A DNA stretch of 64,000 nucleotides from Auanema rhodensis. Its lineage: Eukaryota; Animalia; Nematoda. Under the pieces are notes generated by a model. That model was not told where the DNA came from, made no database searches, and was given only the letters and a program-made list of their open reading frames with translations. The stretch covers positions 13,392,001 to 13,456,000 of the forward strand of contig OZ059894.1 of the NCBI GenBank assembly GCA_964057225.1, read 5' to 3'. Positions 1 through 64,000 of this stretch are shown here, piece after piece; the first letter of the stretch is position 1; the number at the start of each line of letters is the position of its first letter. A program made the translations under genes and the position numbers.

Positions 1-457
1 ACTCCTGATTCCGATTTATATTGGTCGGTGATATGTGAAATAGGTTTGCATTCTAAAGCAGAAGTTGATCAAATATCAATAATGAATTCAACAATTAAAG
101 GTTAATTATAATTTATTTGTTAACAATACTTTTTTATTTAGGATTAAATCAAGTTGGTATTCTTGTTAATGCAGACATAATGTCAAAATGGTTTTACTTG
201 TTGCCATATGGATATCCAATTCCATCAATCACTAGAGATGTTGAACTTAAAACAAGTTTAAATGAATTGGAGAAACATTCAATATATTCAAGAGGGAGGT
301 ATTAGTATGAAAAACAAACTTAAAACTTGTATGGAAATTTCTCGACAGATTTGGTGGATGGAAATATGAGTTTGCTAATCAAGACCATAGTTTTATGATT
401 GGATATGAGGTAGTGGATCGTGTTCTCTTTAACATCCCTGAGCAATTACATAAATAA
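1..457 (+). CDS. glf-1: UDP-galactopyranose mutase (eukaryotic UGM), last exons only
   Basis: Spliced translation [15 protein letters not shown]...[11 protein letters not shown]...[36 protein letters not shown]; [16 protein letters not shown] is the eukaryotic UGM C-terminal signature; TAA at 455-457. Confidence 0.85.
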
Positions 458-540
458 TTTTTTTAAATTAGTTTATAACTATAATATGAATAAATCTAAG
501 TTTGTATTAGTGATAAGATATACACACGAGATTGTTTGAC

Positions 541-2995
541 TTATCTCAACATCTCCGAAATTTCTTCACTTGTTCTACCTTTTGTCTCAGGTAAATGACT
601 GAAATTAAAGTATATTGATACAGTAAATGTGAAAAAAATATTGGGAAGGTTATAGCTTACTTATAAAAGTAGATTGCACTTGATGTCAAAGGTATTATAA
701 AAGCCAAGAAAGCTAAAGGTCCTACAACGCTGTATAACGGAAAATAGATCATAGGAGAAATAAAACATGAAATATATCTGAAAATAATATCTTTGTAAAT
801 TTGCGTTCATTTTATGTACTTACTGAGCAGCCAAGCTTGATGACTGAATTTTAGCTCGAGCTCCGATTGTTGAAAGCTCTGCTCCAAGAAACCAAGCAGT
901 AGGTCCAATTCCGGCACTAGAAACAAATAGTTTAATCTTACAATTTTTGTTACATTTACCTGAATAAAAACAGGAAAAGTATGAAGAGTATGAGGAAAGC
1001 CCATCCAATCCATAGACTATGAGTTGAATTGAATAAATAGACAAAGAACATCATACAGGTATTCACACCAGCCAATAGAAGTAATGATCCTAATACTAAC
1101 ACTCGTCTACCAATCTGGTAATTTATAAATAACTAATATATAAATAAAATATATATTTACTTTATCTACGTATACTGTTCCAATAATAGCTCCAAAAGTG
1201 CCTGACAAAGCACTTAAGCAATTAGCTAATGATGCTGATGTTTCGGTGAATCCAATTGATTGTAATAAGAAAGTACCGAAAAAGCTGACTGCCATTATAC
1301 CACTAAAAAAAAAGTTTTTTTTTCATCAAATTATAAATGATACCTGAAGGATACAACAATGTTCAAAGTGACAGATAATAATAATGCATTTCTGGTCGAT
1401 CTATAAATTTTAGATATTTGAACGTATTTAAAAACTATAAATTTGCTCACGGTGTCCACAGTATTCCTCGCAGACTATCAATTTGCTCTCGATTCTTTAA
1501 TTCTAACTGAATACGTTCCAAATAGTTTTCGTCAGGCTCAGAATACGCTTGGCAGGCAGCTTGTGCGGCAGCAATTTTTCCAGTTTTCAGTAAGTACACT
1601 GGGCTATCATAGAACCAAAAAATTATTGCAGCTGTTGCAATCTGAAAGGAATTTTTATCAAATAAGCACGGAACTATGAATATAGAATATCATAATTTGA
1701 AATATTAATAATATTTGCTTACAAAGCATGGTATGGATTCAAGATAATATGGTATCGACCATTTATCTTCTGTACCCAATGCTAATGGAATTCCCATTGC
1801 GCCTGCCACTATGAACCCAATATTGGTAGAAAAGCCTCCAATACTTCCAATGACACCACGATGACGAACTAAATATGATTATTGACAAAACAGAACTTTT
1901 TTATTAAGATTGAAAATTTATATTCATGACCATCAAAACAATGAAAGCTATAAGACTACATGAGAATTTACACGAACCTGGGCTAATTTCTGTTAGAAAT
2001 ACACCATGGGCAGTTGTTCCCATTCCAACTCCAATTCCACATATTAGTCGTCCAGCTATAAAAAGTTCTGCAGATTGAAAGCTATGCGACAAGCCTGACA
2101 ATGGCGCTCCGAATAAAAGTGTCTGAATTAAAATAACTTTACTATTTTTTCTAGTTTTATTTCCTCTATTATTTATTTATTTTTATCTTTTATTTGTTAT
2201 ACATTTTAAATAATTTGTGGAAAACTAACTATTGCTGATAATAAGAGACTTCTTTTTGGTCCATACTTTTCAATAAAGAAAGACATAAAGCAAGCTCCTA
2301 TAGCTGCTCCAATGAATAGACTTCCAGCTACTGCGGACCAGATTAGAGCTTGTCCTGATTCACTAAGATACATTTGATATCGACTGAAATACATTTTGAA
2401 TAATCTATAGATTTCATGATTATATTCCTTTTTCAATTATTATCAAGAGAAAATTGAAGGATGTTTTCTCAACTATCACATGTCTTTTTCATTACTATCG
2501 TATATGCTTTATAAAAATTTTGAATCAGGTCACTATCTATTCACTTAAGTAAAATAACTATTTCAAAACTGAAAAAAATGTTTTGCACATTTTTTTTTAG
2601 CAATGAAGAACAAAAGGTACTTCAGCTGATAACCAAACTAATCATTTCTCTGTTCAACCTTGAACTTGTTTCATTCATGTTTTATAATACAAATTTTAAA
2701 ATTTCACAAGTTATTTCCTGTATTCTAATCAAGAAGAGCAAACCTGTTGAAATTTTTCATCAAGAATGTTTGCAAAACATCTGCCATTGGATTAATAATT
2801 GAAACTTGAAAACCGAAATGAAATCCACCAGCAAGAACAGATAATATTGATGTGATTAAAAGACGAATTTTTGGAACTGATTGTCCTCGTATGATTTTTT
2901 CTTCTGAATATTTAGTTAATGAGAAATACATATTAGTAAAGTAATATACCTGCAATTGATTTAAATGATCCATCCTCCACCGTATACACTTTCAT
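541..2995 (-). CDS. MFS sugar porter (SLC2A/GLUT-like), multi-exon
   Basis: GGFHFGFQVSIINP, YGPKRSLL, GRLICGIGVG, FLTEISP, C-terminal LPETKGRT motifs; ATG at 2995, TAA at 541-543. Confidence 0.9.
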
Positions 2996-4043
2996 GTTGC
3001 TTCCGGAAAATAGAATTATAAAGTACAATTTTTTATAAAATGAAAGTTTATCTTTGAAGAAAAGAATTCATACATGTAACCTCTGACCACATTAGATTTA
3101 AAAGACTTATTCATTTCATTTAAAAAGAAGACATTCGGTAAAAAACCGGCCAAAAGAGGAACAACAAGCTTTTGTATTTTCTTTTCAATCATTATCATTC
3201 ATTTCTTCTACATTTTCGGGCTTTTTCTTCTTTTTTCTTTGCCTTTTCTAATGTGTGTTTCATCTATATCATAGAGAAAAGCACCTTCAATATCTACTTG
3301 AGACTTCAGGCTTTGCAAGTTTTGTTAAAAAAAAAAGAAGAAAAAAAACAGAAAAACTGAGAATACTCCAAAAAAAGTTTTGAGAATAAATAAAATGTAT
3401 TTATTAAATAATGATTCAATGAAATGCATGAGAAAATGAGTATTATCTAGTAAAACATCTCAAAAGGACCCAAATAGAAAATTCGAAACATTCTTGTTAA
3501 AGCTATCACCAAAGCTTCAAAGTTTTTTTATCGTTTAAATATAAGTAATTAGCTTGAACAAGTACATAAAAAGTGAACAGGTTTCATGTCTTCAAAACAT
3601 GAAATATACTGAAGAAATATAGATGATAAAAACACCAGTTTTATGAAAAAAAAAACGCTGACAGTACTCACGAAAGATTTCTCTTTTTTGCTCTTATTTC
3701 CGTTCTTAGTTTCAAGAAAAAAGACAATGAAAACCGTTGGGTCTTATGGCGACCTCTCGCTTTTCTTTATTCTTTTTCTATTTTCTAGTTTTTTTCGATA
3801 TCGAGTATTTTCAAGTTCTACAAATGTTCTTAATTACAACGAAAGTATCTGAATATTCAAGAGCTTCTCTAAAAAAATGTTTAAATAAAGTATTTTTATG
3901 TTAAATAATAATTACAAAATATTATTTATTTGATTGTTTATCCTATATGTAACTATAGAAATGATAAGATTGATGTAGACAAAGAATAATGGATTACATA
4001 TTGTCATACACATAAATACAAATGTATGCACATACATACATTA

Positions 4044-4074
4044 ATATATATATATATATATAAAGAGAGAGAAA

Positions 4075-4100
<26 letters not shown>
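4044..4100. repeat. Compound (TA)n-(GA)n microsatellite
   Basis: Directly visible. Confidence 0.9.
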
Positions 4101-4105
<5 letters not shown>

Positions 4106-6051
4106 AAAAATAATCTATGAATCTAATGAAAACATTTGATACACTTTTTCATGAGCTTCGAATTGAGAGAACATAAACTAACTGTCCATACAACTTGTTA
4201 ACCTTCCTCACGTAAACTTGTAACATTATTTCTTATAATTACATTTTTATTATTTTTTTCAAACATTTTTATGCTGTTTTGTGAAAAAAATATTGAAAAC
4301 ATGTGATATAGATCAGAACTTTTATTGTCCTTAGCATCTTTTATTTCACTACGATATCTTACATTGATATATTGAAATAATTTTGATGAAAACAAAAAAT
4401 CAAATTGTATATATGGTACCGTATAAGAGGGGAAAAACATAGTTAAGCTATAGAAAAAATTAATTAAGTCAAGATCAATCATATTGCATAATAGACAGAG
4501 AGGAGAGTTGTACAACACAGTAAGGAACAGCCTGTCATTCACTAATTTATCGGTTAATCTTCTGTTTTATGCTTTTTCCCTTTTTCTGAACCTCTCTCTC
4601 TGTTCCTCTCTCTTGTTACATGTATTTGACAATCTTTCTTTTCATCTCTCACTCAATCAGGATCTCTTTCCATCTTCTTTTTGTTTGTAATCATCTTTGA
4701 AATGTCTTTATCTATTGCCCAAAAACCCTCCAGATTCTCAGATGTAACCAGATTTATGTCGACAAATCAATCCATACATAGGAAACTGAATGATTAAATA
4801 ACCAATCATAAATTTTCAGTACTCTCATGATAGTGGCTACTGTGTGCATTTAAAGCATTTCGTAGTATAAACTTTGTAAATGTGCAACTGGTATAGTATA
4901 CGGAGAAAAATCTTACCTCGCAATATAAAGGAGTAAAAAAACACTTATAATGTATTAGCAATGATGGTCTCTCTTAGGACACCTTTGGAAAGTTAAAACT
5001 TAGTGAAAAAACTCATAAGGGTTTCTGAGCAATATAGAACATTTCTTTTTGATTATTGTTAAGAACTTTCTCAGACTCCCATTTTACATGTTTCTCATAT
5101 ACAATGAATTTTTGATTTTTTTTTTGTTAGATAAATCACTGAAACCAATTTTTAAAGGTAATACAGTAGTAGAAATTCTCTTAATTATGCATCAGAAATG
5201 TTAATTTACTTTCAACATCAAGTTTATATTTGAACTTTTTTTTTGGTTGATTTGAGAAAAGATCATTATGATCCTACATTTCCTCTTTAAATATTAAATT
5301 TTTGTTTAGGGAAAAAACATGTTACAAAGAATCGTAACATTTTCAGATTAGATACTATTTTTATGAAAGTAATTGTATTTATGTAAATCTAAATGGTAGA
5401 GATCTGAAATTATAAAAGTAATCTGCTGAATTCCATTGTTAGACGTTTCAAGTTTATGAGTTACTTAATTATATTTCACTATTCTGGACAAACCATGGAA
5501 TACATTCTGCATTTCTCTAATTCTCTGGTTTCAAACTTTTAATTTTCTCTCGCATTCTCGTTTCTTTTTATTCTCCTCCCCCCCATTGGTGTGTGGGAAA
5601 CAGCAGAGCTCTACCTCACTTCTCTTGATTATAGAATGAGCAATCGAACATTCTCAGTTTCAAGAATTCAAGGTTACATTTCCTTAGGTATACTCAGCTA
5701 TAGTTACATTCAAAATGTGTAATATACTTGTTATAGTATAGCTATAGCTTATGTCTAAGAAGGTGAACTTTAGTTTTACATTATTTTCTTTTTTTTTTTC
5801 ATTTCTTTTTTGAAATAAAAAAAAGGTTTCAATTGTATATCACCTGTATTTTCTACATACATATAGTAAGATAGATTTCTCGATATACTATACATATATA
5901 AGATAAAACTTATTTCATATTTGTTGTGCACTTTCTTGAACAATTTCTAAATGTAGAATTGAAATTGTTATACATTAACGCTATTTCTAATGGTTTTTTT
6001 ACATAAACCAATTATAGAGTTGTTATCGTCCATGTTTTTCTCATATTCTTA

Positions 6052-6056
6052 TATTT

Positions 6057-6102
<46 letters not shown>
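6052..6102. repeat. (TA)n microsatellite
   Basis: Directly visible; produces the spurious YIYIYI ORF. Confidence 0.95.
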
Positions 6103-6105
<3 letters not shown>

Positions 6106-6735
6106 TCTTAGATATATCTATCCAGTTACTTTATTATTTCATATTTTATTTTATTTTATTTTGCACAAGAAATTGAAAAAATTGATTTCTCTTTTCCTAA
6201 TTAAATATGATCGAATTAACTCTAGGCGTTGATAATATTATATTTATATCATATATACATTACATATATATATATATATATTATAATATATTTCTATAAT
6301 GATAATCAATATACTGCCGAAATCACTAATCAATACTGTTAAATACTAATAAAGTGTTTTCATATATTTATGGATATATAAAGCATATAAGTTGTTATTC
6401 ATTCCAATAATAATTCTCATGTTATTAATTACAAAAAACTTGAGAATGATTGTTTAATCTGAGAAGACATGTTTTTAGAAACGAAACATACCGTTCAATT
6501 TTAAAAAAGACAATAAAATTTTTTAGAATGATACATAAACGATTCAGAAATGAAATTACAATTACTGAAATTAATATATATACATATATATCAAATATGA
6601 TCTTACTTACTATTGATATCATTATATTAATTCGTTTTTCCATATCATATAATAAGTTTCAATATAAATATATCCTAAATTGCATCGTATTATTGAAAAT
6701 GTACACCTTTGTTTTATCTTTAGTTAGAGAGGGTA

Positions 6736-7774
6736 ATGGATGATCAGAAAAGGAGTTTATTTGTAACTGAAGGAGACTTAGATGAAGAAATAGATGTGGT
6801 AAATTTTATAAAAACATTGAAAAAGGTATTTACAAAAATAAAAAATAGATCTTTATAATTTGTTTATTCAGGTTGATTCAGGTCAAAATTCAAGCCACGA
6901 TAACAAATCTGTTCGAGAAAATAGCGAGAGTAGTGCATCGTCAGTTTTTACAAAACCTTTTTTTTTCTAAAAAGAATATCATACAAGTTGAAGTTTTTTT
7001 GAAATGTTAAAATGGCTTGAAATTAAAAACAAACTTTCTCAATTACATTTTAATATACTTTACTATTTATTATAACTCAGGAAATATTTTTACATAAATT
7101 GAAAATTAAAATTCAAAAAATTCGACTTAATTACCCATGTTGTTCTTAAATTTTTCTTAACTACTTTAATAATCATATGTATATTATAGTGGTTTAAGTT
7201 TAATATACTACTTCTATCTATTATAATTGATATTATGCCACAAATTAAGTTCATTTTAAAATATTTTCATTAATGAAAAATGTCATATTTCACATGTTCA
7301 TTATTTTTTAGCTTTTTTGTCGTTTTCAGATCGTCCACGGAGAAAGTAAACACCTGTACAAGTGATGAAAAGCATAAAAAATTAGCTGATAAGAGGTATA
7401 AATTCCGTTTTATTGCATTTTATTGAGAAGACTTGAAAATATTCTTAAGGTAATAAATATATCAGAACTTTTCAGATCTAATACAACAGAACAGCTCTTG
7501 GTTTCTATGCGACGTAGGTTTCAACATAGAGCAACTGAGCCGATTTTTCATAATATAGATACGTTATCAGAGGTAAACTTTTTTCTACACCTGCGTTTTT
7601 ATTTGGTGCTATGAGAGACAACTTCTTTTTTTTAAGAATAAAGGAATGTCATACTGTAACTCAGCAGGTGGATCAGACAATGCTCTAAAAATGCCTCAAG
7701 TCGATACAGAAGACTCGGGAGAAAATGTTAGTAACCGAATTGGATCTGCGAAGAAATACATTTCGAAAGATTAG
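6736..7774 (+). CDS. Uncharacterised protein of about 150 aa, 5 exons, largely disordered
   Basis: Five exons join in phase through GT-AG introns: MDDQKRSLFVTEGDLDEEIDVVNFIKTLKK|VDSGQ...|SSTEK...|SNTTEQLLVSMRRRFQHRATEPIF...|NKGMSY...SKD*. Confidence 0.65.
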
Positions 7775-8199
7775 CATTAATGGTATTTTGTAAATATTTC
7801 TGTGAACAAAGCAAAAACTAGAATCTAGCTATTCTGGCAATATTGTTTTAAGACTTTAATAAACAAACTGACGTTGAACTAACTAATTTGGATATCGACT
7901 CGTTTATATATGTATGCTTGAAATACGTTATTCAATGTAGCCTTTCCTTGTGGGCTTTCTTCTTAAGATATTTCCATAAACTCAATTATAGTTCATCCAA
8001 TTTATTCTCAAATATAACATTAAATTCAAATACATATTATAGATTTCAATGATATTTCAAGTAATAATTAGAATACGAAAAAACGATGAATACACGTAAT
8101 AAATGAACATGCCTGGAACTGGTTAGACATATTTAATAATAGCAAATACTCGGGAAAGAGGGAGGTAGCGTGAGAATATTGGTTAATTTATGCAGAAAT

Positions 8200-9167
8200 C
8201 TAATAAAGATGTGGCTCAGAATAGTTTGGTTGCTGATGATGTGGGTATTCACCTAATTGGTAGCCATCAATTAAAACATTTGGTATTGAAGGCATGATTT
8301 GTGTAGGATTGAAGAATGGAGCACAGTTAGCAGTTTCGGGACCCTGAATATCAATCCAATTCACCGATGGCAATGATGATGGTGATGTTGAGAATGTTGT
8401 ATTTCCAAGAGATCCCATTGAGCTTACGGGAGAATTGCTGCTAAATATTTGTTTGCAAAAGATGAATTAACGATTAAATTACCTTTGGTTGTGAATATCT
8501 TCTTCAGAAAAAGTTTCAGAACTGTTAAGAGTTGGTTCCGCTTCCGGCTTGTCTTCAATGTCATCATCCTCAATGAGTTTACCTTGCTTACGAAGGTTAT
8601 ATCTTCTATTTTGAAACCAAATTTTGACCTAAGATACCAAGAAGTTATAGAAAAATTGTAATGTAATATATTACTTGATCACTTGTGAGACCAATTGCTT
8701 CAGCAAAAATCTTGCGTTCTGGTAAACGAATACTGTTCTTCTGGGTGAATCTGTATGAATATATGAATACAATTGTAGAGCATAATTGATAACCCTTACC
8801 TTTCTTTAAGTTTAGTAATTTGGAAAGTGGTGAACTTTGTTTTTTTTTTGCCGTGATCCAATTTAGATGCAGCTGAAATACATGATCTAATATGTAATGT
8901 CACAAATGAACTTACGATCACGGATCATCATTGAAGGACATGCAAAAAATGGGGTTGGCCAGTTGTATGGAGGCATGTAATTGACATAGCTAGAGAAGAA
9001 TATTAGTAATTTAATTATTATTTTGAACAATTGTAAACTTACTTAGTTGGGGCAGTAGTAGGAGGATATTGTCCGTACATATAAAAGTGAGAAGAAGTGG
9101 GAACAGGAGCATTCAAGGTGGATTCATAATATCCAGTAGTGATATTCTTTTCTTTCAAATGTTCCAT
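8200..9167 (-). CDS. Divergent ANTP/NK-class homeodomain transcription factor
   Basis: Spliced homeodomain KKKTKFTTFQITKLKERFTQKNSIRLPERKIFAEAIGLTSDQ|VKIWFQNRRYNLRK; TTTTCAG acceptor 3 nt before the ATG. Confidence 0.9.
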
Positions 9168-10371
9168 TTTCTGAAAAAAATAACGATACTATAATGACTA
9201 CAGAGAGGAGATAAAGAGACAAGAGGAAAAGGTAATGATTAATGTTTTGGTAGATTTCTTATGTTAAATAAGGGGAGGAGCATCTAAACTTACGGTAAAA
9301 AATAAGTATGGTTTGCGGCAAACTCAGTTGCCGTTGGGACAAGACGGCAACTTTAGTTGCAACCACCTTTGGCAAAAAAATGAGAGCTCTTAATAAGAAG
9401 AGCTCTCAAAATTGGGAAAACGTAAAAAATGTTTAAAAAAATAAAAACGAAGATTGAAAACTATAAACCATATTGAAGCTATATGACGAATAACTATAAA
9501 TCAGAACACCAGATCTTAAGACAGTTGAGAAAGCATTATCTTATTTCAGAGCTGTTGTTTGCAGAGACTGATTGATATTTCCAATTTTTTCAGAGCTTAT
9601 GTATTCCTTTCGATGACCTGAAATGATAAGAATTTCAACAACTTGTCAAATTCATCAGCAAGTGGCATACTGCTCAGTGGCAGTGTTAATGAAGTGTGAA
9701 CCACCCAATGGCAACAGATATACTCCGTGAGTAACATAACACCTTGTTCATTTCAGTTCAACAATCATATCACCAGTAATTGCCACACAGATTAACAGAT
9801 AGTAGGTCATTCATTCTATGAACTTTCTGAATTATCTGGATGTTCATGCAGTTCTATCTCCCTTGTATAACATCAAATGAATTTGACTTATTCAATGCTT
9901 TAATGATCAGAATTAATGAAATATTTTTCGACTAATTTACTTGCTCCATACTTATATTCTTTATGTAATAATAATGAAGAATTTTTTGTTTTGTAAGTGA
10001 AGGAAATAAGTGACATTTCAAATATCACAAAGGGCTGAAGATGATCTAACCCAGTTGAACATTATATGTAAAAGATTTTGATTTTTTCTTCCTTTATGTA
10101 GCCAAGAGAAAACTCCGTGATAAGTCGGTATGTTGCAATGTAATACGTTATGCTTTTTGTATTCTGAAAAAAGTTAACTGGAAATTGTGTTCCATGGTTG
10201 AACAGTTTCAGTATGCAAGGTGGCAACACTCCTCTGCGCAGAGACTGCAAAATTGGCCACGCCCATTTTTCGAATTCAATTTCACAAAAATGCTATGCTG
10301 TAGAAATTTCTTTGTTACAGAATTTATACTTTAAAAATATGTTTGATTATTCTTAAAATCAACTTATAGGA

Positions 10372-13300
10372 ATGGTTGCTCAATCTGAAAGGAAACCTAA
10401 TTCTACTCATGTATCCATTGAAGACTTCGAAAATGATACGATAACTGAGGTTAACCGTGTTTCATGTTATCTGCAAAATCATGTTTGTTTTCAGGTAGCA
10501 GCCTTGTACTGGGCTCCTTTTACTCAGAATCATAAGTCATATGAAGCAGCTTTAGTTGATAAAATATACCAAAATGAAATGGTAAAAACTAATTATAGCC
10601 CCAAAAGAACTGTTATGTTAGAATTCAGGTTTGTAAGAGACTTTCAATTCTAAATGTATTCTATTTTTAAGTCAATACCTCGAATGTTATTTGTGGCCTA
10701 ATTTTTCTGATAATGCATCTGTGCCTCACATGTTATCAATTGCTATTATGGTTAATGAAAAGTTTCGAGAAAGAGTTCCTGCCTGGCAGGTAAGTATAAA
10801 TGAGATGAATGGATTTTAAAAAAACGAGTTTCAGTGTTTTATGGATAAACCAGAACAATTTTCAAATTTCATCTATCGTATATTAAATATGGCACTCCAA
10901 ACAGAAGGGCTTACTAGTGCTGAACAATGTGCCATTTTTACATTCCTTGTCAACTGTTTCAATTCTGTGGTAATTCTTTCTATTGTTGAAAAAGGAAATA
11001 AAAACGTAATTTCAAGGAAATAGATATAGTTCGTGAACAAATGATGAAGCTTACTAACATGGCTATTTGGGTTAATTTGCTACCATCCCAGAGAGAAGAT
11101 CTATTCCTGTGTAATAAGGTATTCTGTTAAATAATATTGAAAGTGTTAATGGAAAACTTGCAGAAGCTTCGAAAGTTTTGGAAAACTTTAGAAAAAAAAT
11201 TTGGAACAGAAGAAGATCCGAAACGGGCCGAGTTTGAGCGAAATTTTCTATTTAATCTCATAGAAAGATTCAAAAAAATTCTCGACAAATTTAATGACGA
11301 AAGCACAGGTATTTATATTTTCTTCAAATCTATATATATGGAAAATTTTGTTAGAAATTGATGTTGATGATATACACTATTGTGAACGTTTCATAGAACT
11401 CATGATTGATCTCGAAGCTCTTCTCCCTACCAGGTCAGTATTAATTATATTACTTATTAAAAGTTATGTTATTTAAAGGAGGTTCTTCAATGCAATATTG
11501 CACTCCACTCATTTGTTAACTCATTGTTTACTATCCAAATTAATTACATCTGAAGCTGGAACTTTGTTCTGTCAGTTAGTCACAATGCTCAAATTTTATG
11601 CTCGGTTTGAAATCGATGATGTAACAGGGCAGCAATTGTCACATAAAGAGGTATGCTGGCTTGAGTAATTCCTTTCGGAGTATGAATTTCAGGTAGCCGA
11701 GAAACATTATGAACACGTAATTCAATTACAAAAAGCAGCATTCAAATATTTCAAGTAAATATATTATTATATTGCATTCCATATATTTGTTTTCAGAGAA
11801 AGTATGCCTGATTTTTATTTGTTAAACGTTAGTGGCGTTGATACCAGAAAAGCTTTAATTCAACAATTGAAATATATGAAGTGCGTTCATGTCAAAAACA
11901 AAAACAAAAAAATACTTTCAGAATCGAGGAAATATATCGCTTTGCCGAATACCTCCATCTTGTTCCTCCCGCTAGTCCTGCTTTGTTCGACAAATATAGT
12001 AAAGAATTTTTGTCCGAGACTATCGTAAGTTAATATTTTTAGCTATTCAATTATTATTTCTTTTCTTAGACTCTTCATTGTGAACGAAGAGTAAATCAGT
12101 TGCAACAACTGAATGAGCAACCTCTTTATCCAACTGAGAAAGTTATTTGGGATGAAAACGTTGTGCCTTATGAGCATTATTCCGGAGAAGGTTATTTATT
12201 AAAATTTAGAGAGAACACTAAAATTTATATTTGCGTCTTTTCAGGTGTACTAGCACTGTACAAGCTCAATTTGCAATTCTTGACACTTCATGATTATTTA
12301 CTCCGAAACTTTTCTTTGTTTCAATTGGAATCAACCTGTAATTGTTTATACTATATTTTATCTGTGTCTCTCTCATCATTCAGATGAAATTCGTCAGGAT
12401 CTTGAAGATGTTCTTTTCCGTCTAAAGCCTTGGAGGCATGAAACAAAGGATGAAACTGTATGGGGAGGATGGGCACGCATGGCTCTTCCTCTTGAGCATT
12501 TCCAAATTGTCGAGGTTCAATTGCAATTTTTAACCCATTTGATTATATATTCATAATAGGTTGCCAAACCATTAGTTGGAGAGAAAAGCCCTGCGTCTGT
12601 CAAGGCTGATTTCTCAGTGAATATTGGTAAGAGAATGGACATTAGGCAAGAATGGGAGTGTAAGTTCATCACTTCTGTATCAAGTCTACCGTCATATTCC
12701 AGCACTTCGCAAACATGATGTATGTTTTTTGGTAACTTGTAGAGCTGAAGCTCCCGTTGGCACGAAATATAACACTAGAACTCCATTTAAAGACCAAATC
12801 CAAGTAAACTCTTTTTCCCATATGTCATACTTATCGTAATTAAGGTAACCTATGTTCGTGGTTGTGAAATAGAGGGAATGCTTGATCAGAATGGGCAAGT
12901 CATTGAAGAATACGGTATGACTTAGTTTTGGCTTCATTTTTTAAAAATATATTTTCTAGCTTCTTATGAAAAAAAAGTTACTGTTCCGGGAGAAATCAGA
13001 AAGTATCGTGTTTCTCTGGATCCAAATCAATATCGTATTGATATGGAGGAACGTGCTGAAACCAACTCAGAAGATGTTTATTATACTTTTAACCTTGTGG
13101 TTCGTCGGGATCCCAAAACTAACAATTTTAAGGCGAGAATATATAATATTTCGTAAAAATTAACGTTTATGCATTTGTAGGCCGTTCTTTCCACTATTAG
13201 ACAATTGTTAAACACTGATTGTGTTGTTCCTGATTGGCTTACAGACGTTGTGCTTGGATACGGTGATCCTGATTCAGCTCATTATACAAAGTTTTGTTTT

Positions 13301-16226
13301 CTTAATTTCATTTTTATTGTTTTTAATGTAGAATAAGCAATGTGGTTTCCTCTTTGGATTTCAACGACACGTTCTTATCGTTTGAACATGTAAAAACATC
13401 TTTCCCAGGATATGAAATTTGTTCGAAAAGTGAAAATCCATTACCACCTTACAGGTATTATTTTCCATACTGTCTTTTAAATAGTACCAATAATTGAGAT
13501 TGACTTTCAAAGATCTCGAGCGTCGTCCTGATATTGAACCATCTAAAATAATTGAAGTAGAACATATTGAAAGGACTCGGAAAACACCTTATGATATCAA
13601 GTTAAAGACTAATCAAGTGCGATTCACCCGTGCTCAAGTTGAAGCTATTAAAGTAAAATTTTGTCGTTTTATATATACTAAAAATATTTACTTAAGGCTG
13701 GAATGCAGCCAGGACTAACAATGGTTGTAGGTCCTCCTGGAACAGGTAAAACTGACGTGGCAGTACAAATTATTTCTAACATATATCATAACTGGCCAAA
13801 TCAGCGCACTCTCGTCGTAACCCACTCTAATCAAGCCTTGAATCAATTATTTGAAAAAGTTATTGCCTTAGACGTTGATGAACGCCATCTGCTGAGAATG
13901 GGTTTGTAGAGGGTTTAATTTTCAAAACCTCAATATTTGCTATAGGACATGGAGAAGAATCATTAGAAACCGAGAAAGACTTCTCTCGTTATGGGCGCGT
14001 CAATCACGTACTACGCGAGCGTATTAGACTGTTGAAAGAGGCAAGATAGTTTATTGCTTCATATCATTCATTTTATTGCTTTAGGTGGGCAACCTTTCGG
14101 AATCCATGGGAGTTGTTGGTGATGTGTCGTATTCATGTGAAAATGCCGGACATTTCTTCCGCTTTACTGTAAATCAGATAATCTGTTATCTATATGTAAC
14201 TATAAAATTTAGGTCCATAGAGCATGGGATGATTTTTTGGAGAAACTCTCATCTCCTTCAGAAGACCTTGCTGCACTGTTCCCATTCACCAATTATTTCT
14301 CTGATCTTCCTAATTTATTCAGTGTACTTATTTAACAAGTTACGGATTACAATATCATTATTTATTCAGGGAAATAGGGAAGCGGATTTGGAAACAGCTA
14401 AAGCATGCTGGAATCAAATATGTCACATTTTTGAACAATTAGAAGAGTTTAGAGCTTTCGAATTGTTAAGAAATGGCAGAGATAGAACTGAATATCTATT
14501 GGTTTTTATAGTACTTTCTTACTTTATAAGTTGATAAATTTTTAGGTAAAAGAGGCCAAAATCATTGCCATGACCTGTACCCACGCTGCATTACGTAGAA
14601 ACGAATTAGTAAAACTGGGCTTCAGGTATGATAATATCATAATGGAAGAAGCTGCCCAAATATTGGAAGTTGAAACATTTATTCCTTTACTTCTCCAGGT
14701 TTATTGTTTTTTTCCGTTGATAATAGTTTTATGTGTAATTGTAGGATCCAAAAGATGGAAGAAGCCGTTTGAAACGTTGGATAATGATCGGAGATCATCA
14801 CCAGCTTCCTCCTGTTGTACAAAACCAAGCTTTTCAAAAGTATTCTAATATGGAACAATCTCTTTTTGCTCGGTTTATTCGTCTTGGAGTTCCTCATGTT
14901 CAATTAGACTGTCAAGGACGTGCTCGATCTGAGTAATATATGATCAAGCATTTAAATCTAATCACTTTTTTGTAGCATTGCCATGCTGTACAGTTGGAGA
15001 TACAAGTCGCTGGGCAATCTGCCACATGTTGAGAAATTACCTCACTTCCAAGTAAGAACTTACTTTTTTTCCTGAGTAAAACGGGATATTTCAGCTTGCT
15101 AATCCTGGTTTTGCGTTCTCTTTCCAACTTATTGATGTTCCTGATTTTAATGGAGTTGGAGAATCTCAACCGAGCCCTTACTTCTATCAAGTAATTACTA
15201 ATATTTGTTTTTGTTATACAATTTTTATTTTAAAGAACTTGGGTGAAGCTGAATATGCTGTTGCTCTCTTCATGTACATGAGAATTCTCGGGTACCCTGC
15301 TGAAAAAATTTCTATTATCACTACTTACAACGGACAGGCAAGTTCATTTCCACTTCTTCTAGACGTTTTATTCATTCTAGGCTCAACTCCTGAGAGATGT
15401 TGTAGAACGACGTTGCGGACAAAATCCTCTTATCGGTTTGCCTCATAAAGTATTATTAGTTTTTTTCCTATGTTTGTTTACGTGTTGATTTAGATATCCA
15501 CTGTTGACAAATATCAAGGACAACAAAACGATTACATTATTCTGTCTCTTGTCAAAACAAGAAATGTTGGTCATTTGAGGTTAGGTGTATTTTAATCCTC
15601 GACTTTGATGTTTTTTTAGAGATGTCCGTCGTTTAGTAGTAGCCTTATCTCGTGCTAGACTAGGACTATATGTACTAGCTCGAGCTGAACTATTCCGTAA
15701 ATGTTTTGAACTGGAACCTGCGTTTAATGTGGTAAGAAGGCATTTATGATATTTTTATTTGCATTTTTTTTCAAGTTATGTTCCCGACCACCTAAATTGG
15801 CTCTTATTCCTACTGAACCATATCCAACTACAAGAAAGGTAATTTCCTAATTTGAACCTTATATATGTTTTTGCTCAGGTTAGCAGTCGTGCTGAGGACC
15901 AACCATTGATTATTGAAGATACTGTTCATATAACACATTTTGTACATGAGTTCTATCTAAGCAACATGGAGACAATGCGAGCACGATATGATGAAGCCCG
16001 CAAAACGTATGAAAATTACGTGAAGGTTTTTTTTATTTAATTTCCTGAGTTCATCAAAATATTTAAGAGTTTTGTGCCTGAAGTTGAACCTATGGACACT
16101 CAAGAAGCTGAATTAAGGGCAGCTGAAATTAGAAAGGCTAAACAAGAGGAAGCTAATGAAGAACAGCAAGATATTGTTTTTGAAGAAATGGATTTTCAAC
16201 AACTTGAAGAGGTGCCGAAATACTAG
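10372..16226 (+). CDS. emb-4: Intron-binding spliceosomal RNA helicase Aquarius (AQR/IBP160)
   Basis: [63 protein letters not shown]; roughly 35-40 short introns. Confidence 0.97.
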
Positions 16227-16458
16227 CATTGATTTGTATTGTTAGCACTTAAACTATTCATCTAATTATGATCCCATTGGAATGATCTTCAGGTTTCAAA
16301 CATTTGTTGTGTTTAGAGCATGAACGCTATTTGTTATATTGTTTTATGTGTATAAAATTGCGTATATCACTGTTTATTTTTCTTCTTCCGTTAATTTCGA
16401 TCTTATACCTGTTTAGTTTTTGTTATAAATAATGCAATCTTACAATCTAGCTGGTTAC

Positions 16459-18064
16459 ATGGCAACTGAATCTGTTACGAAAAATATGGAGGACTTAAAA
16501 ATAGATCAGGTGAGCTATACTAATTTGTATTTGACTAATGTATATAATTTAGAAAGTAGAAAACGAAGAACAAGATATTGTAACTCCGTGGAATGTAGTG
16601 ACTAGTTCTGCAACTGGAATAGATTATGACAAATTGATAGGTTTCCAGCTCTTCTTTATTATTGCTAGTATCATTATTCTAGTCAAATTTGGTTGCCGAA
16701 AACTTGGAGACGATTTGATTGAAAGATTTGAAAAAGTCACCGGTCATAAACCTCATCCGATGCTCCGGAGAGGTCTTTTCTTCGCTCATCGGTAATCTGT
16801 GTGATTGTAACCTAGGAGTCATATTTCTTTATAGAGATTTGAGTGCTATACTTGACCGAAAAGAACAAGGAAAACCTTTCTTTCTCTATACCGGAAGAGG
16901 TGCTTCTGCTGGTAGTCTTCATCTTGGTCATCTTATTCCATTTATGTTTACTAAATGGTTGCAAGAAGTTTTCGATGTTCCACTTATCATTCAGGTAATT
17001 CTGTTATACAATATTTGTTTTAAAGCTCTGTTTAGCTCACTGACGATGAGAAATTTTTATGGAAAGATTTGAAACTTGATGAAGCTAAGAAAATGGCTTT
17101 CGAAAACATTAAGGATATAATTGCTGTTGGCTTCAATGTCGAGAAAACCTTTATTTTCACTAATTTGAATTATATGTGGTAAGTCATTGTTTCCTATATC
17201 TTATTCAAGTTTTGTAGCCCGCCCTTCTATGAGAACGTGGTAAAAATCTGGAAACTAGTCAATTATAATCAGGCTCAAAGCATTTTTGGATTTAGACAAG
17301 AGGATAGCATTGGAAAGGTATAAATTGTTTATAACGAAAACTGAGATAGCGTATTGTTGTAGAGTGCATTCCCTGCTGTTGAAGCTGCTCCATGCTTTTC
17401 CTCATCTTTTCCACATATTTTCGGAAAGAAAACGGATATTCCTTGTTTGATTCCATGCGCCATTGATCAAGTATGAATTCCTTATCTTTCTTTGCTCATT
17501 TTTTTAAGGATCCCTATTTCCGCATGTGTCGAGATGTAGCGCCTCGATTAAAGTATCCTAAGCCTGCTCTTATCTTTTCAACATTTTTGCCTGCATTACA
17601 AGGTCACCAAAGTAAAATGTCTTCTAGTGATGTAAACTCTTGCATCTCACTGAGTGATACACCTAAGCAAATTAAGAACAAGGTATATATTATATTATTA
17701 CAACATATAAAACTTATCGTTTAGATAAACAAATATGCTTTCTCTGGAGGACAAGTAACAGTCGAAGAACATAGAGAAAAGGGTGGAAATTGTGAAGTCG
17801 ATGTGAGCTTCCAGTTTTTGAAATATTTCTTAGACGACGATGTCGAACTCGAACGTATTCGAGTAGGTTACACTAAAGGAGAAATTCTCACTGGCGAGTT
17901 GAAAGCAATGGCTATCCAAGAGGTAATTAAAGATATATAAATATATATAATTGGTTTTATAGGTTACACGTGTTATTCAACCTATGCAAGAAGCCAGAAA
18001 AGCTGTTACTGATCAAATGGCTGAAGAGTTTCTCAAAGTTCGCCCCTTGAACTTTACTTATTAA
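16459..18064 (+). CDS. wars-1: Cytoplasmic tryptophanyl-tRNA synthetase
   Basis: [21 protein letters not shown] (HIGH-like), AIDQDPYFR, KMSSS. Confidence 0.97.
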
Positions 18065-18474
18065 TTTTTCTCTTCGAACAGTTGCATAGTTTTATCGCGG
18101 TTTATTGAATTACTGAGCTTGTTTTTTGTTATTCAGTTTTCGTTTATATGAATGGGTTCGCTTGGTTTGGCTATAATCGTTCCAAAGAATCATAAGAGAT
18201 TTCTTTTCTTGTCTTTTCCTTTTTGATTAATAAATTGGTTTTTTTTTGTAATTACGTATTCAACGAAATATTATTATTAGCATTTAGTCGTTTAATAGCC
18301 AATCAATTTTGATATACAAAGGAAAGCCAAATATTGAAAATTTGCGGAAAAAGTTTCCCTACTCATTAATATGTGTAAGAAGAATTATACAATGCGAAGT
18401 TTACGAAGCTGAGAGAGAGAAACAAGCAAACACTTATAAGCTATAATCATGCAATCATTTCAGAGTTCTTAGTT

Positions 18475-18737
18475 TCATTCACATAGGGTACAAACACAAT
18501 CGCCAGTTACGCATGTAGCAATGGCGCATCCCTAGAAAAGGCGTTATAGTTATGTAATACCAGATTTTGTTTTGCTACATGTTCAATTTAGTTCAAAGTT
18601 GAATGAGGAGATATGAAAATACTTACTCTACATGTCAGCTTCTTGCAAATGAAGTCTCCGAAGTTACAGGAGAAATCAGCTTCGGTCAAAGCAATCAAAA
18701 CGAAAAGCATGACAATGTAAACGAAGAAGTTGTTCAT
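18475..18737 (-). CDS. Secreted 8-Cys ASABF/ABF-type (CS-alpha-beta) antimicrobial peptide, 55 aa, 2 exons
   Basis: MNNFFVYIVMLFVLIALTEA-DFSCNFGDFICKKLTCR|GCAIATCVTGDCVCTLCE*; signal peptide, 8 Cys with CVC..C ending; TTTCAG acceptor just before the ATG. Confidence 0.8.
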
Positions 18738-19234
18738 TTTGTCTGAAATGAGTGTAGAAAATGTGTCTGATACACATAGTAACTAAGCTAATACGAAAAC
18801 GGCCTAAATCTTAACAAAAACAAAATTCAAGATCTTCTGATATACACAAAGTCGTAGACTGATTGCCAACTGAGCAGGTTTGACAGAACTTTGAGTTTCA
18901 TCTTGGCAACAGCTGTTTCAGCATCTGTTCATGTCACCTGAATACATGATGTAAAGTGAATGTTAGAAATTAAAGAAAGCAACCTGAACTTTGACGGATG
19001 GATTCAAATAGCAAATGTTTTTTCGATCAACATTCAAGTGTTGCATATGTGAGAATGATGATTGTTTTGTAGTTTATCATTGTGGCAATAACTTGTGAAA
19101 TTCTTTTAAAAATTTAATAAACGAAACATTTGTAATAAATAACATATGCTAACAGTTGACAACAAATTTGAAACTTCTAGAAAAAGTACGCTAGATTGAA
19201 TACTAATTAACTCAATTTCTTATGTTGATAGTTC

Positions 19235-22200
19235 TTAGTTTTTGAAACGAAGCCGTCTGTAGCCAACAGATTCTGCAGATGACTGTACCAAATCTGTAGA
19301 GGTCTCTTCTTCAAACTCTTCGGTTGGATCAGGTACAACTGTACTCATGTTATTATCATCAGAGAATGGGAATTTACCGCCGAATACATTAGGCATTGTA
19401 GGTTTGACAATTTTTGGAGTGGCGATTTTTACCGTGGGAGGTGTTATGGGTTTAACAATCTTGACAGGTTTTGGAGTAATTGGTGGACTAATCTTAACTG
19501 TAGGTGGAGTTATAGGTTTCACAATCTTGACAGGTTTTGGAGTAATTGGTGGACTAATCTTAACTGTAGGTGGAGTTATAGGTTTCACAATCTTGACAGG
19601 TTTTGGAGTAATTGGTGGACTAATCTTAACTGTAGGTGGAGTTATAGGTTTCGCTATTTTTACAGTTGGAGGAGTGATTGGTGGACTAATTTTAACTGTA
19701 GGTGGAGTAATAGGCTTCACAATCTTTACAGTGGGAGGAGTAATTGGTGGACTAATTTTCACGGTAGGTGGAGTAATAGGTTTCACTATCTTTACAGTTG
19801 GAGGAGTGATTGGTGGTTTAATAGTAAAAGTAATCGGAGAACGAGTTGTTGTACGTTTAGTTGTTCTCGGAGTCGTAGCACGTTGAGTTGTAGTGCGTTG
19901 AGTTGTTTTTGGAGTCGTAGTTCTTTTAGTAGTCGTTCGTTTAGTAGTGGTTCTAGTAGTTGCTTTCGCGGTTGTTTTAGTAGTTTTGGTAGTATATGAT
20001 GGCTTGGTAGTTTTAGTAGTATATGATGGCTTGGTAGTTTTTGTGGTAATGGTTGTTTTGGTAGTACTCTTAGTACTTTTGGTAGTTGGCTTGACAGTCG
20101 TAGTTGTGCACTGAGATGCCGGAACGCATACGTTTTTAGTCGTATCTCGGATCATGTTGATTTTGCAAACGCAACCTTTGAAGCAACCGTCCTGACAAAT
20201 TGTTTTTCCATCGCATGTTTTTTCACATGGCACACAATCAGACCACTCTTCATTCTTAGGGCAATCTGGAAACAACAATTAAATGATATAATAGGTAAAT
20301 TTAAAAAATGTTACTCTGCGGGATCGTTGTGGAAGGACATAAGAATGTAGGGATGCATTTTCCTGATATATCACGCACGTATCCCTGCATACATTGACAA
20401 ACGTCCACTATACATTGCCTAGTACATACCTTGAAAGCGAAAAAAATAGGTAAAATTAAAAAAAAATTATATACTGGATTAGGCAAATCACAAGTTGGTT
20501 CACAAGCTGTTCCACATTGTTTAAGTTCTTCTCCATTCAAATTACAAACTGTAACAAGTGTCAGTAGTTACTTAAAATTTTGAATATACCTGGAATTGGT
20601 GGGCGGATAGAGGGGAAAGGTGGCATTGTTGGCTTTGTTATTATGATTGGAGGCAGAGTAGGCATTGTTGGCTTAACTGTAGGAACTGTCATAGGGCAAA
20701 GAATTCGTAAAACGCATTGCCCATTTGAATTACGCACTGTTCCCGGGCGACATTGGCATACGTCTACAACGCATTGTTTTGTGCACGTTTCCTAGAAAAG
20801 ATTATTCTCATAAGAAAGAGAGCATTAATGAAATACATGGAAAGGCTGCTCACAAGTTGGCTCACAAGCTGTTCCACACTTCAGAAAAACTTCATTTTGT
20901 TTGCAAGCTGTAAACAAGATTATTATAAATATTAAAATTTAGGAAAAACCTGGATTTGGCTTAGAAGTTGGTTTAACTGTTGGTTTAACTGTTGGTTTAA
21001 CTGTTGGTTTAACTGTTGGTTTAACTGTTGGTTTGACAGTTGGTTTAACTGTTGGCTTGCCAGTTGGTTTAACTGTTGGTTTAAAAGTGAAAGGTGGAAG
21101 AGTTATTGATGGAAAAGTTGGTAATGTAAATGTAGGGAACGTAATAGCAGGGAAAGTAAAAGTAAACGGTGGTCTTGTTTTAGTAACTGGGGGGAAAGTT
21201 ACTGTAGGGAATGTGGCTCCAGAGCAATCCTGAGGAAATATACAATGTCCATTTTCATCACGAACACGCCCTGCTGAGCAGCGACAAACGTTAGGAATAC
21301 AATCTTCATCACATTCCTTAATAGTTTTTCGAGAATATTTTTGGTAAAATTATTATAATTACCGGCTCAGGATCTTCGCAGGTAGCCTCGCATGCAGTTC
21401 CACATTCTTCAAAACTTTCACCCAAATATGATTGGCACACTGAAATAAGTTATGATTTTAAAAATATTATGCTTAATCTTGCCTGGGATGTGAGGGCAAT
21501 CAGTGAGAGAAATGCATTCATTCTCAGAATTCCTAACATATCCAGTAGGGCATTGACAAACGTTAACGATGCACTGTTCAGTACATGACTAAAAAAAATT
21601 ATTTCACAAATAACGAATTGATAACAAACCGGAGTGGGATCTTCACAAGTAGGCTCACATTCCGTGCCACATTTTTTTAAAACTTCATTCAAATTTAGGT
21701 CACAATCTGAAAACAATTTAAATTTAATTCAACAACAATTATTTTTAATAAATTTACCTGGTAAAGTTGGTTTTGTTGGATATGTAGGTTTAACAGTGGG
21801 TTTTCTAGGACAATCTTTTTTATTTATACAAATTTTGTTAGGGCCTCTGACAAATCCGTTGTGACATTGGCACTGATTATGAATGCATTGGTCGGTACAC
21901 GTCTAAAATATACTGTTGGAAACAATGACATACATTGTGCTTACCGGGTTGAGGTTATCACAAGTTGGCTCACACGCCGTTCCACATTCTACTAGAACTT
22001 CATTTAAATGATATTTGCAAACTGAAAAAACATTTTCAAGTACTGTTCACTGTTATCCAAAACAAAACCCTTACCTGGTGGAGGTCTTGTAGGAGGATAT
22101 GTTGGTTTTTCAGGACATTCATCTTCGGTGATACATACACGATCTGGACCTCTTACATAGCCCTCAGGGCACTGGCAAACGTCTATAAGGCATTCCTTGG

Positions 22201-25200
22201 TACATGTCTAAACACTGTTAATAGAGAATATAATCCAATAGATAAACATACAGGAGCAGGATTGTCGCAGGTTGGTTCACAAGCTGTTCCACACTGCACT
22301 GGTACTTCATTCAAGCCATACACACAAGCTGAAAAATTGCTTTGAACTATTGATATCTTCTTACTGAAGCTTACCTGGAGGAGGCCTTGTAGGAGGATAT
22401 GTTGGTCTGGTAGGACGTGTAGGTTTAGTAGGACGAGTTGGGCGAGTTGGTCGAGTTGGTTTTTCAGGACATTCATCTTGTGTGATACATACACGATCTG
22501 GACCTCTTACATAGCCCTCGGGGCACTGGCAAACGTCTATAAGGCATTCCTTGGTACATGTCTAAACACTGTTAATAGAGAATATAATCCAATAGATAAT
22601 CATACAGGAGTAGGATGGTCGCAGGTTGGTTCACAAGCTGTTCCACACTGCACTGGTACTTCATTCAAGCCATACACACAAACTGAAAAATTGCTTTGAA
22701 CTATTGATATCTTCTTACTGAAGCTTACCTGGAGGAGGCCTTGTAGGAGGATATGTTGGTCTGGTAGGACGTGTAGGTTTAGTAGGACGAGTTGGGCGAG
22801 TTGGTCGAGTTGGTTTTTCAGGACATTCATCTTGTGTGATACATACACGATCTGGACCTCTTACATAGCCCTCAGGGCACTGGCAAACGTCTATAAGGCA
22901 TTCCTTGGTACATGTCTAAACACTGTTAATAGAGAATATAATCCAATAGATAATCATACAGGAGTAGGATGGTCGCAGGTTGGTTCACAAGCTGTTCCAC
23001 ACTGCACTGGTACTTCATTCAAGCCATACACACAAACTGAAAAATTGCTTTGAACTATTGATATCTTCTTACTGAAGCTTACCTGGGGGAGGCCTTGTAG
23101 GAGGATATGTTGGTCTGGTAGGACGTGTAGGTTTAGTAGGACGAGTTGGGCGAGTTGGTCGAGTTGGTTTTTCAGGACATTCATCTTGTGTGATACATAC
23201 ACGATCTGGACCTCTTACATAGCCCTCAGGGCACTGGCAAACGTCTATAAGGCATTCCTTGGTACATGTCTAAACACTGTTAATAGAGAATATAATCCAA
23301 TAGATAATCATACAGGAGTAGGATGGTCGCAGGTTGGTTCACAAGCTGTTCCACACTGCACTGGTACTTCATTCAAGCCATACACACAAACTGAAAAATT
23401 GCTTTGAACTATTGATATCTTCTTACTGAAGCTTACCTGGAGGAGGCCTTGTAGGAGGATATGTTGGTCTGGTAGGACGTGTAGGTTTAGTAGGACGAGT
23501 TGGGCGAGTTGGTCGAGTTGGTTTTTCAGGACATTCATCTTGTGTGATACATACACGATCTGGACCTCTTACATAGCCCTCAGGGCACTGACAAACATCC
23601 AAAACACAGTCAGCAGTGCAAATCTGAATTATATAAGTGAAGCAGCTATTATTCCAATAGATAAACATACAGGAGCAGGATGGTCGCAGGTTGGTTCACA
23701 AGCTGTTCCACACAGTACGGGTACTTCATTCAAGCCATACACACAAACTGGAAAATTGCTTTGAAGTACTGATATCTTCTTACTGAAGCTTACCTGGGGG
23801 AGGTCTTGTGGGAGGATATGTTGGTGGAGCAGTGGGGGGATGTGTAGGCCTAGTAGGACGTGTAGGTCTAGTAGGACGAGTTGGGCGAGTTGGTCGAGTC
23901 GGTTTTTCAGGACATTCATCTTCGGTGATACATACACGATCTGGACCTCTTACATAGCCCTCAAGGCACTGACAAACATCCAAAACACAGTCAGCAGTGC
24001 AAATCTGAATTATATAAGTGAAGCAGCTATTATTCCAATAGATAAACATACAGGAGCAGGATGGTCGCAGGTTGGTTCACAAGCTGTTCCACACAGTACG
24101 GGTACTTCATTCAAGCCATACACACAAACTGGAAAATTGCTTTGAAGTACTGATATCTTCTTACTGAAGCTTACCTGGGGGAGGTCTTGTGGGAGGATAT
24201 GTTGGTGGAGCAGTGGGGGGATGTGTAGGCCTGGTAGGACGTGTAGGTCTAGTAGGACGAGTTGGGCGAGTTGGTCGAGTCGGTTTTTCAGGACATTCAT
24301 CTTCGGTGATACATACACGATCTGGACCTCTTACATAACCCTCAGGGCACTGACAAACATCCAAAACACAGTCGGCAGTGCAAATCTGAATTCTATAAGT
24401 GAAGCAGCTATTATTCCAATAGATAAACATACAGGAGCTGGATGGTCGCAGGTTGGTTCACAAGCTGTTCCACACAGTACGGGTACTTCATTCAAGCCAT
24501 ACACACAAACTGGAAAATTGCTCTGAAGTACTGATATCTTCTTACTGAAGCTTACCTGGGGGAGGCCTTGTAGGAGGATATGTTGGTGGAGCAGTGGGGG
24601 GATGTGTAGGCCTGGTAGGACGTGTAGGTCTAGTGGGACGAGTTGGGCGAGTTGGTCGAGTCGGTTTTTCAGGACATTCATCTTCGGTGATACATACACG
24701 ATCTGGACCTCTTACATAACCCTCAGGGCACTGACAAACATCCAAAACACAGTCAGCAGTGCAAATCTGAATTATATAAGTGAAGCAGCTATTATTCCAA
24801 TAGATAAACATACAGGAGCTGGATGGTCGCAGGTTGGTTCACAAGCTGTTCCACACAGTACGGGCACTTCATTCAAGCCATACACACAAACTGGAAAATT
24901 GCTTTGAAGTACTGACATCTTCTTACTGAAGCTTACCTGGGGGAGGTCTTGTGGGAGGATATGTTGGTGGAGCAGTGGGGGGATGTGTCGGCCTGGTAGG
25001 ACGTGTAGGTCTAGTAGGACGAGTTGGGCGAGTTGGTCGAGTCGGTTTTTCAGGACATTCATCTTCGGTGATACATACACGATCTGGACCTCTTACATAG
25101 CCCTCAGGGCACTGGCAAACATCCAAAACACATTCATTTGTACAAAACTGAATTGTTTTAGTAAATAATCTAATCTGGTAGATAAACGTACTGGAGCAAG

Positions 25201-28200
25201 ATTGTCGCAGGTTGGTTCACAAGCTGTTCCACACTGCACTGGTACTTCATTCAAGCCATACACGCAAACTGGAAAATCGCTTTGAAGTACTGATATCTTC
25301 TTACTGAAGCTTACCTGGAGGAGGCCTTGTAGGAGGATATGTTGGTGGAGCGGTAGGGGGGTGTGTAGGCCTGGTAGGACGAGTGGGTCTAGTAGGGCGT
25401 GTGGGGCGAGTTGGAGGAGTTGGGTAAGTCGGATGAGTAGGATAAGTTTGTGGATGATCAGGACATTCATCTTCGGTGATACATACACGATCTGGACCTC
25501 TTACATAGCCCTCAGGACACTGGCAAACATCCAATACACATTCATTTGTACAAAACTGAATTGTTTTAGTAAATAATCTAATAATCTGGTAGATAAACAT
25601 ACTGGAGTAAGATTGTCGCAGGTTGGTTCACAAGCTGTTCCACATTCAACCAATACTTCATTTAAGCCATACACACAAACTGAAAAACATTTTTCAAGTA
25701 CCAGCATACTCCACATAAATCTCACCTGGAGGTCTTGTAGCAGGGTATGTAGGGTGATAAGGCTGTGTGGAATACGATGGATATACAGTATTTTTAGGGC
25801 ATTCATCATTTCTCATACAGACGCGATATGGCCCTCTCACATATCCAGGTAGACATTGGCACACGTTTGGTACACATTCATTAGAACAGGCCAGAAATTG
25901 TTGCATGAACATTTAGAAAGCGTTTTGACTGAACTTACTGGGTTAGGATTCTCACAAGTAGGTTCGCACGCAGTTCCACATTCGATAAGGTTTTCGTTCA
26001 AACCGTATTTACAAACTTAAACAGATTATATATTAAAGTTCAATAGAAATCGATTACCGGGTGGTGGTTGGGTTGAAGAATGAACTGGTGGATAGGTATG
26101 ATAAGCTGGCACGCTAGGAGTAGTAGCATATGTTTCTTTTGATGGAAAACATTCACTATATTCAATACATGAACCATCATCACGACGGAAAAGTCCTATT
26201 TGACACTGACAGACGTTTGGAATGCATTGAGAAGTGCAAACCTGAAAATCTGTTTTTCAAAAAAATAGTGAGATATTATCATACTGGTCCAGGATTATCA
26301 CATGTTGGTTCGCAAGCAGAACCACATTCTTTGAGTTCTTCATTGAAGTAGTGTTTGCATACTAAGGTAAAAGTTGAGCATATTAAGAAGATATGAGTCA
26401 AAAACCTGGTGTTGGAGATTTTGTAGGTATAGTCGGATAAACTTCATGAACTGGGTAGGTGATTGGCTTACGGGTATATTCACCACATTCTGCAGGATTG
26501 ATACAAACGCCATCATGTCTACGAACAAGCCCAGGAATGCATTGACAGATATATGGCACACATTGATGATTACAAGTCTGATAAAATGAAATACCACAAA
26601 TAAACTTGTAACGGATGTATTCATAAATAGATAAAGTTGAAAGTTTTCTATAAGCACAATCAAGAGCACAAAACTTACAGGAGTGGGATGCGTACATGTT
26701 GGTTCACATGCTGAACCACATGGTGTCAAAATTTCATTCCAATGTCGTCGGCATGCTGCATCATTATAAACATTAGGATAATTTAATTTAAAAAACACCT
26801 GGAATATTTTCACATTCACTGGGTAGTACACAATCTCCATGTTTGTTTCTCACATAACCTTCAATACATTGGCATTTGCTGGGAATGCATTGCAATGAAC
26901 ATATCTGAATATTGAATTCATTCTAAACAAACATTTCACAATCACGTTTTTCATGTTTTACAGATAATATTAAGCTCTTGTCTTAAGTGTAGTATTGAAG
27001 TCCCGCTATACGATGCAAGAACCATACGGATATTTAAATGTTGAGTGTTATGGCCGCTGTACTTATAGATTTCGAATTTGTTCTCTCTATTCGTTCTTGT
27101 TTGTTGTTGTCCCCCCACGAACGAATCTTGCTGGTAGAAGAATCTCTCGCTTCGTTATTATTCAATCTATTTTTGAACTTTTTTTCCTTTTTTTAAGAAT
27201 ATAGTAACTCTAGTGTATTGCCAACTTCAATCGAATAAAATAAGACAGAAAAGGACTAATTCAGCCTTGCTGCTAAATAGCTAAATATTAGTTAATGTGT
27301 CCTAAACTTATTAAATTCCTATATATAATGAGCGCTCGTTTGTATTTCAAGGTTGTTTAGTTATTTTTAGTTTTCATAAAGAGTTATGAGAAACCAACAA
27401 TTAGTATGAAACTAACTAACCGGATTAATATTGTCGCATGTAGGTTCACAAGCTGAAGCACAGCTAAGTAATTCTTCATTTTCTTTACAATCTGAAATAA
27501 TTCTTTATCCTTATAAGAACAGCCGTCACCATATAATTTAGTCATAGAAGTGAAAATAAATTAAATGAGTTCAAAAGAAATTTTCATTCTATATATTAAT
27601 TAATTATAGCATATAGTTTTATTTGCTTAATATTTTTTTACGTGGAACATAAATTTTATAGTTTATTTGAAAATTTTTCGTTTTAAACGTATATGAATTA
27701 ATTGTAATTAATTTGATTTATACTAATAGTTATAAAGCAAAAATAGAAGTTATGTTAGTTGTAAGAACGAAATAGAGAAGTTTTCAATAAGTTTTCGATT
27801 TCGATTTTCATTTTAATGAAAATAACTTTATGTTTAAGATGTAGTTAGATACTTTGATACTGTAAAGATTACATCAAGTTCAAACTAAGTCAGTTTTTGT
27901 AGACAGCTATAGAATAAAATAGCAAATAGTTCTTATTACGTTTGGAAATTTATTAAAACTGAACTCACCTCCATCACACAGCGAACCATAGCAAGGAATT
28001 TTAACGTAATGTCCTGATGGAGGTCCAATGTTTTCTCCTGGTGGCATTACAATCACTCCAGGTGGGTGCACCACTACTGATGGCTTCACAATTGAAGGTG
28101 GGCCAACTACTACTGGTGCAGGTGGTCGAACAATACCATTTACGGATGTTAGACCATTAACTTCAGATATTGAGACGACATTTCCATTAGAAATTGTTAG

Positions 28201-28974
28201 TACATTATTTGAAGATATTCCGTTTTTCGTTGGAGGAATAATGGTATTTGTAGGAGACAAGATATTGTTTTCAGGTTTGAAGAAGTTTTCTACAAATGAT
28301 TGTGCAAAATCCTTGGTTGATCTAGTGGGAAAAGAAGTGGTTCTCGTTCCACCTGGTCTTTTAGTGGATTTTTTTACTTGTGAGCACTTGTCTTCTGGTA
28401 TGCATTTGTTAGTTTGTTCATTCATGAGGTATCCTTCTCGGCATTGACAAGTTTGTTTCGCACATCCAGGAATAGGGCGGCATATCTTAATCATCTCTAC
28501 GATTAAGAAATAAGCTAGATTTAAATACTGACCCTTGCGCATGTTGAGACACAGCCTTGTTCACAAGCCATAGCCATATTTTCTCCACATGCTGCAGAAA
28601 CAAAATCAAATTTTTAAAAAAACCTAGTACAAAAGTACGCAAACCTTCTCTGCTCCATCCTTCTCGTCGAAATTTGATCCGCTGGTACGGTACAAAAGAA
28701 AAGTCACGATGATACTTTTTTCCGGGTACTGTAATGAAGAATTTTAAAAAATCTTCCATACTTTTATAATATCTTTGGTATCTTCCACTTTATTGTTTTA
28801 TTACATACGCAAATGATTAAATTATAAATCTATAACTTACTTGAATGGCGTGAATAATATATATGATCTGCTAGAGAAAATACTATGATACCAGGTAAAA
28901 TACCTAGTATTAGTGCTGTTATCCAACTCTATAGAAAGCATTTTTTTTTAAATTAGTCTCAACTTTACCTGCAT
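19235..28974 (-). CDS. Large secreted protein with about 21 TIL (trypsin-inhibitor-like) domains, Pro/Thr linkers and a mucin/extensin-like tail
   Basis: Signal peptide [22 protein letters not shown]; repeated CGTACEPTC...C...C..CQC..GYVR....C....C units, each split over two exons; terminal exon rich in T/K/P. Confidence 0.85.
19420..19830 (-). repeat. Coding 30/60-bp repeat (PITPPTVKI[V/A]K / [11 protein letters not shown])
   Basis: Visible in ORF 19235..20278. Confidence 0.9.
20968..21084 (-). repeat. Coding 12-bp repeat (KPTV)n
   Basis: (ttaactgttggt)n on the plus strand. Confidence 0.9.
22070..25690 (-). repeat. Tandem array of about 10 near-identical 354-381 bp exon-intron-exon-intron units, one TIL domain each
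   Basis: ORF-track periodicities of 354 (22600, 22954, 23308) and 381 (23780, 24161, 24542, 24923); introns are also nearly identical. Confidence 0.95.
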
Positions 28975-29097
28975 TGTTTTACAAGAGTAACTGAACAGCA
29001 CTGCATCATTCTTAGTTAGTCACATTATATACCCCTTGATTTCTTCTTGACCTCGGTTTTGCTTGATCACGGCAGTACTGAAACACATTTTCTGCTG

Positions 29098-31247
29098 ATG
29101 GTCAAACAAGGTTAAGTTACTGTTTTCATATTGTTCCAACTTATTCCAGTTTCTTATAACTTCAGTTCTCAGTGTTTATTCTAGTTCCTGCTCCACTGCT
29201 AATAATTTTTCTGCTCCATCGCTAAATCAAACGCTTGGCGGATGAAGAGCCCAGTTAAGCTGTTTAAGCTTCATTATTGAATTTCGTCCCTTTATAAGAT
29301 TGGTCAATAATTTTCTTCTAACTATTTGAGCTTATACCATCATCGTTTTTATATAAAAGAATATCTTTAATTTTTTATGAAGTCTCAAATATGTGTTTGG
29401 TTCTTTTAAAGTGTTCATAGCTCAGATACATTTGAAATCACGCTGTGTGGAACATGAGCCTATGAAAATTTCAACAAGTGTAGAAAGTACTAACGCAGAG
29501 GATTCACTAGTGCAATATCAAGATGTTACAAGAGGTAATTTATAACTATAAATTACTTTTCTTAATTTTATTTCAGCAGAAAGGTCCAGACTATGGAGCG
29601 ATGATCGTACGGGGTGCTGCAGGAGTTGTAATCGCAATTTCTCTCAGTCTTATTCTGTTGGTTGTGGGCAATTTGATATACACAAGCTTAACAGACAAGG
29701 GAGAACTTCGGCGCCGGGTTCGATGAATCGAGTTTAAATGCATATAATGATAACATTTCTTCAGAAACATCATTAGCTGTGAACTTACGTGCAAAAATAT
29801 CTTCTTTGTCTAATTCTACTTTATTTACTTATTTGAAACCTTATTTTTCTTCTAGCTCAACGTTAGTCAGGTTTGCTTGCGGTATATCTTCAATATATTC
29901 AATACCCCTATATGAAATATAGCAATCAGCCTGGCATTTCCCGATCCCACGAGCAGAAGTCAGTCAATCAATCAGATTCTGTGACATACGACGAGTTTTC
30001 CACAAAGGCTTTCGCTTCTGTTTCATCTGATATTAGTTTTGATAATAGTATGTTATTTTTTACATGGTTAATGCATAATATTATCATTATGTGCTTGTCC
30101 CATTTTTTTCCTGTCATTCTCATTACTAATATTATTCTATATCTTCAAAAAATGTCTTTAATTTGTTTTGGAATGTTCTAGCTCATCTTATCATGAAATT
30201 CTTTAAGATATGCCTACCGCTTCGCAAAAATGTTCCAGCATTCTTTCCACAGTTCCGAAAATCTGTAAATATCGGTAATTGTTTTCAAAATCATTTGATT
30301 ATAGTATTTTTTCAATTGCAGTAATAAGACTCCACTTTGTCCTTGCTTCCCACAAGCAGCATCCGATTCCAATACAGACACAGAGGATGAGGAATCTTTA
30401 ATTGACGTAAATGTTAATATTGATGAAGCATTAAAAAATAGGCTTGCTGTTACTGGCCAGGTTCCTATTCAAAAGCCTTTTGTGAAGCCAAACCAAGGTG
30501 CGATGCTATGGTTTTAACTCTGACAATGTATGGTTTAAGAAATGGTTATTCATAAAATTGTTGAATACTCTTATCATTTGGTGCCTGACATGAAAGATAT
30601 ATATGCATCAAGTTATTATTGGGGGGCAATGGATAGGTTTAAAGCAGAAGAGTTATTGGAAAATAAACCAGAAGGTTTGATTGTATGTGATACCAGTACT
30701 TATTGATCTTTGCTGCAGGAACATTTCTTCTTCGTGATAGTGTCCAGAATGACTTTCTGTTTTCGGTATCATTTCGTAGATTTCAAAGAACATTGCACGC
30801 TAGAATTGAGCAGGTAGACAAAGTCCTGGCTATAAAAATCCAATAATATATTTGAAGAATTCTCATCGGTTTGGATTTGATATTTTTGATGATACTATAT
30901 ATTCTGCCGATACTATTACAGCATTAATAGAAAATTATAAAGATGTTTACAGGTTATTATTATTTTTTATTATAAGTTATTAATAATTATTTTCCAGGTG
31001 TTTATTCTTTGAGCCACAATTAACCCTTCCTTTGCATCGTAACTTTGTATTTTCATTGCAGGTATAACTTCTAATATATTAATATAATTTTAATATCGTA
31101 TTACAGGATCTTTGCCGCTCTACAGTAGCTAGTTGTACTACTTATACAGGAGTGTCAAAATTGCAAATACCACAAAAACTAAAACAATTCATTCGTCAAT
31201 ATTATTATACTGTGAGCGTTAGGACTGTTTTAAAACCTCATGAGTGA
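29098..31247 (+). CDS. SOCS4/5-type SH2 + SOCS-box protein (5' exons less certain)
   Basis: [40 protein letters not shown]...[18 protein letters not shown]...LFFEP...FSLQDLCR...[16 protein letters not shown]; N-terminal exons join in phase. Confidence 0.88.
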
Positions 31248-31444
31248 TTGCCATCTCTAGTCATAATTAAAATATCTGTACAGCTAGCGAATATTGTTTT
31301 ACTTTCTTGGCACAATTGTGAAATATAAATAAAAAATATTAAATGCATTCTTTGTTATCCTTTGACCAGTAACAATCACATAAAATTGAAAAACCCAGTA
31401 ACTGTTTACAGTTTAACACATAAAGTACTATATATGTAAGTTGT

Positions 31445-32592
31445 TTAGAGCTCATCTCTCTTGAATAACTTTTCGAGTACAATTTCGAAATGAAGATAAG
31501 AATTTGGAGGAATTCTTGGTGGTCTTCCTTTCTCTCCGTACCCTATATGGTAATTAATTATTTGAAATAATAATAGACCTAATTACCTAACTCTGGAGGA
31601 ATAACTACCTTTCTTCGTTCCCCTTCACACATTCCGTCCATAGCAACATCCATACCATCAATAACCTAATATAAAAACATATTTAGTGAACTGATGCTTG
31701 TATCTATCTACCTGTTTGTTTCCTAGAACAAAAACAAAAGGTCTGTTGCGACTCCAGCTGGAATCGATGAATGATCCATCTTCCAAGTAAAGAGTATATT
31801 GTTGATGAAGAGTGTCACCTTTGGCAGCTTTTTTACATTCAGCCTCATCAATCTCGTGAGTAACCTAGGTTTCGCTTTATTGTATACAACTTATTTACTT
31901 TTTAAACATACGGTAATATGAACTCCATCATCAGTAATCCACTTATCTCCAGCTCGTGGGCGGAAAATACTTTTAAGTTCAACGAAATAATACAAAGTTT
32001 CTCCTTCCTGAAGTAAACGAATCATGATACAAAAAGAGAAGCAAAGAACGTACAGCAATGTTGTCGGAATCTCTACCCGAGTCTCCAAAGCCTTCGTCAG
32101 CGGGAATGACAACCTGGACTATTCAGTTACTCTATTTACGAGTAATAGGTATAATACCTTTCTTTGTTCACCAGAGCACATTCCTTCCATAGCAATGTCC
32201 ATACCTCGAATTACCTCACCGCGTCCAAGAACGAAGGTAAATCTAAATATAGTAAGTTTAAAATTAATTTTCTCTCTCGTGAGAATATAGATATCTGATA
32301 ATCTTAAACTACTAGTCTAGCTCAGAATTTCCCTTACGGTTTTCCTCCGAAGTTGCTACCAACAACTTTTCCTTCCTTGTTAGTTAACTTATAGAACTGC
32401 TCAAGAGTATCACCTACTTCAGATTTGATTTTGCATTTAGAATCTTAAATTATTTAAATTTTAAAGATTAATAAAAGTAGAAATACCTGGAATTTTCTTA
32501 ATTATTTCAATCTTAATTCCTTCTTCAGTTGTCCATGAACGTTGGTCGGCTAACGCGATTCCAACCAGAACACAAATAACAGCAAGTCTCAT
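31445..32592 (-). CDS. ER-luminal two-domain FKBP peptidyl-prolyl isomerase (fkb-3/4/5 type)
   Basis: Signal peptide [36 protein letters not shown], second FKBP domain, C-terminal RDEL. Confidence 0.92.
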
Positions 32593-32869
32593 TTTGAGAA
32601 TTTAGTTTAACTACTAAAAATAATAACATTATGTTGGTGAGGAAAAAAGACAATGCTCTACGCATATGAAGAGTTGCACTACTGTTTAGTGTAATCTAAC
32701 AAGGTCATCATATATACAAAATATATGGCATCAGTACTTCAAACCATTTGAAATGAACTAATTTACATTTAAGCTGTAGTACTTTGAAGTATTTAGAAAC
32801 TATTGCGAAGTGCAACATTTTAAAAAGAGTTAAAACAAATTTGAAGAGTTGAAATTTCAAGGTAATATC

Positions 32870-33104
32870 GGATATAAATTAATTCTACTAAGATCAATAA
32901 GACAGAAAAGTGAATGTAATCGATGTTCAAGGACGAGATGACCCAAATATAAGGTGTGCGTTGGAAGATGTTCAGGTGTCTGGACCTCTATATAGCGGAT
33001 GTATTTGTTGGAGGAATAGAAAGATTCTTGAAAATCTGGAGAATAAAACAGAAATCCCTTTGCTACGCCTCGAATCAATCGAAAAACTCGTTCGTGCACA
33101 TTGA
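32870..33104 (+). pseudogene. Possible decayed glutaredoxin-like fragment
   Basis: Across three frames KLILLRSIRQK / VNVIDVQGRDDPNIRCALEDV / LYIADVFVGGIERFL / ENKTEIPLL follows the order of the Grx C-terminal half; needs about 3 frameshifts; no CxxC. Confidence 0.3.
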
Positions 33105-33276
33105 AACAACCGAACTGGGTTCATGCATAATGTTTGTAATGTCAAATGTCATAAAGTTTATTTCCAATTTATACTTATTTAATAGAATAATAATGTACAT
33201 GGTATTACTTTTATTGTATTTATAGATTTAAACATTTATGTTTACCACACATTTTATCTTGAAAAACGTTTCATTC

Positions 33277-36134
33277 TTAGTTAATATCATCATCTGTCAT
33301 GTAATTCTTTACCATATAAGCGAACTCATCGTAATCAATTACACCGTTGCCATCAACATCAGCCTACAAGTTGTTTTTAAAATATCTGATTGTTATTGAT
33401 ATACTACTTCAAGAAATATTTCTTCTATTATCTGGCTGTCTGTAATATCTCCCAGTTCACGTAAAATATATTGAAAATCCCTTTTAGAAATCGAACCTGA
33501 TTCAGACTGAAAATAGGATAAAATAATTGCTCAAACATCGTAAAAAAATTTTTAGTATTGGAAATGTATATCTTGTTACTGTTATTTATTAGAAAGATCG
33601 GAAATCCAAAAGAAAGGAATTGTTAAGCAGAACTCGAATGAAACTTAATATATTTGGCGGTATTTCTTGCGAAACGTTCTTATAATCTTTGAAGAATATT
33701 CATTGTTTCTTCAGATTGCTTGTTTCGTTCTTCGTTAGAACCAAAAAACTCAATTAATGGAGAAACTGTGTACACGAAAAATATGATTTATTTTTCTCAT
33801 GTCTTTGTTCGGAGTAATTTTAACACTTCTCCCGTTGAAGAAATCTTAAATCGCTTCAAATCTCGTTATCTTCTTATAAAGAATTCGAAAAATTGTCTTT
33901 TTTGTTACAACTTGAATATTACAAAGAAAAACTATTCACTGTTTGAATCTAGGATATTTAAAATTATACTAGACAGTAGTGCTTTTTCACTAATCCTTCA
34001 GAAGAAAAATACCAGTCGTTTGAAAATGATAAATCGTATATGTAAGTTATACATTTTAAATAAAGATGTCAAATCTTTAAACCTACTCTGTCAAAAATAG
34101 TGAAGCATTCCTTTACAACTTCATTCCAACTTCTTTTTTTCATATATAAACGACGCATAACTATACAAAATTCATCAAAATCTATTTGATGATTGCCACG
34201 TTGATCAACCTAAAAAAAAGCTTCAATAAACATTATACATTTAACAGGATAAAGATAAATATCTAAGTATATACCTCATCAATTATTTTGTCCAGTTCGT
34301 CTCTTGTTTGGTCTAAACCCAAGTTGCGAATAGCAGTTTCCAGCTCATCTAATGCAATGGCACCGCTTCTATCTGTAGTGCACAAAATAATAAAAGAGAA
34401 CCTCAAAGAAAAAGTACCTGTATCAAACATGTTAAAGACTTGCCGATATTCTGCTAACTCTTCTTCCGTGTACGTATCCATCGATTCTTTAAGAAGAAGC
34501 TCAGTTTGTCCATTACTAGATGTGTTCATGTCATTACGATCGGAGTGCAATTTTAGCTAAAAAAGATCTATTTGAATTCTTTAAATATAGCTTTTGCTTT
34601 AATAATTTTTTTCAATTTTTATATTAAAATATATCCAATTCTTTCCGGATTTTATTATGCACAATCGACTATTACATGATGCGTGAAATTGACTCATTCT
34701 TTATTACCGGATATAATCGGATTTCAACATATATCTGAACAATATCACAGAAACACCCCTATATAGCATATATAAAATATGAATATTAGAAAGCATTTAA
34801 CGTAAATTAAAGGGAAAACTAAACCTTTCTGAATGAGCCCTGTGTTAATAAGGCACGTGGTGAATTGAAGCAACCGTTAGCAACCATTTTCGAGGACCCA
34901 ATTTTAAGTCTGCGAAAAGACATTTTTGGTCAAAAGTAATTAATGGTAGACCAAAGAATAGAATAGGAGGATTTTATATTAGGTTAACTTGAAAATTAGG
35001 CTGTTTTGAGTTGAAATGCTTATGAGAAACTGAGCACCAGGGTGGGTCTACCAGCGCTTGTAGTTTTAGCCACCTCAATACTTTCAACTCGCTATTGTTC
35101 ATTCTTTCTTTTTCTATATTCCCTCTTTCGTTCAACAACACTCTACTTTTGGTTCTACCCGTTTTCTTTCCATCTCTGGCTCTTGCACTCTCTATAACAC
35201 TATCTCCTTCTATTTTCATATATTTCACTCCTTTTTTTCTTTCTCTCTCTCTGTCTCTCTCAATTTCTCTTTCATTTATTGTCTTCCTCTTTCTGTCTCA
35301 CACTCTCTCTCATTTTCTATCTTTTTTTTTTCTATTTTCATTCATTTTTTCTTACTTCACTTTCAATTCCACTATCTTCCTTTCTCACTTTTGCATTACT
35401 TTCAGCTATTGTCATTGTCTCATTTTCCACATAACTTTTCTCGCCTCTACTTTCTGATAGAACTCATCATGAAACTCGAATGAAACAAAAGCTTTTCAGC
35501 ATTTTCACACTTTAATTGATCTAAAAAAGAAGGTACGGGACATTGAGAAGAAGACGATTTAACAAGGAATAATGATAAGATGGATTTAAATGACTAAAGG
35601 ACAGCATTGAAAAATCGGAGATTGATTCTTACGAGTAATACAAACGACTGTCAACTTCAAGCAACCACACTAGAATATCTATGACACAGCAACGACGTTG
35701 TCAAGGAGAATTTGAAATTAAGACAAAATAATCACTATGCGAAATACAAGATTTTGAAGGCAAGATATTGCAGAAATAGTATTATATAAGCAGTTCCATA
35801 GAAACCAGAAATTAACTAGTATATGGGAATTTTGGCTGACAACCTTCGATAGATTATTTTTTTTAACTGTCAACATTCAGCGGAATAAATCTCTAGATTA
35901 ATGCTACATTTTTTGTGACATTCAAACCAAATAATTTTTCTTTTTTGAGATACAAATCATGAATTACAAAATTTAAATAAGAACATATTTTTTTTATTTC
36001 TGATTAAATAGCTTGTACTCTAAAATAAAAATTTCACTAACCTTGATTGCTTCTATCATTGCGTTGCCTTTACCAGTAGGCTTGTCAGAGCTTTTGTGGC
36101 GCATTAGGCGGACTTGTCTAGCAGATAATGCCAT
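33277..36134 (-). CDS. Calmodulin-like four-EF-hand protein with two alternative first coding exons (ATG 36134 or 34923)
   Basis: EYRQVFNMFD.DRSGAIALDEL, VDQRGNHQIDFDEF, ADVDGNGVIDYDEF; both first exons end in phase 0 and fit the exon starting near 34557. Confidence 0.9.
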
Positions 36135-37600
36135 TGATTGAGTGAAGCTATAGTTGAAAGCAAATAAATTGTTCTGTAACAAAAATTTTGTGTTTTTCTA
36201 ATCATTACACAGAAAAATACGTAAATTAGGTATATGTTTATACGCATCTACATTTATAAATATATAATTAGAAATGTATATACATATGTAAATGTATTCA
36301 TATCTCCATATTCATGAGCTCATTTTAAATAATTGTTGACGTAATGTTTAGGATTGTTACGGCAGAAAAAAATAACATGGAAAAGGGGTAAAACTAGCGA
36401 CTTTTCGATTATTATTTTACTAAAAGAGAAATATAATGTGCTCAGAAAACCGTGTTTTTTTCGATCGTGAGAATAAAAAGGTTTTATAAGCATAAGATTA
36501 TTTCCATCTTCAATTCATTTGATGTTTCTTCAATAACATAAGTATTGATTCAAGATATACTTAACACAAAGGGAATATCATGCATTTTGTAAGAAATCTA
36601 ACGACAAAAGATCATACAAAACTTCCACTGTTCCTCATGATAAAGGAGATATAATTTGTATAAGTTATATTTAAATTTATGCGTAAGCTAAATCTAAATC
36701 AAAAGTAAATGCTGGAAACTTCACTTATGACTTACTTTAGTCTTAAATGCTAAAAGATAGGCGAAAGAACAAGCAAGGGTTTGAGGCACAACAATCAATA
36801 CTAGTACTCTCCAACAATGAACAAAGCTTTTAATATGTCTTTGAAAGTTGCACCAACTTACTAAAATATCCCACATTTACCAGTACTGCTTTTATATCAG
36901 AATAAATAAATAAAACTGATATATGTGTTATCATATCCTATATTTTATCACATTTAATAATAAGAGCTAAATCGTTGGTACCAAAATTAAATGTCACTGG
37001 GTTATCCACATCTGGAAATAAATCCGATAATCTTCGTACCTAATTGTTCCCAAAACTATAATGAAATAATAAATAGACAAATTTGCCTACATAAGTATAA
37101 TCGTGCTATTTGTTGGTAGATCTATAGACAGATTCCTGTTATCAAGAGCCTCTAAAAATACATCAGCTAGAAGGCAATTTTTAAAAATTTGTTAATTATC
37201 GTTTATCTCTTTCCCATTTACACAATCACTGGAATTTTCCAACTTAGAGAACGCAATTAAAACACACGATTATTTTTTTTAACAAAAATATAGAACGAAA
37301 CTGCTTGATTTGATAAAAATTATCTTTCTTTATACGACATTTCTGAACATATACTACCATAAATTTATGATTCTCAAGTGCTCTATAACTTAACAGCATA
37401 TCTGCATTTATTTTATTTTATTTTTCCAAAATTCAAAATTTTCAAACTAATCTATGTTCTTCCACACATCAAAAACATGATTCTGAAATAATTTTCCGTT
37501 TCACAATTTAATTCTGCTCTATTTATCTTAACATGGAAGATACAATATGCATTAACTTATCAGAATGCACATCAAACTATCTTCGGCTAAATCCACTTTT

Positions 37601-37724
37601 TCTGTAGACCCAGACAGCCAAAAGATTTGCTTGCTGTTTACGTTGTAAAGACAGTGCACTGGTCCGACGTTATTCAAGTCGAACCTACGGGTGCAGTGGT
37701 CGGAACGACTGCTTACAGATTTTT
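37601..37724. ncRNA. Candidate structured small RNA (unclassified)
   Basis: GC-richer island with closing stem TCTGTAG/TTACAGA, three internal hairpins, then T5. Confidence 0.3.
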
Positions 37725-37996
37725 CATTGTTTATGCTCTTACGAATATTTTAAATGAATCGTTCAAGTTGAATATTATCAATGCTTGTACGCGATCGCCT
37801 TTTTATCTTATTGACAAAAGTGGTTTTTTATTTCGCCCACTTTGGCATTTTCGATCTCTTCTTAAACTGCGTAGTTTTCGGAAATGTCGATTTTCTCAAT
37901 ACTGATTAAAAACTTATTTCTACACATCATTACATAATATAATGTTTCTTTCACAGTCTGCGAAATATCATATAATTGTAATGCTTTATTCAGAAG

Positions 37997-40783
<2,787 letters not shown>

Positions 40784-41980
40784 ATATCTTAATTTTTAAA
40801 AGACACTTTCTGTGTTAATGCATCTTGAGTTTCGGACTTTTCCAATCTGTTCCTCGTCCAAACTTCTTTATTTTAATTATAGCGTAATAATATTTGGACT
40901 TAATTGTGTTTACCTCAAGTTTATGTTTTAATCACCTGTTTTCTGCGCAGCTTATATTCCCTCCTACTTATTTTTATACCAGGAAACCGGTGATTTCAAC
41001 ATCTAATTTAATCTAGTTGCTATAAAGTATGGGTAAACCCGTAACGCTCTTAATTTTCTGTGAGTTAGGTTTCTCTCCCTTTTATAGGTTCCAATATATG
41101 TATAATACGTTCAGCTAAAAGCTTTGTTGTCCTTTTTATATTCACTATCAGCTTATATTGTCTTGACTGCGTGTTTAAATTATTTTGTTCCGCAGATTTA
41201 TTCCTCCCATTTTGTATTATAATAATTATCAGAACTATCCCCTTTTCATGCTCTTACGGTTCCACCTCTCATTGTGGTTTTATTGCACGAAATTCCGATT
41301 TGTTCCGTTGTCGTGCATTACTGCATTTTCATATGATCTTCATGTATTAGTAATCATCACTAAGAATAAATGCTGTCAAGATTACTATTCCATAATTATT
41401 TGAATTTCTGCAGTTATTGTTATTATTATCGAGTTTTAATAAAAATTTAAACCATAAAGTACTTCTTAACTTTTTCTTTCCCATTCTTGTAGTTTAATAT
41501 CTAGAAAAAAATTTATATGTTGAAATTGCTGTTGGAATTCACTTCAATGGTTTCCAAAAATTAGATTTATTGAAAAAAAAAAGAAATTTCTCTTGAGACA
41601 TCAATCATTCAGTACATCTGGCTAGACTTGTTTATTTTTGTCACTCCCTCTTAGTCATTATTTGAACTACTGCCTCATTTTGAATGATTCAAACATCCAT
41701 ATTTTAAGACTTATGTGGTATGTTTTTTTGCTTACTAAGGTGCAGAATATATCTTTGAAATAATCATTTTAAGTAGCTGTTTAATTTATTCCAAACTTTA
41801 CTTTTCAACGAAATGATGTGAATAAGATCAAAACAAAAATTGACGTCACTAAGTTTTAACTTGTGTTCTCGCAGAGTTTTTTTTTAATGAGTCATACTTC
41901 ACTAATTTTTATTACGCCTCATTCAAACTTGAAACTATCATCTTTATGTGTAGTTCTAGGTTGTGTAGCCTTTTTGACAA

Positions 41981-42008
41981 TTTTCGGCGGGAACATTGCT
42001 ATTTCAAA
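41981..42008 (+). promoter_or_regulatory. E2F-like site plus CHR-like element (candidate DREAM promoter) upstream of the RhoGAP
   Basis: TTTTCGGCGGGAA followed by TTTCAAA at the start of a GC-rich island. Confidence 0.4.
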
Positions 42009-43398
42009 TGTGCGTCGGCTGACCGGCCGCGGTCGCGCAGGACTGTTCCAGGCTGGCCGGACCTCGATTTGTCATAAGAATGTTATTGATCCGTCTCGAT
42101 TATGAGGCTACTTCTCGTCTTTCCCACTCCCTTATCATCGTTTAATTCTGCCATTCTTAAAATTTCTCAATATCTTTAATTTTTTCAGATTTCAGGGTTA
42201 AAGCGTATCGACTGCTTTTTCTTCCCTCCTTTTTTAACAGACAATCATTGCAATTTTTGACTGTTTATTTCTATGGCATTGTGGACAATTTCTGATTTGA
42301 ACACACATAGACATATATGTGGAATTATATCTGTTTTATAAAAATAGATAAGATTTTACAATATCGATTAGTTCTACTCATTTTTTAAAAAAAATTGTTT
42401 TTATGTGCTAAATGCTTTTAAAGTTGCCGAGCAATAGTTTTCTTGTCAACAAATTGGTCATATTAAACTATTTTTTCATCTGCTTAATGTTCTTATGGTT
42501 TTTATAATCATACCAACACGTTTCGAGAATTTTGGTTAAAAATCTCATCAGTAGTTTTGTTTTTTGAAGTATCCTGGTTACCCGACGAAACAGATGATAG
42601 TTATTGATATGGATTCCATGTATATTTTCTCCTGATTGTAAGAAAATATGCTTGTCCTCATGCCAGACAAACTAACGATGTTTTTGAATGAAATGTTTCT
42701 GTTGCAATTAGCTTTCTTTTAATTTCTCACATTTATAACATCACAACCTCTTATTATTATATTGACAGCCTTACCAATATCTATTTGACAGCCGCATGTT
42801 TCATGTCTTCATGAAGACGCTTAAGCAGATGAGTATTTGTTTCTTTGGTGTATCCTAAAATATTTGTGGAGTGTATATCAATTGTCGAATATTCTGCGAA
42901 TACTGTTTTTTTCCATTAGTGTAACCAACTTGACATACATTATATTAATTTTTATTCTGAGTGCCCAATACCTTATTTTTGGTTTTAAAAACTTTTGCTT
43001 GCTCAACTGGCTCATTCTTTTATTTTTTTTCTTTACAATCTTGCAAATACAAAAAAAAGCAAAAGTGACCACATTCCAGGTCAGCTGTCTCTGCTTTCAG
43101 CTATTTATTTTCCTCATACCTAAGAGCTAGCAATGCATCATCGGTTATCCTTCAATTACTTTTTTTAATCTTGCTAGGTTTTATCTATGTATATAGTTTG
43201 TCACTTCAATTGTTTTAACTATTCTACTCTTTTCATTTTACATCACAAAATTTCGTTTACCGGTTATGTTCTTGAACATTTGATTAATAGAGTATATTTT
43301 TATAATTTTTAGTATTCATTTCCAGACTTAAGATATTTGTAATTCTAAATATTTTATTCTTGCAATAGACGAATAGCTTATAGTAATGCTTTTTTAGA

Positions 43399-46300
43399 AT
43401 GGTGAGTTTTAATTGAATTTTCCCCCATTATATTATCAGTGATGTGTTCAGCCAGGCTTTCCTGTGATAGTTGGCCATAATGCGGGTAAACCGCCTGGAA
43501 ATCAAACCGGACTCCACGGAAGTGTTCACAAATTGGGACATGTAACGTTTGTTGCTCTCGAACACCTTAAAATATTTTTTATAGGTTCGATCTGTCAATT
43601 TAGAAGTAGAAATATCCATTGATGCAGTTAATTCCGGAGAATCCGTCGGCGGTATCACTAAGATCCAGCTAAAAGATGTTCCCTTGTAAATTCTTATAGA
43701 AACTTTTTATGTGATATAATGCTTTTTAGATTTTTAATTAATGCTTTCAAAATAATCAGCCAGTCCTCAAGTTTAAATATGGAAGGCCTTTTCCGAAAAG
43801 AAGGAAATGCTGCCAGGATCAATCGGAATAATTTGGTTTTTATTGAACTTTGTAATTAACTTCATATTCCGTGTTTCAGGCCTTGTATACAGGGGAAATA
43901 GAGTTCACCTCACATTCAGAAAGATTTACTGTTCATGATATCTGTTCCATGGTTAAACGATTCTTTCGAGACCTCAAAGTTCCTTTAATTTACGGACTGC
44001 CCTTGAAAAAAAAGTTGTTTGCCCTCGTTCAGAAGAGTCTAACTGAAGATGTTTGAAGCTTTAAACATAATCTAATAATTGTTCTATTTAGGTTACCAGA
44101 ATAGATATCACATCACTGTTTGATGCTAAAAGGGATGAAAATGGAAAATTAGTAGCTCCACTTGAACAATCGCATTTGGGAACACTCGGTTTTTTAATGC
44201 GACAGTTGCACTATGTATCATATGTTAGTCTTTTTTTATTTATTTTAGAGTTTTTCAGATCGCCCAACATTCCTCACAGCATCAAATGACTGTAGAGAAT
44301 CTCGCCACTATTTTTGCCCCATCCTTATTTCGTGACGAAGCTCCAAGGAAAAAACCTAAAGACGGTAGACGTGGATCTCATGTATGTGCGGAATCACATG
44401 AAATTTGAATTAAAATTCTTTACAGGAGGATTTGTTAAACAGTGCCAGATCAGAAACTGATCTGCGAATTGCTGCAGTAAAAATTTTAATAGAAAAAGCC
44501 AATTGGATTGGTCTCCCAACTAATTTTTACCTAACTAGTGGAAAACAAAGAAGTGCCTCTTTGGCTCCAACATCTCCGAGGTACATTGAGTGTATGGAGG
44601 AAATAGATAATCTTATTTAGATACCCTCTTGTTCATGATATGGTTAATGTTACAAAAGAGAACATGAAAATCACATCAAAAAGACAATCTATGAAACTAC
44701 CTCGATCTAAAGAAGATAATAGTCACGGCGTGAAAGCTAATGAAAGAAGATCGTCCTCGACACTGAGAGAGCTGTTTTCATTTAATAGACTTCGCCGTAG
44801 AAGCAACAGTAGAGAGCGAGTTCCAGATCGAAGGAGAACGGTTTTCAGCTTTAACATTCTTTTGCATTTGTTTTTTTTTTCAGGTTGAGGTGAAGAGTAC
44901 CATTTATCCTCCAATTCCGCAACCTAAGCAACATTCGAAACCACCATCTCCAGCTCAAAAATTCACTTTGGATATCGAAGATGAAAGTACTCCTGTTCCA
45001 GTAGTTTTTTTTTCTTTAAATGTATCTTAGCATTTTTTTTCTAGAAGTCAAGTTCGCAGAGCAATTCTTCATCCTCAAGACTCTCAAGAAGTCAGCAACA
45101 GCGAAGAGGCCGACAACCTACTCCCGGGCCATCAGAAAAAGTGCTGAAATTTTAATTTCAAATTTATAAGTTGTATTTTAGGCTACTGATGTGGATACTA
45201 CTCCTTTGAGAACAAGCCGTTTAAAAAAAACGGGTACCAGGCAGTCAACATCATCTTCTGATGTTATCAGTGAACAAAAAAGCAAGCCTGTAGTTTTGAC
45301 TCAAAACAGTCCTGAAATTAATAGTGCTACTATTTACAGATAGTTGCCAGGGATCATCCAGATTCGATGTTTGGTGAAGACGCGTTTGACGCAGATTTAA
45401 GAAAAGAACGACAGCTTCAAAGGAGGAGGCGTCATACTACGCCAGTGAAGACTAATGCTCTGAGGTTTTCATGCGTTGAAATTATGTTTTTTTAATATTT
45501 TATTTTTCAGAAGGAACCAACCTAATTCACAGCACTCCGGTTTGCGCTTACCGAAACGACGAGTAACCCTCACTGCCCGCGAGGAACAGGAGAAAGAAGT
45601 AGGGTATGACAATATTTCAAAATCTAAAAATGGGGTTCAGAATGATCCGAAGAGAAGGAGTCTTTCTGCTGATCGCAGCTATATTCAAGATTTAGAAGAC
45701 ATTGATCATTGTAATGACAGTCTGAACTCGACCACCGATATCCTCGAGCAAGTAAAAAACTTGTTATGTTTCTTTCCATTTGTGTATCGACATTGCAGAG
45801 AGGATATGAATCTAGAATGCGTAGGTTACGAATGAACAGGCGGAAAGAGAATTCTTTATTAAATTCGTCTGGAAAGTTGGTGGATGTAGCAACTTCTCCT
45901 ATGGTTGTGATTGCTAATGAAAATGTAAAGTTTTTTTTATTGCATTTGTCACAATTTCAATTCAGACCACAACACCTTTGCGAAGTGTTGGTTCTGCCAC
46001 AATTAGTGAAAAGGTTGTTATTTCTACTGATAACGAAGTAACATCTCAGCAGCTTCTACAGCAATTATATACACCACGCTCAATTGATCTAACAGATTCA
46101 GCAGAGAAAAAGTCAAAATTTGGTTTACTAAACTATTTAATTTATTGCTGTGTTTTTAGTTCTCCAACACAGTCACCAGTTAATACTGAATTACCACAAT
46201 CATCTCCTGTGGTGTTATACTCAGGTATTTGCATCGCCTTTTCAAAATATAAAATATATTTAAGTGGTAAATAATCCTCCCGTAATAGAGGTTATGTCTC

Positions 46301-47164
46301 CTGATCCACCACCTTTACCAGGAGCTCCCCCTCCTCCTGCGAGTACATCTGGGTTTCGTCCACAGTTGGCAGCTCAGCATTCCCTCGACTCTCAAATGAG
46401 TCGTGTTCCTGTAAATTCTATTTGCTTTTTCTTGTTACTTTTTCTTTTAGATTGCTAAACCCCCTCTTCAAAAAATGATCTCAGCTGACCGAAAAGAGAA
46501 GCCTACTATTATGCCAAAGCCAGTATCACTTAACAAGGTTTGATATAGATTTTGTATCTGTTCTTCAAAAGCCTACTTAAGAATTCACCTTTACAACGAC
46601 GAGGTGTTTCCCTATCATGCATTGGACAGCCTGATTCCCCTATTCGATCTGTAGGGGACGATGACTTTGCTGATTCTGATGCTATTCGCCAGAAAATTTT
46701 ATCGTCTACCTCAGGAGATTGGGTATTTTTGAAAATCTCATTAATGAATATAAACAATGATATCATTTAGAATATGGGTTCCAGGAAAGCTTTAGACCAA
46801 AGGCCATCAGTTGCTTTCATTAGAAATAATAATTGTGGAATGGTTAGAGAACGTGTTAATTTGTTCAGTCAAATGAATGTAATGGAAACTATTAGTGGAC
46901 GGGTATGTAGAACAATTGGTTGGATGTAATTAATCATATATTTTAGTCATCCGCCATGTCTAACCGTACCTCCCTAGGAGGAAATTCAACTATAAGCGAT
47001 CATGATGATATCAAACCGTCTGCTCCTCCGGTCGGTCATGGCATATCCATGGGTCGAAGGTATACTACCGTTATATGTTTTGAAATACTCCTTCATTCAG
47101 ATCCACATCCTCAATGCTATCTAATGCATACATATCTCCAGGTGCTTCTCCTCGACCCACCTGA
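43399..47164 (+). CDS. RhoGAP with N-terminal GAP domain and long disordered tail (ARHGAP11 / RGA-3/4-like)
   Basis: EGLFRKEGNAARI (arginine finger), VHDICSMVKRFFRDL, HQMTVENLATIFAPSLF; C-terminal RPSVAFIR...GMVRERVNLF. Confidence 0.88.
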
Positions 47165-47686
47165 GTCATCTAATGTAGATAAATCTAATTCGTGTTGTTT
47201 AAAGTCGGGAGCATTCATCCCGGTGTCAAATGTTGATTATAGTTTTGTTGGTCCAAGTAATCAACTTTTGTTTATTTATTGACTATTAATTCAATAAAAC
47301 AATATCGAATCTTACAATAATTTTATATATTTTTAAAGTTTTATCCCTTCTAAGTTTAAGATGCCGAATTTGTTATAGAATGGTAATATTATTACATTAT
47401 ATTTATTTCGTTGGTCAATATTTCGTAATTCATTCATTTTGCTTTTCTAATCACTTCCTCACTACATTCGGCTTTATATCATTAAAACCTTCATCAACGA
47501 ATCGAAATAAAACATAATATTATTGGTGCTTGCCTGCTGCTAGTTATTATATAATTTTAGCATAAAATAAAGCCTGTCAGGGGGCTGAGAGCATAGCTCA
47601 TTTTCCTTTCTCCGGTTCTCTTCTTGGTTGTAAGTATTTCGCTTATAATCCGCTTCTCATTTGGTGAAAGCAGAACCTTTCACTAC

Positions 47687-47700
47687 GTTGTCATGGAAAC
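47687..47700 (+). promoter_or_regulatory. X-box (RFX/DAF-19 site)
   Basis: GTTGTC-AT-GGAAAC matches RTHNYYWTRRNRAC, about 85 bp upstream of a ciliary gene ATG. Confidence 0.85.
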
Positions 47701-47785
47701 CTGACGAAGGAGACGCTCCCGCAAGAAACTTCTACTGCTCTTATCGATTGTCAGAAGCTTTGAACAGCTAACTGACTTGTTTAAA

Positions 47786-49832
47786 ATGCGTCGTTTATCT
47801 ATGAAAAAAGACCCTAACAAAGATATTATGAATAAGTTGCATGATTTCTTGTCTTCTTCTATTTGGGCTTTGCCAATTGCTACATTTATTGAACAACGTT
47901 CAATAGGTATAAACCTATCTCATCCATTTATGTCGATCTGCTTTTACAGTATTCGACCGAAGCCATGGTGATGCAGCATTCGAAGAATACCACGGCGTTC
48001 ATGCACTTTATAAAGAATTGGTTAATACCCTGCTTGAATGTTTTTGCGGTGACACAAATATTCCTTGGGAAAAACTGCAAGAGGCTTTGTTGAATTGCCA
48101 AAAAGAAAAATTATCGGTGAAACAAAGGGTTTGTTTATATTTATTAAAATGTTGACAAGGACGTGAGAATGAAGACATTAATTTTATTTTTGTCAAAAAA
48201 TTCTCTTTTTTTTCTCTCAATTGCCTTTTTTGTGTTATTGTCTTAATTTTGATATATGCTATTTTGTAAACTCGAAGGAAGAAAAAAATTATGTCTAAGC
48301 TTAATCTTCCTTGTTCGCCTCGTAAATATGTCATGTGCCGGAGAGTGAAAACGACTTTAGTAGTCATTGCTAATTTTTTAAAAAATTTATTTTTTGAAAA
48401 TAATCTAAAATTAAATTAATAAAAGGAGTTATGAAATAAACATAAATGCTCTTAATTTTATTATTTAGTATTTGCATTTGTAGACTAATCTTGAACCATT
48501 AGCTGCTGCAAGTGATTTTGATGTTTTCGTACCAATGATGATGCGAAAAAACGTGGAACTTCAACTACAAGCTCTACAAATGATTGAAGTATACTTATAT
48601 TGATGCTTTTTTAAGTTCTTACATTTTTCAGTTTTTGTGTGGGCTTATTCCCACCGTATTGCAAATAGAAGATGGCGAGACACTGAAAGATAAAAAAGTG
48701 CTGTCTCCTGAAGAAACAGAAAGATATGTTCTTATATCTGTGATGAGGTAATAATCAAATACATTTTTGTTATAAGATTCTTTTAATAGACAAAGTAAAG
48801 AAGAATTTGATAAGCAATATGGTAAAGATCTACGAGAAGATCTTGAAAGAGTTGCTCGAGATGGGGAAGAACAACGACTACGCTTAACACGAGAAAGGGA
48901 GCGAGAAGAACTGCTCATTGAGAAGGCTATGACGGATCATAATGTAGCTATTGTAAGGGTGATGTTTTTAGATAAATAGATAAGATAAATAGATAGATAA
49001 CTTGTTGTTTTCTAGGTTTCTTCCACACCTGAAAAAAGTAATATTGAAAAAGTTCCCACAATCTCAGGGTCTACATCATCGAGACGAACATCAAAAAGCG
49101 TTGAAAGGCCGACATCTCGAAAAACCAGTACTCCAGGGCGAATCAGGAAGTTTGAATATTTTCATTAGCCTACCTGAGTGATGTGTTTCAGACTTGAAAA
49201 CGAAAAGCCAGCTATTGCTGAACGTTCTGAATCGATTTCAAGAAAAAATTCTAGAGAATCTCAGAAAAATCTAAAGGACGTTCGTAGGGTTGAGTTTTTA
49301 AATATTAAACATTACAGAATATAACTCTATTTTGTATCAGAATTTAATCGGAATTTTATTGTTCTTTTAGCCTTCTTTACCAGCCCGTCCCAAAACACAA
49401 GCACAACGTTCGGAAGATTTTTCAGGCCCAGAGTTCGGGCCTCGTCGTAAAAATGTGAACGACGTTCACGTATGTTTGCTTTTTTTATTTTATGGCTCCA
49501 AATTGAATCTGATTATAGGCAAAATTACTGGAAACTGATCGATTAAATACAGCTGATGTAGAAGGCCGGCGTCAATATTTGCAACAACAAAGGGATAAAT
49601 TGCTCACTATGAAAAATGTAGAACGCCAAAAACAACTCGAGGTAATATTTTTTTGTCTTCTACAAATATAAGTATTGGCCAGGTTATTTCGGCTAAAGTA
49701 CAACAAGAACGACCCAGAACCGCAAAAGCAGCACGTGGAGCAATGAGAGGAAATCAAAATAATGATGAAGTTATTGCTCAACGAAGAGTACTAGCAAGCA
49801 AACTGAAAGCAGAGATAGCCGAGATAGGATAG
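47786..49832 (+). CDS. cfap-36: CFAP36/CCDC104 (BART domain, ARL3-binding ciliary protein)
   Basis: FLSSSIWALPIATFIEQRSIVFD...YKELVNTLL...DFDVFVPMMMRKNVELQLQAL; C-terminal RQYLQQQRDKLL. Confidence 0.9.
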
Positions 49833-50059
49833 AAACTGTTTAGAAAAGCAATTTTATTTTAAATTCTGCAAATAAAAAGTTACAACCGTGAGATCGAAAA
49901 CCTAATACAAAGGAATGTTTTCTGAAAACATAATATTGTGCAAAACGTTTGTATACAGAAAGTATTTACTGTACTATGTGCTCGAAGCCAAATCAAATAA
50001 AAATATACCTCAATAACTTGATCAATCTAATATTACAAGAAATTAGGACTCAATATAAT

Positions 50060-51306
50060 TTATGAAGACGGTAATTGATCGATAGGGGTTACGAATTGGA
50101 AATCTTCTGGGAATAGTTCGCCAGCTCTTGGATAAAACAGCTTATACGTTTGCTTAACAGTAACTTCGGCGGCTCCAGCGATATCACCAATTTCTGTAAT
50201 GGAATCATTTAGATGTAATTTAAATTCGTCGTTTCGTTACCCTTTGCTGATCGTTTCTCTGCGGATGCTTGAGAAGCCATGTATATGGCTGCAGCGGCAA
50301 TAGAAATAGGAGAGCGTCTTAAAAGTTTAGTGTTATAGCATATACTAAACAGTGGTAAGAATATTATAAAAACATACCCAGCTACCAAATCCATATCTAC
50401 AGCTCTTTTTGCGATACGAGTAGCGCACACCTGTCATATATAAATTTAAACTTTTAAAAAAACACTACACTGTACCTTCACCGAGTTCGATAGATTGAGC
50501 CTTGCACAGAAACGAGACATAAAATCGGCAGATGTAATTTGTTTTAGGTTAGTTTCCATGCTCTTGATGATTAATTTGAAACACCTTCCAATTTCTTTTT
50601 TCGAAACACGAGAAGCCGCACATATTTCTTTAAGATAATTAATATATAAAAATTCATTTTAATTAAAACCTTTAAATGTACGTGGTACATCATCCTTACG
50701 ACAAGCAATGTAAAGACATGCTGCGGCTTGAGCTTCATTATTTTTGCCCTTCAAGGCCTTACCATCAAGAACATCTTTAAATAACTTAGCTGCCATATCC
50801 TGAACGTACATTCTTTTTTTTTTTTTTAAATATCAACCGACTTGAATATTTTTTGTAAGATGAATTCTTTCGGACATTTCACGAATAACACTCATTGCTT
50901 GATTCATTTGGCGGTCAGTATTATTCATACTTTTCCGTTGAGAATTTGCCAGACTATGACAGGTAAACTAGTGAATAAGTCACCTCATCGAAATCATACC
51001 TGTTATCACTATCAGAGCTACCAAATCCAATAGCAATACTAGTGGAAAGATCACTTCCAGAGAGGAGGGGATTTTCAGGTGCTCCAACACGGGACGGATC
51101 AGTTCCGCTCCTTTCATTCGAAAACGATCGCCATTCTGTACCTACATCTACTAATCTATAAATGAAAAAATGAAAAAAAATAGCTTTCAATTCATAATTC
51201 TATACCTGTCGCCTACAACTAAACCACATTCAGGACAAATAATATCACCGGCCCTATGATCTTCTACAAGATGAGTTCCAGGGTGAATAGGGCACTGCAA
51301 AGCCAT
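50060..51306 (-). CDS. ttb-1: General transcription factor IIB
   Basis: CPIH...[51 protein letters not shown]. Confidence 0.97.
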
Positions 51307-51734
51307 TCCCGCTGAAAGATGATTCAAAACTATTTTGGTAAACATATAACTCATAAGCTACAAGCAAAATTATAACATAAGGAAAGCTAGAACGACAATA
51401 ACTTTAGAAAAAAAAAATTTTCCCCAAACAAGCGAAAAGCTGATAATGAACCAAAAAAAAAGCTAACACACTGGCGTACTTTAGGTGTCAGTGTTGGGTA
51501 TATTCACCTCTTAGCAAACAGTACCTAATTGAATGACTCACGTTTTTAGTAAAGTATTAGAAAGATCGGGTCAGCTTGTTCACAACTTAACGTATAGTTG
51601 AACACAAAATATAGAAGACGTTTATTGAAAGATAAGAAAATTCCACAAGAACCCTTTTTAAAAACATAGGACATCATCAGGACATATATATGGAAAAATA
51701 TGTACAAATAAATATTTTATCATTGAAAACCCGA

Positions 51735-54198
51735 TCAGCATTTGGCAAGAAGTTTGGTAGCCTCATCAAGAAGAGCGATTTCAGCATCATCAACAGGTTT
51801 CATTTGCTTAGCAATAAGCAAGAATTTCTTAGCGTTAGCCTGGAAAAAAAATCAGTAATTAAAATATACTTTTTCCTTTTTATGTACTTTGTCACTTTTT
51901 TGAATATAACAACGAGCGATGTAAATTAAATTTTCAATCCATTCTTGTTTCTGTTCATATGCATTAAGAAAATCCTTCAAAGCCTCCTCAAAGGTCGCAG
52001 ATGGAGGGGTTCCATACAAAACGGAGGCAGCCTGATAAAATACCTTGCAATAAATTAAACAGAATATAACTACCTTTCTCTCAAGCCATGTAAGTCCAGC
52101 TACAGAAAATGAATATCTACCTCTCATATGTAATAAAGAATACTCCTTTGGGTCCATATTTAAAGCTTTGTCAAGATACTCCTAAACACCATAAAGTTAT
52201 TTGGTTTAAATATAGTTTAACAAAGTTTACTTTGAATTTTCCACCTTGCTCAATTTTTTCTTTGGTTCCAAGATAATCCGTGCATTGTCCTGTCATCACA
52301 GCTGCCCATTTAACAGCAGAAAAATTGTTTTCATCTACTGTCATAGCGTCAACTCCATATTGTCTACCTAAACAATATTTGTATCTAAAATTAAATAACT
52401 GGGATTAAACCTTCAAACAATAGTTCTTTTTTCTTGTTTTTATCGACAGTTCTACATGCAACCTCATGGCACGATTTGGCTAAACGCCAAAGGAGTTCCG
52501 CATTACTTTTTTCTCCATCAACGTAATGCTGTATATAGAGGGGGGACTAAAGGAATACGCAAAAAAAGTAGTTTTCATGATTTTCAAATCAACGTTTAGC
52601 AAAAAAGTACAATATATGAAAAATATAATTAGAAATACCTTCTTTAAACTATCATAAGCCTTGGCAACATCATCAGTTCCAAAAAGTAGATCAACATCAT
52701 TGAAAGACTAAAAACAAACAGTTAACTTAAAAAGTATAGTTGAAGGTGATCCTCAACCCCAACACTAACCATCCTTATGAAAAACCCGAGTCAAATAGAC
52801 GAAAGTAAAGCGAAACCCTGTAGAGTCCGAAATAAATGAATCAAAACGAGATAAAGAGAACAAGAACAACGCAAGCAGCACTAATCATTTAAAAAATTTT
52901 TGAATAACTATCTTATCAGCAACATTTGTTTGATGAGTTCTTGTTTGATAGTCACATTGTCTTTCAATTAATCTAATAACCAAAACAGTTTAACAAACTA
53001 CAAACTACTTCACAAAAAAGTAAGAAAATAAATGTTGACAATATTATAAGTATAGAAAAGAAAATTATATAGAATTTAATGTATATAATTCATGAGAGTG
53101 CTCAATAGAAAAGCGCGAAAACAGATATTTAAAAATTAGTTCAAAGTACACGTTCTCACGTTGAAAATTATTCTCGATCGAATGGCGGAAAAACCAGATT
53201 GTCATAGGTCAATGTGATACGAGGCAAACAACAACAAAAAAAGGAGTACCAGACATCAAAAATGATTAGATGGTACAAATTCATCATGAGACCTCGACAT
53301 CAGGCACCATATGAGTGTTGACGCTCAAACTAGTATTTGGCTATGCCTCAAACAAAAGAAAAGGACCAAAACGTTATGAAAGTTTCGAAGATGTATTAAT
53401 CCAAGAAGTGAGGATAGAAAGTGGTGAGAAGTTAGCGCGGAGCAAACATTTGATCGATTAGTCACTTGCCGATAGTGAGGAAGCGATGATACAGGCTGTC
53501 AATGTTATTGCAGCTGACTAAATCGAGTTAATATTTTATTGGTTAAATCAGGGAATCGCAGCTATATGATAATATAGATAACACAACATATAAAAAATAA
53601 CAAAAACTGACTATTTTAGGAATTGTTATAGAAGGTCTCGAAGGATCGTTCAAACAAGGAATAGTAACAGTGTCGTTATCCCTGAACTAGTTCATGCAAA
53701 ATAGATGTTCATGCACATTTACATTACCATTCCTCGGATGCATCTGCATATTCCCCGTCTGAGGACAATGACTGCGTACTTTTCACTCGATTAATATGAG
53801 ATAGTAATTCAGCTGTATCAATATATTAAAACACTAAGAAAAACTACGTACTTTGATCGCCTTCAAATGTAACTGAGCGTTCGCGAGATTTCATAGGACT
53901 TCTAGCTTTCACTGCCAATGCTTCTACTCTTAATACTTCCACCCGTAATAGATCTACTTCGATACTGAATGCTTATTTATTGACATAGTTCAATATTTTC
54001 TGTACCGTAATTTTCCTAATTCATGCCTAACTAGTTCTCTTTCAAATTGGCTAATTTTATATCTCCGAAAATAGATCAATATACAGTAGCCTACAAAACG
54101 GAATTAATTACTTATCAAAGAGATAGTGAACCTGCAACACTTGATATTGCGGCAACCCCAGCTACTTTCAGGAAGCGATCAGAGACATCAAATAGCAT
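51735..54198 (-). CDS. rmd-2: RMDN-family TPR protein; long membrane-anchored isoform (ATG 54198) and short isoform (ATG-only exon 52770-52772)
   Basis: [54 protein letters not shown]; five upstream exons join in phase to SFNDVD. Confidence 0.88.
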
Positions 54199-54452
54199 AT
54201 TGCCAAGAACTTCCTAAGCACACAAATTGAAATTCAATATATCGTTTAAGTTCAAGCCTGCACATAATGAAAATATACTATTTTAACGCAAATTTCAAAT
54301 GTCGTAATAGATAACATACATTAAATGGAACATATCCACATTTACCTTTAGTTTAATTCAATATTCATCAAACATTTAAAACAAAATAACATTTCATAAG
54401 AACAACAACAAATGAATACGAGTACAATTCGATTATCGTAATAACTTATTGC

Positions 54453-55963
54453 CTACATTTTATCATCCACTTTACATCGTTTAGCTTCTGGCAGAGTATC
54501 AGAGACCTTAAATCGAGAGTATTATGAAAAAACAAAATATCTATGCAATTATATAATGGTAGATATAACTAACCACTTACAGAGCTATTAGCAATTTCAA
54601 GCGACTTTCTCGCCATTTCTATAACACCCTCACGTGTATGATTTCCTCCAATGAATCCTGCAACAAAAATTATATATACATATATACATATGCATTGTTG
54701 TTCTCACCTGAAGTATGAACAAATACACAACCAGGAATATCGCTGACCTTTGAGAGATCATTATCTCGAAGGGATCGCCATGATTGTGGAAGTGGAAGTC
54801 TGATATACATTACGTACAAGTGTCACAAGAAAAAATAAAAACCTATTTTCAAAACTGGAAAGATTGTTAACAGGTATGGCTTGAATCCTCCACTGATTAG
54901 CCGTTGTATCTGCAAACGTCGTATATCATTAATTAACTTAAGGGACAAAACCTTGGAAGAGCATATAAGTCATGTTCTGATTTAATAATCCCTTCTCTTC
55001 CTCAATCGTAAAGAAATGCTCTTTCCATGGAACACCTCCATTTTCAAGAAGAACTACACGACCACTGCTATCAACCTAAAAATTAAGTATACAAAAATAT
55101 CCTTAGGTTTTTAAAACCTCAAAACGGTTGTTTATAGCATTTTCTACCAGTTCTCGTGCGGGCCACCAAACATTGTGAAGATATGTAATAGTTTCTAATA
55201 ACTCAGCTAGAAACATTCCGTAAAACCTATTGAAACTATTTGAAAACAAACATCCTACGCAATTCATGGCTTTTTGAAAACGGTCATCTATATCAACGTT
55301 TTCTTCATTCCAATGAGGGTTGAATCTTCCAACTCTGCCTGATATGCCACCAGATGAATGATACCTGTAGAAAATAATAACAAAATACAATAAAAATGAT
55401 CAACCTTGGAGTTCCTTCGTATTGCGATATACCATTGTCTATGGCATCAATTTGCTCCATAAAACTCTCGTAAACACGGTTATAATAAATGTTTAACTTC
55501 GGATCATTTTCTTCCAAGTGAAGGTGCTAACAATTTAAATTGAAATTGAAGTAAATGTACAAATACATACTTCTTGAATAAGTCTTTTACCATAATGAGC
55601 ATATATCAAGCCAGCAGAACTAAGCTTGGTATTGAATGGAAGTATGTTTAAGGTTTGCAATGTATGCGTAAATTCCCTTAAAAAATATATAAATCCACAT
55701 ATTGTATAAAAGGAAAACTTTTGGTGGTGGTCATAACGCTTGGTGGTATGATCATAAGTTCCTCCAACATCCACAACTATGTCGCATGTTTTTAGCAGTG
55801 CAGGATCTCTAGTTCTATACGAGCATAATTAACATTATATAATCTCTTGTCTAAAATACCTGACTATATCGTAATCCTTGTATTCATTAATATGTTTTAG
55901 CATAAAACAAGCAAGAGCTTCATCGCAATGAAATTTTCCATTATGAGTTCCAATTTTACCCAT
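54453..55963 (-). CDS. MYG1: MYG1 (UPF0160) exonuclease
   Basis: [26 protein letters not shown]...[37 protein letters not shown]. Confidence 0.95.
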
Positions 55964-56410
55964 ATTTGAAATAATCGCTCTAAAATAGGAAGACAGAATA
56001 CTGAATCTATAACAATCAAAATTAAATTCGGCACTATACTAGTAAATAAAATTTAGTCCATTTTTAAATAAGAAACGCGCTCCTTTGCAAATTTTATTTC
56101 TTGCTTCTGCGTATCTCAAATTTTTCAGTAAAATATGAGTCTCTACATGTTTTGGTTTCAATGGAGCAATTGGTTATCGTTTCTTTTTCTTCTTTAAATT
56201 TATATTATAATATATTGCAGATTCGATGATCCTGTATTTCCTAATTCTTACTTTTTCCCTTTAACCGTAAAATTTTATTGCTTTCACAAATATTTTTCAT
56301 TTTAAAATTTAGATTTCTACAATTTGGATTTCTCCAATCTTTTACTTTTACAATATTTTTACTATTAAGATTTCGCTTCGTGGTGTTTGCAAAATTTGTT
56401 TTTTTTAAGC

Positions 56411-56666
56411 ATGTGGTTTGAACAGTTCTACTCTGGTATAATAACCACAGCCTTTGTTGCCGGCGCTTGCTATATGAGCTATCCTTTCAACAAATGGGAT
56501 GTTGGCCGAGCTTTCCGCAGAAACTATTGCACAAATGAAAGGTTATTATATTATCAAGTTTACTTGTTATATTAATCTTTACAGAGTTTATCTTTCTCAA
56601 CGTGATCATCGTTTGACCGGAAATCAATATCGTATTTCTGACTTGTCCTCCATCTCTGACAATTAG
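56411..56666 (+). CDS. NDUFA1: Complex I subunit NDUFA1 (MWFE), 2 exons
   Basis: MWFEQFYSGIITTAFVAGACY...|VYLSQRDHRLTGNQYRISDLSSI; MWFE start and RD.RL.G..Y motif. Confidence 0.88.
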
Positions 56667-56889
56667 ATTATTTTCTTGTAGATAAATAGTATTTAGCTAT
56701 AAAGTTAATTACCGATTTGTTGTTTTATATTCGTACATACATATATAAGATTTTCTGAATATTAACACATTTTCTGATCATGAGCAACCAGCTCAGAGTG
56801 CAAATTATCAAATGACTTCCATCTCAATGTGGTAGTAATACTGACTGATTTTAAATGTCAGCTGTTACTCTTATGAAACACTTTCTCAT

Positions 56890-58507
56890 ATGCTGCTCCT
56901 GTGGTTAGGTCTTCTTTTATTTTTTACAGGTATTGACTTGATATTTCGATAAATACAGCTTAACTTGTTCAGAGCAAGTTGCGGCTTGTCACTGTGAATT
57001 CGGATGGCTGTATAATGTTAGAACTAATTTCTGTTATCACACAGCCAATCATCCACTACGATGGCATGAAGCCGAAAATTTTTGTCAATCAAAAAATAGT
57101 CACTTAGTTTCCATAAACTCAAATCAAGAAAGAATGTTTGTAGAAGGTACTGTATAATTGAATAGTTTTCTATTTTGACTTACCATAGATATGATTGACC
57201 ATGAGTTTTTTTCCTGGGTTGGATTATCGCGAAGTCAAGATAATTCGGACTTCACATGGTCGGACGGGAGCAGCGTAAATTATACGTTGTTTGAAAAAAG
57301 TTTGATTGTGTACTCAATATGCTTATTTGTCTGCTTTTAGCACAATTTGAAGTAGGTGACTGTGTAGCATGGGCGATCTTTGAGAATCAAAATGGATGGA
57401 AAGTTATATCCTGCAACTATTCTCAATTCTTCGTTTGTAAAAAAAGAGCACCTTGGTACCTTTATATTCAGTGATTTCAATTTTTTTTCCATTATAGTCA
57501 AACTCCCGTGATATTGAATTCATCGAAAGATGATTTTAGAAGTGATGGGTATCCCTTCGGGTATCCTAATGACGACTATAAAATCTTATTAATTGAAGTT
57601 GCATATATCCAAAATAGTTATTTAACATGATATATGCAGGTAGAGCCACTTGCTAGCATTGCAATTAGAGTTGAAGATTTCGATACGGAAGAAGACGATG
57701 TGTTAACTATGTATGATGGAACAACCGCTCATGCACCTGTACTGGCTAAGTTAGTTCAAGTTGTATTATCAACATAACTTTGTTCAAATATTTTTTGAAA
57801 TTTAATAATTGATGCTGGTTTTGCGCATCTTGCTTGATAAAGAAAACTGACTGCTTCTTCAACCTGTTCTTTTAGACTTCGAGGATCTTTCCACAATATC
57901 ACTTTTCTTTCATCGACCAACACTATTTTGTTAATATTCAAGACGGATAATGCTATCCATGGCAGAGGCTTCCACATTTCTTATGAAGTATAGTACGTAT
58001 TATACTTAGCGAACAAAGAAATAATTCACACTTTTTAGCAAAAAGAATGATATAATCTATAAAAATGAAACAAGTGGTGTTCTTCTCAGTCCGGGATATC
58101 CGAATTATTTTCCTATGTTTGTCTTGCAAGAATACATGATCACATGCTATCCGGAATATCATGTACACTTCAAATTAACTAGTACTCAATTATGTAATTT
58201 CTCTTCTTAATTTTTATCGTTCAGATTTGAGTATTTCCTCCAATGACTATCTAAGATTCTTTGATGGCCCTAATGAGAACTACAGCATCTTTCAAGAGTA
58301 CGTCAGAAGTTGGAAACTATTATTTATGAAAACATATTTAGATTTAGCAAGCATGCTTTCAAAAAATACACATACTTTTTCCGAAGTTCCTCGAAAATTG
58401 TGTTTGTTAAATTTAACTCCAGCGAAAACTCAACAAGAAGTACAGGGTGGGAGCTTCACTATGACTGTGTACGAATAGATGGGATGGGAAGCGAAATTAT
58501 AATTTGA
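56890..58507 (+). CDS. Secreted C-type lectin + two CUB domains
   Basis: Signal peptide MLLLWLGLLLFF; WHEAENFC...LVSINS, WVGL, FTWSDGS, FVCKK; SDGYPFGYPND...FDTE..D.L..YDG; SPGYPNYF. Confidence 0.88.
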
Positions 58508-58640
58508 ATTTACTTCAATATTAATAAACGCTTTTCAAAAAAAGATTTATAGCCATGCAACAGATCACAAATCACATCAGTAACGCCCAAGTAACTGACT
58601 GAACATAAATAGCAAACATTAATATTATCAAAAACGATAT

Positions 58641-60293
58641 TCAGTTAGAATCAGCTGATTCTTTCTTTGAAGTATCTTCCTCACTCAGGTTAGCAAAAAG
58701 CTTCTTGAATCTCTTTTTATCGGCTTCGTTGTTCTGCTTAATCTTTTGTTCACAAACCAAAATTTGCTGTTGAGCGGCCTACAGTTTCTAATAGTTATGA
58801 ATGTATTAATAGAAAGAGTACTTTGTTTGAAGAATCCAGCACAGTAACTTGTTGAAAGATTTCCTTAGCATCTTCAATATCATTCATTGCAAACAAAGCA
58901 CCTGCTTTACGGAACAAGGCTTTGACATTATCAGGAGAACTTTCAAGAACCTATAATCCAATCAATTTGGTACACAGTCTCCTGAAAACTGACCTTATCA
59001 CAATACTTGATACATTTAGCATGGTCGTTGCTCTTGGTAGCAACGAGGCTGATGTTCAAGTATGCGGCATTTAGCAAAATATCTCTTTCCTATAACAAAA
59101 TGTTTTTTTCATCTTGCATTTCCCACAATATTATACTTTTTTGGCATCACCATCCATAGACTTTTCGAACTGCAGTAAATCCTCTACTCTCATATATTTA
59201 AGCAAAGCAATTTTCAGGTTTCCTTCTTGAAGAAATTTAGTTCCACGTTCCTTTGCCTGTTTAGCAGCCTCAATTTTTTGAGCACTTGTCATTTCCCAGG
59301 TGGCTGGAACCTGGTAAAACGGGAATAGCTAAAATTTCAATAAAACAAATTACCTTCTCGAAGTCTTTTAGGAAAATTGTGAACTGGACAGAAGCGTTAG
59401 GAGGTAGATTGTATTCAGCAGGAGCATCACGACCATATGTATATTTTCTACCTTTAAGCTCGATGAGAGACTTTTCGCCACGACAGAAACGTTTCAGAGC
59501 TTTATCTACTCCATCGGGGAGTCCAACCTATTAAAAAATGAAATATTTAACTACATTATTTAAAAATACCAATGATCCTTCGCCTAAAGAATATGTTAGA
59601 TCCTTATCATAAAATACCCTATCCTCAAATGTACCAACAGCATGAACTAAAACAAAAAGAAAAGTCCGACATTAAAATATTTATACATACTATGAACGTT
59701 GCTAGTATCATTGGGAACTGCCAACTTTTCACCCTCAACAATGATAGTTCTAAGAATTGTTCCATCATGATCAGGGGACATATCTTCGCCTTGCCATGAT
59801 AAAAGTTCAATCTAATTTTGAAAATGATATAAAAAATTGCACCCATTAAGATACCTCGAAAATTAAGGTGGCCCCTCCCGGAATCTTAGGCAAATGCCCG
59901 GAAACACCGTAACCGTAGTCATGTCTAATTTTGAACTCAGAAACTTCTCCAAGGGTCATTGTACCGACACCAATGCTCCATCCTTCAATTACCTAAAAGT
60001 TTTATGTTTCAAAAAAGACATTAATGATTATTCAACATCCTGCCCAATAGTGAATGAGAATTCTTCTCCTCTGTCTCGGCTAGAATCAAATTTGTCTCCA
60101 TTTTCCAAGGTTCCAACATAATGAACCTAAATTTGCACATTATATTGAAGAAAAATATTTAAAAGTAGTGAACAAAGTTTACCTTAACGCTATTGCCTTT
60201 TCCAGGCTTCAGGGAGCCTTTTCCTGCTTTCTTAATGAGCTTGAGAACTCCACCATCTTGTTTTGGGGTGACATCAAGATATTCGGAAGACAT
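58641..60293 (-). CDS. fkb-6: FKBP4/5-type Hsp90 co-chaperone (FKBP-FKBP-TPR)
   Basis: [45 protein letters not shown] with NVKALFRKA. Confidence 0.95.
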
Positions 60294-60704
60294 TTTAAGA
60301 TTAACACTAAAACAATGAGATGAACAAGAGCGATTAAATGTATGGAATATGGTGGTGTAAAAATGTATTGAATAAAATTAATAACGTAAATTCTAGAAAA
60401 TTCTCTCTCTATCTTTGAATATACAGTACTCCTGCCGTACTACTGAAAATGTTAGCATATTAACGCGAGTTCACGTACAATATTAACTCAGATTGAACTT
60501 ATTCGGTGAGTAATTTATTCTGTTATTTTTGTAAATTGCAACTAGAAACAAATTTTTTTGATTATGATTAATCTCTGTTGTTAGGAATCTTAGTGATATT
60601 TTATTTTTTTTATATTATAATGATTTATATAAATATATTTATAAAAAAAAACTAAGTTCTTTATTTCTCTATACTCTGTTGAATGACGTTTTCATAGTTT
60701 AGAT

Positions 60705-61530
60705 ATGTCTGAGAACAATCCAGAATATCATGGCTACAATGGGTCTGGAGCTTCTCATTCACACCAACATATCCAACAACCAGGCGTTTCTATCCAGCAT
60801 GTAATGCCTAATCCTAACAGTCAGAACCAAATGGTATATCAAATGTTCCAAATAAATTACTAGTCATTTTTAGCCACAATTACACCACCCTGGTTTACCC
60901 AGCGAACCATCAGTTCGTCAAGTTCGGTAAGTAAATTTCTTTTTTTCGTTTCCTGTGTGTAAGAACAATTAAATGTTGTTCTTATTTACTTTTCATAAAC
61001 ATATGCCTTGCAGATCACAAATTTCAAAGCCGTTAACTCCTGCACAACAACATCTCATTCAGACCTCTGTGCAGGTTGAAAGTGCTTAAATTTATTTTGT
61101 TACGATCATGTTTAGGCCCCTCCTGGTACCAATCTACGTGATTTTATCAACAATCTGGAAGATTATGCTCCTACCATACCTGATGCTGTTACCATGCACT
61201 ATATGAATTCTGCAGGCATTGATTGCGCGGATCCCCGTGTTGTCAGGTTTTTTTTATAAATATAATGTCATAATGTATACATTTTCTTTAGATTAATCTC
61301 CTTAGCTACCCAGAAGTACGTATCAGATATAGTTTTAGATTCAATGCAGCAGGTAACAACAATTTAATTGTTTATTAATTCTATTTTCTGAATTATAGGC
61401 ACGAATGAAAGGTCTGGGTCAAACAAAAAAAGGAACAAAAGATACGAAGTATACTTTAACTAGCGAAGTACTCGAACCAGTTTTAAAGGAGTATGGAATT
61501 GATGTTGTTAAACCACCATATCATCATTAA
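60705..61530 (+). CDS. taf-10: TFIID/SAGA subunit TAF10
   Basis: [42 protein letters not shown]...YTLT...[13 protein letters not shown]. Confidence 0.95.
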
Positions 61531-61791
61531 ATCTCAAAGAATAATAGTTTAATTTCATATACCTCATCTTGTTTTCTTGTTCCTTATTTTTATTCCGTTG
61601 TTTCATAATTATTCGAAATTCGTTATTCAAAATGTTTTTCAAGTTCTTTAAATGCAGACACATACATTTAATTGTTTTTCTGATGTAAATAAACATAATT
61701 TACCATGAGTTAAGGTTTTTAATCTTTTTAGGTATCGTTTATCCAAATTTTACTTCCATCTGTTTCTTATTTCAGAGTTAATAATTTCAAT

Positions 61792-63337
61792 ATGCAGATG
61801 CTTCAAAAAACCATGCATTACCGATTAATGTCCCATCTTGCTGCGAAATATACAGGAAGAGGGGATGTTCACGTAGTGGACCCCGCAGTCGATTTGAGGT
61901 AGAACTTTTGGTATGTTGTCCCGGCAATCTCAATGTTATAGATATATTTTCGAGAATTTTGATTCTATGAAGCTTAGTTTAGAAGAGCGTAGATCTCAAG
62001 TGAATTTGAATGAAATACGGGCAGATTATGAGAAATGGTGGGAAAAATACAAGCTGTGGAAAGACAATAATGTTAGTTAACATATCGAAACTTTATTATC
62101 AAATTTGTTATGAAAACTAAAATATGTTCTCGCAGGGGAACGTCCAGGAAGCTAAAAAACTTATGCGAGCTGAACAAAATGGATTACTATCTGCTCTATC
62201 ATTGCCCAACTTTGTTAAAAAAGTAGGAAAAGAAGAAAAACATATGCTGAAACAATCTAGTTAGCATTTTCTTATTAAAAATTAATATTATCGAGGTTCT
62301 AGCTCACAGTGATTACTTAAAAAGTAAAGGATTGATGAGAATTGAAAAGGATGCTGACGTTGTACATCTTGTTGGTTACCCAGTTCTTGTACAAAATAAT
62401 CTAAAGTAATTTGTTTCTTCATCTATTCACATGTTAATATTTAGAGCACAACTAATGGATATATTTTCTGATGCTACTGTTATCACTCCGTCTTGTTTTG
62501 TTAGAGCAGCATTGTTAGATGCCGTAAATGTAACACCTGAAAAGTACTTACCATTTACAGACGGCTCTGAAAGCTTTCCTGAGACCTATTTAGGTGCGCT
62601 ATATTTTGAAAATTGTAAAAAAATGCTTTTTTTAGTTGGACATTCTTTATTTTCCTTACTTTCTCCATTCGTGAGATCACAATTTTCTGAAAAAAACAAA
62701 TGGCCATTAGCGTTACAAAGCACTGGAATGGCATATTATGCTAAGGTTATTCACTAATTTCATTTTCTGCATCCAAATATTTTCCAGAGAAGTATAACTA
62801 ATCTGTCCAATTCTCGACAACGCTTAAAGCATTGTATGCTGTTGATGGCTCATAATGAGGATGAAGTAAATGCATTCATAGAGAATGCTACAATAAAATT
62901 AGGCAATAACTGTAACAAGTATAGAAATATATATTTTATTCTCAGCTGGACTGCTCGAAGAAGGTTTGTTCTTGGATTTAAAAACGAGATTTGTGAAGGG
63001 AAAGGAGCTGTTCAACTGTGAATCGCAAGCGACTACATTTGAAGACAAAGGATTGGAACTGTCTAGAGTTCGAAATACTTTTTAATAGTAATTAAAAGTT
63101 TATATTCTAGATATCTCGCCTCGACGACTACATTTCGAGACGATTGAACATTGTACATGATTCAGGCGCCTTTGTAAACATGGTATATGTAGAGACAGAT
63201 ATAGACAGAGTATATTATACATTATAATTATAATTACGATACTAATCTATTTATAGATATTGGCGCGAGTAATTGACAACCTAGTAGAAGGAAAACCTAC
63301 GCCTAGAAGCATTAAGAATTTAGTTTCGATAGATTGA
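61792..63337 (+). CDS. Mitochondrial seryl-tRNA-synthetase-like paralogue with degenerate catalytic motifs (SLIMP-like)
   Basis: Presequence-like N-terminus; LSLPN, FVRAALLDAV, YLVGHS, WPLALQSTGMAYY, DYISRRLNI, RILARVIDN map onto the SerRS fold. Confidence 0.65.
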
Positions 63338-63574
63338 TAGTACATTAGTAAAATATAATAAATCTTTAATATCTTTTTATGACTTCTAAGCATAATCAAT
63401 TTATTCATAATGCAATTGTTCTTGACACCGTAATCCAATATCACATGGGAGCTATGTACAGAATATGTTTCATTAAATAAGTACTTCTTGGTTGTTCGAA
63501 ACATTAAAGTCATTCTCATTTTTTATTTCAGATTCAACTTCCTAAAAATATTTTTTGTACATTCTAATGATAAA

Positions 63575-64000
63575 TTATGATACATCGGAACCTTCTGGAG
63601 ATACTCCACTCAGGTCCAGCCGTTCAATCCCAAACGCTAATCTATCCCTTTCGGGCTGATTACTATCTTCACAATAAAACTGAAAAAACAACTTAAGATT
63701 TTGTTTTCGATTGTAGCAAAACCATTGAATTTACAGGTTCTGTCATATATGTCATCCTATCAATATCGAGCCAACTAAATCCGTCTTGCTTTCCACTTAA
63801 CCGTTCATTCCAACCTGAGGTATCAACTCCTACAGCTAACTTCATCATTCTTTCTCGCGCGGCTTCATGTATGGAAGAATCCCACGGTGTTAATCTTAAC
63901 ATTTAAAATAGAGAAATACTATTGGAAAAAAATACTTAATAGCATTAGCGTCATCCTTGTAAGGAGGATCATCAAATATTTCTTCTCTACTTGTATTCAC
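63575..64000 (-). CDS. 3' exons of an unidentified gene running off the window
   Basis: IFDDPPYKDDANAIK|LTPWDSSIHEAARERMMKLAVG...|DSNQPERDRLAFGIERLDLSGVSPEGSDVS*; last junction not fixed. Confidence 0.6.

Follow-up and report, generated by a model that had tools for sequence, protein, structure and literature searches.

Results and Discussion

The locus described here raises the question of whether one nematode gene can supply both a membrane-anchored protein of the ER-mitochondria tether kind and a soluble TPR protein, as a first-pass annotation of this DNA had proposed. The window, that is, the whole stretch analyzed, comprises 64,000 nucleotides of the Auanema rhodensis genome (GCA_964057225.1, contig OZ059894.1, positions 13,392,001 to 13,456,000), and coordinates refer to it unless another contig is named. 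The explanation that best accounts for the observations overall, and that we hold with reasonable confidence, is a single gene of the RMD-1/RMD-2 group that encodes a long, anchored form bearing a FFAT motif and has a second first exon for a soluble form.

Gene model of the rmd locus

Five small exons lie on the minus strand between 54198 and 53612, beginning with an ATG at 54198; joined, they keep a single frame open over 140 codons (420 nt), and the introns among them are all of the GT-AG type and 39-46 nt long. Every peptide that the first-pass annotation had quoted from small exons upstream of the TPR part was recovered in its place on this strand. More specifically, E1 (54132-54198) provides the start codon and the first half of a predicted membrane anchor (MLFDVSDRFLKVAGVAAISSVA plus G), E2 (54006-54090) the second half of the anchor, its RRYK flank and the start of the predicted coiled coil, and E3 (53852-53964) the coiled-coil heptads followed by an RVxF-like RSVTF at 53879-53865. 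E4 (53728-53812) encodes a linker and a FFAT-like block and ends with TG inside a Trp codon, while E4b (53612-53681) encodes G and DNDTVTIPCLNDPSRPSITIPKI and closes in phase 0 at the donor ATA/GTCAGT (a slash marks an exon boundary throughout).

The Trp that ends SLSSDGEYADASEEW is therefore a split codon, TG/gtaatg...cag/G, interrupted by a phase-2 intron of 46 nt. Left unspliced, E4 reads ...SEEW and then TAA, and the sole donor there is TG/GTAATG. Because the frame without E4b runs into TAA, E4b is essential for reaching phase 0. With E4b included, the earlier proposal of five exons that close in phase 0 and match SFNDVD is borne out, with canonical splice sites and an intact frame. A separate 117-aa gene ending in EEW-TAA was also considered and was dropped on recognition of the 46-nt intron and of E4b.

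The phase-0 end of E4b is compatible with the exon that opens with SFNDVD (TCT TTC AAT) at 52707, from which it is separated by a 904-nt intron (52708-53611), a candidate site for an internal promoter. The TPR part consists of six minus-strand exons between 52707 and 51735: E5 (52639-52707), the first common exon, encoding SFNDVDLLFGTDDVAKAYDSLKK; E6 (52411-52528), encoding HYVDGEKSNAELLWRL...; three exons of the RMD domain, namely E7 (52231-52367), placed from its sequence and from a genome search with the Auanema sp. JU1783 protein P0168, and E8 (52074-52181) and E9 (51888-52031), both placed with Pfam PF21033; and E10 (51735-51839), which ends in the stop codon TGA (51737-51735) and is followed on its 3' side by AATAAA at 51626-51621. 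For the second of these exons, comparison with relatives makes 52528 the most likely start; a further in-frame acceptor, at 52546, misfits the orthologues. On this model the long form has 11 exons and about 366 aa, and the short form 227 aa. The 5' exons of the gene are small and easily overlooked, which the 11-exon model corrects.

A 98-aa piece composed of E8, an in-frame intron and E9 matched Pfam PF21033 (RMD1-3) at 33.3 bits against a cut-off of 26.7, and a scan of the genome with the RMD1-3 profile gave 29.7 bits at the locus. A Pfam search of the five upstream exons returned no match. Exons were searched singly, and the joined sequence was used for hydropathy, for alignment to the proteins of relatives and for the tree. 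Rfam and tRNA scans of the 904-nt intron and the spacer toward the neighboring MYG1 gene gave nothing beyond one sub-threshold match attributable to chance, and the genome contains a single copy of the intron. Searches of the intron and upstream region took in 53091-54500 and 53095-53611, with 53054-53090, within the 904-nt intron, left out.

Genomic neighborhood and relationship to C. elegans rmd-2

The locus is a single gene of the RMD-1/RMD-2 group that lies 3' of MYG1 and is positionally orthologous to C. elegans rmd-2 (C27H6.4). The MYG1-family gene (54453-55963, minus strand) is upstream of rmd, with its start at 55963 and its stop TAG at 54455-54453, and the spacer between the two (54199-54452, minus strand) is 254 nt long and contains ATTAAA at 54357. 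Candidate AG acceptors in the spacer include ...gtgtgcttag/g, 15 nt before the ATG of E1. In C. elegans a MYG1_exonuc gene likewise lies upstream of rmd-2 on the same strand, at a distance of 259 nt, and in a Rhabditophanes gene prediction (P0004) MYG1 and rmd are fused. The layout is thus of the operon type, with a common strand and a short gap, and the tight, conserved spacing together with the Rhabditophanes fusion fits an operon. In the cDNA contigs of C. elegans rmd-2 the 5' UTR consists of 73 nt of unspliced genomic sequence, and no leader is seen. Transcription of the long form from a MYG1-rmd operon, and promoter choice between the two forms, both of which had been suggested at first reading, are guesses.

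On the other side of the gene, a TFIIB-like gene with the same orientation (51354-50200, minus strand) starts about 270 nt past the poly(A) signal of rmd, so that MYG1, rmd and TFIIB may make up a cluster of three genes. The downstream neighbor of C. elegans rmd-2, in contrast, is on the other strand.

The long isoform b of C. elegans RMD-2 (378 aa; P0199) has the same order of parts as the A. rhodensis protein, namely a TM segment, a coiled coil, K/RxV[ST]F, a FFAT motif (SDSEYGDAEEDW) and the RMD domain, although the two extensions are only about 25% identical. The genes also agree in structure. C. elegans rmd-2 has the same TG/G phase-2 intron inside a Trp codon, after SEYGDAEEDW, and its next exon has the GTCAGT donor; in both species the longest introns precede the SF.. 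exon (the two longest in C. elegans). Contigs from C. elegans RNA runs (L005, L006) contain an intronless 378-aa RMD-2 open reading frame. The two genes differ in the internal ATG, which in C. elegans is within the SF exon (..KTM SFEDLD) and in A. rhodensis on a separate exon, and in their family context: A. rhodensis has a single gene, while Caenorhabditis carries rmd-1, rmd-3 and rmd-6 as genes of their own and, within intron 3, an additional alternative exon.

In C. elegans an alternative first exon (L004, 6722-6783) lies in intron 3; it encodes a signal-peptide-like sequence, is spliced to the YTDDR exon and corresponds to forms of 265-273 aa annotated in C. remanei and C. brenneri. Its product would have a hydrophobic N-terminus and no FFAT motif.

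While the MYG1 neighbor and the common intron positions establish positional orthology, one-to-one orthology to rmd-2 was not recovered in a quick maximum-likelihood tree. In that tree the A. rhodensis and Auanema pair falls outside a Caenorhabditis clade of RMD-1 plus RMD-2, with moderate support (SH-aLRT 85-89), and the A. rhodensis gene is therefore best described as a co-orthologue of both. With the same support, the rmd-1/rmd-2 split is placed inside the Caenorhabditis lineage.

A candidate second first exon and a probable soluble form

An exon consisting of nothing but an ATG had been proposed upstream of the TPR exons, and ATG is indeed present at 52772-52770 (minus strand), followed by GTTAGT and a 62-nt intron. 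As the end of a second first exon with a 5' UTR, located in the 904-nt intron, it would probably give a 227-aa soluble form beginning M-SFNDVD, and this form would correspond to the product of the separate gene rmd-1 in Caenorhabditis. We consider a short soluble form from this gene likely. Part of the earlier proposal stands less firmly, as the mini-exon taken alone does not stand out from chance: about one ATGGT is expected in the 904-nt intron, and two are present. The soluble form is made plausible by first exons of the type 5' UTR plus ATG, and by alternative 5' exons, in relatives.

The alternative is that only the long, membrane-anchored form is made, ATG/GTTAGT being a chance match and the intron long for other reasons. 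While the ATGGT count allows this, several observations argue against it, and we regard it as unlikely. The N. brasiliensis orthologue is annotated with a first exon ending in ATG/gtgagg, a 788-nt intron and then SF.., and no upstream extension exons were found on its contig within 8 kb. Two cDNA contigs of relatives (L023/L024) show 70-95 nt of 5' UTR directly before ATG TCT TTC, so that strongylid relatives have, with cDNA support, the same "5' UTR + ATG / SF..." exon as the candidate in A. rhodensis. In ascarids, RMD isoforms of 208-459 aa use alternative 5' exons at the same acceptor, and the long and short forms of strongylids and ascarids are mostly annotated separately. The sequence of C. 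elegans rmd-6 reads ATG/gtaagt...cag/AGTTTTGAT (PMC8290264). Furthermore, the codon directly 5' of the SF exon in A. rhodensis is an in-frame TAG, which leaves no other simple start.

The gene content of the genome bears on the same point. No separate rmd-1-like gene was found when the genome was searched with the Pfam profile, with C. elegans RMD-1 and with P0168, and the only RMD matches were the rmd locus and an RMDN1-like gene on contig 7. If RMD-1 function is conserved, then in view of the lack of any other matching gene the soluble product must come from the rmd locus. The RMDN1-like gene (contig 7, 15089299-15090032; L002/L003) encodes an N-terminus that is short and hydrophobic (MVFGGGVGSLAISLF...), and C. 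elegans F33H2.6 is its probable counterpart.

In two species of Pristionchus, the locus numbers of long and short RMD genes follow directly on one another (P0159/P0167 and P0160/P0164), which suggests that a tandem duplicate took over the short form there.

Predicted membrane anchor, coiled coil and linker of the long form

Residues 12-30 of the long form are its sole strongly hydrophobic stretch (Kyte-Doolittle 19-residue maximum of 1.97) and are followed by the RRYK flank. They are predicted to form an N-terminal membrane anchor, a moderately hydrophobic signal-anchor that is helical in a model of P0168. A heptad region at about residues 35-70 is predicted to form a coiled coil, in which hydrophobic residues 50, 54, 57, 61 and 64 are conserved across nematodes with 4-3-4-3 spacing. 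The AF2 model of P0168, built on a 48-sequence alignment, has a helix from 4 to 68, confident up to residue 68, then a non-helical, disordered segment (69-143, pLDDT below 50) that holds the FFAT motif, and finally a helical domain (144-367, pLDDT above 90).

Between the coiled coil and the FFAT motif, an RVxF-like [KR]x[VI][TS]F occurs in about 12 of 20 nematode long forms (KTVSF in C. elegans), and crustacean relatives carry such a motif as well (KKTVSF, RKNVSF). The RSVTF-type motif could be a PP1-docking site.

A similar set of parts is known from vertebrates. In RMDN3/PTPIP51 and RMDN2, too, an N-terminal anchor is accompanied by a coiled coil, a linker with an acidic FFAT-type motif and a C-terminal RMD/TPR domain, while outside the motif and the TPR domain there is no detectable sequence similarity to the nematode protein. 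The same order of parts was found in lobster, amphipod and acoel proteins, in shark RMDN3 and in fish and bird RMDN2. The FFAT motif and coiled coil of PTPIP51 mediate VAPB binding (PMC12364515, PMC7705450), human RMD-3 uses its FFAT motifs and coiled coil to bind the MSP domain (PMC12364515), and a conserved motif has been predicted in RMDN2 (PMC7705450).

The FFAT motif and its predicted partner

A FFAT-like block had been noticed at 53729-53770. It is present, and its core can now be placed at 53753-53733 (EYADASE); its final Trp, on the other hand, is the split codon described above. The core fits the conventional FFAT consensus EFFDAxE, in which position 6 is free (PMC8306308), at positions 1, 2 (as Tyr), 4, 5 and 7, that is, at five of the six specified positions. 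Its flanks, SLSSDG before and EWDND after, are acidic and Ser-rich. Position 3 is Ala rather than Phe, and the upstream tract offers one acidic residue plus serines. PTPIP51 carries a pair of FFAT motifs, of which one is phospho-dependent with Thr at position 4, whereas the nematode protein has one conventional motif with Asp at this position.

Conservation of the block was assessed by aligning 20 nematode long forms, drawn from rhabditids, strongylids, diplogastrids, tylenchids, Strongyloides relatives and ascarids. All 20 sequences keep the aromatic residue and the Ala, and 18 keep the Asp; the two residues past the variable position are acidic in 18-19 of the 20. Across the whole extension, the nine-residue windows of highest identity all fall on residues 102-117, which are the FFAT block.

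The predicted partner is encoded in the same genome. A VAP/VPR-1 orthologue was found on contig 7 at about 15211186-15211800 (L011, 1407-2012), its MSP domain split over four exons, with KVKTTAP and KHKFMVQ intact. The latter corresponds to the part of VAPB with K87 and M89, which are needed for FFAT binding (PMC8306308). About 120 kb separate this VAP gene from the RMDN1-like gene.

On the model of RMDN3/PTPIP51, the long form would be fixed by its anchor in the membrane of an organelle (probably the outer membrane of mitochondria), and the FFAT motif in the disordered linker would bind VAP/VPR-1, an ER protein, at its MSP domain. Both the VAP docking and the membrane location are predictions, and the anchor could instead target the ER rather than mitochondria.

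A different role may be envisaged for the block even if the long form is real: it could be a phospho-regulated acidic motif or bind an MSP-family or MOSPD partner, with no part in a VAP-based ER-mitochondria tether. The Ala at position 3 and the Ser-rich flank count toward such a role, as do the lack of a tethering phenotype in C. elegans mutants (PMC8290264) and the association of RMD-3/6 with MSP fibrous bodies (PMC12364515). More specifically, C. elegans rmd-2; rmd-3; rmd-6 triple mutants have no phenotype in the assays done (PMC8290264, PMC12364515). Against it, the Tyr/Phe, Asp and Ala at positions matching EFFDAxE are near-invariant across three nematode clades, the FFAT motifs of vertebrate RMDN proteins bind VAPs (PMC7705450, PMC8306308) and the contact residues of VAP are intact in A. 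rhodensis. A role of this kind appears distinctly improbable, and docking on VAP is the preferred reading of the block.

Probable joining of the extension to the TPR exons

That the extension is joined to the TPR domain in one protein is, on the evidence of sequence comparison, very likely. A HMMER search of the full library with the 98-aa piece returned 358 homologues at E<=1e-3, many of them 340-400 aa long with the match near the C-terminal end. The closest relative found is P0168, an unnamed 368-aa protein of Auanema sp. JU1783. Its residues 1-142 are 60% identical to the joined 140 aa, and the TPR part is 84% identical. P0168 runs unbroken across the E4b/E5 junction, with IPKI/SFADVD where A. 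rhodensis has IPKI/SFNDVD, and E4b is 79% identical to residues 120-143 of P0168. When the genome was searched with this protein, the exons were found in order (E = 7e-15 for E3+E4, E = 3e-4 for E4b). Although P0168 is from another species, it is colinear with the A. rhodensis gene at every exon junction.

The join in A. rhodensis is thus argued from orthology, through the colinearity of P0168 and through C. elegans RMD-2. Colinear annotated orthologues, a common intron position and MYG1 synteny together favor the long architecture of TM segment, coiled coil, FFAT motif and TPR domain that had been proposed. Several further nematode long forms come from contigs that barely exceed their open reading frame, and the Ascaris entries are cDNA-derived. 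Word searches with P0002 and P0168 found no A. rhodensis protein in the databases. Four sequencing runs from a single study, with RNA guessed as their source, contained about half of the words sampled, which fits expressed exons and resolves no junction.

It is very improbable that the five upstream exons form a small gene of their own, coding for a 162-aa anchor and FFAT protein unlinked to the TPR gene: the frame left unspliced at 53611 does stay open over another 22 residues (VSFCYFLYVVLSILSYSCDSLI), and AATAAA follows its stop within a few bases, near 53540, but these residues resemble the typical translation of a T-rich intron, the phase-0 end of E4b at its GTCAGT donor is the same as that of the corresponding C. 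elegans exon, and the extension and the TPR domain occur in one protein in Auanema, C. elegans and about 20 other nematodes, several of these from cDNA.

Conclusions

The novelty of a single gene with an anchored, FFAT-bearing form is smaller than the first-pass annotation implied. For C. elegans RMD-2, an N-terminal extension in which a TM helix is predicted has already been described, and binding to VPR-1 has been proposed (PMC8290264). The TM-bearing RMD-2 isoform, the conservation of FFAT motifs among RMDN orthologues, and the architecture and the tether idea are all in print. What is added here is the gene model in the A. rhodensis genome, the explicit conventional FFAT motif in nematode RMD-2 and the single-gene state.

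A wider scheme may be offered tentatively. A. rhodensis, Auanema and probably strongylids would keep an undivided ancestral gene with two first exons, one for a VAP-docking tether and one for a soluble, RMD-1-like microtubule regulator, and Caenorhabditis and Pristionchus would have split these roles later; in addition, [KR]xV[TS]F may be a PP1 site that controls the serine flank of the FFAT motif and hence tethering.

The extension of C. elegans RMD-2 has been said to share no sequence homology with that of PTPIP51 (PMC8290264). The FFAT motif in the extension of nematode RMD-2 is conventional and deeply conserved, which makes RMD-2 a concrete candidate for a worm partner of VAP/VPR-1 on another organelle. 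The single gene of A. rhodensis, next to the pair rmd-1 and rmd-2 of Caenorhabditis, would make a neat example of isoforms parcelled out to duplicate genes.
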